DNA of 64,000 nucleotides from Synechococcus sp. (GCA_051439605.1 JBFRWN010000047.1:21169-85168); one strand, 5' to 3'; shown: positions 1 through 64,000, numbered from the stretch's first letter. Translations and numbers: made by a program. Notes: generated by a model from the letters alone, not told the origin.

Positions 1-268
1 CCAACAAAACGCCACCACCATGCTGCCCTCTAATCCCCATCGGCAGGGCATTGATTTAGCCTTGTCAGAGCTGTAAGACATCTCTAATAAGACGTAGTTT
101 AATGCGTGTCGATTTTAGCTATAGCAACCGTAGTCGATCCTAAAGGAAGACATGTCCTGAAAACGTTGCCCCGCAACAGTCTTATCTTGTGCTTTTCTCT
201 GATATCAGGGTCGAACACCATAACACAACAGGCGAAATCTCGGGCATATCAACGGTTAGAACAATTTT

Positions 269-1162
269 TTAGCCCTCACCCTCCACAACAACCAAACGAG
301 CAGCCCGGTGCTTCCAGCGTTTTTTCCAAATTGAAGTAGCTTCTAGAGGGCTATCCCGCTGTTCTTTGTGTCGGCGATGCAGGATTTTAGCCATTGAATC
401 CGCCAGCGAGGGATCGCGAAACGGCACCGCAGCCCGGGTTTGGAGGTGTTCTAATTCTCGTGCAGTGAGTTTGGGTAAGTCTGACGGGCTGAGAGAGGCA
501 ACGGTACCGGGGCCGGGTCGCCCCACAGGCGGGGTCGATCCGATCTGCAACCCGGCCTCTAACATGCCTGCCCGCACCGCGACCGCACAGGAATAGGTGG
601 CCAGCCGTCCTTGGGGACGCATGCGCCCAGCCACCTGTCGAAACAAGTCAGTGGTCCACAGTTGCGGGCAGCTAGGAGGAGCAAAGGGGTCGAAAAACAC
701 CGCATCCGCCCAAGATTCCGGCACCTGCTGAATCGTGGTTCGGGCATCTCCCCAATGCAGACGGGCAGACAAGCGATCGCTCTCGACAATCCCCCGATCC
801 AACCACTGTCGCCACAGAGCCTCAAACTCCCAGTTCCCCCACAATCCCTGTTGGCAGGCTTGGCGGGGGACATCGGGCGATCGCTCTAGGGCATGCAAAA
901 CAACACGACAGTTGGGATTCAGTTGCCAGATGCGTTCTAGGGCAACGCCAGAGTTGTACCCCAAGCCAAAGCAGATATCTAGCAGGTGGAGTTCTTGCCG
1001 TTGCTGGGGCAGTGACAGCAAACAGGTGGGAATGACATATTTTTCAAGAGCCTCCTGACGGGCACCGCTGCAGTTATGAAAATACTGCTGAAATTCTTCG
1101 GAAAAGAACGTGACGGACCCGTCGCGGGTGGTGATGGATTCGAGGGGAGAAGACCTGCTCAT
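269..1162 (-). CDS. mnmD: MnmC/MnmD-type SAM-dependent methyltransferase (tRNA mnm5s2U34 methyltransferase-like)
   Basis: DGSxTFFSEEF, LDICFGLGYN (SAM motif I), GDAR, FFDPFAP..CPQLWT and LATYS match the MnmC N-terminal methyltransferase family. Confidence 0.8.
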   Translation of the reverse strand: MSRSSPLESITTRDGSVTFFSEEFQQYFHNCSGARQEALEKYVIPTCLLSLPQQRQELHLLDICFGLGYNSGVALERIWQLNPNCRVVLHALERSPDVPRQACQQGLWGNWEFEALWRQWLDRGIVESDRLSARLHWGDARTTIQQVPESWADAVFFDPFAPPSCPQLWTTDLFRQVAGRMRPQGRLATYSCAVAVRAGMLEAGLQIGSTPPVGRPGPGTVASLSPSDLPKLTARELEHLQTRAAVPFRDPSLADSMAKILHRRHKEQRDSPLEATSIWKKRWKHRAARLVVVEGEG

Positions 1163-1185
1163 GGAGTCAAAAAACCGGAAATCGA

Positions 1186-1653
1186 TTAAGCGTATCGGTC
1201 TTTGAGGGCGCGCTGGGTTTCCCGCTTAACCTGTTTAGCCTTTAACGATTCCCGCTTATCGTAAAGCTTCTTCCCTCGGGCGATCGCCACGTGAATCTTA
1301 ATCCAACCGTTGCTCAACACCAGCCGCAGCGGAATTAATGTCAACCCTTTTTGAGCCAACTCCCCCTCAATTTTGCGAATTTCCCGCTTGTGCAGCAGCA
1401 GCTTGCGGCGGCGAGTGGGATCGTGGTTGAAGGTTTTGCTGGCCGATTCGTGGGGGGCAACGTGCATATTCAGCAACCAAGCCTCCCCATCGCGCACCAT
1501 CGCAAAAGCATCCTGCAAATTCACCCGCCCCGCACGAATAGATTTCACTTCAGTCCCCACCAATTCCAACCCCGCCTCAAACTGGTCGAGCAGTTCGTAC
1601 TCGAAGCGAGAACGTCGGTTATCAACCAGGGTCTTGTAGTTTTTCAGGCTCAT
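1186..1653 (-). CDS. smpB: SsrA-binding protein SmpB
   Basis: NRRSRFEYELL..FEAGLELVGTEVKSIR, HDPTRRRKLLLHKREI, GKKLYDKRE. Start moved to the ATG at 1653 (MSLKNYK). Confidence 0.97.
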   Translation of the reverse strand: MSLKNYKTLVDNRRSRFEYELLDQFEAGLELVGTEVKSIRAGRVNLQDAFAMVRDGEAWLLNMHVAPHESASKTFNHDPTRRRKLLLHKREIRKIEGELAQKGLTLIPLRLVLSNGWIKIHVAIARGKKLYDKRESLKAKQVKRETQRALKDRYA

Positions 1654-1889
1654 TGAGGCAAAACACCATGTGGGCAATGTAAGGGCTATCGCGAACTCCA
1701 TTATTACTCAGGAGCCATCTATAGCTCTTAGCATCTCAGCTATCTAGAAGCACGACTAGGCAAAGGTCTGGTCGTCCTATCTGAACGGGCAAAAGCCATA
1801 ACTGTTTGCATCTAATCCCGCACAATGATTGACACCCATACCGAGAACTTGCTAGACGAAAGATCGCACAATCAAAACTTTGCTTAGCA

Positions 1890-3299
1890 ATGTCCTCTTT
1901 TAATACCGATGTTCTCGTCCTTGGTGCAGGTATCAGCGGTCTGTCTGCTGCTTTCCGCCTCCATCAACAGCAAGTGGATCTGCTGGTTGCCGATCGCGCC
2001 GAGCGAGTGGGGGGAGTGATTACTACCCGTGCACAGGAGGGATTTCGGTGGGAGGAAGGACCGAACAGCTTTACCCCCTCTCCAGCATTACTCAACTTGA
2101 TTGCGGATGCTGGTGTCGCCGATCGCCTGGTTTGGGCGGATGGCAAGCTGCCTCGCTTTGTCTACCTCAACGGCACCTTGACTCCAGTGCCCATGACCCC
2201 CCCCGATCTAATCAAGTCCAACCTGCTCAGTTTTGGTGCCAAGCTGCGGGCGTTATTTGGCGTGCTCGGGTTTGGCCCCAAAGCCCCCAAAGACAAAGAG
2301 GAAACCGTTGAAGAATTTTTTGCCCGCCAGTTGGGTCCGCAAGTGGTTGAGCGCCTCGTGGGTCCGTTCACCTCTGGAGTCTACGCAGGGAGCACCCAAC
2401 AGCTCAGCGCCTCTGCAGCCTTTCCTAAGGTTGCAGACCTCGAGCGGGATTACGGCAGCATCATTGCAGGGGTGATTCGATCGCCCAAAAAAGCCAAGCC
2501 CCCCATCTCCGACAAGATTGACCCCAAGCCCAAGCGGGGGCAGTTGGGAAATTTTGTGGAAGGGCTGCAGGAATTGCCCAACGCCATCGCCAATCAACTG
2601 GGGGATGCCATCAAGTTGCAGTGGGAAGCCACGCAGGTGGTAAAGGAGGGGGATCGCTACGTCACCACTTTCCAAACCCCAGAGGGTACTCAGACGGTAA
2701 CGTCTAAGGCAATTATCGTAACGGCCCCCGCCTATCGCGCTGCACCCCTACTCAAGTCTTTAGACGAGGCGCTGGCGGCCGAGCTCTCTGACATTCCTTA
2801 CCCCCACGTTGCCGCCGTCACGTTGGCTTATCCGGCCGAGGCGCTACCTCAGCCGTTTGCAGGATTTGGCCAACTGTTCCCTCGAGGTGAAGGCATCCGC
2901 ACCCTTGGCACTATTTGGACCTCCAGTCTGTTCCCCGGACGCGCCCCCGATGGCTATCAATGCACCCTGAGCTACATTGGTGGAGCCACAGACCCCGAAC
3001 TAGCCAACCTAACGAACGAAGAATTAGTCGAAGTCGTCCATGGGGATTTGAGCAAGACCCTGTTGGTCAAGGAGACCGAGCCTCGGGTGATGGGCATTCG
3101 CCGGTGGGAGCAGGCGATTCCGCAGTACACCTTGGGGCACCGTCAGCGAATCGCCCGCATGAACGATATTTTGGCGGACTATCCGGGGATTGTATTATGC
3201 AGCAACTACTTGGATGGTGTCTCGCTCGGAGATTGCGTACGTCGAGGAGAAGAGCGGGCGGCTGAACTTGTGGAGGTATTGCGTTCGGCGGCAGCCTAG
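1890..3299 (+). CDS. hemY: Protoporphyrinogen oxidase, HemY type (FAD-dependent)
   Basis: GAGISGL dinucleotide fold, WEEGPNSF, SGVYAG, IRTLGTIWTSSLFPGRAP, AIPQYTLGH, NYLDGVSLGDCV. Confidence 0.93.
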   Translation: MSSFNTDVLVLGAGISGLSAAFRLHQQQVDLLVADRAERVGGVITTRAQEGFRWEEGPNSFTPSPALLNLIADAGVADRLVWADGKLPRFVYLNGTLTPVPMTPPDLIKSNLLSFGAKLRALFGVLGFGPKAPKDKEETVEEFFARQLGPQVVERLVGPFTSGVYAGSTQQLSASAAFPKVADLERDYGSIIAGVIRSPKKAKPPISDKIDPKPKRGQLGNFVEGLQELPNAIANQLGDAIKLQWEATQVVKEGDRYVTTFQTPEGTQTVTSKAIIVTAPAYRAAPLLKSLDEALAAELSDIPYPHVAAVTLAYPAEALPQPFAGFGQLFPRGEGIRTLGTIWTSSLFPGRAPDGYQCTLSYIGGATDPELANLTNEELVEVVHGDLSKTLLVKETEPRVMGIRRWEQAIPQYTLGHRQRIARMNDILADYPGIVLCSNYLDGVSLGDCVRRGEERAAELVEVLRSAAA

Positions 3300-4157
3300 C
3301 TAGGGTACCGATCTCCCTGGAGCCGGAGGAAGCTCGGTCTCTAGCAGGATATCGAATCCCTGGGTCCCTCCCCCTCCGAGATTGAGGACCTGCGGGACAG
3401 GCGAGCCATTCTCCACCCAGCCCTTCACTGCCTCTTGCAGAACGACCGAATTACCAGCTTCCGCCAACGCTTCCGCCCGCAACCGAATCGCCTCTGCTTC
3501 CCCTCGCGCCCGGTTCACCGTCGCGTTAGCCTCTTGCTCCGCTTCTTGAGCCCGGAAAGCCGCTTCTTGGGCACGCTGTTGCGCCACTTGCTTGGCTTCG
3601 ATCGCCTTGTCGTACTCGTCAGAAAAATCAATATCGCTGAGGGTGAGGGTTTCTATCAGCACGCCATAAGTGCTGAGCTCGTCACTCAGTTCGGTCCGAA
3701 TGGTTTGCTCGATGTTGGCCCGCTGGCCCAACAGGCGATCGATGGGGAATTGGGCAGTCTGATTTTTAACAGCACTGAGCAGCTCTCGGCTAACGATAAC
3801 CGCTTCTAGATTGCTGCGGCTGCGTTGGGTGCGAATGATGACGGGAACGGCATTCGCATCCAGCTGATAGCCCAGGTTGACGCTCACGAGCACTGTCTGA
3901 GAATCGGAGGTGGCGGCACTTTGAGCGGATAAAGTGATGCCGGTCAGCTTGACGTTCTCGCATTCAAACCGCTCGATAAACGGGGTCCGCAGGTGCACCC
4001 CCCCAGTCATCACCTGTTCGCCAATTTTTCCCAGTCGACGCACCGCACAGGCTTCGCCATCCTGCACAATTTCAATCGGGTTAGCAACAACGGCGATCGC
4101 CGCAAGTAGGGCCGCGCCAACCCCCCATAGGTATAGGCGTCGATTATCAGCAGACAA
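3300..4157 (-). CDS. SPFH/Band 7 (prohibitin-like) membrane protein
   Basis: N-terminal TM, GVHLRTPFIE, IDFSDEYDKAIEAKQVAQQRAQEA..ARGEAEA coiled coil. Confidence 0.9.
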   Translation of the reverse strand: MSADNRRLYLWGVGAALLAAIAVVANPIEIVQDGEACAVRRLGKIGEQVMTGGVHLRTPFIERFECENVKLTGITLSAQSAATSDSQTVLVSVNLGYQLDANAVPVIIRTQRSRSNLEAVIVSRELLSAVKNQTAQFPIDRLLGQRANIEQTIRTELSDELSTYGVLIETLTLSDIDFSDEYDKAIEAKQVAQQRAQEAAFRAQEAEQEANATVNRARGEAEAIRLRAEALAEAGNSVVLQEAVKGWVENGSPVPQVLNLGGGGTQGFDILLETELPPAPGRSVP

Positions 4158-4268
4158 CGCACAGTTCCTCTAGAGCCACGTTCTCTGTATAGCAACAACT
4201 GCAGCTCACAACCATAGCTTGACATCTCAGTCAGGCCGCAAAAAACACTACTCCCTCTTAGACAACAG

Positions 4269-7241
4269 CTACTTGGCCTCCATCCAGTTCGCCCCAGCAT
4301 GAATTTCCACTTTTAAAGGGATATCCAACTTCACAACCGTTTCCATTTCGGTACGAATCACTCCTTCTAGCTCCTGCCATTCCTCTGGGGGCATTTCAAA
4401 CACGAGTTCGTCGTGCACCTGTAACAGCAGTCGAGCCTGGTAGTCCTGCAAGATCTGATGCAGCTTCACCATCGCTAATTTGATGATGTCCGCACTCGAC
4501 CCCTGAATCGGTGCGTTAGCTGCCGCCCGCAGGGTTCCAGCATCGTAACGGGTGAGCTTGAGTTGACTCAGGTCGATACTGTCGGGGTCTTTCCCCTTGA
4601 GTCGTTGCAAAGCATCTGAACCGAAGGAAAAGTGACGGCGACGGCCCAAGATGGTCTCAACGTAGCCGTAGGCGATCGCCTCTTTTTCCATCCGCCGGAG
4701 ATACTCAAATACGTTGGGATAGCGCTGGTTAAAGCGATCGATAAATCCCTTCGCTTCTCGGTTGGAAACCCCAGTTTCGCGGGCAAACCGTTGCGCCCCC
4801 ATGCCATATATCACCCCAAAGTTGATGATTTTTCCCAGGCGACGCTCCTCAGACGTAATGGTTTCTTTATCCAACAGCAGGCGGGCTGTCAAGCTGTGGA
4901 CATCGTCGTTATTGCGGTAGGCCTCCAGCAATACTGGCTCTTGGCTGAGATGGGTGAGGATGCGTAGCTCGATTTGAGAATAGTCTGCCGCAGCCAAAAT
5001 CCAACCCGGCTCCGGGATAAAAGCCTTGCGAATTTGGCGGCTAAAGGCAGTGCGGATAGGGATGTTTTGCAGGTTGGGGCTGGAGGACGACAGGCGACCG
5101 GTGGAGGTCACCACCTGGTTAAAGTCCGTGTGCACCCGTTGGGTGTCGGGCCGAACCAGAGCGGGTAATGCATCTACGTAGGTTGACTTCAGCTTGGCGA
5201 GGGTGCGGTACTCGACAATGTCATCAATAACGGGATGAGCCCCTTGCAGTTTGGTCAGTGTGGCGGCATCGGTAGAATATCCCAGCTTGGTTTTGCGGGA
5301 TTTCTTAGTGTCTAGACCCAGCTTGTCAAAGAGTAACTGGCTCAGTTGCTTGGGAGACCCCAGATTAAAGGTTTCCCCGGCATGCTCGTAGGCCCGTTCT
5401 ACAATGGCGTCAAGATCGGTAGCCAGTTGGGTGGAAAACTCTTTCAAATAGTCCACGTCAATCCGCACCCCGCAGCTCTCCATTGCCGCCAGCACCGGTT
5501 CCAGCGGTTGCTCGACGCGTTCGAGCAATTGCAACAGTTGACCATCCCCTGCCGCTAACATTTCCTTCAGCTTTGGCACCAGCAGGTAGGTAGTATAGAC
5601 GTCCATGCCACAATAGTTCGCCGCCACGGGGATCTCGATATCCGCAATGGTTTTCCCTTTGGGCACCAGGTCAGAATAATCCTGCGCCACCATGCCCAAA
5701 TAGCGCTGGGATAGCTCGCTCAACTTGTGGCTATCTTCAGGGTTGAGGACGTAGCTAGCCAGCATGGTGTCGAATTCGACTCCGCCTAGATGCACCCCCT
5801 GATTGAGAAAGATCAGGCGATCGTATTTGGCATTTTGCAATGATTTGGGATAGGTCTCGCTTTCTAAAATGGGGCGCAACTTCTCCAGCACCAAATCTTG
5901 ATCTAGGTTCTGACCGGCGGCATGCCCGACCGGAATATAAGCCATATCGCTGAGGCCGTTGCCCCAGCAGCAGCCAATTCCTACTAATTCAGCATCCCGA
6001 GGCTCTAGGGATGTGGTTTCGGTATCCCACGCCACAGGGACCGATGCATCCATATAGGTCTTGAGGAGTTCGCACAGATCTGCTAATTTTTCAAGGCTGT
6101 CGATTAACTGCGGCTGGATCGGATCCGGCTTGAGTGCCTCCTGCGCGGCAGTATCCTCAGCTGTAAAAAACCAAGTATCTCCGCCCTCCTCTGCCAATGC
6201 CTGAGAGGTCTCTCCCGCTATGTCTTGAGTGGGAGCCTGAGGACTGGGAGATGAGATCGCCTGCCCGCCTAACTTTTCCTGCACTCTGTTGAGTTGGCTG
6301 AGGAACGATTGAAACTCCAACTTCTCAAATATCGGAACAATCTCGTCCCCATCAACCCCCCTCAGGGATAGATCGGAGAATTGTACCCCCAGCGGTACGT
6401 CCACCTTGATGCGGGCCATGAATTTCGAGTGCTCGGCTGCCTCTTTCCCTTTTTCCAGTTTGGTTTTAACTGCCCCCTTCATCTCGTCTAGGGAGGCGTA
6501 CACCTTATCGAGGGTGTCGTAGGTGCTCAGCAATTTGACCGCCGTCTTGTCGCCAATCCCTCTGACTCCAGGGATGTTGTCAGAGCTATCTCCGCATAAT
6601 GCCTTGTAATCAACCACTTGGTCGGGGCGTACCCCTAGCTTTTCTATGACGGCAGCTTCGTCGATGTGATGAGTCCTACCACTGGAACGCTTAGCGTATG
6701 AGTTCCCCATATACATCACTTCCACGTCCCGCCGATCGTCAACCAACTGAAATAAATCGCGATCGCCGCTCAGAATCCTGACCGCCACACCACCCGGGGC
6801 CGTTGTGGCCAGCGTGCCAATGATGTCATCCGCCTCAAACCCCGGAGCTTTCAAGATCGGGATCTGCAGGACCTGCAGCAGTTCCTCAAGATTCTGCAAA
6901 TCGGTGAAGAATTCATCGGGGGTTTCCGCTCGCCCCGCCTTGTAGGTCTCGTCCACCTCGTGGCGAAAGGTGGGTTGAGGGGTATCGAAGGCGATCGCCA
7001 CGTGGGTTGGGGCTTCCTGAGCCAGGGTGTCCAACAGCGACTTGGTAAAACCGTAGGCCACGCTGGTAGGTATACCGGTGGAAGTGCGCAATCCCCCTTC
7101 TCGGCTGAGGGCAAAGGCATAGTAGGAGCGGTACGCCAGCGAATGACCGTCCACCAATAGAAGCTTGGTCTTGCGTCCGGATGAATTTGAGGCAAGCTCA
7201 GAGCTGGATGAGGCATTTTGACTGGATGTCAGGTCAGGCAT
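4269..7241 (-). CDS. polA: DNA polymerase I
   Basis: LLVDGHSLAYR 5'-3' exonuclease, DTETT 3'-5' exonuclease, TGRLSSSSPNLQNIP, DYSQIELR, INFGVIYGMG, LLQVHDELVFE. Confidence 0.99.
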   Translation of the reverse strand: MPDLTSSQNASSSSELASNSSGRKTKLLLVDGHSLAYRSYYAFALSREGGLRTSTGIPTSVAYGFTKSLLDTLAQEAPTHVAIAFDTPQPTFRHEVDETYKAGRAETPDEFFTDLQNLEELLQVLQIPILKAPGFEADDIIGTLATTAPGGVAVRILSGDRDLFQLVDDRRDVEVMYMGNSYAKRSSGRTHHIDEAAVIEKLGVRPDQVVDYKALCGDSSDNIPGVRGIGDKTAVKLLSTYDTLDKVYASLDEMKGAVKTKLEKGKEAAEHSKFMARIKVDVPLGVQFSDLSLRGVDGDEIVPIFEKLEFQSFLSQLNRVQEKLGGQAISSPSPQAPTQDIAGETSQALAEEGGDTWFFTAEDTAAQEALKPDPIQPQLIDSLEKLADLCELLKTYMDASVPVAWDTETTSLEPRDAELVGIGCCWGNGLSDMAYIPVGHAAGQNLDQDLVLEKLRPILESETYPKSLQNAKYDRLIFLNQGVHLGGVEFDTMLASYVLNPEDSHKLSELSQRYLGMVAQDYSDLVPKGKTIADIEIPVAANYCGMDVYTTYLLVPKLKEMLAAGDGQLLQLLERVEQPLEPVLAAMESCGVRIDVDYLKEFSTQLATDLDAIVERAYEHAGETFNLGSPKQLSQLLFDKLGLDTKKSRKTKLGYSTDAATLTKLQGAHPVIDDIVEYRTLAKLKSTYVDALPALVRPDTQRVHTDFNQVVTSTGRLSSSSPNLQNIPIRTAFSRQIRKAFIPEPGWILAAADYSQIELRILTHLSQEPVLLEAYRNNDDVHSLTARLLLDKETITSEERRLGKIINFGVIYGMGAQRFARETGVSNREAKGFIDRFNQRYPNVFEYLRRMEKEAIAYGYVETILGRRRHFSFGSDALQRLKGKDPDSIDLSQLKLTRYDAGTLRAAANAPIQGSSADIIKLAMVKLHQILQDYQARLLLQVHDELVFEMPPEEWQELEGVIRTEMETVVKLDIPLKVEIHAGANWMEAK

Positions 7242-7302
7242 GGCAATCGCTAAATGGGTACAGACAAAGAAAGACTAGATAGAAGATCGAGAGAAGTAGA
7301 TG

Positions 7303-7350
7303 CCTCAACTGGGGTACAGGATGGCAAACCGGTACCCCAGTTCCCTGAGG
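7303..7350. promoter_or_regulatory. Inverted repeat in the polA/dxs divergent intergenic region
   Basis: AACTGGGGTAC (7307-7317) and GTACCCCAGTT (7332-7342) form a perfect 11-bp stem, flanked by CCTCA/TGAGG. Confidence 0.45.
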
Positions 7351-7723
7351 AAACATGGATGATTTTAGCTTCGTACAATCGCGACTATGCGATCTCGCTC
7401 ATCTAGTACTCAATGGAGATTTGTGGGCACGAACAGTCTACGTTCAACGAGTGTCCAATATGGATCAATCACCCAGGAAACCCAATGGCTAAGCATGACA
7501 GAGCGATCGCAAATCCTTCTCCCTTAGAGTCAGAGAAAACTGATGTAACGCTTTGCCACCTTGTCATGAACAAAGAGTAAACTGTTTGCAACGTACAATT
7601 AGAAGTTGTTTTTGGACGTACCTTTAACCTTAATTCAGACCTATAAGTCTGAGTTGAGAGTCCGCATTTGCTGTTCCAAAACCAGCTTTATATTGAGAAC
7701 TATCCCTATCGGCCAGCCTCCCT

Positions 7724-9655
7724 ATGCATCTGAGCGATATCATCCATCCCAATCAACTCAACGATCTCAGCATTGATGAGTTGAAAGAGCTGGCGCGCCA
7801 AATGCGCGAGAAACACTTGCAAACAGTAGCAGCTACAGGTGGCCACCTGGGCCCCGGCTTAGGGGTGGTTGAGTTGACGCTAGGGTTATATAAAACCCTA
7901 GATTTCGACCACGATAAAGTGGTCTGGGACGTGGGCCACCAAGCTTACCCCCACAAAATGCTCACCGGTCGCTACAACAATTTTCACACCCTACGCCAAA
8001 AGGGTGGACTTGCCGGATACCTAAAGCTGACTGAAAACAGGTTCGATCACTTTGGGGCCGGACATGCATCCACTAGTATTTCTGCAGCCTTGGGCATGGC
8101 CATGGCGCGAGATGCGAAGGGTGATGATTACAACGTTGTTGCCATCATTGGCGATGGTGCTTTGACAGGAGGAATGGCCTACGAAGCGATCAACCACGCA
8201 GGCCACTTGCCAGATACCAATCTGATTGTGGTTCTGAACGACAACGGTATGTCCATTTCCCCCAACGTTGGGGCAATGACCCGTTACCTCAGTCAGTTGC
8301 GAATCAGCCCCCCTCTGCAATCGATTACCGACAGTTTAGAATCCCAGCTCAAGAACCTGCCTCTGGTGGGCTCCACTCTCTCTCCTGAAATCGATCGCAT
8401 GAAGGAGAACATGAAGCTGATGACCACCGTACGCAACAACAAGGTGGGCATTATCTTCGAAGAACTGGGCTTCACCTACGTTGGCCCCGTGGACGGCCAC
8501 AATCTACAGGAGCTGGTGGACATCTTCAAGCTGGTTCAGAATGTTGGCGGCCCAATTTTAGTGCACGTTGCCACCACCAAGGGCAAAGGGTACGCCTTGG
8601 CAGAGAAAGAACAGGTGGGCTACCACGCTCAATCCAGCTTTAACATCGCCACCGGCAAGCCCAAGCCCTCTAACAAGCCCAAGCCCCCCACCTACTCCAA
8701 AGTTTTTGCCAACACCCTGACCCGATTAGCTCAGGATGACTCCCGCATCGTGGCAATCACTGCGGCGATGGCCACCGGTACCGGCTTGGCCACCTTCCAA
8801 GAAAAGCTTCCTGACCAGTTCGTGGATGTCGGCATTGCCGAACAGCATGCGGTTACTTTAGCTGCAGGGATGGCTTATAACGGCATGCGTCCGGTAGCAA
8901 CTATCTACTCCACCTTCCTACAGCGGGCCTACGATCAAATCGTCCACGATGTCTGCATTCAAAAACTACCGGTCTTCTTTTGTATGGACAGAGCTGGAGT
9001 TGTGGGGGCAGATGGTCCAACCCACCAGGGACTGTACGACATCTCTTACTTGCGCAGCATCCCCAACATTGTGGTGATGGCCCCCAAAGATGAAGCCGAG
9101 CTACAGCGCATGTTGGTGACCGGCATTAACTACACCGATGGCCCCATCGCTGTGCGCTATCCTCGCGGCAGCGGTGTGGGCGTACCGCTGGCGGATGAAG
9201 GCTGGCAGCCTTTGGAAATTGGCAAGAGCGAACTCCTGCGTACCGGGGATGATGTGGTCATCGTCGCTTACGGTACGATGGTGAATACCTCCATGCACGC
9301 AGCAGAAATTCTCACCGAGCACGGTATTCAAGCCACGGTTGTCAACGCTCGATTCGTGAAACCCTTGGACACCGACACAATTTTGCCGCTGGCAGAACGG
9401 ATCGGTAAGGTCGTCACGGTTGAAGAAGGGTGCCTGATGGGAGGCTTTGGTTCAGCTGTGGCGGAAGCCATCCTGGATGCCGATATTTCCGCATCAGTGA
9501 CGCGTATCGGTGTGCCCGACAAGCTGGTGGATCACGCTAAAGCTGAAGAGTCTTTGGCCGATTTAGGCTTGACTAGCTCGGCAATCGCCGAACGTATCCG
9601 CACCAAACTACAGCCAGGTCCCCAACCAGCTCAACCCGCCGAGATCAAAGGCTAG
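7724..9655 (+). CDS. dxs: 1-deoxy-D-xylulose-5-phosphate synthase
   Basis: [39 protein letters not shown] (TPP motif), [21 protein letters not shown]. Confidence 0.99.
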
Positions 9656-9681
9656 TTGTTAGGCCGTTCGCTCTATTGCTC

Positions 9682-10195
9682 AATGTCCAAATCGAAACAC
9701 TATCCGATCGGTAGTCACAGATCCGTTCGAGGCTGGAGAAGTTGTCTAGATTGCGCGGGATTGGTGCTGCTGGCCATCGCCAGTGGATGTGCCCTCAATT
9801 CCGCTAACGTTTCTACGAACATCGACGAGTCAGTAGCAGAAACAGAGACAGAAGATAGAGAGATGGCGGAACCCGAGACGGTGGAATTGCCAATTGAATC
9901 GATCCAGCTGAAGAGCGATCGTCTGTCCTTACAAGCGTCGCTGGAGGCAACGGCAGTGGTGGTGTTGCCGGATAGCTGCCATCAATTCGCTCGATTGGAG
10001 GGAACAGTTGATGCAAACAACCGCATCGTCAAGCTGATGGCGTTGGGTCGCCGTGAGGGGGATTTTTGCGCGCAGGTACTGGGGATGGAGGAAGCAATCC
10101 TACGGCTCGACCCATTGCCCAATTCAGGACTGTGGACGATTTCAGCCCCATATTATGGTGATACGATCGAAGTACAGTTCACCGTGACGGATTAG
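9682..10195 (+). CDS. Hypothetical lipoprotein
   Basis: Lipobox-like LAIASGC and a Cys pair (LPDSCH...FCAQ). Start uncertain (TTG 9656 or ATG 9682). Confidence 0.6.
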
Positions 10196-10322
10196 GTGCA
10201 CAAAACCAAAGGCTGGCAAAGAGGGGCGATCGCAGCTAAAGATTTAGGAACGTTCTAAAATTACGGACAATCCCCTAAAACTTCGATCAGAATGGGATTG
10301 GCGTTACTCAGAGTCGAGGACT

Positions 10323-10502
10323 ATGTTCCCGTTTTTTGCAATGTGCTGTGGTGAGAAAGTCGATCGTCGCAAGCACCAAGAGCACAAGCTAAAGTTTATG
10401 AAGTGGATGCGAGATGACATGGAAACCCGGCTAGCTGGCTTAAATTCAGCCATTGCTTCCATCGAAGCTCAGCTCGAACGCGATAGCAGCGATGCTGCCT
10501 AG
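10323..10502 (+). CDS. Small 59-aa protein not in the ORF track (MFPFFAMCCGEKVDRRKHQEHKLKFMKWMRDDMETRLAGLNSAIASIEAQLERDSSDAA)
   Basis: Translated by hand. GAGGA RBS ends 2 nt before the ATG. It fills an otherwise empty gap and has an amphipathic, coiled-coil-like C-terminal half. Confidence 0.7.
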   Translation: MFPFFAMCCGEKVDRRKHQEHKLKFMKWMRDDMETRLAGLNSAIASIEAQLERDSSDAA

Positions 10503-10747
10503 GATGAATTCTTCAAATGACTCTCAAATTCTTCTTGCCCCCGCCTTCTGGCGTCTTAGCTGGCACTGTGTCAGTTAGGACGGCTAGTTCGAGGATCGAT
10601 AAGAACTTTTGCTGAAGACAATCCTCAGCAACTGGACTGTCACTCTCTAATATTCTGGCTCCTTTCACGAGTCCCTCAGGGACGCACATGGGAGCCTTAA
10701 GACGTCTCGGAACGATCGACAGGATTTGTTCGTATAGGATGAACCCT

Positions 10748-11263
10748 TCATTCCTCTGTCGTGCGCACTTCTCCATCCGGCATGATCGTGTTGGTGAAAA
10801 TGACAGAGCCAATATCAACGTTGTCCATGTTGGCATTGCGCAGATTTGCATTGCTGAAATCGGTTCCCAACATGACCGCCCCGCTCAGGTCTGCTCCGCG
10901 CAGATCGGCCCCTGAAAAATTGGCGTTAATTAAATCAGCCCGGGTTAAGTCCACATCTGTAAGATTCGCCTGGCTGAAATCCGCCTCGCTGAGGTTTGCC
11001 TCACTCAGTAAAGCTTCCTGCAAGATCGATCGCGCCACCAGGGCCCCGTGCAAATTAACCCTCCGCAACGATGTTCGCAGCACCGCCGCATCGCACAAAA
11101 CAGCCTCAGACAAATCACTTTTGTAAAAATCGCATTCCACCAAAGTGACAAACTGCAGTTGAGCACCGTGCAGCTGCCCTTGGATGAGGCTCAAGTGATG
11201 AAAGTCTCGCTTACCGGTCTCGTAGGCAGCTAGAAATTCTTCAGCGGTCACAACAAATACCAT
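10748..11263 (-). CDS. Pentapeptide repeat protein
   Basis: AEEFLAAYETGKRDF N-terminus followed by A(D/N)LxX repeats (ANLSEADFSQANLT, ADLRGADLSGA). Confidence 0.93.
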   Translation of the reverse strand: MVFVVTAEEFLAAYETGKRDFHHLSLIQGQLHGAQLQFVTLVECDFYKSDLSEAVLCDAAVLRTSLRRVNLHGALVARSILQEALLSEANLSEADFSQANLTDVDLTRADLINANFSGADLRGADLSGAVMLGTDFSNANLRNANMDNVDIGSVIFTNTIMPDGEVRTTEE

Positions 11264-11340
11264 GTTGTATCGATGAGTTTCTCATTACGGCAATGAAAAT
11301 TATAGACAGTGATTCCTCTTCAGGCGTAGCATCTTTGCAG

Positions 11341-11739
11341 TCATCGTGATGTTGCATGCCAATAACCCGTAACGGTGTAAGCTTCTGCGTCTCCTGGCCA
11401 GGGGGGCATCGTGATGGCTACAGCAGTGAGGGGACTATTCCCCCCCGCCCGAAATTGAAAGGCCGTGCCCAATGGAATTGTCACACTGATGCCAGCAGTC
11501 AATGTGACGATTTCTTCACGATCGCCCTGTTTGCGCCACATCTCCCCCTCCCCCCCCAACACGTACCAAATTTCTTCAACGGTTCGGTGAGCGACCGCTA
11601 CAGAAGTTTTCCCAGGTAGGAGTTCAAAATGTGCCATACTCCCCCTAGGTAAGGAGGTTAAAATCCGTACATTCGAACCGTCAGGGGCGATCGCATCGGG
11701 GAGTTCGGGCAACATTCGAATGGTAAATGGAATTGCCAT
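11341..11739 (-). CDS. Cupin domain protein (mannose-6-phosphate isomerase-like)
   Basis: APDGSNVRIL, AVAHRTVEEIWYVLGGEG, IPLGTAFQFR, ITMPPWPG. Start set at ATG 11739. Confidence 0.85.
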   Translation of the reverse strand: MAIPFTIRMLPELPDAIAPDGSNVRILTSLPRGSMAHFELLPGKTSVAVAHRTVEEIWYVLGGEGEMWRKQGDREEIVTLTAGISVTIPLGTAFQFRAGGNSPLTAVAITMPPWPGDAEAYTVTGYWHATSR

Positions 11740-11943
11740 CTCAAGCCAACACATTATTTGCCAATGCTGCGAGTGTAGCGATAGGGGCACGCGATGGCAC
11801 TCTCTCCGCAAGTCTTCACTGTTTAGCAGTAAGTTTTCAGGGCAAAAAGAGTCTGCTATGGCGACCCATTTACCAGGAACAGTCAAACAGGAACAGTTCA
11901 ATTCCTTCGGCATCAAAGGTCAAGCAATGAAAAGGAGCAACCA

Positions 11944-12468
11944 ATGAAATGGCAGGAGAATGCACTCGTGATTGTTGGTGTGCTGATGGTTACCGGTTGT
12001 ACAACTACGTCTACTTCAAATGTCCCGAATTCTGCCGAAATTACGCCTGTTGCAGTCACAGCAAGTGACTGGGAAAAGGCAGCAGATGGAGGGTGGGGGG
12101 ATTTTCCTCCGCAATTAACAATCGATGGAAGCTTGGACCCAAAGTCCTCTTGGCGGGCAGAAGGTGACGGAGCCTGGATTGAGTATGACTTAGGTGAAGC
12201 CGTTGTGCTGCAAGGTCTGCAAATTGCTTTCCTCAAGGGGGATGAACGTCAGTACACCTTCGATATCCAAATCAGTAACTCTGGGGCTCAAGGGGATTGG
12301 CAAACAGTTCTCGATCGCCAGCTAAGTACGGGAGCTTCTGCCCAGATGGAGACCTATTCGTTTAAGCCAGCGGAGGCGCAATATATTAGAGTTATCGGGC
12401 ATGGGAATAGCGACGAAGATTTCGGTAAATGGACCAACATTGTGGAAATCAGGTTTGAACCTAAATAA
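11944..12468 (+). CDS. Lipoprotein with discoidin/F5-8 type C (CBM32-like) domain
   Basis: Lipobox MVTGC; IDG..SSWRAEGDGAWIEYDLG, AFLKGDERQYTFDI, AQYIRVIGHGN..WTNIVE. Confidence 0.8.
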   Translation: MKWQENALVIVGVLMVTGCTTTSTSNVPNSAEITPVAVTASDWEKAADGGWGDFPPQLTIDGSLDPKSSWRAEGDGAWIEYDLGEAVVLQGLQIAFLKGDERQYTFDIQISNSGAQGDWQTVLDRQLSTGASAQMETYSFKPAEAQYIRVIGHGNSDEDFGKWTNIVEIRFEPK

Positions 12469-12729
12469 GGTCGTTCTACAACTGCAGACAAGAGTCAAAC
12501 TCATAGACTCAGCGTTTGTATCGCAAAACAATTTGATTTTTAGCCACAATCTCTATCTAAAATATTGTGCTTAATGTATGTATCAATCATCATAATTTTT
12601 GTCGTGAAGTTTAGCCCCTAAACAGAAACCTGGAACACTTCCACCATCTTGCATTAAAGCTAAGTTGGTCAGGCCTGAAATAATCAACTATGTCTCTTAC
12701 TGTAAGCCAAGTCAAAATCCTTGTTAACC

Positions 12730-13899
12730 ATGAAAAACGATAGTATTCCTACCATAGATTCAAATATAGTTACGATATCCATAAAGGAGCCTGAGACATC
12801 TTCACGGATATTAGATGATATGGATATGCTGAATAAGCACATCATCTTTGTTCTGGGAATGCATCGAAGTGGAACCAGCGCAATAACGCGTGGCCTTCAA
12901 GTTTTAGGTGTAGACTTAGGTAATACACTGATGCCAGCAGTCGAGAATAATAATGATAAGGGTTTCTGGGAAGATATAGAAGTCAACGAACTTAACATCT
13001 CTATACTGGAACACTTAGGATATAATTGGTACTCCTTAGAACCAACAATTCTAGATGAGAACACATTGGAACAAATTCCACAAAGCTTCAAGTCTCAAGC
13101 TGCGGAACTCCTTCGAAAAAAACTTTCTACCAACAATATATTAGGTATTAAGGATCCAAGATTTTCTCGACTGCTCCCTTTCTGGAAACATGTTGTTAAG
13201 TGTCTAAATATAAAATCAAGTTATCTTATTGCCCTCAGAAATCCAAAAAGTGTCGCATATTCTTTAGCTAGGCGAGACGGATTCGAGCTTACTAAGGGAT
13301 ATTATTTATGGCTAGAGTATATGCTTGACAGCTTAAGGTATACAAGAGAAGAAAATTTTGTTTTTGTTGACTATGATGCACTCATGATCGATCCGAGTGC
13401 TCAGCTTCAAAGAATCGCAGATAGTTTTCAACTTACATTTGAATCTTGCTCCGATCAATATATTCAATACAAAAGTGAATATCTAGACGAAAAACTTCGA
13501 CATACTAGTTATCAGCTTAAAGATATTTCTTCCGATCCATCAATCCCAGCAATTGTCAGAAATCTCTATAAACTACTAAAAGGATGTGCTTGTAAATTTG
13601 ATTATATCACCAATAAGGAACTAGATATTGCGATCAATAGATTCACTGAAAAACTTCAAGAAATTAGTCCTCTTTTGCAACTTCTCAGTATCTATGACAA
13701 CAAGATTCTAAAGTTAGAAGATGAAAGCAAACATCTCAATAGACTGGTCAGAAAGCTCGAGGATCAAGTTGATTGTCAAAGCAAACAACTGTCTATTATA
13801 ATAGACTCTAAAAGCTGGCAAATTACTGCGCCATTCAGATGGTTATCTCTTCAAGTAAGACAATTAATTTACTTGGTGCGAAATTCATTCGTATTCTAA
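12730..13899 (+). CDS. Sulfotransferase family protein with C-terminal coiled coil
   Basis: VLGMHRSGTS (PAPS-binding P-loop), NDKGFWE, KDPR, RNPKSVAYSL, SKSWQITAPFR. Confidence 0.85.
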   Translation: MKNDSIPTIDSNIVTISIKEPETSSRILDDMDMLNKHIIFVLGMHRSGTSAITRGLQVLGVDLGNTLMPAVENNNDKGFWEDIEVNELNISILEHLGYNWYSLEPTILDENTLEQIPQSFKSQAAELLRKKLSTNNILGIKDPRFSRLLPFWKHVVKCLNIKSSYLIALRNPKSVAYSLARRDGFELTKGYYLWLEYMLDSLRYTREENFVFVDYDALMIDPSAQLQRIADSFQLTFESCSDQYIQYKSEYLDEKLRHTSYQLKDISSDPSIPAIVRNLYKLLKGCACKFDYITNKELDIAINRFTEKLQEISPLLQLLSIYDNKILKLEDESKHLNRLVRKLEDQVDCQSKQLSIIIDSKSWQITAPFRWLSLQVRQLIYLVRNSFVF

Positions 13900-15749
13900 A
13901 AGAGAGTGGTGTCCTTCTGGAAATATTTCGGAAGGCGGCAGTAATTGTTTCATACGAAGGCATACCTGGCATTTACAAGCGACTTCGAATCAAACTTAGA
14001 GAGCGCTTTTTGGGAAAAAATTACGCTGAGTGGGTTCGCCGTTACGATACGCTTGACGATGCTGCACGTGTCCGCATTCGAGAAAGTATTGAGGCAATGG
14101 CTCACAAGCCTCTGATTTCTTTGGTCATGCCCGTATACGATCCACCAATACAGTTTCTGGAGGTTGCAATACGTTCGATCCAAAACCAAATCTACCCTCA
14201 CTGGGAGCTATTATGTATTGGCGAGGATATATCCAACAATGAGAAGGTTTTCAATCTAATTTCTACATATACCTCCGAAGATGTGCGTATCAAAACTTCC
14301 CATCGAGAATTCAACGATCGCATTTCGCGCGATAGCGATAGCGCGCTAGCACTAGTTTCAGGTGAATATATTGCGCTTTTAAATCATCATGACATGTTGT
14401 CTGAGCATGCTCTTTTCATGATTGCAGGCGCTATCAATCAAGATCCAGACGTAGGTTTGATATATTCAGATGAAGATAAAATCAATGTAGACGGTGAACG
14501 CTATAGTCCGTACTTTAAGTGTGAATTCAACTACGAGCTTTTTCTCGCTCAAAACTATATCTCTCACTTTACTGTATATCGCCATTCTTTGCTGAAAGAT
14601 ATTGGTGGTTTCAGCATTAGTGCTAACAGTTTTAATGACCACAATCTGGCTCTAAAAGCTATAGAGAAAATCAGGCCAAGCCAAATCGTACATTTGCCCT
14701 ATGTACTCTATCACTGGCAGGAATTTGAAGAAGGTACTGCACAGCTTGAGTCTTCAAATAATTCAGCCTCTAATGCCAGCCGAATATCAGTAGCAGAACA
14801 TCTTCAACGTTGTGGCATTGAAGCTGATGTATTGCCTGCACCTGAGGCTCCAAACTATAATCGTGTACGATTTTCACTTCCAAACACATTACCATTAGTC
14901 AGTATTATTATTCCTACACGAGATCGGGCCAACTTGCTTCGAATGTGTATTAATTCGATCCTAGAGAAATCTACATATCCAAATTTCGAAATCATTATTG
15001 TTGATAACGGTAGTTTAGAACAAGATACGATGAGACTGTTCGATGAGCTGCCAAAGAATCGAGTCAACATACTCCAAAACAGTTCTCCCTTCAATTTCTC
15101 CGAACTCAACAATTTTGGTGTCAATCAATCGAACGGTGAATTAATATGCTTGATGAATAATGATATTGAAGTTCTCACACCAAACTGGTTAGAAGAGATG
15201 GTTTCATTTGCAGTTAGGCCAGACGTTGGCTGCGTGGGTGCAAAACTCTGGTATCCAAATCAGCTTCTTCAGCATGGAGGTGTCATAACCGGACTTGGAG
15301 ATGTGGCGGGACACTTCCATAAAAAACTACCATACGGTTCTCCTGGATATTTCTCTAGAGCTATACTTCATCAGAGCTTAAGTGCTGTTACTGCTGCATG
15401 TTTACTGGTTCGCCGGGCTATTTTTGATGAAGTTTGTGGTCTTGAAGAATCGCTAGCTGTTGCTTTTAACGATGTTGATTTCTGTATGCGCGTACGTGAA
15501 GCAGGTTATCGGAATGTATGGACACCTTATGCAGAAATGATTCACCACGAATCGGTATCTAGAGGTTATGAAGATACGCCCGAAAAGCAGGCTCGATTAG
15601 CAAAAGAAGTTCAATTCATGAAGCAGCGTTGGAGTGATAAGTTAGTTCGAGATCCTTCATACAGCCCTAATCTTACTCTCGATACTGAAAATATTTCGTA
15701 TGCGTTTCCGCCACGCGTTGTCAAGGTCAAAGATTTTATTGGAAATTAA
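13839..15749 (+). CDS. Glycosyltransferase family 2 with two GT-A domains
   Basis: ISLVMPVY..YSDED, then VSIIIPTRD..IVDNGS, FNFSELNN, NNDIEV, AVTAACL, FNDVDFC, HHESVSRG. Confidence 0.9.
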   Translation: MVISSSKTINLLGAKFIRILKESGVLLEIFRKAAVIVSYEGIPGIYKRLRIKLRERFLGKNYAEWVRRYDTLDDAARVRIRESIEAMAHKPLISLVMPVYDPPIQFLEVAIRSIQNQIYPHWELLCIGEDISNNEKVFNLISTYTSEDVRIKTSHREFNDRISRDSDSALALVSGEYIALLNHHDMLSEHALFMIAGAINQDPDVGLIYSDEDKINVDGERYSPYFKCEFNYELFLAQNYISHFTVYRHSLLKDIGGFSISANSFNDHNLALKAIEKIRPSQIVHLPYVLYHWQEFEEGTAQLESSNNSASNASRISVAEHLQRCGIEADVLPAPEAPNYNRVRFSLPNTLPLVSIIIPTRDRANLLRMCINSILEKSTYPNFEIIIVDNGSLEQDTMRLFDELPKNRVNILQNSSPFNFSELNNFGVNQSNGELICLMNNDIEVLTPNWLEEMVSFAVRPDVGCVGAKLWYPNQLLQHGGVITGLGDVAGHFHKKLPYGSPGYFSRAILHQSLSAVTAACLLVRRAIFDEVCGLEESLAVAFNDVDFCMRVREAGYRNVWTPYAEMIHHESVSRGYEDTPEKQARLAKEVQFMKQRWSDKLVRDPSYSPNLTLDTENISYAFPPRVVKVKDFIGN

Positions 15750-15792
15750 ATACAATATTTCAACGTACTCGTCCCATGGTCGAGGTTTGGGG

Positions 15793-16770
15793 TCAACGAA
15801 TAGACATTCTAACTCTAGAAAGTACCCCAAATCCAATTCTAAATAAGAACCACTTATTCGGACAATCTAATGATTTAATTCCTGGACAATCAAATAGCCG
15901 AATTACTCTCTGAAAATTCTGCCAATCCCCCCTCCGCAGCTGTCTCCATGCTCCTGCCAGAATAAACTGATATAAAAACAAACTCTTACATCGTTTTAGC
16001 TCTTCCGAACTCAAAACTTCCATCTGGCTTACTTCTGAAAATAATTCCAATAACAAGGCAATCGTTTCTTCATTAAACACCTCCATCGTTAATGCCTCAG
16101 AATGCACTCTATACGACACCGTTATTTCCCTACAACAATAGACCCCACAATGTGCAAATAATCGTCTCCACATCTCCACATCGCAAGGCTCCCTCCACTC
16201 GGGCCGAAAGCCCCCCACCACTTTCAAAACTGACCGTTGAAAGACGATCGCAGGAAAACGAACAAACGAAGAATCTGAAAACAAACGAATTAAAGCTTCC
16301 TTCGAAGATAAATAACGATCGGTACTAAAAACCTGTCGCTTCATCACCTGTTCTTGCGCATCAACCACCAAAGCACCAAAAAGTAACACTGCATATTTGT
16401 CCTCTAACCGATCGAGCGTTACCAATAAACGGTCAATTCCCCCCGGCACGAAAAAATCATCGTCATGTAGAACCATTACATAGCGCCCTTGGGCCAAGGC
16501 GATCGCCCGATTCCAATTCTGAGCCATCCCCAAAGCAATCGGATGATGTTCGTAGCACCAACTCCAACCTTTGAGGATGTCCTCTGCAATCGCTTCACAC
16601 GTCCGATCGTCTGAATCATCTGCGATCGAAATTTCAACCCTTGACCGAGCAACCTGATTCCCCTCGACAATAGATTGCAGACCCCGCTGAAACCACAGGG
16701 GACGATTATAGGCCGGGATACAAATACTTAAAATCGGGTTTTTAATCATTACTCTTTGGTTCTGTTGCAT
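15793..16770 (-). CDS. Glycosyltransferase family 2
   Basis: LSICIPAYNRP, IADDSD, NWNRAI, VLHDDD. Start uncertain (16749 or 16770). Confidence 0.88.
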   Translation of the reverse strand: MQQNQRVMIKNPILSICIPAYNRPLWFQRGLQSIVEGNQVARSRVEISIADDSDDRTCEAIAEDILKGWSWCYEHHPIALGMAQNWNRAIALAQGRYVMVLHDDDFFVPGGIDRLLVTLDRLEDKYAVLLFGALVVDAQEQVMKRQVFSTDRYLSSKEALIRLFSDSSFVRFPAIVFQRSVLKVVGGFRPEWREPCDVEMWRRLFAHCGVYCCREITVSYRVHSEALTMEVFNEETIALLLELFSEVSQMEVLSSEELKRCKSLFLYQFILAGAWRQLRRGDWQNFQRVIRLFDCPGIKSLDCPNKWFLFRIGFGVLSRVRMSIR

Positions 16771-17533
16771 CTGCCAGGAAGCACAGGAGATCTCTAACAC
16801 TCTCTTACTCTTTTACACAGCAATCTCTATAGGGATATAACGTTTTTCAGCTCGGATCGCTGTAATGTGTCCCCTTCGACAGATGCGCCTGTTCAGCGAG
16901 GCCCAAGAAACAAGTCAACCAGGCTTAGGGGTTGGATATTGAGTGGCCCGAGATGAGGCGGTGCTTCGTGGGTCATCTTCCTTTAAGGGGATGACGGAGA
17001 AATAGAAAGCCAGCAGCCGATCGCGGGGGTTGTTGAGCGACTGTCTTTGCAAGAGCTTGCCATCCATCGCTAGGAGGCTTTTTATTTTAAGAAGTAACAA
17101 CAAAGATATCTGCAAGTTCTATCTACCTTCGTGCATCTATACGTCTCTACACATTTGTAGACAGAAAAAATGGACCCGTTGTCCGATAGGGGGGTATTGA
17201 CTGTCCGCCATGATGAATTTCTTGAGTGCCAGAACGGAATGAAAGGGACTTGGAGCGACGGTTTTATCGCTGATGGCCGATCCCGGTATATGCATCCCGA
17301 TTCGTAAGGCGTCATTGAGGTTCTCAGTACTTTTATAGATTTGTTTACTTAGAGTCACTTAATCCTGGGAGGACTCTTAGGATAGAACTCATTGAAGACA
17401 AATACTTATGCTCTGCTTGCACTTGCACTCGCCTACTGCACGAGTCGGGTTGTCATAATTGACTTCTGCTGAGCTGGTTGGGGGGAGACCAACCTAATTC
17501 GTGCGAATCTGCCCTAACTCTGTTGGTGCAAAC

Positions 17534-18205
17534 GTGACGATTGAAACCCTTGTACTAGAAGCCCATCCACTCGTACAGATGGGATTAGTTCATTTGATTG
17601 AAGGCCAACCCCAGTTTCATATTTGGGGGGTTGCCGAATCAGCGACTTCTGCTCTGGAGCTGTTACAAAATGGCTTGTTTGAAGATCGCTTGCCCGATCT
17701 GCTGCTCATGAGTCCGGCGATACCGGATATTAGTCGCAGCGTGAGTTTCGTGCGGCAACTGCAACAGTCGAATACCCGCGTGCGCATCTTGGCTTTACTG
17801 GAAATGGGGGAGTTGGCGAAATCTCATGCCAGCGTTTTAGTCAATAGCGGCGTGCAAGGATGCTGTCTCAAGTCAAAGCCAGTAGGGCACATTGTGCAGG
17901 CCTTAACTGCGATTGCCTCCGATGTTTGCTGGATGGATTCAGAATTGAACGGACTGCAGAAAAACCTGCGCAATCAGTATGTCGTTGCGGCTAAAGTTCC
18001 CTCTCGGCCAGAAATCTCGCTGTCTAACCGCGAGCGCCAGGTCCTACAGGAAATCACTTCTGGCAAAAGTAACCGAGAGATTGCTAAGACTCTGGAAGTA
18101 GCTGAGAGTACCATCAAGTCTCATATCGTGCGCATCTTACGCAAGATGAGGGTGCGCGATCGCACCCAGGCGGCGGTGGTAGCTATGCGCGAAGGGTTGG
18201 TCTAG
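17534..18205 (+). CDS. NarL/LuxR-family response regulator with atypical receiver
   Basis: C-terminal LSNRERQVLQEITSGKSNREIA..TIKSHI..DRTQAAVVA LuxR HTH; receiver-like N-terminus. Start GTG 17501 or 17534. Confidence 0.88.
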   Translation: MTIETLVLEAHPLVQMGLVHLIEGQPQFHIWGVAESATSALELLQNGLFEDRLPDLLLMSPAIPDISRSVSFVRQLQQSNTRVRILALLEMGELAKSHASVLVNSGVQGCCLKSKPVGHIVQALTAIASDVCWMDSELNGLQKNLRNQYVVAAKVPSRPEISLSNRERQVLQEITSGKSNREIAKTLEVAESTIKSHIVRILRKMRVRDRTQAAVVAMREGLV

Positions 18206-18224
18206 CACCGATCCATTTGCATCT

Positions 18225-19361
18225 TTAAACTCTAGCCTCCAGTGGAATGTAGGTCAGATTGCGATCGCCGGTATAGACCTGGGTGGGTCGGAACAGGCGG
18301 TTGTCATCCAGTTGTTCTTTCCAGTGGGCTAACCAACCCGCCACTCGGGAAATCGCAAACACTGGAGTGAAGAAATCTTCAGGAATACCGAGCTTGGAGT
18401 AGACCAAGCCAGAATAGAAATCAACATTGGGGTAGATCCCCTTGGCCCCCAACAGCTCTTCACAAACAGACTCAACTTCTAGGGCAATGTCATAGATTTT
18501 GTCGTGACCGAGGCGATCGAACAGTTCCTCAGCTAACTTTTGCAGAATGGTTGCACGAGGATCTTTGACTTTGTACACTCGATGGCCCAAACCCATAATG
18601 CGCTCTTTACGGGCGAGGCAGTCTTCAATAAACGGGCGCACATTTTCTACACTGCCAATCTTCCGCAACGCTTTCATCACCCTCTCATTGGCGCCACCAT
18701 GTAAGCTTCCTGACAAGGTGCCAACAGCTGCAGTAATGGCCGTGTAGGGATCGGCTAGGGTGGAGGCAGTGACCAACGTGGAGAACGTCGAGGCATTGAC
18801 CGTATGTTCTGCATGCAGTATTAAGCAGATATCAAATATCCTTGCTTCCCATGGGTCAGGGACCCGACCGGTCATCATGTAGAGGAAGTTGCTGGCATGA
18901 TCGAGATCGTCCCGTGGGGCAATCGGATCGTTCCCTTGACGCATTTGGCGGAAAGCAGCCACAAAGGTTGGAAACTTAGCCAATAACCGGACAACTGTGC
19001 CAGTGACGTAATCTTCGTCAAAGCTGCTGATGGGATAGAAAAGACCCAAACCCGCAACGCAAGTTTGTAGGGCATCCATCGGGTGACCAGACTCGGGGAA
19101 GCATTTGATCATGTCCCGTATGCGGTATTTGACCCGCCGGTGAATGCGAGTTTCGAGATCGAATTCGTCCAACTCATCGCGAGTGGGCAGTTTTCCGAAA
19201 ATCAGCAGATAGGCAGTTTCGAGAAAGTTACTGTGCTCAGTGAGCTGGTCGATACTGATGCCGCGGTACTCTAAAATACCTTGTTGCCCATCAATGAAGC
19301 TGATGTTGGAGCTGGTGGCTGGAACACCTTCCAATCCGGGTTTATAAGTTCCTTCTGCCAT
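18225..19361 (-). CDS. gltA: Citrate synthase
   Basis: PGLEGV, LEYRGI, LHAEH, LHGGANE, MGLGHRVYKVKDPRA, YPNVDFYSG. Confidence 0.98.
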   Translation of the reverse strand: MAEGTYKPGLEGVPATSSNISFIDGQQGILEYRGISIDQLTEHSNFLETAYLLIFGKLPTRDELDEFDLETRIHRRVKYRIRDMIKCFPESGHPMDALQTCVAGLGLFYPISSFDEDYVTGTVVRLLAKFPTFVAAFRQMRQGNDPIAPRDDLDHASNFLYMMTGRVPDPWEARIFDICLILHAEHTVNASTFSTLVTASTLADPYTAITAAVGTLSGSLHGGANERVMKALRKIGSVENVRPFIEDCLARKERIMGLGHRVYKVKDPRATILQKLAEELFDRLGHDKIYDIALEVESVCEELLGAKGIYPNVDFYSGLVYSKLGIPEDFFTPVFAISRVAGWLAHWKEQLDDNRLFRPTQVYTGDRNLTYIPLEARV

Positions 19362-19761
19362 GATTGCTCCCAACTACCAACTGAACAAACTTCGGTACGG
19401 ACGCCACTCGCAAATGTGTGAAAAAGCGGTCCCTACATGACCAAACACCATCACCGGTCGATGGCGATGTGTAGGACGTAACAGGACTTGATTTTAAGCC
19501 TTATTGGTCAGACTCTTCCAGTGCTTGGATGCCTTGGAAATTCTGCCTGCATAGTTGGTGGCTTTCCAGTGGCTTAGCCAAGGCGTCCCTGCGCTCAAAT
19601 GACACCTGTCTTGTGCGGTGCATGCTGTCAATCTCGGTCAGTCTTGGGTCAGGATGAGTCGCAATCGATGGCGATACCGTCCCAAAACAACACTGCAGAA
19701 AATGACTGATGGGTTGTTAACCACAAGGGACTTGCCTAGAGGCAGATTGCCTTCGGGCAAT

Positions 19762-19793
19762 AGATTGAACGCACTGAAGATTGAACGCACTGA
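19762..19793 (+). repeat. Perfect 16-bp tandem duplication AGATTGAACGCACTGA x2
   Basis: Copies read directly at 19762-19777 and 19778-19793. Confidence 0.9.
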
Positions 19794-19884
19794 AAGATTT
19801 AGCTAAATAAAGCTCCACAGATGCGGGTCTGCCTGAACAGTAAGATGGTGGCCAGTAGGGTTGAGGACCGAGGAACCGCTGCTG

Positions 19885-20820
19885 ATGAAGCCCTTTTCAT
19901 TGACCAGAATCGAGCAACCGCAGTGGTTGGTCAAAGGCCTTGCGATCGCCTCAGCTGCGGTTGTCTTTCTAGTGGCATTGACCTTTCTCTTGATACTGAA
20001 ATTGAGCCCGTTGGCCTTGCGCGATCGCCCTGCTGTCGCCTCTGACATTATCCGTCTTGCCCCAAGGGATACAGTACTTGCTGCCACACTTGACGCTCCA
20101 TTACTGGACGTAGAGCGATTAAATCGATATCTCACTCCCTTTTCAGAGCGTGGCCCCTTGCATCGTCAGTGGCAGCAATGGATATCTGCAGAAGGAAAGG
20201 GGCCCCTATCGGAGTTCTTATCGGCTACTCAATTGCGGTTTGACCGCGACTTTCGTCCTTGGTTGGGGCGCGAAAATTTACTGGCAGTTACTGCCACGAA
20301 TGGGGAGCTGCCAGATTATTTTGTGGCGTTGTCCACTCAGGATCTTCAGCGCTCGAATTTTTTACTGAACGTGCTGTGGCAGCAGCAGTACCTCCAGCAG
20401 CAGGACCCTCAAGTGGAGGTTTACAAAGGGGTTCAACTGTTGTCAGTTCCGGTTGGCGATCGCGATTGGGCAGTCGGTGCTGTGGGTAACCGTTACGTTC
20501 TCTTGGCTACAGGATCGGATGTGGCTCGGGGAGCGATTGATAGTTGGCAGATGGAACGGCTTTCGCTGGCCAGCACGCCCATTTACCGAGATGCTGCTGC
20601 GGAGAGAAGCACTCGCCTGGGCCTTGTATACGTCAACTTGCCGGATGGACTTAGCAGGCCGCAAGTCCGGGGTGAAGACGCTTCAGCAGCTGAACACTTA
20701 GAGACTCTTTGGGATATCGACTGGAGTGTTTTGCAAACAGCCGACAACCAACCTACCTTGCTAAAAATAGGGGTTAGCGCTCGCCAATTGGACTTGATGC
20801 CCCTTCAGGCTCAGTCTTAG
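19885..20820 (+). CDS. DUF3352-like membrane-anchored protein
   Basis: N-terminal TM, FDRDFRPWLGRE and YKGVQL motifs recalled from cyanobacterial DUF3352 proteins. Confidence 0.65.
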   Translation: MKPFSLTRIEQPQWLVKGLAIASAAVVFLVALTFLLILKLSPLALRDRPAVASDIIRLAPRDTVLAATLDAPLLDVERLNRYLTPFSERGPLHRQWQQWISAEGKGPLSEFLSATQLRFDRDFRPWLGRENLLAVTATNGELPDYFVALSTQDLQRSNFLLNVLWQQQYLQQQDPQVEVYKGVQLLSVPVGDRDWAVGAVGNRYVLLATGSDVARGAIDSWQMERLSLASTPIYRDAAAERSTRLGLVYVNLPDGLSRPQVRGEDASAAEHLETLWDIDWSVLQTADNQPTLLKIGVSARQLDLMPLQAQS

Positions 20821-20892
20821 TCCCTGTCCCCACAGCAACACTGGCCTGCTCCCTATCGATGTCGGCAAGTAGTGGGTTTCTGCCGTTCAAAG

Positions 20893-23800
20893 CTAGCTAG
20901 CGCAATCGAAAGCTGTGACTGGTGGGAACGAGTCAGCTGGATGTGAAATGCCCAGTTCGACAAACCCCTGCTGGGCAGCCTCTTGATGGGAGTTGGAGGG
21001 TTGCTGGGACGTCAAAGGGCTCAAGTGCCAATGGGCAAGGGCGACTTCGTAGGGCATCTGCAAGCGGTTCGCTGTACGCAGACATCGCCGCCAGAACTCT
21101 TTAGCTCGGTTGGGACGATGGGCAATGGCATTCCAACAGCCACGATGCAGCAGTGTACGGGGTTGACTAATGGGGAAGGCGGTGGCGTACCGAGCTTGCG
21201 CTAAGCAGGCGTTCAAAGCATCATCCCTCAGCTGAGGATCGGTTGGGGCCTGCGCCCATAGCGTCAAAAATACTGCTGTAATGCTGGCGTAGCTTTCCAC
21301 TAAATACAACACCACAGCCCCCAATCCATCCACAGAGCGTAATGCATCCAGAGCCAGTTGTCTGGCGGCTGCGATTTGCCCCTGACGGAGCCGGATTTGG
21401 GCCAACAGCGCTTGCAGGCGAAATTGCTCGCAGGCTAGGTCTCGATACTCGGTGTCCATCTCCATCGCCCGTTTTAGGAAAGGAACGGCGGAATGCCAAT
21501 TTCCCCGGATCAGATGAGTTTCAGCCTGCCCTAACAGACCCCATAACTGCATCTGTAAGTTGTCGCATTGCAGCCCCAGTTGATGGGTTCTTTGCCAATG
21601 GAGAATGGCTGTTGCGTAGTGTCCTTGCCAATGTTCAATCGCTGCCAGACTGGCTTGGGCCTCCCCCTCTCGATGGCGATCGCGGAGGTTGGCGAAGCTG
21701 TCACTGGCTTGTAAAGACAACTGCTTGGCGGTTCCCCAATTCCCAACAGAGCTGTAATAGGCCCCTAACACTAAATTCACCCAGCTGCCTGCAGTGGGGT
21801 CGGGGGTGGCGCTCAGTGTGTCGAGGGCCAAGCGAGCGTAACGGCGAGATAAGCTGTGGACGTTGTTGATGCCAGTCGCAAAACACATGTTGGCGTAGAT
21901 GCGAGCCAATTCGGGGGAAGGGCCTGCCAGCTCGGCTAAGTTGAGGCCGTGGAGAGTGGCGTAGGTGGCGAGCGATCGCTGGTTGCTGTAGTAATACACT
22001 TCTCCCAGATGGGAACAGGCAAGACTCATCTCTTTGAGACTTTGCACAGTGTGTCCTGACCTTAGGAAACGGAACCTTGACGTTCTGCGCTGCGGTTGCA
22101 GTCCGCTGCGGCGCAGGACTTGTATGAGGAGTTCCTGGAAAGATAGCAGAGCCACACTCCAAGGGGCTCGGGGAAAGTTCCGCCCCAGGATGGAGATACA
22201 GGTTTGCAGAGCGGTGCAACTGGCATTTAAATTTCCCAAGCCAACGTAGGCATCCCCCAGCTGACGGTGCCACCGAGCCCGGTGGAGAGAGATCGATCCG
22301 ATCGCGAGATCTGTCCCTGCATTCCCATCGCGAGAGCTAAGACTGCTCAGGGGGTGTTGATGCTCGATCGCGATCGCTTGCTCCAAAAACTCCACCGCTT
22401 CGGCATTGGCCCCGTTGCGTAGCGCTTGCTCCCCCGCTTGGCCTAAATATTGGATTGCTTTTGCCCAATTCTCGGCCCTTACCCAGTGGTAAGCCAAAAC
22501 GGAGGGGTCCCCCTCAGCCGCCCTAGAATTAGTTTCGAACCACACAGCTGTTGCTCGATGGAGGGCCCGCCGCTGCGAAAACACCATCAAGCTGTAGGCC
22601 ACCTCTTGGGTGATGACATGTCGAAATTGATAGCTTAAATCGGGTGCTGGTTGCACGAGGGTGGTGAGTTGCTGAGCAGAAAGGTCTTCTAAGCTTTGGC
22701 TCATGGAGCTATGGGTGAGCTGAACGGGATAGATATCCTGCAACAGGTCCACGAGAAAAACACGTCCTATGGCACTGGCGGTTTTAAGCACCAACTGTGG
22801 GGTAGGTTCTAGGAGATCGAGACGACTGACAATAGCTCCCCGAACGGTATTGGGGAGATCTAGTTGGGACCGCTTGTGGTGGTTTAAGGCCAAGTCGCAA
22901 ACAGGCCCGCGACGAACGAGCGCTCCCGTCACCTCCATTGACAGAGCCAGTTGCTCGCTGAATAACGGCTGCCCTTGGGATTTGTTGAAGATGGTGTGGA
23001 GCAGCCGATCGGAAATGGTGTCGCTTTTTAGGCAACTGCACAAAAGTTGCTGGGTCTCCTGTAAGGACAGAGTATCAAGTCTCAGATACAGGCTACTGGG
23101 AGCACTACACAGGGAACTGTAGCTTTTGGGGAGAGAGGCGATGGGACGAGTGGCGATCGCCAGAAGGAGGGAGGGTAACCGTTGCGTTATGGATGCTGCC
23201 AGCTGCCAAGAGGCTGAGTCCATCCAGTGGGCATCGTCCAACAAAATCGTGGTGAGCTTATTCGTCAGTCGATCGTTCAAAAGACCGATCAGTAATGCCC
23301 TTGTGTTGTCCGCCCGCACCTGCCCTTGCATAGTGCTGGTGACAGAATTGTCTGGTAAATCCAGTTCCAGAATGGGAGTCAATAGCGGTAGTAGTGGTTG
23401 CCAGTCTTCGCGTTGGCTGGTTTGTTGCAGTAAGTGTTGCTGTTTCTCCTGGGGCGATCGTCCCTCTAACTCCAACAGATGGCTGATGGGGGCTCTCCAG
23501 GCTCGATACGGCACTTGCCGTTCAATGCTGTCCCCGCCCCCTCTCAAAGTCTGAATGCCGCAGGATCTGGCCCGATCGTGCAGTTTTTGCAAGAGCTGCG
23601 ATTTACCAATGCCCGCTTCCCCCTCCAACAGGAGAACTCCCCCTTGTCTCTGACCGATCAGGGCTTGGACTGCTGCCTCAATTTGAGCCTGTTCGGTGAC
23701 CCTGCCCGCAATGGATAGATGGGTGGGGGGCCGATAGCTCGATTGGGTTTCTGTGCGATTGCTAGGGCTGTACACCGGTTGTGGTTCTTCCCAACCCTTG

Positions 23801-25215
23801 ATTAAGATCCGATCGTGCGTCTGGAACTGAAAGAGTGGGGCGGTGGCTTGGTAGGTGCGGCGATCGCACAGGATATAGTCGTTCGCACGATAGTGGATGG
23901 CTGCCTGCATCAGACGGGCGGCTAGGTTGATGGCCCCGCCAATGGTGGTGTATTCCTGCCGCTGGTGGTTGCCAACGGACCCGCAAAACGCTCGCCCCGT
24001 AGCCACACCAATTGCCCATTGTTGGCCCGCGCTCTGCAACAGTTGACGAATTCCCAGCGCTGTCTGCACCCCCCGCTCAGCATCGTTATCGTGGGCCATC
24101 AGGGGCAAACCAAACGCAATGAAGGCTGACGTTCCTTTGTCATCAGTGCTAAAGGCAAGAATCCCTTCGTAGCGTTTGGCCGTTCTTTGTAATCCCACTG
24201 CGATCTCCTGCAGGTGCGGCAAGAGTTGTTGCCTGCCCCAGTTGGGTAAGTGAACGAAAACGGCTGTCACTTGACGGAATTCTGCCAACCAGTTGCTTTG
24301 TCCTGCCTCTAATCGCGATAGCACGGTACTGTGCACGAACGATTTCAGGGCCGCTAACCCAGCAGAATTGTCTGCTGGGGGAAGTATCGTCTGTGTACTT
24401 GCGAAGTGGGTCGCACTGCTTTGAATTTCCGCAGGATTGCGGGGCCGATCGCTGCTGGTAGAGTTCGACGAACTGATGCTAGATCGTCCTTTTGGGTTGG
24501 CTTGGGGGAGTGTGCGTGAAGGATTTGAGGGCAAGGCCAGCAAAGACTGCAGCAGGAAATGGTTCTTCTGTAGCAGATGGCCGTGACTGTAGCGGCCGAT
24601 TATTGCATGTGCTTCGGCAGATAACACCACTTGGGTGGGGGCAGCTTGCTTAACCGTTTGTTGCAAGCGTTGAAGGGTAGTCCCTGCCATCACGCAGTGC
24701 CAGCGATCGCCAACGCCTCCAACCTGCATCCAGTTGACTTCGCCCACATCGATGCCAATGCGGAGGGAGATTTGCGGACTGTAGCCAAAGTCAGTCTGCT
24801 GAAGCTGGGTTGCTACGCGGGACTGAATGTCGAGAGCTACCGCTGCTGCACGATAGACGGAGGCGAGCGGTGTCGATGCGTTGCTCTCTTTGACAGCAGC
24901 TTGAACTGCAACATCTAATGGCCAGACCGCAACCAATGCGTCTCCCGCAAATTTCACCACGTCACCGCCGCGATCGATGACTGTAGCGATCGCCAGGTCG
25001 AACGTACTGTTGAGTAATTGAGTCAGGGTCTCAACCCCCTGCGGTCCTGTTTGGCTATAGTGCTCCGTTAAAGCGGTAAATCCTGAAATATCGGCTAGTA
25101 ACGTGACGCCATTGAAACATTGCTGAGATGCAACCAGCGGTTGTGGCTGTTGTGCGAGATGGCGCAGCAGCAGCTGAGGTACGTAGGTAGAGAGGGTGTG
25201 CGGTGCGATCGACAT
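20893..25215 (-). CDS. Class III nucleotide cyclase (two catalytic domains) fused to a STAND/AAA ATPase and TPR-like region; soluble adenylyl cyclase (ADCY10)-like
   Basis: LLADISGFT, VVKFAGDAL, DDKG, GVATGRAFCGSVG..EYTTIGGAINLAARLM; Walker A GEAGIGKS; Walker B LLDDAHWMD; GQPLF; FRH; helical C-terminus. Confidence 0.9.
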   Translation of the reverse strand: MSIAPHTLSTYVPQLLLRHLAQQPQPLVASQQCFNGVTLLADISGFTALTEHYSQTGPQGVETLTQLLNSTFDLAIATVIDRGGDVVKFAGDALVAVWPLDVAVQAAVKESNASTPLASVYRAAAVALDIQSRVATQLQQTDFGYSPQISLRIGIDVGEVNWMQVGGVGDRWHCVMAGTTLQRLQQTVKQAAPTQVVLSAEAHAIIGRYSHGHLLQKNHFLLQSLLALPSNPSRTLPQANPKGRSSISSSNSTSSDRPRNPAEIQSSATHFASTQTILPPADNSAGLAALKSFVHSTVLSRLEAGQSNWLAEFRQVTAVFVHLPNWGRQQLLPHLQEIAVGLQRTAKRYEGILAFSTDDKGTSAFIAFGLPLMAHDNDAERGVQTALGIRQLLQSAGQQWAIGVATGRAFCGSVGNHQRQEYTTIGGAINLAARLMQAAIHYRANDYILCDRRTYQATAPLFQFQTHDRILIKGWEEPQPVYSPSNRTETQSSYRPPTHLSIAGRVTEQAQIEAAVQALIGQRQGGVLLLEGEAGIGKSQLLQKLHDRARSCGIQTLRGGGDSIERQVPYRAWRAPISHLLELEGRSPQEKQQHLLQQTSQREDWQPLLPLLTPILELDLPDNSVTSTMQGQVRADNTRALLIGLLNDRLTNKLTTILLDDAHWMDSASWQLAASITQRLPSLLLAIATRPIASLPKSYSSLCSAPSSLYLRLDTLSLQETQQLLCSCLKSDTISDRLLHTIFNKSQGQPLFSEQLALSMEVTGALVRRGPVCDLALNHHKRSQLDLPNTVRGAIVSRLDLLEPTPQLVLKTASAIGRVFLVDLLQDIYPVQLTHSSMSQSLEDLSAQQLTTLVQPAPDLSYQFRHVITQEVAYSLMVFSQRRALHRATAVWFETNSRAAEGDPSVLAYHWVRAENWAKAIQYLGQAGEQALRNGANAEAVEFLEQAIAIEHQHPLSSLSSRDGNAGTDLAIGSISLHRARWHRQLGDAYVGLGNLNASCTALQTCISILGRNFPRAPWSVALLSFQELLIQVLRRSGLQPQRRTSRFRFLRSGHTVQSLKEMSLACSHLGEVYYYSNQRSLATYATLHGLNLAELAGPSPELARIYANMCFATGINNVHSLSRRYARLALDTLSATPDPTAGSWVNLVLGAYYSSVGNWGTAKQLSLQASDSFANLRDRHREGEAQASLAAIEHWQGHYATAILHWQRTHQLGLQCDNLQMQLWGLLGQAETHLIRGNWHSAVPFLKRAMEMDTEYRDLACEQFRLQALLAQIRLRQGQIAAARQLALDALRSVDGLGAVVLYLVESYASITAVFLTLWAQAPTDPQLRDDALNACLAQARYATAFPISQPRTLLHRGCWNAIAHRPNRAKEFWRRCLRTANRLQMPYEVALAHWHLSPLTSQQPSNSHQEAAQQGFVELGISHPADSFPPVTAFDCAS

Positions 25216-25406
25216 TGCGGTGGAACAGCCTGGATTCCAATCCCTGTATGACACTGTATTCCACCCCGGTTAAGAATTGAGAACGGCCATTTGAGAGATC
25301 TGCGATTGGTAACGAGTCGCAGTACAGTGACGAATAACGTTTCCAGCTAATGCTCAGGGAGGAGTACGAACTCGCATTCCGAATACGATTCATCAGGAGT
25401 ATAGAG

Positions 25407-25679
25407 ATGAGCGAAAGGCTTCTTTGCCCGATCTGTAACGTCACAATTGATGGCGATCTCGTGCAGTTTTCCCACGGAGGAGCAGGGACAAAGAGTCGTC
25501 TTTGGGCTAGAGTTTGCCGTCACGCCACTAAAGAGGGATGCATAAATGATTTTGGAAAGGGCGACGCGCAGTTTAGTGAGAATGACGATTTTGGCAAGGT
25601 AGAAACCCATGAGGAAGAGGTGCTGGAGATGATGAAGCAGTGGTTCAAATTTGAGGATGAAGACCCCATCCAGTCTTAA
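25407..25679 (+). CDS. Small Cys-containing hypothetical protein
   Basis: CAGGAG RBS before ATG 25407; CPIC...RLWARVC...GCIN (4 Cys). Confidence 0.75.
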   Translation: MSERLLCPICNVTIDGDLVQFSHGGAGTKSRLWARVCRHATKEGCINDFGKGDAQFSENDDFGKVETHEEEVLEMMKQWFKFEDEDPIQS

Positions 25680-25681
25680 CG

Positions 25682-26164
25682 CTAGACTCTCTCAAGCATG
25701 GCTTCCAGGGTGCTGACGAGTTTCAGACCTGACATCACGCCACTAGACAAGCAATAACGGTTTTTATCGGCCCGAAAGAAGCTTTCGTACCCCTGCCGTT
25801 TTTGGCTGTCCCCTAACACCCAGTAGCGGTGTACGAGGGTTGCTGGAGTCATCCAACCCTTCCCCTCCACGCGACCTAAATCCCCGTGCTGGAGCACAAA
25901 CGAGTAATCAGAGGCCCCTTCGACAACACACCCACGATACTCCAACAGCAGCGGGGCTCGATCGGTCTCTTCGGTAGAAAAAACCATCCGTAAAATGGCA
26001 TGAAACCACCGAGAGTTATCCCATTTCACCAAGCCTTGCCCGCTAAAAGATAGGGGGGATTCCCCTTCAACAATAAGATGGCCTTTCAAGAGCCAGCGCC
26101 CAGGTTCGATCAAAAACGAATGGTTCACGATGATGACAGGCTCCTGGGAATCATTTGCGGTCAA
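25682..26164 (-). CDS. Hypothetical protein (beta-barrel-like)
   Basis: 160-aa ORF; HSFLIEPGRW, GRVEGKGW and RYWVLGD resemble a conserved cyanobacterial hypothetical family. Confidence 0.7.
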   Translation of the reverse strand: MTANDSQEPVIIVNHSFLIEPGRWLLKGHLIVEGESPLSFSGQGLVKWDNSRWFHAILRMVFSTEETDRAPLLLEYRGCVVEGASDYSFVLQHGDLGRVEGKGWMTPATLVHRYWVLGDSQKRQGYESFFRADKNRYCLSSGVMSGLKLVSTLEAMLERV

Positions 26165-26427
26165 TCGGAATTCAAACAGTTAGGGGTCTGTAATTGACTT
26201 GCGCCGCGAGATTTCGGGCGGCAGGCTGACTGTATTTGCCAACCAACAGTAGTGTGCTAGCAAACCGCTAGCTAGTTGAGTATTCCCTGCATGCTCTGCT
26301 ACTCCTACTAAAGTTTGACAATCCCCAAAATATCCGCCTAAGGGAAATGGCGCCGTCCGATCGAGACAGTGCGATCGCTTCTTCGATGTCCGCTTAGGAT
26401 AAAGATGAAGAAACGTAACATCTACTG

Positions 26428-27084
26428 ATGCTGCTAGCCGATCCAGACCGCTCTAAACTCGACCCTTCAGATGACGCTCTGTTCTACGACTATCCCCGTT
26501 TTGTCACCCACGTTGACGATCAATTTATTCAGCAGTTAGCGGAACTGTATAGCCTAAAACTCAAACCCGGCAGTCGCATTCTCGATTTGATGAGCAGTTG
26601 GGTGTCTCACCTACCTAAAGATATGCAGTTTGAGGAGGTAGTAGGCCATGGCATGAACGAAGAAGAGCTGGCTCGGAACCCTCGCCTCGATCGCTACTTC
26701 CTGCAAAATCTCAACCAGCATCAACTGCTGCCCCTTCCCGACGGATATTTTGACGCCGTGCTCAATACGGTTTCCGTTCAATACTTGCAATATCCCGAAG
26801 CAGTGTTTGCTGAGATATGGCGGGTGCTCAAGCCGGGGGGAATTGCGATTGTTAGTTTCTCTAATCGCATGTTTTACCAAAAAGCAATTCAAGCATGGCG
26901 AGACGGCAACGATGCTAGGCACGTGAAACTTGTCAAAAGCTACTTTTCAGCAATTCCTGGCTTTACCGAGATCGTTGCAGTAGGCCGTCCTCAGTTTGGC
27001 TCCAAGACATTTGACTGGATGCAGCTGTTGGCCCCCTCCTCCGATCCGTTCTATGCCGTGATGGCTTGCCGCGCTGCTGTATAG
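26428..27084 (+). CDS. Class I SAM-dependent methyltransferase
   Basis: PRFVTHVD, LDLMSSWVSHLP, GHGMNEEEL, FDAVLNTVSVQYL, RVLKPGG. Confidence 0.9.
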   Translation: MLLADPDRSKLDPSDDALFYDYPRFVTHVDDQFIQQLAELYSLKLKPGSRILDLMSSWVSHLPKDMQFEEVVGHGMNEEELARNPRLDRYFLQNLNQHQLLPLPDGYFDAVLNTVSVQYLQYPEAVFAEIWRVLKPGGIAIVSFSNRMFYQKAIQAWRDGNDARHVKLVKSYFSAIPGFTEIVAVGRPQFGSKTFDWMQLLAPSSDPFYAVMACRAAV

Positions 27085-27244
27085 GCAACTCCAGTTAGCT
27101 TCTTCAGTATGATGCCTCGAGTCTGGCATCCATCCTGGAGCATTTTCAGGATCTCGGAGGAATTGGGGAGACATCGAGTGGGCGATCGCTCTAGGGGATA
27201 AAGCCACCGTAAGATGATTAGCGATCCCTAGACTTGATGCCTGC

Positions 27245-27985
27245 ATGTCTTCTTCCTCCGATCGCGCTAGTGAGAACCCAACCGATTTGCCTGAATTACC
27301 CGACGATTTTGCTGGGGCACTGGCTCAAGCCTTGCAGGCAGCGCAGGCGGCACTGGCGGCTGGCTACAAACGATTGCAAGTGGAAATTTTGGCCCCCGAT
27401 CTCAAGCCTGATGCCTTGGCCTATCCTTTTCACCAGCTGTTCGAACCACCGTTTGGATTTGCCTTCGCAGATGCAGGGGCAGCAGCTCTGGCTCAATATC
27501 GCTGGGAACAGCCTGATTGGACAATCTGCAGTATTAGTGAGGCCCAACGCCTTGAACCGACTTTACCGTTAATTTTTCCGATGCCGACGTTGGTGGAGAT
27601 TGAAGCGGTAGAACGCCTGTGCAATCTGCGCAACAGCAATGTGAGTTCCGATAAATCCAAGGATATCCCCACCCTGGCCATCAACCCTCAGTTGCAAGAT
27701 ACCGGCACTGCAGGAGTTGGCCTGTCTGGTCGTCGATTACGAGAACGGTTTATTTCTACTCTCGAGCCCTGCTATTTCCTACAATCCTTGGGAAACGGCG
27801 CGCTATTTCGCATGTTTCCTCACCCGTGGACCGTGTGGGAGCTATCAGAAGACGGGCAATATCAGCTAATTGAGACTCTGGAGTCGAAGCCTTCTGGCGA
27901 GCAATTGGCCCAAATTTTTGCGGGTGATGAAACCGAGACATTTCTAGGCGGTTTAAAACGATTTATTCAAGCATTGCAGAATTAG
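27245..27985 (+). CDS. DUF1995 family protein
   Basis: AALAAGYKRLQVE, FADAGAAALA..W, INPQL..GVG..RRLRERF..CYFL, ALFRMFPHPW. Confidence 0.85.
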   Translation: MSSSSDRASENPTDLPELPDDFAGALAQALQAAQAALAAGYKRLQVEILAPDLKPDALAYPFHQLFEPPFGFAFADAGAAALAQYRWEQPDWTICSISEAQRLEPTLPLIFPMPTLVEIEAVERLCNLRNSNVSSDKSKDIPTLAINPQLQDTGTAGVGLSGRRLRERFISTLEPCYFLQSLGNGALFRMFPHPWTVWELSEDGQYQLIETLESKPSGEQLAQIFAGDETETFLGGLKRFIQALQN

Positions 27986-28322
27986 TGAAAGCTATTACGT
28001 CCAAAACCGTTGCCTAGATTGAATTTTTCTACTTGGGTAATATCGCTATTCTGCGGTGACAAAAACTGAGTCTTTGGTTGATAGGCTCGAATATACATTT
28101 GACTCCTTATTGCTTGTCCATAGATGACTGATACAATTTACATGTGTGGATTTCTCAGCTAGGATTCCTTCCACCTCTTTGTCTAGACCATTTGACCTAG
28201 ATTGTTGCAACTATGTCCGTGTAATTGCAGTGCTATGTCCAGTCAAGAAAGAGACTAATTATTGACTAAGACCGAACAATGCTGAGACCAAATTTTGAAC
28301 TGATTTCCAGAAGGTGTGAGTT

Positions 28323-28670
28323 ATGCGCGTTCTTGCAGCACTAGCCCTAGGTAGCCTTGGGGCACTCGCGACAGCCAATATCGGGGCTGCGCAGATTCCT
28401 TTACACGATCAATATGATGATATTGCCTTCGGGCGTCTTGAACGGGTCCATCCTTTGATTTGGCCGGATATCGTCGTTAGTCGTCAGTACAAGCAATTTG
28501 AACAATTTAACCGCGACGTTTATAGCGAGCTGATTTACGATGCACCCCTCACTCGCACGGTTGATTTGGCCGACCCTTACACCTCAACGGTGGCCAACCA
28601 GTCTGGCTTCTATCGCGTCACGCTAACAGAGCCACCTTTAGAACTCTTGGAGACCGAGATACAAGAATAG
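28323..28670 (+). CDS. Hypothetical secreted protein
   Basis: Signal peptide (…IGAAQ); RTVDLADPYTS tail resembles a cyanobacterial conserved family; followed by a terminator. Confidence 0.7.
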   Translation: MRVLAALALGSLGALATANIGAAQIPLHDQYDDIAFGRLERVHPLIWPDIVVSRQYKQFEQFNRDVYSELIYDAPLTRTVDLADPYTSTVANQSGFYRVTLTEPPLELLETEIQE

Positions 28671-28707
28671 GCGCTCCCTTGCGGGATAGGTTGTGTTTCC
28701 ATTAATC

Positions 28708-28739
28708 ACAAACCGCTCTTATCAATGAGAGCGGTTTGT
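28708..28739. terminator. Rho-independent terminator-like hairpin
   Basis: ACAAACCGCTCT / AGAGCGGTTTGT 12-bp perfect stem, 37 nt after the stop codon at 28670. Confidence 0.75.
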
Positions 28740-29088
28740 TCTGCTGTTGCGGTTATACAGCGATTGTCAACTCTCATAAACTATTTCAGACATCTAGAAT
28801 CCTGAGTAGGCATAGAGGTTTGTGCCCCAAATACCCAAATTGAACTAGCGAAAGCTTCAGTGTTTGAAAAAGCTCTTTGTCAGCACTTGCATCTTGCCTA
28901 AGAACCCTCATGAATGAAATTTTCCTTGCTGGGTCATAAAATTTTGCGTTGTGGTTTTGAAAACATGCGGACTTCGGAATAGAGGTCCTGTGGTTACCAG
29001 AAAATTGAATGGCCAACTCCAGCACACTCAATCGCCATCTGAGGGGAGTTGAATCGATAAAATAAATACATCTATAGTTTCGATCGCC

Positions 29089-29367
29089 ATGTCAGCAATC
29101 ACCACCGATATCATCGTTCAAAAAATTGAATCCCAGCTTAATGCAGAGGTGCCTGCGATCGAAGATGAAAGCCATCTGCACGCCGGTCATATCGGTGCTC
29201 GGGAAGGCAGCCATTTTCGCTTGGTGGTAGTATCGCCTGACTTTGTTGGACTGACGATGGTGAAACAGCATCGGTTGATTTATTCAGCCCTTGCAGAAGA
29301 AATGCAGTCGGGCATTCATGCGCTGGCCCTGCAAACCTTTACCCCCGAACAATGGGCTGCTCGTTAG
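29089..29367 (+). CDS. bolA: BolA family protein
   Basis: DESHLHAGH, HFRLVVVSPDF.G..VKQHRLIY, IHALAL. Confidence 0.93.
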   Translation: MSAITTDIIVQKIESQLNAEVPAIEDESHLHAGHIGAREGSHFRLVVVSPDFVGLTMVKQHRLIYSALAEEMQSGIHALALQTFTPEQWAAR

Positions 29368-29580
29368 TCCCCTCAGCAAATGCAGGTGTGGCAGAAAAGT
29401 TCAGATTACATGATTTGGGAATGCAGGGCTCTCTGGGCTTGAAGCCCATCGGTTGAGATCGTCAGTACCGCCATTCTCAGATTGGACAGCTATACCTTTG
29501 CATTAAGTGCGAAATGCTTAGGTGGGCGAGTTGTTGACTGCTGAGCATTACAACTTTGTCTCATAGGTAAGGATGTCGTT

Positions 29581-30555
29581 ATGAAACGCTTGTGGCTCGG
29601 CCTTGGTGTGGCACTGCTGTTGGTCGCGGTCTTGGGATCTGTCCGTCTACCCAGTCTCTCTAACCCATCGACAGAACAAAGCTTTTCCGTTGCACTCATT
29701 GGAGATCTGCCCTATACCTTCGGACAAGAAGAACAGTTTCGACACCTGATCGCAGACATTAACCAGTCCGATGTGGCATTTGTGATTCACGATGGAGATC
29801 TTAAAAGTGGGTCTACCCATTGTTCGAACGAGCTCATTGAAGCTCGCAAGCAGCTGTTTGAATCCTTTACCAAACCCTTTATTTACGTGTTAGGGGATAA
29901 CGAATGGACTGATTGTCATCGCGACAATAACGGTGCTTACGATCCCCTAGAACGGTTGGATTACGTAAGGGCCTTGTTTACGGAAGGCGATCGCAGCATG
30001 GCCGTTCCCAGTCTCGCGCTAGAGCGCCAGAGTAGCGTTCCCGAATTCTCCCGCTACCGCGAAAACGTGCGTTGGGCGTACAACACGGTCTTGTTTGCCA
30101 CTCTGCACATAGTGGGCAGCAACAATAACCTGGGGCGCAATCCGGATGGCGATGCGGAATATCGCGATCGCACCGCTGCAAATTTGGCTTGGTTGCGGGA
30201 GACATTTGCGTTGGCAAAAGCGGGTGACTACGCTGGCTTGATGCTGATTGTGCACGCCAATCCGCTCTTTGAACTGCAGCCCGATGACCCTAACCGAACT
30301 GGCTTTAATGAATTTATTGCTGCCTTAGAGACGGAACTGTCTTCCTACAATCGCCCAACCATTTTGGTGCATGGGGATACCCACCACTTTCAAATTGACA
30401 AACCTCTGCCGCGTCGCGGTCCTGCTTTTCCCCATTTTACTCGCGTAGAGACCTTTGGTTCCCCCAACGTCCATTGGTTAAGAGCCACGGTCGATCCCGA
30501 CAGTGCGAATGTATTTGAATTTAGCCAAGAACTGAAACTCGAACAGGGATCCTAA
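29581..30555 (+). CDS. Secreted calcineurin-like metallophosphoesterase
   Basis: Signal/TM; IGDLPY, IHDGD, GDNEWTDC, VHGDTH. Confidence 0.85.
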   Translation: MKRLWLGLGVALLLVAVLGSVRLPSLSNPSTEQSFSVALIGDLPYTFGQEEQFRHLIADINQSDVAFVIHDGDLKSGSTHCSNELIEARKQLFESFTKPFIYVLGDNEWTDCHRDNNGAYDPLERLDYVRALFTEGDRSMAVPSLALERQSSVPEFSRYRENVRWAYNTVLFATLHIVGSNNNLGRNPDGDAEYRDRTAANLAWLRETFALAKAGDYAGLMLIVHANPLFELQPDDPNRTGFNEFIAALETELSSYNRPTILVHGDTHHFQIDKPLPRRGPAFPHFTRVETFGSPNVHWLRATVDPDSANVFEFSQELKLEQGS

Positions 30556-30912
30556 ACTCTCTTCAAGAGGATTGGGAAGTGGGGAAACTATTTTGCAGGG
30601 CGAGAAAAGATTTGCCACATCACAAACAGCGTAAAACTCAAAAATCCGATTGCGGTAACCCAATCCTGCCAACTGCCGGGAGAGGGAATGATCATGGGCG
30701 ATCGCCTAGTAACAACACAGGTGAATTATGGCAGGTACTTGGCAATTCTTTGCCAACAAAGACTTTGCTTGACCCGACTCCAGCGCTTCATATAACTGAC
30801 TACGCTCGCGAGTCGGGATGCGATCGCCACGAGTAGGTCGCTCCCACGGTGACGAGTTAATCTGAAAGTCAAAGTCTCGCATTCTTGCACTACCGGGTCG
30901 GAGAATTTCCTT

Positions 30913-33531
30913 ATGTCCCTCCTCAATCGCCTGCACACCCTGAGCGGTTTCGGTCTCGATGAAGACAAAGACAGATCCAAATCCAAATACAAGCCCTTTG
31001 CCCGCCCCGGTTCTACCCCCCACTACACCCCCGATCGCCCCGGTCAGGTAAACCACATTCGCTTAGAGCTAGACATCCGGATTGAGGCCCAAGAAATCGA
31101 GGGCACCTGCACCATTCGCCTCACCCCCATCCGCGACGGCATCGGCACCCTCACCCTGGATGCAGTGAATCTAGACATTCAAGCAGTTCGTTGCGACGGC
31201 ACCGACCAAGCCTTCGACTACGACGGTCAGCAGCTCACTATTTCCCTCAAGCCCACCACCCTGACTGGAGCTCCCATCGAACTGGCAATTGACTATGCAG
31301 CTCGCCAGCCACAGCGGGGGATTTACTTTATCGCCCCCGACAAGCACTACCCCGACAAACCCGTCCAGGTGTGGACCCAAGGGGAGGACGAAGATTCCCG
31401 CTACTGGTTCCCTTGCTTTGACTATCCCGGTCAACTGGCCACCTCCGAAATCTTGGCCACCGTATCCGAACCCTACACCGCCGTCAGCAACGGCGAACTA
31501 CTCGCAGTAACCCCCGCTGGCGATAGCAAAAAGACCTTTCACTGGAGTCAACAGGAAGTCCATCCCTCCTATCTGGTGGCACTGGCGATTGGGGATTTTG
31601 CCGAATTGCGGGACGAGTGGCAGGGCAAGCCCGTGACTTACTACGTCGAGAAGGGTCGCGAAGAGCAGGGCCGCCTCACCATGGGCAAGACCCCCGAAAT
31701 GGTGGAGTTCTTTTCAAAGACATTTGGCTATCCCTACGCCTATCCCAAATACGCCCAGGTGTGTGTGGATGACTTTATCTTTGGTGGCATGGAAAATACC
31801 TCCGTCACGCTGCTGACCGATCGCTGCTTACTAGACGAAAGAGCGGCAATCGACAATCTGCGGGCAGAAACCTTGGTGGCCCACGAGCTAGCCCACCAGT
31901 GGTTTGGGGACTTGATTGTGATTAAGCATTGGTCCCATGCCTGGGTAAAAGAGGGCATGGCCACCTACTCAGAGACTTTGTGGCTGGATCGTGCCTACAG
32001 CCAGGAGCGGGCTGACTACAACCGCTACGGCGATCAAACCACCTATTTAAAGGAAGATTCCGGTCGATATCGTCGGCCGATAGTTACGCATGTCTACAAG
32101 GAGGCGATCGAACTCTACGATCGCCACATCTACGAGAAAGGGGCCTGCGTCTATCACATGCTGCGGCGGATGTTGGGGGATGACCTCTTCTTTAAGACCG
32201 TCAAAACCCTCATCACTGACAATGCCCACAGCACTGTAGACACCGACGATATGGTGCGCGCTGCGGACAAAGCCACTGGCATCAACATCCGCCCGCTGCT
32301 GGATATGTACGTCTTTCGTGGGGGACATCCTGACTATAAAGTGGCCTACAGCTGGGACGGGGATGCCAAGCTGGCCAAAGTCACCGTCACCCAAACCCAA
32401 GACAAAGAGTTTCTCTTCGATCTGAAACTTCCCATCGCGTTTGGCTATTACGATGGCTCTGCTGAAGGCAGCACCGTTGACATGAAGGAATTCGCGGTCC
32501 GCGTTCACGAAGCGGAACAAAGTTTCTTCTTCCCCCTAGAAGCCAAGCCCCAGTTCGTCTGCTTCGACAACGGCAACCACCATCTCAAAACTGTCGAGCT
32601 ATCCTACGCTCTCCCCGAACTGAAGGGGCAGCTTTTGCATGCCCCCGATGTCATCTCCCGCATTGACGCTGCGAAGGCGATCGCCAAAAAAGGTAATCTC
32701 GAAGCCGTCAAAGCGTTGAAAGCCTGCCTTGACAGCGATGCGTTTTGGGGGGTCAAGGTGCAGGTGTGCAAGGCTCTGGCCGATGTCGCCCTCGACCAAG
32801 TGTTCGACGTTCTGTTGGCTGCTCTGGAGGACGAGAACCCCCACGTGCGCAAAGCGGCGATCGAGGGATTGACCAAGTTCAAGACTCGTTCGTGTTTCGA
32901 TCGCCTGTTGAAAGTGTTGGAGCAGGGGGATGCCAGTTACCTCGTCGAAGCCGCTGCGGCCCGCGCCATCGGCACTATTGCCGCCAAAGCAGTTGATGGT
33001 GAGGTGGAAGAATCTGAGGCGATCTCCACCCTTCAGTCAGTGCTGGAAACCAAAGCGGGCTGGAACGAAGTGGTACGCTCTGGGGCGATTGGTGGCTTGT
33101 CTGAAATGAAAGAGTCGGAGGCGGCCCTCGACCTAATACTCGGCCACACTAAACTGGGAGTTCCTCAACCTCTCCGTCTCGCTTCGATCCGTGCTTTGGG
33201 GGCTTATGCCTCCGAACGGGAGAATGCCAAAGTGTTGGAGCGCCTGAGGGAACTGTCTCGCGAAACCTTCTTCCTGACCGAGGTAGCCACTGTCAACGCC
33301 TTGGGTCAGCTAAACACCACCAAAGCCATTCCAGTGTTGCAGCAGTTGGAGAGCAGCGACGGTCGGGTGGAACGGATGGTGTCGGAGGCGATCGCCCGCG
33401 TTCAGAAAAAAGCGGGTTCCGATAGTTCGATTAAGGAGCTCAGAGACGAGTTGGAAACGTTGAAGAAAAAGAATCAGGATCTCGTCAGCCGCTTAGAACA
33501 ACTGGAGGCGAAAGCCAAAAACGGAGGGTAA
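30913..33531 (+). CDS. pepN: M1 family aminopeptidase with C-terminal HEAT repeats
   Basis: GGMEN, HELAHQWFG..W.KEG (HExxH-18-E), YEKGA, HEAT-like repeats, terminal coiled coil. Confidence 0.93.
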   Translation: MSLLNRLHTLSGFGLDEDKDRSKSKYKPFARPGSTPHYTPDRPGQVNHIRLELDIRIEAQEIEGTCTIRLTPIRDGIGTLTLDAVNLDIQAVRCDGTDQAFDYDGQQLTISLKPTTLTGAPIELAIDYAARQPQRGIYFIAPDKHYPDKPVQVWTQGEDEDSRYWFPCFDYPGQLATSEILATVSEPYTAVSNGELLAVTPAGDSKKTFHWSQQEVHPSYLVALAIGDFAELRDEWQGKPVTYYVEKGREEQGRLTMGKTPEMVEFFSKTFGYPYAYPKYAQVCVDDFIFGGMENTSVTLLTDRCLLDERAAIDNLRAETLVAHELAHQWFGDLIVIKHWSHAWVKEGMATYSETLWLDRAYSQERADYNRYGDQTTYLKEDSGRYRRPIVTHVYKEAIELYDRHIYEKGACVYHMLRRMLGDDLFFKTVKTLITDNAHSTVDTDDMVRAADKATGINIRPLLDMYVFRGGHPDYKVAYSWDGDAKLAKVTVTQTQDKEFLFDLKLPIAFGYYDGSAEGSTVDMKEFAVRVHEAEQSFFFPLEAKPQFVCFDNGNHHLKTVELSYALPELKGQLLHAPDVISRIDAAKAIAKKGNLEAVKALKACLDSDAFWGVKVQVCKALADVALDQVFDVLLAALEDENPHVRKAAIEGLTKFKTRSCFDRLLKVLEQGDASYLVEAAAARAIGTIAAKAVDGEVEESEAISTLQSVLETKAGWNEVVRSGAIGGLSEMKESEAALDLILGHTKLGVPQPLRLASIRALGAYASERENAKVLERLRELSRETFFLTEVATVNALGQLNTTKAIPVLQQLESSDGRVERMVSEAIARVQKKAGSDSSIKELRDELETLKKKNQDLVSRLEQLEAKAKNGG

Positions 33532-33557
33532 GCAATTTACAGACGGTAGGCAGATTC

Positions 33558-34051
33558 ATGACACATATCAACTACGGCAATATCGCCGAGATCTACGATG
33601 CTTACGTCTGTTCAGACTTCGATTTTGCTTTCTTCAGAAAAGAACTAGCCGACGTGTCTAGTCCCGTCCTCGAATTGACATCGGGCACGGGTCGACTCTC
33701 TCTGCCGCTTGCAGAATCTGGAGCAGACCTCACGTGCGTCGATCGCTCTTCGGACATGCTGTCCGTGCTGTCTCGTAAATTCGCCGATCGCGGACTAAGT
33801 GTTATTAAACGGGGTGGAGATCCGGTTATTTCCCGATTGCAGTTCTTTGAGTACTTCACAACGCGGATGGCCTTTTGGAATGGAAAAAATTGCTGCCCAT
33901 GCAATTTGAATCGATCGAATACGAGAACTTTGAACGCATGGCTAAACAAACAGGCTTTCACGTAGACTCCGTACTGGGTGACTACTCCGACGCGGTCTTC
34001 GATCCAAAAACAAGTCCCGTGATGATTTGGCGTCTCCAAAAACCTGCATAA
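33558..34051 (+). pseudogene. Class I SAM methyltransferase pseudogene (internal deletion plus frameshift)
   Basis: VLELTSGTGR..CVDRSSDML in one frame, with the central Rossmann strands missing. The C-terminus (…MAKQTGFHVDSVLGDYS…SPVMIWRLQKPA*) lies in another frame after about 33860. Confidence 0.8.
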
Positions 34052-34157
34052 CCATGCGATGCACGGGTGGACGCGAACCGAGCAGTTTAGTCAGTAGCTC
34101 AGTCTTTCGCAGTCTCCTGACCATCGCTGCAGCCAAGTAGTCGGAGTGCCGTTAAAC
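34046..34157 (+). mobile_element. Degenerate attC-like (integron cassette) site
   Basis: GCATAAC overlaps the stop codon, followed by a long imperfect hairpin (GCGATG/CATCGC, GCGAA/TTCGC, CCGAGC/GCTCAG), then GCCAAGT and GTTAAAC. Confidence 0.5.
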
Positions 34158-34158
34158 C

Positions 34159-34488
34159 TTAAAAGGGCGTAACCGATCGCAGCAACTTGCGCAACTTCAG
34201 CAACACAATCAACCGCTGTAGCTCGGGTGAAACTCGAGAATGGGTCTCTTGACTCTCCTGAAGTAATACCTCCAATTCCGCATACTCAGTCGCCGACACT
34301 TCACTGTTATCCAATGCCGATCGCCCCCCCAACTCCACGTGATTGCGCAACACCTCTTCTGGAATCTCGTCAGCGGGAGGGAGGGCAAGGGCTGGGAATG
34401 CGCCCAAACCCGCGATCGTAGCCATGCCGGCAACACACCCGCACACAACAGTGCTAACCCGAATACTGACCCAAGAGAATGGCATCAT
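34159..34488 (-). CDS. Hypothetical secreted protein
   Basis: Signal peptide (PALA); LPPADEIPEEVLR..EYAEL..LLKLRKLLRSVTPF resembles a cyanobacterial conserved family. Confidence 0.75.
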   Translation of the reverse strand: MMPFSWVSIRVSTVVCGCVAGMATIAGLGAFPALALPPADEIPEEVLRNHVELGGRSALDNSEVSATEYAELEVLLQESQETHSRVSPELQRLIVLLKLRKLLRSVTPF

Positions 34489-34606
34489 GGCTCAAGACTT
34501 TCCATGGCTCTAGCATAGTCATTCCCCCTCAACGAGGCATTACCCACCATCATCCGAGATAGGGTGGGAGCGGCTGAAGAAATCTGACACGTGATTGGTC
34601 GATCGC

Positions 34607-35446
34607 ATGAGCGGTATCGTCACCCTAATGAGCGACTTTGGTGAGCAGGATGTCTACGTCGCAGTCATGAAAGGGGTCATCGCTGGCATTAATCCCCACC
34701 TCACCGTGGTGGACCTAACCCACGCTATCCCTCCCCAAGACATCAACAGCGGTCAATTCCAGCTCGGTAACGCCGCCCCCTATTTCCCCACAGGCACCGT
34801 GCATGTGGCGGTGATCGACCCAGGAGTCGGCAGTCAGCGGCGAGCAGTGGCGATCGCCTGTGAGTGCGGAATTTTGGTGGGACCCGATAACGGTCTCTTC
34901 AGTCAACTATGCGATCGCTATCCGCCCACAGCAGCAGTCGAACTGACGAACCCCGCTTATTGGCGAGTTCAATCCCCCAGCGCCACCTTCCACGGTCGAG
35001 ATATTTTTGCTCCGGTGGGGGCACATCTGGCCTCCGGTGTCCCGCTAGCTCGGGTGGGCACCCCCATTCATCTCCGGAAACTCGTTCGACACAGTTTTCC
35101 TGCCGTTCGACGGGAGGAGAACCGACTGATAGGCACCATTCAAACTTGCGATCGCTTCGGCAACTGCATTTCCACAATCTCGGAGCAGGATGTACAGGGG
35201 TATGACTGGGAGGCGATCGTCAACGGTCAATCTCTAAGCAGGGGATACACCTACAGCGACGTCTGCTGGGGGGAGCCGCTGGCTTTGATCGGCAGTCATG
35301 GCTGGGTGGAGCTGGCTGTCAATGGTGGAAACGCCAGAGACCGATTGCAGTTGCAGTGTGACGATAAGGTGGAGATACGCTTGCTGGATTCACCCCGAGA
35401 TTCCGCACAGTCTGACCCACCCTCCCCCCTATCCACAAGTCTGTAG
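34607..35446 (+). CDS. SAM hydroxide adenosyltransferase / DUF62 family
   Basis: TLMSDFG..D.YVAVMKG, DLTH, VIDPGVGSQRR, GPDNG, TFHGRDIFAP, DRFGN. Confidence 0.92.
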   Translation: MSGIVTLMSDFGEQDVYVAVMKGVIAGINPHLTVVDLTHAIPPQDINSGQFQLGNAAPYFPTGTVHVAVIDPGVGSQRRAVAIACECGILVGPDNGLFSQLCDRYPPTAAVELTNPAYWRVQSPSATFHGRDIFAPVGAHLASGVPLARVGTPIHLRKLVRHSFPAVRREENRLIGTIQTCDRFGNCISTISEQDVQGYDWEAIVNGQSLSRGYTYSDVCWGEPLALIGSHGWVELAVNGGNARDRLQLQCDDKVEIRLLDSPRDSAQSDPPSPLSTSL

Positions 35447-35458
35447 AGGCCATCCCCC

Positions 35459-36454
35459 GTGTTTTTTAGTGTGGTCATTCCCACTTACAATCGCTTGCCC
35501 ATCCTGCAGAAATGCCTGCGGGAGATTGCCCACCAGCACCCTGGGGACTATGAGGATTACGAAATTATTGTGGTGGATGATGGCTCCACCGATGGGACGG
35601 TGGACTGGCTGCAATCGGCAGATCTTCCAAGGGTACGGTGGTACGTTCAAGATCACTTAGGCCCTGCCGCTGCCCGCAACCTAGGGGTGACCCAATCTCG
35701 TGGGGATACGATTGTCTTTATCGATAGCGATCTGGTGGTCGTCAATAATTTCTTAGCAGCCCACGCAGCAGTATTGCAGGAACACTACCGCCAAAATGAC
35801 GGAAAAGCAGCCAAAGTCTTTGTGTACGGGCAGGTGATTAACACCAGCAACTTTGACAATCCCCGCTCGGAACCGTTCAAACCTACAGATTTTTCGGCGG
35901 CATTTTTCGCGACGGGCAACGTGGCGATCGCCCGTCAATGGCTCGATGCAGTGGCGGAATCCCCCGAGGGTCCCTTTGACAATCGCTTTCAGCTGTATGG
36001 CTGGGAGGACTTAGAGCTGGGAGTACGGTTAAAAAATATCGGCATTCGTATGGTGAAATCCCCCGCAGCAGCGGGATACCACTGGAATCCAGTTTTCAGT
36101 CTCGATCGCATTCCCCATCTGATTGACCGCGAATGGCAGCGGGGCAGGATGGGGGTCTTGTTTTATCAAAAACATCCCACCTGGGATGTACGCATGATGA
36201 TTCAAATGACCCCACTGCATAAAATTCTCTGGGGGCTGCTGTCCCTGTGGGGATTCTGGAACGAGCGGCGCATTCGTCCGGCTTTAGAGTGGTTGGTAGC
36301 TCGCAATCAACCGGGTCTGGCACTGGAACTTTGCCGCATTTGTTTTCTAAATTGGTACCAAGTCCAAGGGGTGTACGAAGCCCATCGAGAGTGGCAGAAA
36401 ACCGGCCAGCTCGCGTTACCCGCATCCCCATCTCAACGAGGGTCCTCCCAATGA
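35459..36454 (+). CDS. Glycosyltransferase family 2
   Basis: SVVIPTYNR, VVDDGSTDGT, AARNLG, FIDSD, YGWEDLELG. Confidence 0.92.
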   Translation: MFFSVVIPTYNRLPILQKCLREIAHQHPGDYEDYEIIVVDDGSTDGTVDWLQSADLPRVRWYVQDHLGPAAARNLGVTQSRGDTIVFIDSDLVVVNNFLAAHAAVLQEHYRQNDGKAAKVFVYGQVINTSNFDNPRSEPFKPTDFSAAFFATGNVAIARQWLDAVAESPEGPFDNRFQLYGWEDLELGVRLKNIGIRMVKSPAAAGYHWNPVFSLDRIPHLIDREWQRGRMGVLFYQKHPTWDVRMMIQMTPLHKILWGLLSLWGFWNERRIRPALEWLVARNQPGLALELCRICFLNWYQVQGVYEAHREWQKTGQLALPASPSQRGSSQ

Positions 36455-37497
36455 CAATTCCCCCCCGAGATCCTGCAGGCCCAGCCCGACGGAGCGACTG
36501 GCTGTTCTCACCCAAAATCTGGTCATCACCCAATAATTGGTTATCAGCCAAAATGCTGTCATCTGCCTTGCTGCCATCCATGATGGTGGCCAGCCTGCTG
36601 GCGTCCTGCGGAGGATCCCCCTCCACCGTTTCAACCTCTGACTCTGAAGAGGAAACCAGCGGAAATCAGCTGGTATACGAAAACCTGAATTTGACCGAGA
36701 CAAACGAAGCCGGGGACTTGTTGTGGGAACTCAACGCCTCTACAGCTGAGTACGGCGCTCAGGGGCAAGCGGCGCAACTGTTTGACGTGTCTGGTGTGAT
36801 ATACGACGGGCAGGGGAATCAAATTTTGCTTGAGGCCGAAACAGGTTTGGTGCTCCCAGGGGGGGAGAGGATGGAACTCGAAGAGAATTTTGTGGCAGAG
36901 TTTCCTCATCTCAACTTGAAACTGGTGGCCGAACGGGCTGCCTGGATAACCAATGGCAATACCCTGACTGCTGTGGGTAACGTTGTCATCACAGAACTCG
37001 ACAAACAGGTGGTGTTGGAGGGCGATCGCATCACCGCTGACCTGGCCAAGAACTTTATTCGCTTGCGCAACGACACTGACGACCCCTTACAGGCACGGTC
37101 AGTGGATCCCCCCATCGATATGCTGATGTCCGAGCTTGACTGGGATTTGTCCGAAAAGCTGGTCATGGCCCGCGGCAATGTTGATGTTTACCACAGCGAA
37201 CAATCCATTCGCCTGCAGGGAAACCTCATGACTCTGGAAATCCCTACCGATCTCCTGACGATCTCCGAGCAGGTCTACGCGTTTTCTGAAACAGATGGCG
37301 CACAGCTCTGGGCAGATCGAGCGGAATGGATATTGGGTAGCGACATCACCGATGCCTTTGGTAACGTTCGGTACGAGCAACCCGAACAGGATCTGAGTGT
37401 TGCAGGCCCCAAGGGTCAAGCAAATTGGGCCACCAATACGTTCACCGTTTTGGGGCGCAGCACCCTGACCCAATTCACCCTGCCCGATAATGAGTAG
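36451..37497 (+). CDS. lptC: LptC/OstA-like LPS export periplasmic protein
   Basis: Lipobox LLASC, NLTE..G.LLWELNA..AEY, repeated beta-jellyroll motifs (GNV). ATGA overlap with the upstream GT2 stop. Confidence 0.7.
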   Translation: MTIPPRDPAGPARRSDWLFSPKIWSSPNNWLSAKMLSSALLPSMMVASLLASCGGSPSTVSTSDSEEETSGNQLVYENLNLTETNEAGDLLWELNASTAEYGAQGQAAQLFDVSGVIYDGQGNQILLEAETGLVLPGGERMELEENFVAEFPHLNLKLVAERAAWITNGNTLTAVGNVVITELDKQVVLEGDRITADLAKNFIRLRNDTDDPLQARSVDPPIDMLMSELDWDLSEKLVMARGNVDVYHSEQSIRLQGNLMTLEIPTDLLTISEQVYAFSETDGAQLWADRAEWILGSDITDAFGNVRYEQPEQDLSVAGPKGQANWATNTFTVLGRSTLTQFTLPDNE

Positions 37498-37617
37498 CCA
37501 CAGACTCCGTCTCGCTATATGCAGCTATATATCTGGCACACGGGTCGCCCTTGCAACTCCCCGTTCCCCTCTTAATCCCATGTCATTTCCTATCGTCGAT
37601 CTCACTGCAGGCGATTC

Positions 37618-38130
37618 ATGAATTTGCCCACTTGGATTACTGTTTCGCGCCTGTTAGCAGTTCCCATTATTCTGATTGGCCTCACCCTCGACACATTCAC
37701 CTGGCATCAAATTGCTTTGGCAGCCTTTCTGTTGGGGGCCTGTACAGACTGGCTAGATGGCTATTTAGCGCGCAAACTCAATCAGGTGACGGACCTGGGC
37801 AAGCTACTTGACCCATTAGTGGACAAGTTACTGGTGCTGGCCCCCCTGCTCTGCTTAGTTCAGCTACAACAAATTCCAGCTTGGGGAGTATTCCTGCTGC
37901 TGGCACGCGAGCTGGCGATTTCAGGCTGGCGCAGTCAGCTCAAGCAGATGGCGGGCGCGAACTGGTGGGGGAAAGGTAAAACGGTGATGCAAATTGTAGC
38001 GATCGCCCTACTGATTGCCCGTTTGCCGGGGGGGGTCATTTGCTTTTGGATTGCAGTGGGACTCACCCTGTGGTCAGGACTAATCTACATCTTTCCAAGA
38101 CTGGGAGGCGCCACCCAAGCCGAGAGTTGA
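37618..38130 (+). CDS. pgsA: CDP-diacylglycerol--glycerol-3-phosphate 3-phosphatidyltransferase
   Basis: NLPTWITVSR, TDWLDGYLAR..TDLGKLLDPLVDKLL, GKGKT..Q. Confidence 0.93.
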   Translation: MNLPTWITVSRLLAVPIILIGLTLDTFTWHQIALAAFLLGACTDWLDGYLARKLNQVTDLGKLLDPLVDKLLVLAPLLCLVQLQQIPAWGVFLLLARELAISGWRSQLKQMAGANWWGKGKTVMQIVAIALLIARLPGGVICFWIAVGLTLWSGLIYIFPRLGGATQAES

Positions 38131-38390
38131 ATCCCGTTGGCCATTCGGTTGAAATCAGCCACACCTTGGCCCCTGCGATTTTTCGGCTGCTTTCAATGTT
38201 CCAAGCACGTGAAAAACGGCATATGACCAGCTTTTGCGAATGTCTGAGGCTACCCTACCTATAGCGATTGTCATCTCTGACACGACATCAATTGCATACC
38301 CAGCAAAGGGTTGGAGTACGAGATGTCCTCAGCGACGTGGCGGTCGCCATCAAGCAGAACAGGTCAAGGAAATCCTAAGGTAGATATCCT

Positions 38391-38885
38391 GTGGTGCGGA
38401 TTCTAGGCATCGATCCCGGAATGGGGACAATGGGGTTTGGCTTAATTGCCGCCCACGAAGAAGGGGGGGTAGAGATGCTGGAATGTGGGGTGATCTCTAC
38501 CCCAAAAAAGACAGCGGTCACCGATCGCCTGCACATTCTCCATCAAGATTTAATCACTCTGCTGACAGACTTCCAACCGGATCGCGTGGGAATTGAAAAA
38601 CTATTTTTTTACCGCATGGGCAACACGATTCTGGTGGCTCAGGCAAGGGGGGTAATCTTGCTTTCCTTAGCCCAGCATGGCTTTGCCCCCAGCGAATTTA
38701 CCCCCGCCCAAATCAAAAAGGCCCTGACGGGGTACGGCAATGCTGACAAACAAGCGGTGCAGGAGGCAGTCACTCGAGAACTGCAGTTGGCAACCATCCC
38801 GCGTCCTGACGATGCTGCCGATGGGTTGGCGATCGCCTTAACCACTTGGTACTCTCGCTTTGAACCTGCCGGAGAAAAGCTTTAG
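38391..38885 (+). CDS. ruvC: Holliday junction resolvase RuvC
   Basis: [42 protein letters not shown]. Confidence 0.97.
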
Positions 38886-38969
38886 CGCCATCTTTAGCGC
38901 CATAGAACTGATGCGATATCATCCAAGTTCTGCCGCTCCAGATCCCTTCTATGAAGAATCGGAACACAA

Positions 38970-40178
38970 CTAGCGCGAGAACCGTTTTCCCTCATTTGGA
39001 CTGGATGCAGTGCTGGCGATCCATACCGTTGGGGCGCGGTTGACTTCGCGAGCCACGCGAATCAAGAAACCAGCTGCCACCAAACTGGCCAGCATCGAAC
39101 TCCCCCCGTAGCTAAATAAAGGTAGGGTCACCCCCGTGGCTGGCAACAAACTGGCCACCACACCAATATTGATTAACGATTGACCTACTAGCAGAAATAG
39201 GCAGCCGTAGGCCACCAAACGCAGGCGCATGTCTTGGCAGCGAGATGCCACCCGTAGCGATAGCCAGGTAAATGCCAGCAGCAACAGCAGAAAAGCAACG
39301 GTACCTACGGCCCCAAACTCTTCGGCGTACACCGAGAAAATAAAGTCCGTGTAGTGAATGGGTAGGTAATCGAGTTTTTGCTTCGAGAGACCGAATCCCA
39401 CCCCCCACAGGCCACCCGAGCCAATGGCAATCAGACTCTGCACCACCTGATAATTCTCCGCCTTGACCTCGCTGTTCGGCATCAATAATGCGATCACCCG
39501 TCTTAGCTGGTAGGGATTGGTCAGAATACTGAACAGGGCAGTGGTCACCCCCAAAGCTGCAGCACTGCACATCAGCCGCAGAGAAACCCCCGCAACAAAA
39601 GCCATCAACCACAGGGTCAGGCCACAGATAGCTGTTGTCCCCAAATCGGGCTGGGTCAGAACAGCCCCCATCCCCACCCCAAACAAGCTAATCCACAGAA
39701 TTCGGTACCAGCGGGGATGAACGTGCCAGCGGCCAAACACCACTGCTGCCTGCAGCACCAACATCGGCTTGAGAAATTCTGACGGCTGAATGGGAATGCC
39801 CAGGTTGAGCCAGCGGGTGGCTTCGTTGCGGGTTTCTCCCAAACCGGGGACATGGGTGGCCAACACTAGCAGCAAAGCAGCCACGTACATTAGCCCGCAC
39901 AGCTTGAACCAGTTTCGCATCGAAATGCGGGCAATAACTGCAATCCCCCCCACCCCCAGCAGAACAAAGGCTGCTTGCCGCTTCACAAAGAAGAGTCCAT
40001 CGTTGAAATCTGCTTGGGCAAGGGGGAGGGAGGCTGAGGCTAACGCGAGTAATCCCAATACAATCCAGCACAGGGTGAGGGATTGTAACCATCGGGCTTC
40101 ACAGGACCAGACGCCGGCTGCACTGTTGAAAATGCTCGCCCCGCTGTTCGAAGTTGGAGTATTGGTCAAAGCTGGCAC
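38970..40178 (-). CDS. ftsW: SEDS-family cell division protein FtsW
   Basis: ATRWL..IQPSEFLK, QPDLGT, YQ..QSLIAIGSGG..G.G, TDFIFSVYAEE, TGVTLPLFSYGGSS. Start uncertain. Confidence 0.9.
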   Translation of the reverse strand: MPALTNTPTSNSGASIFNSAAGVWSCEARWLQSLTLCWIVLGLLALASASLPLAQADFNDGLFFVKRQAAFVLLGVGGIAVIARISMRNWFKLCGLMYVAALLLVLATHVPGLGETRNEATRWLNLGIPIQPSEFLKPMLVLQAAVVFGRWHVHPRWYRILWISLFGVGMGAVLTQPDLGTTAICGLTLWLMAFVAGVSLRLMCSAAALGVTTALFSILTNPYQLRRVIALLMPNSEVKAENYQVVQSLIAIGSGGLWGVGFGLSKQKLDYLPIHYTDFIFSVYAEEFGAVGTVAFLLLLLAFTWLSLRVASRCQDMRLRLVAYGCLFLLVGQSLINIGVVASLLPATGVTLPLFSYGGSSMLASLVAAGFLIRVAREVNRAPTVWIASTASSPNEGKRFSR

Positions 40179-41508
40179 AGGCAGGAGATAACAGAACCGT
40201 CACAGGGGTGGAGGGAAACAGGGTGCGCGCCTGCGCAAAGGCAAGCGGAACAGCTTCTTCCATTCCGTCCACAAGATGAAAGTCAGTGTACTGAAAATCC
40301 TTGAGGTAAGCCGCAAACTGAGGGGCCGCTTTGCCAATAAGGATGGTGGCCGCAACCTTATCCCGAATTGCCTCAAACCAAAGGTTGCCATTTCCCACTT
40401 TGGGGTCTCCCCCAGCAATCAGAATGATAGGGCCAGAGATTGAGTTCAACCCCACCAAAGCGGCATCGTAGTTCGTTGCTTTGCTATCGTTCACAAACGT
40501 GACCCCCGCCAGCTCGTACACTGGCTGAAGACGGTGGGGCATGGGAGGGAAGGCCTGAATTGCCCGTTGGATATCTGAGGTCGGTACATCGGCATATCGA
40601 GCAACTGCCACCGCCATCAGCAGATTTTGAATATTGTGCTGACCGATCAGGACAAAGTCATCCAATGGCAAAACCGGCTGCCCTGCATGCCACACCCAGT
40701 CTTGGAGGGCTTTCTCGGAGGTATCGCCAGCATCAGCACTGGAACGATAAGGGGCAACGTGGGTGGCAGTGGCCAGATCGTGGCAGGAGGTCCAGGAAGC
40801 ATAAGGCCATTGGTCCTGCTGACTGCGCAGGTAGGGATCGTCGGAATTCAGCACCACCTGTTTGGCCCTGCGGGGCAAGGAAGCCTTGATATCCGCATAC
40901 CGTTCGAAGGTGCCGTGGCGGGAGAGGTGATCGTCAGTCAAGGTGGTCCACAGGGCGATCTCCGGAGCCAGTGTAGAAGAGGACTCGACCTGGTAACTAC
41001 TCAGTTCTGCCACAATCCAGTCAGGAGCTTGCCCCGATCGCAGCACATCTAAAGCCACCTGACACAGGGGCAAACCAATATTGCCGCAGGCGGGCGCATT
41101 CCACCCAGCGGCAGCAAAGATAGCCGCAATCAAAGCCGTCGTCGTCGTCTTGCCGTTCGTTCCGGTGATGCCCACCCAGGGGATATCCCCCAGCGATCGC
41201 CAAGCCAACTCCGCTTCGCCAATCGTCTCTATGCCCCGTGCACGAGCCGTTTCAAGGGCAGGCAGCAGCCAGTTCACCCCCGGACTGACCACAATGCATT
41301 CCACCTGAGGTTGAGGCTCAAACGGCTGACCCAGTTGTACAGTTGCCCCCAACGCCTCCAGGTTTTCCTGGCACTGCCTTAGACTCGCACCGTCTTTTTC
41401 ATCGCAGACGCAGACGGAATATCCTTGGAATAGCAGTAGCTCAGCGGCGGCCAGGCCGGACTTCCCCATCCCCAAAACCTGAACGTGCACCGTTAGCTCA
41501 CTCCCCAT
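40099..41508 (-). CDS. murD: UDP-N-acetylmuramoyl-L-alanine--D-glutamate ligase
   Basis: GMGKSG, VSPG, GITGTNGKTTTT, ELSSYQ, HRLQ, NDSKATN, LLSPACASFDQY. Confidence 0.97.
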   Translation of the reverse strand: MGSELTVHVQVLGMGKSGLAAAELLLFQGYSVCVCDEKDGASLRQCQENLEALGATVQLGQPFEPQPQVECIVVSPGVNWLLPALETARARGIETIGEAELAWRSLGDIPWVGITGTNGKTTTTALIAAIFAAAGWNAPACGNIGLPLCQVALDVLRSGQAPDWIVAELSSYQVESSSTLAPEIALWTTLTDDHLSRHGTFERYADIKASLPRRAKQVVLNSDDPYLRSQQDQWPYASWTSCHDLATATHVAPYRSSADAGDTSEKALQDWVWHAGQPVLPLDDFVLIGQHNIQNLLMAVAVARYADVPTSDIQRAIQAFPPMPHRLQPVYELAGVTFVNDSKATNYDAALVGLNSISGPIILIAGGDPKVGNGNLWFEAIRDKVAATILIGKAAPQFAAYLKDFQYTDFHLVDGMEEAVPLAFAQARTLFPSTPVTVLLSPACASFDQYSNFEQRGEHFQQCSRRLVL

Positions 41509-41556
41509 AGGCAATACAGTTTATAAGGCTATCAACCTTTCGCCCCACCACCAACT

Positions 41557-42159
41557 GTGACCGCAATTCCCCTCTCTCAAGACGGCACCTCTAAGGAGAC
41601 TTACCGTCGGTATTACTGCCATCTGCGCTCTACCCTCGACTTGGTGGCTTTGAGTCAATCCATCTGCGATCGCCTCAAGCAATGGCCCCCCCTCAAGCAG
41701 GCAGAAACCATTCTGAGCTACTACGCCACCGATCGTGAAATCAATCTGCTATCGCTGTTCAGCCATTGGCCTCAAAAAACTTGGGGGCTGCCGAGAACCC
41801 TGCCCGGCGGTGAATTGGCTTGGCATCGGTACGAGCCGGAAGGGGAACTCAAGCGATCTCGATTGGGCATTCTCGAACCCTTCCCCCATAGTCCCACTAT
41901 CGATTTAGAAACGGTGGACGCAATCTTAGTCCCAGCCATAGCCTGCGATCGCCAAGGGATACGCTTGGGATACGGAGGGGGATACTACGACCGCTGTTTA
42001 GGCCAGCCTCGCCTGCAACATGCGTTGACCGTTGGCGTGGTGCCATTTGCTTGCTGGAGCTTATCTGCCCTACCGCGCGACCCATGGGATATTCCGTTGG
42101 CGGCGATCGCAACCGAGCGAGAAATTGGTCTGAGGTATACGAATAGAAAAGAGGATTGA
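41557..42159 (+). CDS. 5-formyltetrahydrofolate cyclo-ligase
   Basis: GILEP, VPAIACDRQGIRLGYGGGYYDR, WDIPL. Confidence 0.93.
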   Translation: MTAIPLSQDGTSKETYRRYYCHLRSTLDLVALSQSICDRLKQWPPLKQAETILSYYATDREINLLSLFSHWPQKTWGLPRTLPGGELAWHRYEPEGELKRSRLGILEPFPHSPTIDLETVDAILVPAIACDRQGIRLGYGGGYYDRCLGQPRLQHALTVGVVPFACWSLSALPRDPWDIPLAAIATEREIGLRYTNRKED

Positions 42160-42317
42160 TAGTCGCCCCACAGACGATCGACAATTGCGCCTACTTTCTC
42201 CACCGAGCGAGGGTTTCCCCTTAAACTGGGACAGAGCCAATGGGCTCATATCCCGAACCACTGAAGGTAGTCGCTGCTGCCCTAAGTTCGTTCAAAAAGC
42301 TATAGAAAGGACCCATA

Positions 42318-42749
42318 ATGCTGGCACGTTGGCCCCAATTCATAAGAGCACTGTTCGCAACGGCGATCGCAATCTGTTTATTTGGCTTTGGCGGTAAGGT
42401 GCCGATGGAGCTAAGCGATCTTCATACCGTTCCCTGCCCCGATTTGCCAGAATTTCAAAACCTGCCCACTAGCGGAGCCTCCGCCGTTCCGGTGCAATGT
42501 TTCACAATTGAGGGTACGGTTGATAATCCCACGGACCGTCTGATTTATAACGCAGACGTATTTGGTCGCATCTACGACGCTAGCGGCAACGATGTCTGGC
42601 CGGAAAGAACCCGATTAGGGGCAATTGAAGAGGTCCCTCCAGGAGAAAGTATGTTCTCGATCCGCATTGGTGTCCCCGCCAACAATCCCCTACCCCTTCA
42701 ACTGAAGCAATTTAAGGCTAAGGGATTTCGTGGCATGGTCAATCGCTAA
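42318..42749 (+). CDS. Hypothetical exported protein (FxLYD-like Ig fold)
   Basis: Signal peptide, Cys pair, NADVFGRIYDA, RTRLG.I..VPPG, LKQFKA.GF. Confidence 0.7.
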   Translation: MLARWPQFIRALFATAIAICLFGFGGKVPMELSDLHTVPCPDLPEFQNLPTSGASAVPVQCFTIEGTVDNPTDRLIYNADVFGRIYDASGNDVWPERTRLGAIEEVPPGESMFSIRIGVPANNPLPLQLKQFKAKGFRGMVNR

Positions 42750-42795
42750 CCATTGATGAACAATGCATCCGATAAGCACAATACGGTCGAGCGAA

Positions 42796-42827
42796 AACCC
42801 CCACGCTGGAGCTTCAACGTGGGGGTT
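42796..42827. terminator. GC-rich hairpin between convergent genes
   Basis: AACCCCCACG / CGTGGGGGTT perfect 10-bp stem. Confidence 0.65.
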
Positions 42828-42914
42828 ACCTGTAGAAGGTAGATTTGTTCCAAAAGAACTTTAGGTGACTCCTGAACCAACCATCTTCAACTCAGCACAA
42901 ACCTCAGCATCGAC

Positions 42915-43178
42915 CTAGAAAGAATAAGCCACTCTTCCCAACGCTTGTTGGATAAAACTCAAGGCAATGATGGCCAGCATTGGAGAAAAATCCATTCCCC
43001 CAAAAGACGGAATAATGGACCGAAAAATATTGAGGTAAGGGTCAGTCAACTGGCGCAATGTCGAGAAAATAGGGTTAGACCAGTCGACGTTAGGGAACCA
43101 CGTGAGAAGCACCCGCACGATCAGCATCAGCGAATAGATAGATAGCGTTTGGGACAGAATTCCAACAAGTTCGTACAT
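42915..43178 (-). CDS. YggT/Ycf19 (YlmG) membrane protein
   Basis: RVLLTWFP.VDW, LTDPYLNIFRSIIP..GGMDFSP. Confidence 0.93.
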   Translation of the reverse strand: MYELVGILSQTLSIYSLMLIVRVLLTWFPNVDWSNPIFSTLRQLTDPYLNIFRSIIPSFGGMDFSPMLAIIALSFIQQALGRVAYSF

Positions 43179-43245
43179 GTGCTAGTGACCTCTCTTCAAT
43201 TCCATCGAACTTCTACAAAGTACGGATCTAGATGTCAGGATAGCC

Positions 43246-43650
43246 TTATTCGCCTTCCCGCATCCAGTTTGCTTCTTGCAGCTTGCCACTATTGTCATCG
43301 GTTTCATCCTTCGCAGCCTCAGAAATAAATCTAGCTCGAGTATCTTCTATCGCCGCATTGAGCTGAGAAATCTTGTCTTCCAAACTACGTCGCGCCTCGG
43401 CAATCGCCAAATCCGCATCTTGACGCACCTCATCAAGTAGTTCCTGAGAGTCCACCGCAGCCGTTAGTCGGTGCTTCACAGAGCCACCGTTACCATGCTT
43501 TTTACGCGCATTGAGGGAGCGACGTCTGGACCGTTTCCCCTGCGAAGTCAGCTGCTGACTCAATACAGTCCCCAACAGTCCGCCCACGAGACCACCCACA
43601 ACAGCGCCAGTTACTAACCCCGTAAAGAAGTTGGAACGATTCTCGCTCAC
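43246..43650 (-). CDS. Hypothetical protein with Gly-rich TM and coiled coil
   Basis: FFTGLVTGAVVGGLVGGLLG, EARRSLEDKISQLNAAI, located upstream of yggT. Start uncertain. Confidence 0.75.
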   Translation of the reverse strand: MSENRSNFFTGLVTGAVVGGLVGGLLGTVLSQQLTSQGKRSRRRSLNARKKHGNGGSVKHRLTAAVDSQELLDEVRQDADLAIAEARRSLEDKISQLNAAIEDTRARFISEAAKDETDDNSGKLQEANWMREGE

Positions 43651-43800
43651 AGCTTTGTCCGAATGCTGAAACACCCCCATCCTACCAGCCTTAAATTGCA
43701 GATCTAGGGATAGAGGGCAACCAGTGTCAACCATATACCTACTGGCAGGCTTCGAACATCAAGAACCAAGGAGCAAGAATTCTCAGGCCACAATGATGTG

Positions 43801-45522
43801 TTAACGAGGTATCAGTCGTGATAGGCGTTCGAAGGGAACCACAACAGCCTCTGGCAACGCATCGCGAATACTGTGGACTGCTGCTTGCAGCAACTGATCC
43901 GGAGTCAATTCCGGTTGTAGGCGTTCCCACAGCCGCTGAATTTCCTCCACATGCAGGCGATCGTCGTCGGTCAGGGCCACAATAATTTGGCGGCGCAGAT
44001 CGCTGGCTTCCTCAGACAGAAGATAGTTAATTCCCACCGTGGCCGTGGAGGTGAGGTTAAGGGAACTACCGTCGGTGCGAGCAATGTCGATGAGGCTTTC
44101 TAGCCTCTGCCAGCGGAACTTACCATCCTGGAATAGCACCTCCAACAAGCGCTGACGCAACTGAGGCGTCTCGTCAGTGAGCAGGCGACGGGCAACGTAG
44201 GGATAGGCGACCCCGATAATGCGAAAGTCGGGGGACAGACTGAGGGCTACCCCCTCCAGAGTGACCAAAGATCGAATAATCAGTGCGAAATTGGGGGGGA
44301 CGCGGAAGGGATATTCGTACACCAGCCCCGAAAAGCGATCGGTGGCTGTTTTGAAGTTGAAATCTTGAACCTTCTCGTTGAGGATGTCATCCAGCATCAG
44401 CTTCATGGCAGCCACGATCGGCTGAGGATCGACCCGCTCGGTTAAAAACTCGAGATATTGGAAATCCTCAAACAGGCTGGCATAGTCTTGATTCACCATG
44501 TGCACGAGAGCATCCACCAGCCGCTCTTTGCGGTCTTGGCGCAGCTGATCCATCATGCCGAAGTCGATGAAGGCTAGGCGACCATCCCGCAGAGCAAATA
44601 GGTTACCGGGGTGGGGATCGGCGTGAAAAAATCCGTATTCCAGGAGTTGCTTCAGGGCTGACTCCACCCCAATCCGAATCAAATCCTGAATTTTTAAACC
44701 AGCTGCCTGGATACCTGCGGTATCGGATAGCTTAATCCCATCGATCCATTCCAGCGTCAGAACGCGCTGGGAGGTATATTTCCAGTAAATTTTTGGGACG
44801 TAAACATCGGGGTCATTTTCGAAATACCCAGCGAACCGCTCGCAGTTGCGCCCCTCGTTGATGTAGTCAATTTCTTCGAACAGCTTGATACCAAACTCAT
44901 CCACGGCCTCGGTCAAAGATTGACCGAGGTTAAGCGGCAACCAGCGGTAAACCCAAGTGGACATCCAGCGAATGATGTATAGATCCAGGGTGAGCTTCTT
45001 GCGTAAGTCTGGTCTCTGCACCTTAATGGCTACAGTTTCGCCAGACTTGAGGCAGGCTTTGTACACCTGGCCCAGACTCGCGGCAGCCACCGGCCGAGTG
45101 TTCACAGACGCATAAATCTCGTCAACGACATCCCCTAACTCCCGCTCGATGATGGAGTAAGCAATTCGATTGGGAAATGTCGGCAGCTGATCCTGCAATT
45201 TAGTCAGCTCGTTGAGGTAATCAGCACGGACTAAGTCGGGTCGTGTGGACAGCGCTTGACCCACTTTGATGAAGGTGGGGCCAAGGTTCGTAAGCAGGGT
45301 GCGGAGCTGAATCGATCGCCGTTGAACCTGCTTTTCCCCAGTGCGATTAAACAGTCGGTCAAGCTGCAGCCCGAGGCAAAAACCGAGCAGTCTCAGGGAT
45401 ACGGATATTGCTCTGGCCCAGACCCACAGGAATCTCCAGCGGTAATATCGAGAAATTTCTTGGGGGTCGTAGCGCTGAAACAGCGCCTTAACCTGACTGG
45501 GGGCGGGACTGGAAATTGTCAC
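43801..45522 (-). CDS. ABC1/AarF/UbiB atypical kinase
   Basis: LGPTFIKVGQALSTRPD, AAASLGQVY, VAIKVQRP, FFHADPHPGN, DFGMM. Confidence 0.96.
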   Translation of the reverse strand: MTISSPAPSQVKALFQRYDPQEISRYYRWRFLWVWARAISVSLRLLGFCLGLQLDRLFNRTGEKQVQRRSIQLRTLLTNLGPTFIKVGQALSTRPDLVRADYLNELTKLQDQLPTFPNRIAYSIIERELGDVVDEIYASVNTRPVAAASLGQVYKACLKSGETVAIKVQRPDLRKKLTLDLYIIRWMSTWVYRWLPLNLGQSLTEAVDEFGIKLFEEIDYINEGRNCERFAGYFENDPDVYVPKIYWKYTSQRVLTLEWIDGIKLSDTAGIQAAGLKIQDLIRIGVESALKQLLEYGFFHADPHPGNLFALRDGRLAFIDFGMMDQLRQDRKERLVDALVHMVNQDYASLFEDFQYLEFLTERVDPQPIVAAMKLMLDDILNEKVQDFNFKTATDRFSGLVYEYPFRVPPNFALIIRSLVTLEGVALSLSPDFRIIGVAYPYVARRLLTDETPQLRQRLLEVLFQDGKFRWQRLESLIDIARTDGSSLNLTSTATVGINYLLSEEASDLRRQIIVALTDDDRLHVEEIQRLWERLQPELTPDQLLQAAVHSIRDALPEAVVVPFERLSRLIPR

Positions 45523-45557
45523 AGGCTCAAACCGACCTTAAAGTCCACTTAATAATA

Positions 45558-45571
45558 GTATGCAAAATTAC
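45558..45571. promoter_or_regulatory. Candidate NtcA box (GTA-N8-TAC) upstream of the ABC1 kinase
   Basis: GTATGCAAAATTAC in an AT-rich context, 36-49 nt upstream of the start codon. Confidence 0.35.
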
Positions 45572-45635
45572 AAAATATAAAACGAGCAAACGGCGCTCCC
45601 CTTTGACCCTATAGCGCTCTCCTAGAAGAAACGCT

Positions 45636-47513
45636 CTATTTCTGAATGGACTGAAGATTGTAAAGGTTGGCGTAAATCCCATTTTGAGCCATTAAGTTTT
45701 CGTGACTGCCCTGCTCCTTGAGAACACCTTTCTGCAGCACCAAAATGCGATCGACGTTGCGAATGGTGGCCAAGCGGTGGGCAATAATAATTGCCGTGCG
45801 ATCGCGCAGCAGCGTTTCGAGCGCATCTTGAATCAATGACTCTGTACCCACATCCAAGCTGGCGGTGGCTTCGTCCAGCACCAAAATCTGAGGATTGCGC
45901 ACTAAAGCGCGGGCAAAAGCCAGCAGTTGCTTTTGACCAGAAGATAGGTTGTTGCCCCGCTCCCGCACCTCCGTGTCGTACCCCTGCGGAAAATCAAGAA
46001 TAAACGGCTCTACGTTCATCAGACGTGCAGCCTGTTGGATGTCCTGCTCGGGATAAGTCTCCCCCAGCGTAATGTTGTCTCGAATGTTGCCAGAGAACAG
46101 GAAACTATCCTGCAGAATTACCCCGATGTGCTGGCGTAGCTCCGTTTGAGTGAGTCGACGAATATCTACGCCATCAACGGTGATGCAACCACTGTTGACG
46201 TCATACAAGCGAGCCAGCAATCGAATAATGGAACTTTTACCCGCCCCAGTGGGCCCCACCAGCGCAACTTTCTCCCCCGGACGAATGGTGAAACTTAGAT
46301 CTTTGATGACCTTCTCGTCGGGCTTGTAGCCAAAGGAAACTCCGTCAAATTTCACTTCTCCACGCACTGGAAGTGGCAGCGAGATCGGCTGGATGGGGTC
46401 CTCCACTTCGATAGGCAATTCCAACATGCCGGTGATGCGCTCTACAGCGGTGAATCCCGATTGCAAGGAGGTGAATTTCTCGGCGAGCTGCCGTAACGGA
46501 TTAAAAAATTGCGAGGAGAACAGCACAAAGGCGTAGAGGTTACCGAACGTTAGGGGTTCTGCCGCCCGCTGCCGCATACCTTCGGGGATAAAGGGAATAC
46601 CTTGGGCTACCGGGCTGCTGTCAACAACTTGAGCAACAAAGGTTTCCCCTTCGATCGCAAAGGAATGTAGGATCTCGCCCCCCCCAATCCACAAAATACC
46701 GGCCACCCCAATCCAAGAGACCCACTCTAGAACGGACGAGAGGGTGGAGTCATAGAGGATGGTTTTGTCCACTTCTCGGATGTAGCGCTGGTTGTTCTCC
46801 AGATACATCTCGCTATTGAACCTCTCGCGCCGAAACATCTGGACGACACTGACCCCCAAAATGTTTTCCTGCAGCAAGGAGTTAAGAGAGGACAATTCCT
46901 CTCGAACGCGGAAGTTGGCATTGCGATAGAGCTGCTGCAACCAAATCACCAGCACAGCCATCGGCACGATCGAGGCAATCAGGAAGAGGGCAAGGTTCCA
47001 CCGCAGCCAGATCATCATGCCGGCGATCGCCACCAGGGTGACCAAGTCCCCCACCACCCCCACGGCCCCAGTGGAGAACACATCTCCTAAGGCTTCTACA
47101 TCGCTGGTGATGCGGGTTATCAGTTTGCCGACAGGAGTGCGATCGAAGAAGGAAGAGGCCAAACTGGTGACGTGCTCGAATAGATCGTTGCGCACGTCAC
47201 TGGTGAGTAATTGACCAAACTTTTGACTGGTGAACCCCTCCAAAGCCTGAAACAGGAAGCGCATCAGTCCCACCAGCAACAGCAAGGCGACAAACTGCCA
47301 CAGACGTTCGGGACGCCCTTCTCGAATGGGACCGTCGATCGCCTTCTGCAAAATAATTGGCTGAATGGCTTGGGAAATGGCCAGGGGTGGGAGAAAAACA
47401 ATTGACCACCCCAACAACTGCCAATGGCGCTTAGCATAAGGCCAGAGCTTGAGCATCAAGCCCCAATCGCTGTATTGGGAGCGGCGGCCCGAGCGGGCTG
47501 GTTTAGCAGTCAT
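45636..47513 (-). CDS. ABC exporter, fused permease/ATPase
   Basis: TM domain, GPTGAGKS, LSSGQKQ, LVLDEATA, IAHRL. Confidence 0.96.
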   Translation of the reverse strand: MTAKPARSGRRSQYSDWGLMLKLWPYAKRHWQLLGWSIVFLPPLAISQAIQPIILQKAIDGPIREGRPERLWQFVALLLLVGLMRFLFQALEGFTSQKFGQLLTSDVRNDLFEHVTSLASSFFDRTPVGKLITRITSDVEALGDVFSTGAVGVVGDLVTLVAIAGMMIWLRWNLALFLIASIVPMAVLVIWLQQLYRNANFRVREELSSLNSLLQENILGVSVVQMFRRERFNSEMYLENNQRYIREVDKTILYDSTLSSVLEWVSWIGVAGILWIGGGEILHSFAIEGETFVAQVVDSSPVAQGIPFIPEGMRQRAAEPLTFGNLYAFVLFSSQFFNPLRQLAEKFTSLQSGFTAVERITGMLELPIEVEDPIQPISLPLPVRGEVKFDGVSFGYKPDEKVIKDLSFTIRPGEKVALVGPTGAGKSSIIRLLARLYDVNSGCITVDGVDIRRLTQTELRQHIGVILQDSFLFSGNIRDNITLGETYPEQDIQQAARLMNVEPFILDFPQGYDTEVRERGNNLSSGQKQLLAFARALVRNPQILVLDEATASLDVGTESLIQDALETLLRDRTAIIIAHRLATIRNVDRILVLQKGVLKEQGSHENLMAQNGIYANLYNLQSIQK

Positions 47514-47908
47514 GCAAGTCGGAGAGAAAAAAGAATGATTCTTTAATCGTAGAGGACACCCTCCATTCCTGCGGATTGGAAATCAAGCGGTGGCCATCCC
47601 AGATAAGACCAGTAGTTCTATGCTCAGTCAGGTCTCTAGATAGCAGAAATGTCTGAAGCGATCTGACGGCCGCAATATCTATCGAGAGGCATTTGAAATT
47701 ATTGGCCTACACTAATAGTGATTCTTTGACTTCTCCCTGACCAATTCATGCTGCGGATGGTGCACGAGGTTGTTCAACTGATGTCAGAAATCGAGCAGTT
47801 GTTCGGTTGAACAATTGTTTGGTCGCGCGGCACAAGGTATGAAAGGCCTAGTGAGAATAAACGCTGGCGCAGACCAGTATTGCTCCCGATACTTCTTGGT
47901 TTTCACTG

Positions 47909-48961
47909 ATGGATCTCGCCTCCCTTCAATCCCTGCTAGACACCGTTGCCTTCGGCATTTTATTTGCCGCCATGATGGTTTATTGGGTGTCTGCTGCGTT
48001 CCCCCGACTGCCCGCTCTGCCAGAGTTGGGTACGACAGCAATGGCGATCGGAGGCATAGCCATTACGGGGTTACTCGGTGCTCGCTGGATCGATGCGGGT
48101 TATTTTCCAATCAGTAACCTATACGAATCCCTCTTTTTCATGGCTTGGGGGGTTACGGTGATGCACCTGGTAGCAGAGTGGCTGGGGCGCAATCGCCTAG
48201 TAGGCGTTTTTACAGCTCCGGTTGCCATGGGCATTGTGGCTTTTGCGGCGTTTAAGCTGCCCAGCGACATGCAGGTGTCTTCACCCTTAGTACCCGCACT
48301 GCAATCCAACTGGCTGATGATGCACGTGTCGGTGATGATGTTTAGCTACTCCACTCTGATGGTGGGATCGGTTCTGGCGATCGCCTTCTTAGTTGTCACC
48401 CGCGGTCAGGATGTGGCCCTGAAGGGGAGTTCCTTTGGCATTGGCAGCTATCGCAATCGAGGCGGTGTCATTGAATCTACCGATAAATCCGCAGATGTAA
48501 CCGCTGCGGATCGAGAACGAGTTGATGGAGATCGATCCAGTGCAGATGCCACGGTTGGTGCTATGGCAATGAGCGGCGGAGATGTGGCTGTCTTGGAGCG
48601 ACCTCAAGTGGCTAATGCAGTCACCCTCACCCCCCAGCGGCTGAGCTTGGCAGATACCCTCGATAACGTCAGCTATCGCCTCATCGGCTTGGGCTTCCCG
48701 CTGCTGACTATCGGAATTATTGCTGGAGCAGTTTGGGCGAACGAGGCTTGGGGCACTTACTGGAGTTGGGACCCCAAAGAAACCTGGGCCCTGATCACTT
48801 GGTTGGTATTCGCTGCTTACTTACACACCCGCATTACGAAAGGGTGGCAGGGTAAGCGACCTGCAATTTTGGCTGGAGCAGGGTTTGTGGTGGTTTGGGT
48901 GTGCTATCTCGGGGTAAACCTGCTGGGCATTGGCCTGCACAGCTACGGCTGGTTCCTGTAG
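47909..48961 (+). CDS. ccsA: Cytochrome c biogenesis protein CcsA (system II heme lyase)
   Basis: [37 protein letters not shown] (WWD domain), GLHSYG. Confidence 0.97.
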
Positions 48962-48974
48962 ATGTTGCGCCAGC

Positions 48975-50867
48975 TCATTTGCCTAAAGCCTTGTATTCGG
49001 CGCAGAAGCCTCGGGGGTTGACAGATAAATTGTAGAGGGGCGATCGCGGCTGGGTGCATCGGGGTTTGGCATTTGGAGCAGAGCGATCTCGAGAGTGGAA
49101 AGCACAGGTAGAACAGGACCCTGCGTTTTCTCCATATCCGGAGGCTCCAGTCGCGCGATCTCCAGATACTTCCCGCTGCAGGGTTTGGCTGGACACCGCC
49201 TGAATCACTAATGATTTGCCATCCCAATGGGCCGTGACCATGCCGGTCTCCGACAGCGCATTCCAGCGGGGATCGTCCAGTAGCTCGACGGGTAAGGAGA
49301 CTTCCACTCCGGTAATTTTTCCGGTCGTAGGGGACAGGGTTTCTTCAATTTCCCCTGCATAGGTGACGGGCTCGCTGGCTGCCTGTTCATCAGGATTTGG
49401 AGCTTCCACTGCCGCCAAGTTGAGGGAAATTGCTTGGCCGACGGAGGGGGCATACGTGAGATAGCGATCGCGAAATTCCGGCAATTGGGCTAAGTCCTGC
49501 AGGTGGCGGGTGGGACCGTGGGTGAAGATCAGGTGTTGGGGCTTGAGGGTATTCGCGATTTGTTGCAAGTTGCTACAGTCGCTGAGGCTGTGCCATTCAC
49601 TGGTCGCAACCGATATGGAGCTACGCAGAGGTTCCGGCCACTGGGTTAGGGGCAGGGCAGGGTTCACTTCTGGCAACTGCAGGTAAAGGGTGCGCTCGGC
49701 GATTAGATGGGGCCAAACAGTTGCCCAAAATTGGGAGGTTGCGGCGGAATCCACCAGTACAACCCCAGGGGATTGCAATACTTCTCTGAGGGCTTCTGCA
49801 GCCGAGTTGATGCCATTGCTGCCCTCCACCGAGTCAGGTAAAGGATGAATGGAGAGGGAGCGGCCGTTCCCCCCAAATAAAGATTGACAGCGAGCGTAGT
49901 TTTGAATGGACTTGGGGAGGTGGGGTAAGAGGTCGAAATAGCGATCGCAAGCAGCTGCAATCGATCCATCTAGCCACAAGTCCAGTTGCGTAGATCCTTT
50001 ACGCAAGCGGTTATTCGTTTTCAGCATGAAAATTAGCTCTTGAGCCAAGCCAATCGCCGGAAGCGGAAGTAGGGCAGTCATTTTGGACGAGATCGCCGCC
50101 TGCAGCTGTTTGATTGACTTACCTGCGGCTACCTTGCGGGGCGCTAACGAACGAGTCCCCAATGCACCGCTGATGGCGAGCAGTTCGGGCTGCCACTGGC
50201 GCAATTTAGGTAGGGGCAAGCTGGTCTGAAACCGACTGGCGGTGAGGGAGCAATCGCTGGCGTAGATTGCCGTGCGACCGGCTGCAATCTGACTGGCATC
50301 GAGATGGGGACTGCGATTCGCCTGCAAGTCACAGGCGAGGGAAGGAGAGTCAGATGGGCTAGTCGCTAGCTCGCCTTCTGAAGGCTCCTTTGGGAGGAGA
50401 GTCAAAATAGACAGCGCAGCACCTGGGAGATGACCGGCAGGCTCGAAAGTGAGGCCTAGATTGCCACCCACCAGAAAAGGGCGCCGAAACAGTAGGCTGG
50501 AAATACTCGCGACGGTGCTTTTATCCCGATCCGCAAGCAGTTGACGGGTAACCACAGTGCAGTAAATGGGGATATCGGGAAAAGCCCGGGCAAATCCCAG
50601 CAGACCCCCCGAGACATCTGAGTGGGCATGGCTAGCGATCGCCATATGGGGCGGACGAGGAAGTTGATGGGCTAGGACCTCCCAGTCGCAGCCAAAATCC
50701 AGCAGAATCGTGCAATCCCCCATCTCTAGCCAATAGCTGTACCCTGTCTGGCTATTGGCTAACAACGGCATAAATTTGCAGAAACTGCGATCGCTAACGG
50801 CAGGCAAAATCTCGCTCAAGGCTATGCACGGCAAAACAATCGAAGCTTTAGAACAACTGACGCCCAA
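48975..50867 (-). CDS. MBL-fold/beta-CASP family protein with degenerate metal motifs and C-terminal Cys cluster
   Basis: ILLDFG, SHAHSDV, AGHLPGA, IGLAQE, LKPQHLIFTHG, CSTC..C..C. Start uncertain (50771-50867). Confidence 0.75.
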   Translation of the reverse strand: MGVSCSKASIVLPCIALSEILPAVSDRSFCKFMPLLANSQTGYSYWLEMGDCTILLDFGCDWEVLAHQLPRPPHMAIASHAHSDVSGGLLGFARAFPDIPIYCTVVTRQLLADRDKSTVASISSLLFRRPFLVGGNLGLTFEPAGHLPGAALSILTLLPKEPSEGELATSPSDSPSLACDLQANRSPHLDASQIAAGRTAIYASDCSLTASRFQTSLPLPKLRQWQPELLAISGALGTRSLAPRKVAAGKSIKQLQAAISSKMTALLPLPAIGLAQELIFMLKTNNRLRKGSTQLDLWLDGSIAAACDRYFDLLPHLPKSIQNYARCQSLFGGNGRSLSIHPLPDSVEGSNGINSAAEALREVLQSPGVVLVDSAATSQFWATVWPHLIAERTLYLQLPEVNPALPLTQWPEPLRSSISVATSEWHSLSDCSNLQQIANTLKPQHLIFTHGPTRHLQDLAQLPEFRDRYLTYAPSVGQAISLNLAAVEAPNPDEQAASEPVTYAGEIEETLSPTTGKITGVEVSLPVELLDDPRWNALSETGMVTAHWDGKSLVIQAVSSQTLQREVSGDRATGASGYGENAGSCSTCAFHSRDRSAPNAKPRCTQPRSPLYNLSVNPRGFCAEYKALGK

Positions 50868-51019
50868 AAGAATCAGAGTTGCAAAACTGTAGGGATCGTA
50901 TCAACGGAGAGCATGACATGCTTTGCAGACTGTCCCCAATTTCCCGACCGCTCACCCATCCCCCTCAGATACCAAACGGAGGATAAAATTGCGCCAGACT
51001 ATCGCTAGGAAATGTAACT

Positions 51020-51922
51020 GTGATGCGTGGCTGGCGATCTGCCCTGACCTGCTGCACTGCTCTAGTAGGTATCCATCTTGGTGGGACGACAATTGCGAAC
51101 GCCCAGGAGGTGTTGTCATTGCCCAGTACTCGCGCGACCCGCTGGTTACAAGTGCGAGAGCTGAAAGGCTCTGTGGAGGCTAGACATGGGGGCGGAAAGT
51201 GGCATGACGCCCACCTCAACGATTTGCTGCTGTTCCCTGGGGATGGGGTGACCACCGAGAAAAGTGCCGAGGCCAGCTTGGCGTTTGACGATGGGATTGG
51301 TAGCGTGCGGGTGTTTGAGGATAGCCAGATTCGCATCCTGACCCTGACTATTGATGGGGAAGGGGGAAAAATCACTGAAATTGACGTACCGCAAGGGACC
51401 GCCCGATTTCAAATTCGTCGTTTTAATCGGCCCACGTCTTCCCTGACGATTCAGTCCCCAGCAGGAATTGCAGGGGTCAGGGGCACCGACTTTGGAGTGG
51501 GCATTACCCCCCGAGGGCGAACCGCAGTGGCAACGTTTGAGGGTGCAGTGGAAGCCAAAGCACAGGGGATTGCGGTCAACATCCAGGACGACACCTACTC
51601 GATTGTTATCCCTGGAGAGGAGCCGACCCCCCCAGACTCATTGACCGGCGCAGATGTAGATCTAGGCATTCCTAATGCGGTGCTGATCGCTAATGCCGCT
51701 GTGCCCACTGCACAGATAACAGGTAAGGTGTTCCCGATCAATTTGGTGTACGTCAACGGCGAGATTATCGAGATCGACGTATCCGGTAATTTTGTAGTGG
51801 AGGCAGAGCTGGATCGAGACCAAGAGTTTTTAGTGGAAGTGCGATCGCCCTCTGGAGATGCTCAGGCTTACAAGGTGCAGGTCACTGAGGATGACTGGAC
51901 GCGGCGTCATCTATTGCCCTAG
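51020..51922 (+). CDS. Exported FecR-domain protein
   Basis: Signal peptide, GDGVTT..S.A.L.FDDG, SPAGIAGVRGTDFGV, TFEGAV. Confidence 0.85.
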   Translation: MMRGWRSALTCCTALVGIHLGGTTIANAQEVLSLPSTRATRWLQVRELKGSVEARHGGGKWHDAHLNDLLLFPGDGVTTEKSAEASLAFDDGIGSVRVFEDSQIRILTLTIDGEGGKITEIDVPQGTARFQIRRFNRPTSSLTIQSPAGIAGVRGTDFGVGITPRGRTAVATFEGAVEAKAQGIAVNIQDDTYSIVIPGEEPTPPDSLTGADVDLGIPNAVLIANAAVPTAQITGKVFPINLVYVNGEIIEIDVSGNFVVEAELDRDQEFLVEVRSPSGDAQAYKVQVTEDDWTRRHLLP

Positions 51923-52172
51923 CAGCATCGGCACCCGCCAACACCCACCCTCGCCCCACCCCCAATGACATGCACCAAGATTGAGAACTTGCCGACTGGG
52001 AGCATTCCTGACCTTGAAGTTGCAATTGCGAATGCGGTCTACAGGCAACTGGCATATTCCTTGCGGATAGTTCTGTTCTAGCAAGACAGCTGACTATATA
52101 CTGTGTGGCTAAAGTGAGTCCAGGACAAACGCACAATGGATTGCTGAAATTTTGCGTTCTTTTTTACAATAG

Positions 52173-54503
<2,331 letters not shown>

Positions 54504-55038
54504 AACACTGCAACCTCATTCTGGAAATGTAGTTGGTTAGCAGGGATTACCGTGAGGAAAGCAACAAGATCTCTAAAAGTTTGCCTCGAAAAGATGGGCC
54601 TATGCTTGGAGCATTGTGCGCGACTTCAAAAAAGCTTGATACAGAGGTCAGTCCTGAGGTGAGATATCTCAATGAGTGGACCGTTGACGATGGATCGATC
54701 GCCATTTCGGCCTCGTTTGGCAACCTGCTGACCGCGCAGTTTGGACAATTCACACCTTTGGGTATGCGCAACTACTGACCCTTTCTGAGCATTTGGCATC
54801 ATCGAGTGGATAAGCAAGACAACGCATGTCCAAGGTACGCTACACCCAATCCGAACCTCAAAGAGCTTGATTTCACATTGCCTCCCTGTCATCTCCTTCA
54901 ATCGATGATTTAGAAATAACTAGCAAGTTTCGAATAGATCGTGGTAGTATATATAACAGGAAATGGCTCTTTGTAGAATAGCCAACCTACTGCTCATTTT
55001 GATCGGTAATTTTTTACTTGTCTTAAAAGGAGGTTGAC

Positions 55039-55698
55039 TTGGATCTGCGAAATAGTGTTTTAGTTGAGCAGTACCGTACGATTTACTACCCGATACCAAA
55101 GGTAGCCAATTCTTCAATCAAGACCGTTTGTGCCAATCTTCTTGGTATAGAGATACAAGGCTCAGTTCATGGGTACGAGCTTCCGCGTCCAAAACGATTA
55201 TTTCACAATCTTCGCTACAAGAATTACTTCAAATTTGCTTTTGTACGCAATCCATGGGGTAGATTAGTATCCTGCTACCGCGATAAAATTCAGAATCAAG
55301 CCTCGGGTATAGATACTAAATTTACGATCCGTGAAGGTGTTGCTAATTGTCTTGCACGATTCCCAGAGTTTAAAGCTGGCATGACCTTTGATGAGTTTGT
55401 TGAGGCTGCACATAGCATCCCTGACGCTAAAGCGGATATTCACTTCAAGTCACAGTATGCGTTCATTGGCGATAAAACAGGCCCTAATGCAGTAGATTTT
55501 GTCGGACATTTTGAGCGGCTGGGTGAAGATATCCTGGAAATACAGCAGAAAGCAAACTGGCCCGAATTAAAGCTTCCTCACGTTAAATCTTCACCCAAAA
55601 AAAGCTATCACGGTTACTACAACGATCGAACAAGGCGGTTGGTGAGTGAGCGTTATCGGGAAGATATCGAACTGTTTGGATATCAGTTCGATACGTGA
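55039..55698 (+). CDS. Sulfotransferase family 2 (HNK-1/chondroitin-type) protein
   Basis: PIPKVANSSIK, FAFVRNPWGRLVSCY, DIHFKSQ, DFVGHFERL, YREDIELFGY. Confidence 0.9.
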   Translation: MDLRNSVLVEQYRTIYYPIPKVANSSIKTVCANLLGIEIQGSVHGYELPRPKRLFHNLRYKNYFKFAFVRNPWGRLVSCYRDKIQNQASGIDTKFTIREGVANCLARFPEFKAGMTFDEFVEAAHSIPDAKADIHFKSQYAFIGDKTGPNAVDFVGHFERLGEDILEIQQKANWPELKLPHVKSSPKKSYHGYYNDRTRRLVSERYREDIELFGYQFDT

Positions 55699-56489
55699 TA
55701 GCGGCTGCACTGATATTCCCTCAGGGCTAAATCTGATACCCCCAGAATTAAAAATTGCCTTCAATACTTTTTTTGAGTTCGTTTCCTGCCATCGGCTACG
55801 TCGTTGAGCAGGAAAGCGAGCTTGCACCACTTGTTGGGGTTATTTGGGATGCCAAGTGCTTCTCCTTCAAATCCTGATGCTATGCGCCGGTTCTCCCATA
55901 GGCAGGTCACTCTCAGTCACTTTCCTGTTGCATATCCTGATAACTTTGACGATTTACTAGCAAAATTTTCCCGGCAGCGAACTGCAGATCGAGGTCCCTT
56001 GACATTTCAGCGTAATTTGAGCGATGCCATCACACTTGACTACTGAGTAGAAAAACAATATCGACACCTGCCAACCACAGGTGAGTCAAGACGCAAATTT
56101 TACTTCTCATTTCCAAAGCAGAGTAAATATACAGCCTAATAAAGTCTGTGCTCTGAAGCAAAAGAATTCACCTGAAGATTTGTGCAATGAAGTCGCTGCA
56201 TGAAGATAGCCTGTGTTTTAAGTTGGCCCTTGAGATTCGAAAATATTACTCCAAAAGAATAAAAACAAAAATATATTTATACTCGACTTTCGAGTTAGGC
56301 GTAGTCTAAATATAAAAACTTTTTGGATTAGTCTGAGCAAAAATCAATAAGTATATACACTGACATCATGCGCATATTTATTTGACAACAAAAGAGTAGG
56401 AATTCGTACGTGTTCCGAAATTTATGCAAACTTGATTTTTTATGTATTATTTCTTAGGCGAATTTCAGTAGTAACACCAATCTAAAATC

Positions 56490-57290
56490 ATGGAAAATCT
56501 AGACCGGCTTAGAGATTCGTCAGTCATTCGCGTTCTAGTGGTCGATGACCTTAAAATGATGCGCAATCTGCTTTACGACTACGCGAATTCTGCTGCGGAT
56601 ATTGAAGTGGTGGGCTTTGCAAACAACGGTCGAGACGCTGTCGATCAAGCACTTAAACTCAATCCAGATGTGGTGCTGATGGATATCGAGATGCCCGAGA
56701 TGAATGGCATTGAAGCGATTCAGGTGCTACGCGAACGCAAAGCGATATCCAAGATACTCGTTGTCAGCGCATCCTACGAGGATCGCTACCTAGTTGAAGC
56801 ATTGCGGCAGGGGGCAATGGGGTATCTTCTCAAGACATCATCTTGCGAGGAATTAGTCTCAGCGATTCGTGGAGTCCATAGCGGTAAGCTGCAGTTTGGT
56901 AGTGGCGTGCTGCAACGGGAGTTGTCAAGTATGGCTGTCGGAGCCCAAGAAAAGGCGATATCCAGCTTGACTACTACATTGAACGGCAGGAACAGCAAAG
57001 GTCATCGTCCATCAATCAAGAGGGTGGATATTGGCAATCTGGCAGCCAGCGGTGGAGTCGCAACACTTCCGGACAGAATGCTATCAAGTGGCCAAATTCA
57101 AGTTAATAACTCAACGCTGTCCATCGACCCACAGGAGTTAGCCAGCGAACTGTCGCAAATCCGAGCGGGATACTGGGTCTTGAGGTCTAAAATGCAAACA
57201 ATGCGGACTTGGATTGAATCCCTCAGCATTGGATTAGTGACCTCGGTAGCCCTGACGGTAATTTTGGTACTGATGAGCTCCACAGGTTAA
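56490..57290 (+). CDS. Response regulator with receiver domain and C-terminal TM segment
   Basis: VLVVDD, LMDIEMPEMNG, GYLLK; no HTH; hydrophobic tail LSIGLVTSVALTVILVLM. Confidence 0.85.
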   Translation: MENLDRLRDSSVIRVLVVDDLKMMRNLLYDYANSAADIEVVGFANNGRDAVDQALKLNPDVVLMDIEMPEMNGIEAIQVLRERKAISKILVVSASYEDRYLVEALRQGAMGYLLKTSSCEELVSAIRGVHSGKLQFGSGVLQRELSSMAVGAQEKAISSLTTTLNGRNSKGHRPSIKRVDIGNLAASGGVATLPDRMLSSGQIQVNNSTLSIDPQELASELSQIRAGYWVLRSKMQTMRTWIESLSIGLVTSVALTVILVLMSSTG

Positions 57291-57435
57291 TGTCTTGGGA
57301 GCAGTTTGAGAGTGACTTTTCTGTCAGGTCTTGATTAGAATTGAAGCCTCATTTGTTATCACAGGACCTCACAAATTACAGGTGCAAAATATCAGCTAAG
57401 CTATCCTGCCAGGAGGCGAATTCATCCTTCTTAAG

Positions 57436-58614
57436 CTAGTACCTAAACACTCCTAAAAAGTTATGGACTCGAGGCGGACGACCTTCAAAGTTGACGATAC
57501 GATCGCTCACATAAAGCGTTGACGACGTCCCGCCATCTAAATTCAAGGCATTCCGACACCCCAACTGTTGCATTAAAACAGCCATCTCCCCTAACGTAAT
57601 GCCGGTGTCCTCTTCCCCCTTGCCAGCAGTGACGAGCAGCAGCGTGCGATCGCCCGTCAACCCTACAGCGCTACGGGCTGCCCGCTGCGTAGGAAACGGA
57701 GGCCGAAAGCGCTCTAGCTCGGCATCTAGAACGACGAGTCCATCTTTTAAGAGCAGTGGCCCAGCACCAATGGCATGAGGATAAAGGGACAGAATTTCGG
57801 GGGAGATCTGCGACTGTAGGCTGATGTCTTGCCCCACTCTCAAATTTCTGGCTTGAGCGGCAGCATCCGTTTGGCGAGCCACCACCAGATAACCGTTGAC
57901 CGGAATCTTCACTGTAAGAGACTTTGCCTCTGCTGCCGTTTGAATATCGACGATGCGATCGCCAACCACCGCGATCGCCACTTCGTCATCAGTTTCGGTG
58001 GTGTAATCTGTTCCCCACACGGGGGTATATCTGGCAAACCCTGCTCGAAAATAGCCGCTGTTCAAATCCGTGACCAACAACGAACTACCGTCCGACAGTT
58101 GCAGGATTTCGTGGAATTTGACGCGATCGAAGAAGAAATCGCCCGTATCGGTCCAAGCCATCACCCCCCGCCCCAAAATCGGCCCGGACACCCAGGTGTT
58201 ATCTACCTTGAGACCCCCCAAAGGTTGATGGGTGATGCGACTAAAAAAGCCCCCATTGATAACAATGTCAGCCCCTTCTCGATCGGCTGCCGATTGCGTA
58301 TCCAGCAACCCCGGCACTTGGTGGGGGCTAGCCCCCCAAAAGGGCCGCAACTTAAAGCCTGGCTGGGTCACGTCCAGCTCGACGACAGAAACCGTGACGG
58401 AGGCGCTGCCCAATTTGGCCTGAAAGCGTTTGAGGTTGCCGAAACCCACCCCAGGACTGTTGGCGGATAGCTCTGGGGCGATGGGTTGCGCGATCGCAGA
58501 ATCCCAGCGGGAAGATATCCAGTGAGGGGCGGGCCACTCTCCCCCTAAGCTCGCGGCTACCGTCAGCGGCAAGAGTCCTAAAGCTGCAGCCACCCACTTC
58601 CGATATCCAACCAT
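57436..58614 (-). CDS. Phosphodiester glycosidase (NAGPA/DUF2233) family protein
   Basis: Signal peptide, INGGFF, GAGPLLL, ARSAVG, ALNLDGGTSS. Confidence 0.9.
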   Translation of the reverse strand: MVGYRKWVAAALGLLPLTVAASLGGEWPAPHWISSRWDSAIAQPIAPELSANSPGVGFGNLKRFQAKLGSASVTVSVVELDVTQPGFKLRPFWGASPHQVPGLLDTQSAADREGADIVINGGFFSRITHQPLGGLKVDNTWVSGPILGRGVMAWTDTGDFFFDRVKFHEILQLSDGSSLLVTDLNSGYFRAGFARYTPVWGTDYTTETDDEVAIAVVGDRIVDIQTAAEAKSLTVKIPVNGYLVVARQTDAAAQARNLRVGQDISLQSQISPEILSLYPHAIGAGPLLLKDGLVVLDAELERFRPPFPTQRAARSAVGLTGDRTLLLVTAGKGEEDTGITLGEMAVLMQQLGCRNALNLDGGTSSTLYVSDRIVNFEGRPPRVHNFLGVFRY

Positions 58615-58729
58615 CTGACTTACTCCCGCTAGCGATCGCGGCCAAGAGTTTACATGGGCTTATCTGGCGAACCTCTTTGCTAGTTCCGCAATGGCCCATT
58701 CCCGATTGTAGAAGCAGGATTTTGTTTGG

Positions 58730-59176
58730 CTAGTCTGTCTTTCCACTGATTTGAACGGAGACAGTGCGGCGGCGGGGGCCATCCAGCTCGAACAGCAGTA
58801 CCGATTGATAGGTGCCCAAAGCCAGCTTGCCATCCACAATCGGAATCATCTCGCTGTTGCTCAGGGTGATAGCCATCAGGTGGGAATGGGCGTTTTCAGG
58901 CTCGTCCGCAGGGATGTTGGGCCGCAAGTGGAGGTCGTTGTGCAGGTAGCGATCGTCGGGGGGAGCCAGCTTTGCCAAATAGGTTTTGATGTCCTCCAGT
59001 AGGCGTTCTTCGTACTCGTTCACCGCCAGTGCAGTGGTGGTATGGCGGGAAAAAACTAGGATGTGACCGCTGGTAACTAAGGACTTTTCCAGCAGCTCCT
59101 GAATGTGTGGGGTGAGGTTGTAGAGCTGAATACCTGCTTCGGTTTCGATTTCAACGATGTGATGGGCGATGGGCAC
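58730..59176 (-). CDS. yjbQ: YjbQ family (secondary thiamine-phosphate synthase)
   Basis: HTTTALAVNE, YLHND, NAHSHL, LGTYQSVLLFELDGPR. Confidence 0.93.
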   Translation of the reverse strand: MPIAHHIVEIETEAGIQLYNLTPHIQELLEKSLVTSGHILVFSRHTTTALAVNEYEERLLEDIKTYLAKLAPPDDRYLHNDLHLRPNIPADEPENAHSHLMAITLSNSEMIPIVDGKLALGTYQSVLLFELDGPRRRTVSVQISGKTD

Positions 59177-59314
59177 GGCTATCCTCTAACGCTAGGAGCA
59201 TTATCGGGGGTAAGAGGAATCGAGCGCCGACCACGGGTCATAGGCAACTGATTTTCCACTCATGAACTCCCCCTCCGTCTCCCCATCTGCAGTGAAAAAA
59301 CTGCCTAGCAGCCC

Positions 59315-60148
59315 CTATGGTAACCAAGGAAACTGGCGAAAATCTGGCGAGCGCTTTTCCAAAAATGCCTGTTTCCCTTCGCTGCCTTCCTCGTTCATGT
59401 AATAAAGCAGCGTGGCATTGCCCGCGAGCTCCTGTAGACCTGCCTGACCATCGCAATCAGCGTTAAACGCGGCTTTGAGGCAACGGATGGCCAGCGGACT
59501 CTTACTCAACACCTCCTGTGCCCACTCGACCCCTTCGGTTTCTAGGCGATCGACCGGTACAACAGTATTCACGAGACCCATATCCAGTGCCGCTTGGGCA
59601 TCGTACTGACGGCATAGAAACCAAATCTCGCGAGCTTTTTTCTGACCCACAACGCGAGCCAGATAGCTGGCCCCAAATCCCCCGTCAAAGCTGCCCACCT
59701 TCGGGCCAGTTTGGCCAAAAATAGCATTGTCGGCGGCGATGGAGAGATCGCAAAGGAGATGCAGAACGTGGCCCCCACCAATCGCATATCCCGCAACTAA
59801 AGCTATGGTGACTTTCGGAATCGAGCGAATCAACCGCTGAAGATCCAACACATTCAGGCGGGGCACTCCATCCCGACCCACATATCCAGCCTTACCCCGA
59901 ACGCTTTGATCGCCGCCAGAGCAAAAGGCATATTTACCGTCGGTGTGTGGCCCCGCACCCGTTAGAAAAATCACGCCGATACTAGGGTCCTCCCGAGCAT
60001 CGCAGAAGGCGTCGTACATCTCGAACACCGTCTTGGGGGTAAAGGCGTTGCGCTTGTGAGGACGGTTGATGGTGACTTTCGCCATGCCATCGGCCTTGTG
60101 GTACAAAATCTCGTCGTAAGATTTGGCGGCCTGCCAGTCAACTTGCAT
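59315..60148 (-). CDS. menB: 1,4-dihydroxy-2-naphthoyl-CoA synthase
   Basis: [46 protein letters not shown]. Confidence 0.98.
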
Positions 60149-60239
60149 AGGAGAGTGGAGAAAAAGTCGTTGCAATTTTAACGCGGGGTGGTGACTGACT
60201 TGTCCGCGAGTCGTTGCAATCGAGCGGTCGGATTTCCCC

Positions 60240-61316
60240 TTATGCCCCCTTCAAGGTGTTTCGGATCAGCTCGGCAGTGGCTTGGCTGGCATTCTGCTGA
60301 CTCCGTGCCTGCAACGCTGCCTGCATGGTCTCAAGCCGGTCGCGGCGATCCAGCCATTGGTTCCCCAACTGAGCCAGCGCCTCAGCCGTAAGGTCGTTCT
60401 CTCGATGGACAATCGCTGCGCCACTGCGGGCAAAGGCGATCGCGTTGAAATATTGATGATCCTCCGCTGCATAAGGATAGGGAATCAGGATGGCTGGGGT
60501 GTGGGTGACCTCCAGTTCTGCTAACGTCATCGCCCCAGAACGACAGATGGCAAAGCTGGCCCGCTGATAGATAGCCGCCATATCTGGCCGGAAGGGAAAG
60601 TGCAGGTATTGCGGAGAATCGGGTGCTTGTGTCACGACTTCTGCTGCATCTAACTCCCCCGTTAAATGCACAATCCAAGCACCCCGATCGATCCAAGCGG
60701 GTGCAGCTTGGGTGACTAAACGATTGAGTCCTCTGGCCCCCTGACTGCCTCCACTGATCGCGATGACAGGAGCGTCGTCGGGAATATTCAGGTCTAGAGG
60801 TTGGGGATGGTTAAAAATATCCCGAACGGGATTGCCCACCACCTTAATCTCTGGAGCGGATAGCTGGCGAGCAGCATCCTCAACCCCTAACGCCAAGACG
60901 CTGCAGCGGGGAGCCAGCCAGCGGGTGACCTTACCAGGTAAAGCATTAGATTCGTGCAAAATCACCGGCAACCCCAGCGATCGCGCCGCTAGAATGGCCG
61001 GGGCCGAGATGTACCCTCCGGTGGTAAACACGCCGGCAAATTGACCGCTCTGCAACAATTTGCGCACTTTCAGAAAAGAAAGGCCCAGCTGCCAAAAGGC
61101 TTTGAGATAGCTGAGCCCAGGGGGGCCTTGCAGGCCCGACATGCTCACCGTAGTGATGGGGTACTGGCTGATGAGTTGCGTTTCGAGGCGATCGGGTACC
61201 CCTAACCATTCAATATCCCAATCGTATAAACATTCAGCCACTGCTAGTGCGGGAAATAGGTGACCGCCAGTGCCGCTGGCGGCAACAAGCAAACGTTGTG
61301 GGGAAAGGGTGGACAC
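60240..61316 (-). CDS. murG: Undecaprenyl-PP-MurNAc-pentapeptide N-acetylglucosaminyltransferase
   Basis: [49 protein letters not shown]. Confidence 0.96.
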
Positions 61317-61398
61317 CGACGAACTTCTCCAAAAATAAATGGGATAGTTGCACTAGTCAACATATCCCTCATCCCATCTAGGTTGCTAAGATGCCTGC

Positions 61399-62316
61399 AT
61401 GGCTTCAGAGTCCTTGAGAGGTAGAATCTTGAACCGGTTGTTTGATGGCAATACTCCGCTAGGTCAACATTGTTGCTCTCAGAAATGGCGCCCGATCGCC
61501 GCTGCTATGGTGGTCTCGCTATCTCTTTTTGGCACCCCCGCCTGCTCGCAAACAGTGCCCCCCAATGACAGCGCTGTAGACGTCCCGACTGATGCTCAAG
61601 CTGATGATATTCCAGAGGAATTACAAACTGCCGTGGACGGCATGCTAGAAGCCGCTAACGATCGCGACTTATCTGCGGTAATGGCCTTCTATGACGCCGA
61701 CTTTCAGCATTCAGATGGGTTGGATTTGAATGAGGTGTCCGCCGTTATCGATAACTTTTGGGACGTCTATACCGAACTGAACTATGACGCAACTATCCAA
61801 AGTTGGGAGGACACTCCGGAAGGGTTGACCGCCACGATCTTAACGGAGCTGACGGGGGCACAAGTCTCAGAACGAGGGGATTTTGAGCTAGAGGCCCATA
61901 GCACGGTATTGAATCAGTTTGAATATAACGATGACGGCCAGTTACTGCTGGTTAGCCAAGAGATTTTAGACGAATTCAGTCGCTTGACCTCCGGAGATGC
62001 TCCCCCCGAAGTTACGCTCAAAATTCCGTCCAAGGTGAGTATTGGCACGGAATTTGACTTAGAAGCGATTGTTGAACAACCCTTGGGGGAAAGCCTGCTT
62101 TTGGGTGGGGCAGCAGAAGAACCCATCAACGCCCAATCCTATTTAAAGAGTCCTGCCTTGCCATTGCAGCCTCTGCAAGCGGGTGGGCTGTTTCGTCGAG
62201 CTGATGCCCCCGAACTCCCAGGTGCCGAGTGGGTCTCGGTCATGTTGGTCAGCGATGGTGGTATCGTCATTGAGGGTCGCCGGCTTCAATTTGTAATTGG
62301 GCCAACGGAATACTGA
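61399..62316 (+). CDS. NTF2/SnoaL-like exported protein
   Basis: AAN.RDL..VM.FY..DF.HSDG; LTSG..PP; AGGLF. Resembles a cyanobacterial NTF2-like family. Confidence 0.75.
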   Translation: MASESLRGRILNRLFDGNTPLGQHCCSQKWRPIAAAMVVSLSLFGTPACSQTVPPNDSAVDVPTDAQADDIPEELQTAVDGMLEAANDRDLSAVMAFYDADFQHSDGLDLNEVSAVIDNFWDVYTELNYDATIQSWEDTPEGLTATILTELTGAQVSERGDFELEAHSTVLNQFEYNDDGQLLLVSQEILDEFSRLTSGDAPPEVTLKIPSKVSIGTEFDLEAIVEQPLGESLLLGGAAEEPINAQSYLKSPALPLQPLQAGGLFRRADAPELPGAEWVSVMLVSDGGIVIEGRRLQFVIGPTEY

Positions 62317-62361
62317 TGTCCTAAGGAATGCGGGCAGTTCATAATCTCTAATAAATTAGGA

Positions 62362-62387
62362 CGATCCGAAATGTCATTTTCGGATCG
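62362..62387. terminator. Hairpin between convergent genes
   Basis: CGATCCGAAA / TTTCGGATCG perfect 10-bp stem with a 6-nt loop. Confidence 0.55.
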
Positions 62388-62618
62388 ATATTTCATGGCT
62401 ATCTGTGAAAGAAACCGATGTAGGTTGTGTTTTTCACGGACAGATCGTTCGTTCGACGATCAAAATTGGCGTTCATAGAATAATGGCAAATGCTGAAGCT
62501 GAGCTATTTGTCGAAATAAAGACTTTTGATGGAGTAAACAACGATCGGTATTGGCAGCCTTCACCTGCTAGGGATTGCACTGTTAATCTCCAGTTCTAAG
62601 CGTCATAAACGACTCAAC

Positions 62619-63797
62619 TTATGTAACGTTTGAAAACGCAAGCTCAACGGCTTCTCCAAACAGTCTTGGAGGCTCTAAGAGCTCCCGAGCAGTTTGTTGG
62701 GCTCCCTGCTTGAGCTGCATGTATAACGTTTCGTCCTCCAACAAGCGTCCAATATTGTGTTGCAGGTCGTCTACCGAATCTGTCTTAAATAAAAGACCAT
62801 TTTCTTCGTGCTTGACTAAATAGGGAAAGGGGCCAAAGTCAGGTGAAACTACCGGAATTCCCATTACCAATCCTTCCATTGCAGCCATACAGCGGCCCTC
62901 AGGGAATTCTCCTTGCGTTGGAGTGACTACTGCATAGCTTTTCTGAATTAAGGCGAGCAGTTTGTCATGATCGACTCGGCCCATCACGACAACAGTCTCG
63001 TCTAAAGATGCGTTACGGATTTCGTCGCGTAACTTATTTATATCAGGTCCAACCCCAGCATAGACTAGCTTTAAAGACGGATGTTTTTGAAAATGTTGTT
63101 TGGAGGCCTCCAAGAGATCGAAAATCCCTTTACAGGTATTGATTCGTCCAATAAAAAGTAGGATTCGATCCGATTCAGATACCCCGGGCACTTCCGGAGC
63201 CAGAGCAGTATTATTCTCGTAAATTGAGGTATCGAACTTGATATCAAACTCAAATAAATTATCTTTAGGCACTCCTAAAGTGAGCATTTGGTCGTGTAAA
63301 AAAGGGCCATGACAGATCGTTGCATCTGCCCTTTTCATGACCCAGCGATCGATGCTTTCTGTCAATGCTGCCGAGGTGCTGATATCTGATTTGTCAGAGA
63401 CTAATCTGTTATGTCTAGATTGCACCATAGGTACTGAAAAGATCTTCGAGAATAGATAAGAAGCCCATAACGTGCTCCTCGAAGAACCACATATCATGCG
63501 ATCGGGACGAAAACGCATTAGGTTATAAAACAACTGGAAAGATGATGAAATCGGGTAAACAATCTTTTGGATCGGACCTTTGCCAAACAGTTTGAAAACA
63601 CGCGCTTGCACGTTGCCGTTAGAGTATTCTGCATTTCTGCTAGAGCCGGATAAGACTAATATATTGTCCCCCTGGTAGCAATGGAATAAATTGCTGCTAA
63701 AGGCGTCTTGCCCGCCGGATGTACCCTCGCCTTCAGCTGGCATGATCCGTCCGAGTTGCTCCACTGCATCGCCATTTTTCACATAGGCAATTTTCAT
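62619..63797 (-). CDS. Glycosyltransferase family 4 (GT-B)
   Basis: LFIGRI..CKG, AGVGP, PEGRCMAAMEG (EX7E), ENGLLF. Confidence 0.88.
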   Translation of the reverse strand: MKIAYVKNGDAVEQLGRIMPAEGEGTSGGQDAFSSNLFHCYQGDNILVLSGSSRNAEYSNGNVQARVFKLFGKGPIQKIVYPISSSFQLFYNLMRFRPDRMICGSSRSTLWASYLFSKIFSVPMVQSRHNRLVSDKSDISTSAALTESIDRWVMKRADATICHGPFLHDQMLTLGVPKDNLFEFDIKFDTSIYENNTALAPEVPGVSESDRILLFIGRINTCKGIFDLLEASKQHFQKHPSLKLVYAGVGPDINKLRDEIRNASLDETVVVMGRVDHDKLLALIQKSYAVVTPTQGEFPEGRCMAAMEGLVMGIPVVSPDFGPFPYLVKHEENGLLFKTDSVDDLQHNIGRLLEDETLYMQLKQGAQQTARELLEPPRLFGEAVELAFSNVT

Positions 63798-63888
63798 CTA
63801 CCTAACCCCCTATCTCTCACCAATTAATGTTCAATATCATACCAGCAGCCGATTAACTGACAAACCTAAGTGAACCTGAGTTCGATGG

Positions 63889-63988
63889 CCCTCTCCCCTA
63901 GCCCCTCTCCCGGCTCGGGAAAGGGGAACAAGAGCCTCGAAAGCCTATATTTCCTTTCAAGTAGCCCCAGAATTTGCATTAGGGGCTA
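63889..63988. repeat. REP-like palindromic elements
   Basis: CCCTCTCCCCTAGCCCCTCTCCCG-GCT-CGGGAAAGGGG (63889-63926) and TAGCCCC..GGGGCTA (63962-63988). Confidence 0.6.
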
Positions 63989-64000
63989 ATTCTATCGAAC

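Follow-up and report, generated by a model that had tools for sequence, protein, structure and literature searches.

Does a soluble adenylyl cyclase (sAC)-like protein that has lost its adenine-specifying lysine still make cAMP, or has it turned to another product? The question is raised by a cyclase gene in a 64,000-nucleotide stretch of Synechococcus sp. DNA, here called the window. Its open reading frame lies on the minus strand, with an ATG start at 25215 and a stop at 20893. A GTG occurs in frame 39 nt 5' of the ATG, and ortholog starts coincide with the Met at 25215. A promoter and terminator scan returned 2 promoter-like sites, where 3.5 were expected. The gene and its parts are as follows.

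20893..25215, minus strand: sAC-like gene P0001, C1-linker-C2-STAND-TPR, 1440 aa (open reading frame, Pfam, PDB match)
24541..25215, minus strand: C1 cyclase domain, aa 1-225, with metal Asp42 and Asp92, Lys88 (sAC K95), Arg152 (sAC K144), and Gln185 (sAC R176 site) (human sAC and family alignments, AF2 model)
24361..24540, minus strand: C1-C2 linker, aa 226-285, low-confidence and variable (pLDDT ~50; ortholog identity 23-39%)
23755..24360, minus strand: C2 cyclase domain, aa 286-487 (sAC alignment, AF2 model, structural match)
24133..24171, minus strand: C2 beta-2 strand and loop YEGILAFSTDDKG, aa 349-361, one residue below family length
24154-24156, minus strand: codon of Ala354, the sAC Lys334 site (alignment, contigs of two studies)
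23908..23955, minus strand: EYTTIGGAINLAARLM, aa 421-436, with class IIIb Thr423, Asn430, and Arg434 all retained (alignments)
23797..23799, minus strand: Lys473 of the conserved KG motif (98% Lys in the family, invariant in the clade described below)
22366..23718, minus strand: STAND NTPase and winged-helix region, aa about 500-950 (Pfam AAA_16, family-consensus motifs)
23599-23622, 23224-23244, and 22966-22974, minus strand: STAND motifs Walker A, Walker B, and G-Q-P
20896..22365, minus strand: TPR-like helical region, aa 951-1440, a putative sensor (sub-cut-off TPR matches; dN/dS 0.14)

The protein contains the tandem class III cyclase, the Walker motifs, and every other motif quoted in the initial annotation. 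LLADISG is found at aa 39-45, KFAGD at 88-92, YEGILAFSTDDKG at 349-361, and EYTTIGGAINLAARLM at 421-436, followed by Walker A at 532-539, Walker B (LLDDAHW) at 658-664, and G-Q-P at 748-750. Pfam identifies Guanylate_cyc in two stretches (4e-13) and AAA_16 (2.5e-16). The sAC-like layout is also borne out. Human ADCY10 is the top PDB sequence match (E 6.6e-33), and the AF2 model of C1-C2 (mean pLDDT 86.8) has the sAC-like tandem fold, matching human sAC 4CLK with Z 42.0 and rmsd 2.6 over 423 aligned residues. Asp42 and Asp92 align with the metal-binding D47 and D99 of sAC, Thr423 aligns with the class IIIb T405, and the transition-state Asn430 and Arg434 are present. The active site is composite, with the two metal Asp and Arg152 contributed by C1, and Thr423, Asn430, Arg434, and Lys473 by C2. 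Lys473 presumably binds phosphate.

The adenine-specifying Lys is the exception. In the alignment to human sAC, YEGILAFSTDDKG lies opposite FQGQINKVFMFDKG, and the Lys334 position is occupied by Ala354 in both the human sAC and family alignments. This confirms the earlier observation that no Lys precedes DKG. An addition to that account is that the strand is one residue shorter than both sAC and the family consensus YEGSINKLSVDDKG, Asn-Lys being replaced by a single Ala. The deletion is common to seven further protein clusters, eight in all, which form one clade with support 1.0. Contigs spanning the site in two studies (runs X2 and X8) contain zero indels and only one synonymous change. Because seven other clusters share the deletion and the contigs are indel-free, the short strand is neither chance nor an assembly error. 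The replacement of Asn-Lys by Ala, Val, or Thr is inherited in the clade. In the AF2 model, strand 352-358 is continuous and block 351-360 has a pLDDT of 92. The hydrophobic pattern suggests that a bulge residue was removed.

No other residue appears to take the place of Lys334. Residues 349-359 are devoid of Lys, and since a canonical class IIIb adenylyl cyclase carries the adenine Lys, the protein is filed as a variant. Lys360, within DKG, is unlikely to be a substitute because it also occurs in relatives that retain the adenine Lys (98%). Arg352 was considered as a conserved compensating residue and is found in just 3 of 8 clade members, this site being Ile, Asn, or Arg within the clade. 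Across the wider family, Lys is retained at the Lys334 site in 266 of 357 scored members, which indicates that it normally matters, and differs in 91. Among the family variants with Gln at this site, 16 of 27 pair it with a Thr-to-Ala change, while Thr is retained in all seven members of the present clade that cover the Thr423 site. The literature searched, largely non-subscription, contained no paper dealing with this clade or with the deletion.

Selection and conservation bear on whether the protein is still an enzyme. Nei-Gojobori dN/dS between orthologs in genomes G001 and G003 is 0.12 for C1, 0.14 for C2, 0.17 for STAND, and 0.14 for TPR; dS relative to the window's genome, G000, is saturated. 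The cyclase gene is under purifying selection. The seven catalytic residues are invariant (7/7) in four near-full-length clade members, compared with 58/162 other polar sites, these members being kin and not independent; the same seven are invariant in every clade member that covers them. At the same time, of the C2 columns conserved in the family the clade retains 75-80%, where the mean is 93%, and just 2 of 229 other proteins retain fewer than the window's protein. Conserved columns of C1 and STAND are similarly eroded, which fits relaxed constraint. A pseudo-enzyme that binds ATP and metal with negligible turnover, serving as a nucleotide-sensing STAND scaffold, would account for this below-average retention in all three domains and for the absence of a substrate residue that is usually conserved. 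It would also agree with the structural match to the class III adenylyl cyclase-like ATP-binding protein 6YII (Z 25.7) and with the catalysis-independent role of the Dictyostelium sGC protein given in the available part of its source. This explanation is nonetheless judged unlikely, as Asn430, Arg434, and the two metal Asp do not vary among clade members that share just 48-88% identity, dN/dS in C2 is not above that of the other domains, and the protein has no alternative output domain.

The preferred reading, with a rough probability of 0.5, is an adenylyl cyclase gated by its STAND part, in which selection of adenine has become weaker or less strict. Instead of being the source of a new immune signal, the clade cyclase most likely still makes cAMP, with lower output or poorer selectivity. 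With the bulge residue lost, the strand would keep its register and place a small side chain at the former Lys334 spot. Thr423 and the adjoining backbone carbonyl, which we take to contact the adenine 6-amino group, would still favor adenine, and ATP would be cyclized to cAMP. Efficiency of this reaction would be lower, and discrimination against GTP and ITP looser. Studies of other cyclases are informative here. According to Table 1 of PMC12867704, as available, Lys334 of human sAC touches the base via water. The accessible text of PMC2613629 reports that Lys-to-Ala mutants of Rv1625c and Slr1991 are still CO2-responsive, so measurable adenylyl cyclase activity is retained in both. Ma1120 K101E is still mainly an adenylyl cyclase, with ~6% of wild-type Vmax (PMC4215837). 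Mutation of the substrate Lys in Ma1120 lowers activity more than tenfold (PMC4215837), which counts against the preferred reading.

The initial annotation suggested a product other than cAMP. This is possible, but it is not favored because Thr is kept and nothing resembling a guanylyl cyclase or PycC occupies the Lys site. A switch of specificity, in which the pocket prefers another nucleotide and yields a STAND-gated non-cAMP signal, is improbable overall. A switch to GTP or ITP would be its most plausible form, itself rather doubtful, and one to UTP or CTP is very improbable. The change was fixed on a long stem branch (0.61) along with other pocket-side changes (Phe355, Ala364, Thr424, and Gly427 are clade-specific), and the catalytic residues were retained. 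Non-Lys variants are numerous in the bacterial family, and the genome already has a canonical CHASE2 adenylyl cyclase and 14 cNMP-binding matches. A precedent is Dictyostelium sGC, which, in the available text of PMC8684759, combines the topology of sAC and an AAA-ATPase with guanylyl cyclase activity. Against this, guanylyl cyclase-type pairs have Glu or Gln at the first site and Cys, Ser, Ala, Gly, His, or Thr at the second, and the window's protein has Ala and Thr. PycC selects pyrimidines with bulky or charged residues, the sets given in the accessible part of PMC11224242 being Y50/D94/R97, F100/R142/Q144, and F60/K104/F109. The Lys334 site has no such bulky residue, and Ala, Val, or Thr should instead open the pocket. 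Within the clade both the Lys-site residue and position 352 vary, which leaves no sign of a newly conserved residue that would set specificity. The cyclase gene also has no dedicated receptor linked to it. It is a tentative idea, unlikely to hold, that deletion of the Lys bulge remade an sAC-type pocket for a STAND/TPR-gated messenger such as cGMP, cIMP, or a cyclic pyrimidine. That outcome, equally unlikely, would imply a class III selectivity solution not yet described and insulation from the cAMP-CRP circuit.

On the preferred reading of an adenylyl cyclase with loosened adenine selection, the C-terminal part would act as the switch. The intact STAND motifs reported earlier hold up, with a Pfam AAA_16 match and Walker A, Walker B, and GxP matching the family consensus. 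The STAND-TPR part falls in ESM Atlas AAA_16/TPR clusters at 0.96-0.98, and a sequence search of this part against the PDB gave 0 matches at E 0.1. Matches to Pfam TPR_12, TPR_MalT, TPR_8, and TPR_2 in aa 951-1440 are all below cut-off. By analogy with its class, the STAND part may undergo ligand-triggered nucleotide exchange and oligomerization, and the STAND-TPR part would hold the cyclase at low activity until a ligand binds the TPR region. For full-length human sAC, the available text of PMC12802110 reports that the C-terminal region reduces activity by just ~3-fold and that a nucleotide regulator was not found. With this modest effect and no regulator, STAND gating is not established even in human sAC. 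The layout and motifs uphold the earlier description of a ligand-gated second-messenger generator in its architecture; the protein is probably a ligand-gated cyclic-nucleotide generator, its gating deduced from class. The cyclase would be a conditional, low-output cAMP source alongside the canonical CHASE2 cyclase, and it would serve neither to sense bicarbonate at the sAC site nor to defend against phage.

Bicarbonate or CO2 sensing like that of mammalian sAC, whatever the product, was proposed from the Lys of KFAGD and the Thr. Both are present, as Lys88 (sAC Lys95) and Thr423, the Thr being merely a generic class IIIb mark. Lys88 is Ser in 2 of the 7 clade members that cover it (P0269 and P0288). 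The sAC Arg176 site is Gln185 here, Arg is found in 0 of 8 clade members, and in the bacterial family Arg is outside the five commonest residues at this site. In the accessible text of PMC12867704, HCO3- does not stimulate sACs in which one of the two residues is neutral; the sea urchin enzyme, with Lys/Asn, is insensitive to HCO3- and is activated by pH. The available part of PMC2613629 further reports that the CO2 response of CyaB1 is abolished by mutation of the substrate Lys. Sensing at the sAC site is therefore not supported by these residues, and a bicarbonate sensor, whatever nucleotide it makes, is distinctly unlikely.

An immune role was also proposed, and the neighborhood of the gene bears on it.

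19861..20820, plus strand: DUF3352 gene, 319 aa, truncated (Pfam, locus comparison)
18225..19373, minus strand: citrate synthase gltA, in conserved downstream synteny (Pfam, locus comparison)
17501..18205, plus strand: LuxR-family regulator, in conserved downstream synteny (Pfam, locus comparison)

The DUF3352 gene and the cyclase converge tail to tail in each of the three carriers compared (G000, G001, and G003). In G002, DUF3352 is 567 aa and the cyclase was not found. An operon with the upstream NblD-like gene was considered and rejected, the arrangement being absent in G001 and G003. The cyclase gene is patchy, occurring in 4 of 30 genomes of the order, and it may well have been acquired or relocated by the common ancestor of some members of a single cyanobacterial genus. 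A scan of genome contigs for additional clade members recovered only the two known orthologs, and a metagenome scan yielded zero among the best 80 of 368 matches.

Patchy presence and STAND-TPR architecture would suit an NLR-like anti-phage cyclic-nucleotide sensor that works like Pycsar, Pucsar, or Avs, whatever its product. The available part of a preprint (10.64898/2026.08.12.744502) places cyclases that carry NACHT/AP-ATPase STAND fusions in a predicted immune clade, which might include the sAC-like family. At the related locus L098, a cNMP-binding patatin is encoded immediately downstream. Such a sensor is very unlikely on the remaining evidence. No CNBD-TIR or transmembrane effector flanks the cyclase in the three carriers, and none of the genome's 14 cNMP-binding matches is on the window's contig. 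The locus is fixed beside gltA in three species with saturated dS, and the TPR region is conserved, not fast-evolving. PADLOC matches to PycC are weak and of generic cyclase type (best E 3e-13), and the three neighbors tested gave no matches. A Pfam scan of 22 other window proteins found no defense family. The homolog neighborhood survey suggested earlier covered 110 neighbors of 32 related loci, with 10 PADLOC matches and 2 real-looking defense genes, an AbiJ-type gene at L119 and a type I specificity gene at L135. With only 2/32 loci having a clear defense neighbor, housekeeping flanks, and no adjacent effector, a defense context is rejected, and the immune proposal is not sustained.

If active as an adenylyl cyclase, the protein offers a natural test of a class III cyclase that dispenses with the textbook adenine Lys. 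As a full-length sAC from bacteria, it could also help to show what the STAND/TPR tail controls, although Lys-bearing relatives are equally suitable. If another nucleotide is made, specificity would have been altered by a novel route, and the signal would be new to cyanobacteria. The wider lead is the family, as about a quarter of sampled members vary at the Lys site and several Gln/Ala groups resemble candidate guanylyl cyclases.

Among known systems, mammalian sAC (ADCY10) shares the tandem C1-C2 pseudo-heterodimer fold, the metal Asp pair, the class IIIb Thr, the Asn/Arg, the K95 equivalent, and a C-terminal P-loop/STAND region. The window's protein, at about 26% identity, differs by the change of Lys334 to Ala with a one-residue deletion, Arg176 to Gln, K144 to Arg, and a C2 beta-2/3 loop of DDKG instead of FDKG. 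Dictyostelium sGC shares the sAC topology and AAA-ATPase and, in the available description, makes cGMP; it is a changed-product precedent in the lineage, while the window's protein retains the adenylyl cyclase-type Thr. Pycsar PycC and Pucsar PucC likewise have a class III fold that lacks the canonical pair of adenine residues, and PADLOC matches are weak. As far as their sources were available, these are homodimeric, have specific pocket residues, and are encoded with CNBD-TIR or transmembrane effectors, whereas in the window's protein a tandem cyclase is fused to a STAND part and no effector gene lies close by. The match to the TOMM kinase/cyclase fusion TIGR03903, at 125 bits, is below the curated cut-off of 705.75. 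The P. aeruginosa 6YII, presumably non-catalytic, shares the tandem cyclase-like fold (rmsd 3.7 over 364 aligned residues) at ~15% identity, and the window's protein keeps all catalytic residues but the Lys. The bacterial sAC-like cyclase-cyclase-STAND-TPR family, of Chloroflexus type, has the same full architecture and STAND motifs, and its Chloroflexus enzymes are reportedly stimulated by bicarbonate (Kobayashi, Buck and Levin, 2004). Many of the 1264 matches to the window's protein, from Chloroflexota and others, are 33-38% identical over near-full length, and the architecture is already described in the accessible text of PMC6660944, so the proposal of an undescribed system is not supported. 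In that family, 266/357 members have Lys in a full-length strand, and the eight clusters of the window's clade do not. The protein type is known and common among bacteria; judged by alignment, it is the loss of the Lys and the shortened strand that set this lineage apart.

The cyclase gene of the window is an intact ORF encoding a protein with C1-linker-C2-STAND-TPR layout. The start codon choice is supported because orthologs start at an equivalent Met.

25215 to 20893, - strand: sAC-like cyclase ORF, 1440 aa

All motifs quoted in the initial annotation are found in this protein. In Pfam, the cyclase family matches two stretches, AAA_16 matches as well, and TPR matches are under the cut-off; human sAC (ADCY10) is the top PDB sequence match. 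An AF2 model of aa 1-500, made from an input of 52 sequences, has a mean pLDDT of 86.8 and superimposes on human sAC (4CLK; Z 42.0, rmsd 2.6, 423 residues), which supports the proposed sAC-like layout. The Walker A, Walker B, TRP motif, G-x-P, RLD, and FRH region all match the family consensus, and the Atlas neighbours of the STAND/TPR part are AAA_16/TPR clusters. Membership in the STAND class suggests that activation may be ligand-gated. In human sAC, activity is ~3-fold lower with the C-terminal part, and no nucleotide regulator was found (PMC12802110). The nearest relatives carry labels of cyanobacterial MAGs, and the runs with at least half of the window are marine sediment metagenomes (five rows from two studies, one possibly the source).

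The C2 strand at the Lys334 site is FQGQINKVFMFDKG in human sAC, YEGSINKLSVDDKG in the bacterial family consensus, and YEGILAFSTDDKG in the window's protein. The adenine-specifying Lys is absent, as had been noticed initially, and the strand is also one residue short relative to both. In 263 relatives that carry Lys, the residues around it run polar, hydrophobic (100%), Asn/Asp, then Lys itself, then hydrophobic (100%), polar, and hydrophobic (97%). In the simplest register, Asn-Lys would be replaced by one small residue, Ala354, so that Leu353 and Phe355 would remain in the core. The deletion probably takes out a beta-bulge; strand 352-358 of the AF2 model is unbroken and of high confidence. 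In metagenome runs X2 and X8, which come from different studies, contigs spanning the site contain no indel and one synonymous change. The altered strand is real and inherited.

The family set was made up of 388 proteins minus nine (eight cluster duplicates and the 5195-aa multi-copy protein P0122, which has repeated sAC-like cyclase pairs with Lys in every pair), and 357 of the resulting 379 were parsed. These are the top matches to the query rather than a census, and site counts hold for that sample: Lys in 266, Arg in 44, Gln in 27, other residues in nine, and a strand one residue shorter in 11. Lys is absent from 91 of 357, and its loss is therefore common in the sAC-like family. Eight short-strand proteins (P0001, which is the window's protein, P0002-P0004, P0121, P0165, P0269, and P0288) group as a single clade in the FastTree phylogeny (support 1.0, stem 0.61). 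The other three, P0283, P0291, and P0292, are placed outside it, the latter two with Arg at the Lys334 site and Met in place of Thr. The hallmark of the clade is the deletion plus a small residue, with Thr retained. Members P0165, P0269, and P0288 form a sub-branch with Arg at position 352, which could extend into the vacated pocket.

The remaining active site is conserved. Asp42, Asp92, Arg152, Thr423, Asn430, Arg434, and Lys473 are invariant in the clade (6-7 members cover each), whose members share just 48-88% identity. In the four near-full-length members, catalytic residues are invariant at 7/7 sites vs 58/162 other polar sites, a contrast that the naive p of 8e-4 overstates because kin are not independent. 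Between the orthologs of G001 and G003, dN/dS is 0.12 for C1, 0.14 for C2, 0.17 for STAND, and 0.14 for TPR, with gltA at 0.02 and DUF3352 at 0.17; comparisons with the window's genome are mostly saturated. The strain differences listed in the ORF (at least 31) include 16 synonymous and 15 non-synonymous changes, none at a catalytic residue. The clade retains fewer family-conserved columns than nearly all remaining members (C2 75-80% vs a mean of 93%, C1 78-86% vs 92%, STAND 76-79% vs 91%). The lower retention is not C2-specific; a long stem would account for it, as would some relaxation. A near-inactive enzyme, which such relaxation would suit and the invariant catalytic residues would not, is unlikely.

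In human sAC, Lys334 recognizes the base via water (PMC12867704, Table 1). Lys-to-Ala mutants of Rv1625c and Slr1991 retain the CO2 response, so measurable activity remained; the same change in CyaB1 abolishes it (PMC2613629). Ma1120 K101E falls in Vmax from 166 to 9 and is still mainly an AC, Glu at the Lys site being the guanylyl cyclase choice (PMC4215837). PycC enzymes select pyrimidines by bulky or charged residues (PMC11224242). Ala and Thr occupy the two substrate sites of the window's protein, unlike in guanylyl cyclases and PycC, and both the replacing residue and position 352 vary within the clade. The lost Lys would permit a specificity switch to another nucleotide, though with these residues such a switch is improbable. 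The prediction that needs the fewest assumptions is cAMP synthesis that is weaker and less selective, with a probability of about 0.5; all readings beyond these three are together less probable still. Among Gln variants of the family, 16 of 27 also have Thr replaced by Ala. This Gln/Ala pair occurs with a C1 Glu at the Lys95 site in P0019, P0064, P0080, P0104, P0138, and P0166, and is also seen in P0013, P0072, P0256, and others. By their residues, the Gln/Ala groups would be better guanylyl cyclase candidates than the window's protein.

Mammalian sAC binds HCO3- through Lys95 and Arg176, and the sea urchin and salmon enzymes, each missing one of the two, are HCO3-insensitive and pH-activated (PMC12867704). 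The Arg176 site is Gln185 in the window's protein, is Arg in no clade member, and is mostly Gly, Ser, or Cys in the bacterial family. The Lys88 position is Ser in P0269 and P0288. The suggested bicarbonate sensing is not supported at the mammalian site; a looser class IIIb CO2 response (PMC2613629) is possible.

The cyclase and a DUF3352 gene (302-319 aa) stand tail to tail in the window's genome (G000), G001, and G003, and beyond DUF3352 come gltA and a LuxR regulator. Upstream of the cyclase, the three genomes differ from one another. G002 belongs to the same genus and is a single contig; the cyclase gene was not found there.

Window 19861-20820, + strand: DUF3352, shortened form
L041:8354-10057, - strand: DUF3352 of G002, 567 aa, within the same LuxR-gltA block

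DUF3352 is short where the cyclase is present, so the cyclase sits at the site of an old insertion or rearrangement by which DUF3352 was truncated. A search of G000 did not recover the C-terminal half that DUF3352 lacks there. The N-terminal half is under purifying selection (dN/dS 0.17) and may be a functional stand-alone half. Among 30 genomes from the order, a full sAC-type C2 was found in four: the three above and G004, which retains Lys in another gene context. The window's genome has three further class III cyclases, one of them, judged by its sequence, a canonical CHASE2-type AC.

G000:C117:10770-15393: CHASE2-type adenylyl cyclase, directly behind a CRP-like gene and a cNMP-binding membrane protein
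Window 25350-25679, + strand: NblD-like protein (72.5 bits vs a cut-off of 80)

The NblD-like gene is divergent from the cyclase in the window and unlinked in G001 and G003; contig C143 of G000 carries another weak copy. Window 12001-16000, with a sulfotransferase-family gene and a glycosyltransferase, has a GC content of 39-41% vs about 53% and was likely acquired horizontally.

Neither defence genes nor cNMP receptors are found next to the cyclase, and none of the genome's 14 cNMP-binding matches is on its contig. PADLOC matches 10 of 110 neighbours across 32 related loci. Generic types (ABC ATPase, cyclase, RelA, methyltransferase, oxidoreductase) account for most of the 10, and two look like real defence genes. 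These neighbourhoods speak against the immune role initially considered. Cyclases fused to STAND modules are predicted in a preprint to form an immune clade, which may or may not include the sAC-like family (10.64898/2026.08.12.744502). At one Lys-type locus, the sAC-like gene and the patatin directly downstream are a possible cyclase-effector pair. A Lys-type subclade has upstream ORFs of 255-280 aa, alike in size and place and without a Pfam match, and often a cytochrome P450 or methyltransferase downstream.

L098:10205-11827, + strand: cNMP-binding patatin
L074:1087-1893, L076:2518-3282, L091:5045-5830, all + strand: upstream ORFs
L101:3753-4526, L105:4792-5592, L115:3282-4118, all + strand: upstream ORFs

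The undescribed system first proposed is not upheld, the architecture being known and abundant. Bacterial sAC with a P-loop NTPase is described (PMC6660944), Chloroflexus cyclases are bicarbonate-activated (PMC11006738), and Dictyostelium sGC is another case (PMC8684759). There were 1264 matches among 8000 scored candidates, and the cyclase region has 1758 representatives at E 1e-30 or better. No description of the deletion was found in the literature searched, most subscription papers being out of reach. The feature is a real, inherited single-gene active-site variant of a common family, without a linked system. It departs from canonical class IIIb AC at the Lys and from bicarbonate-activated mammalian sAC at Arg176, and, judged by its sequence, probably works in the same way as sAC-type STAND cyclases.
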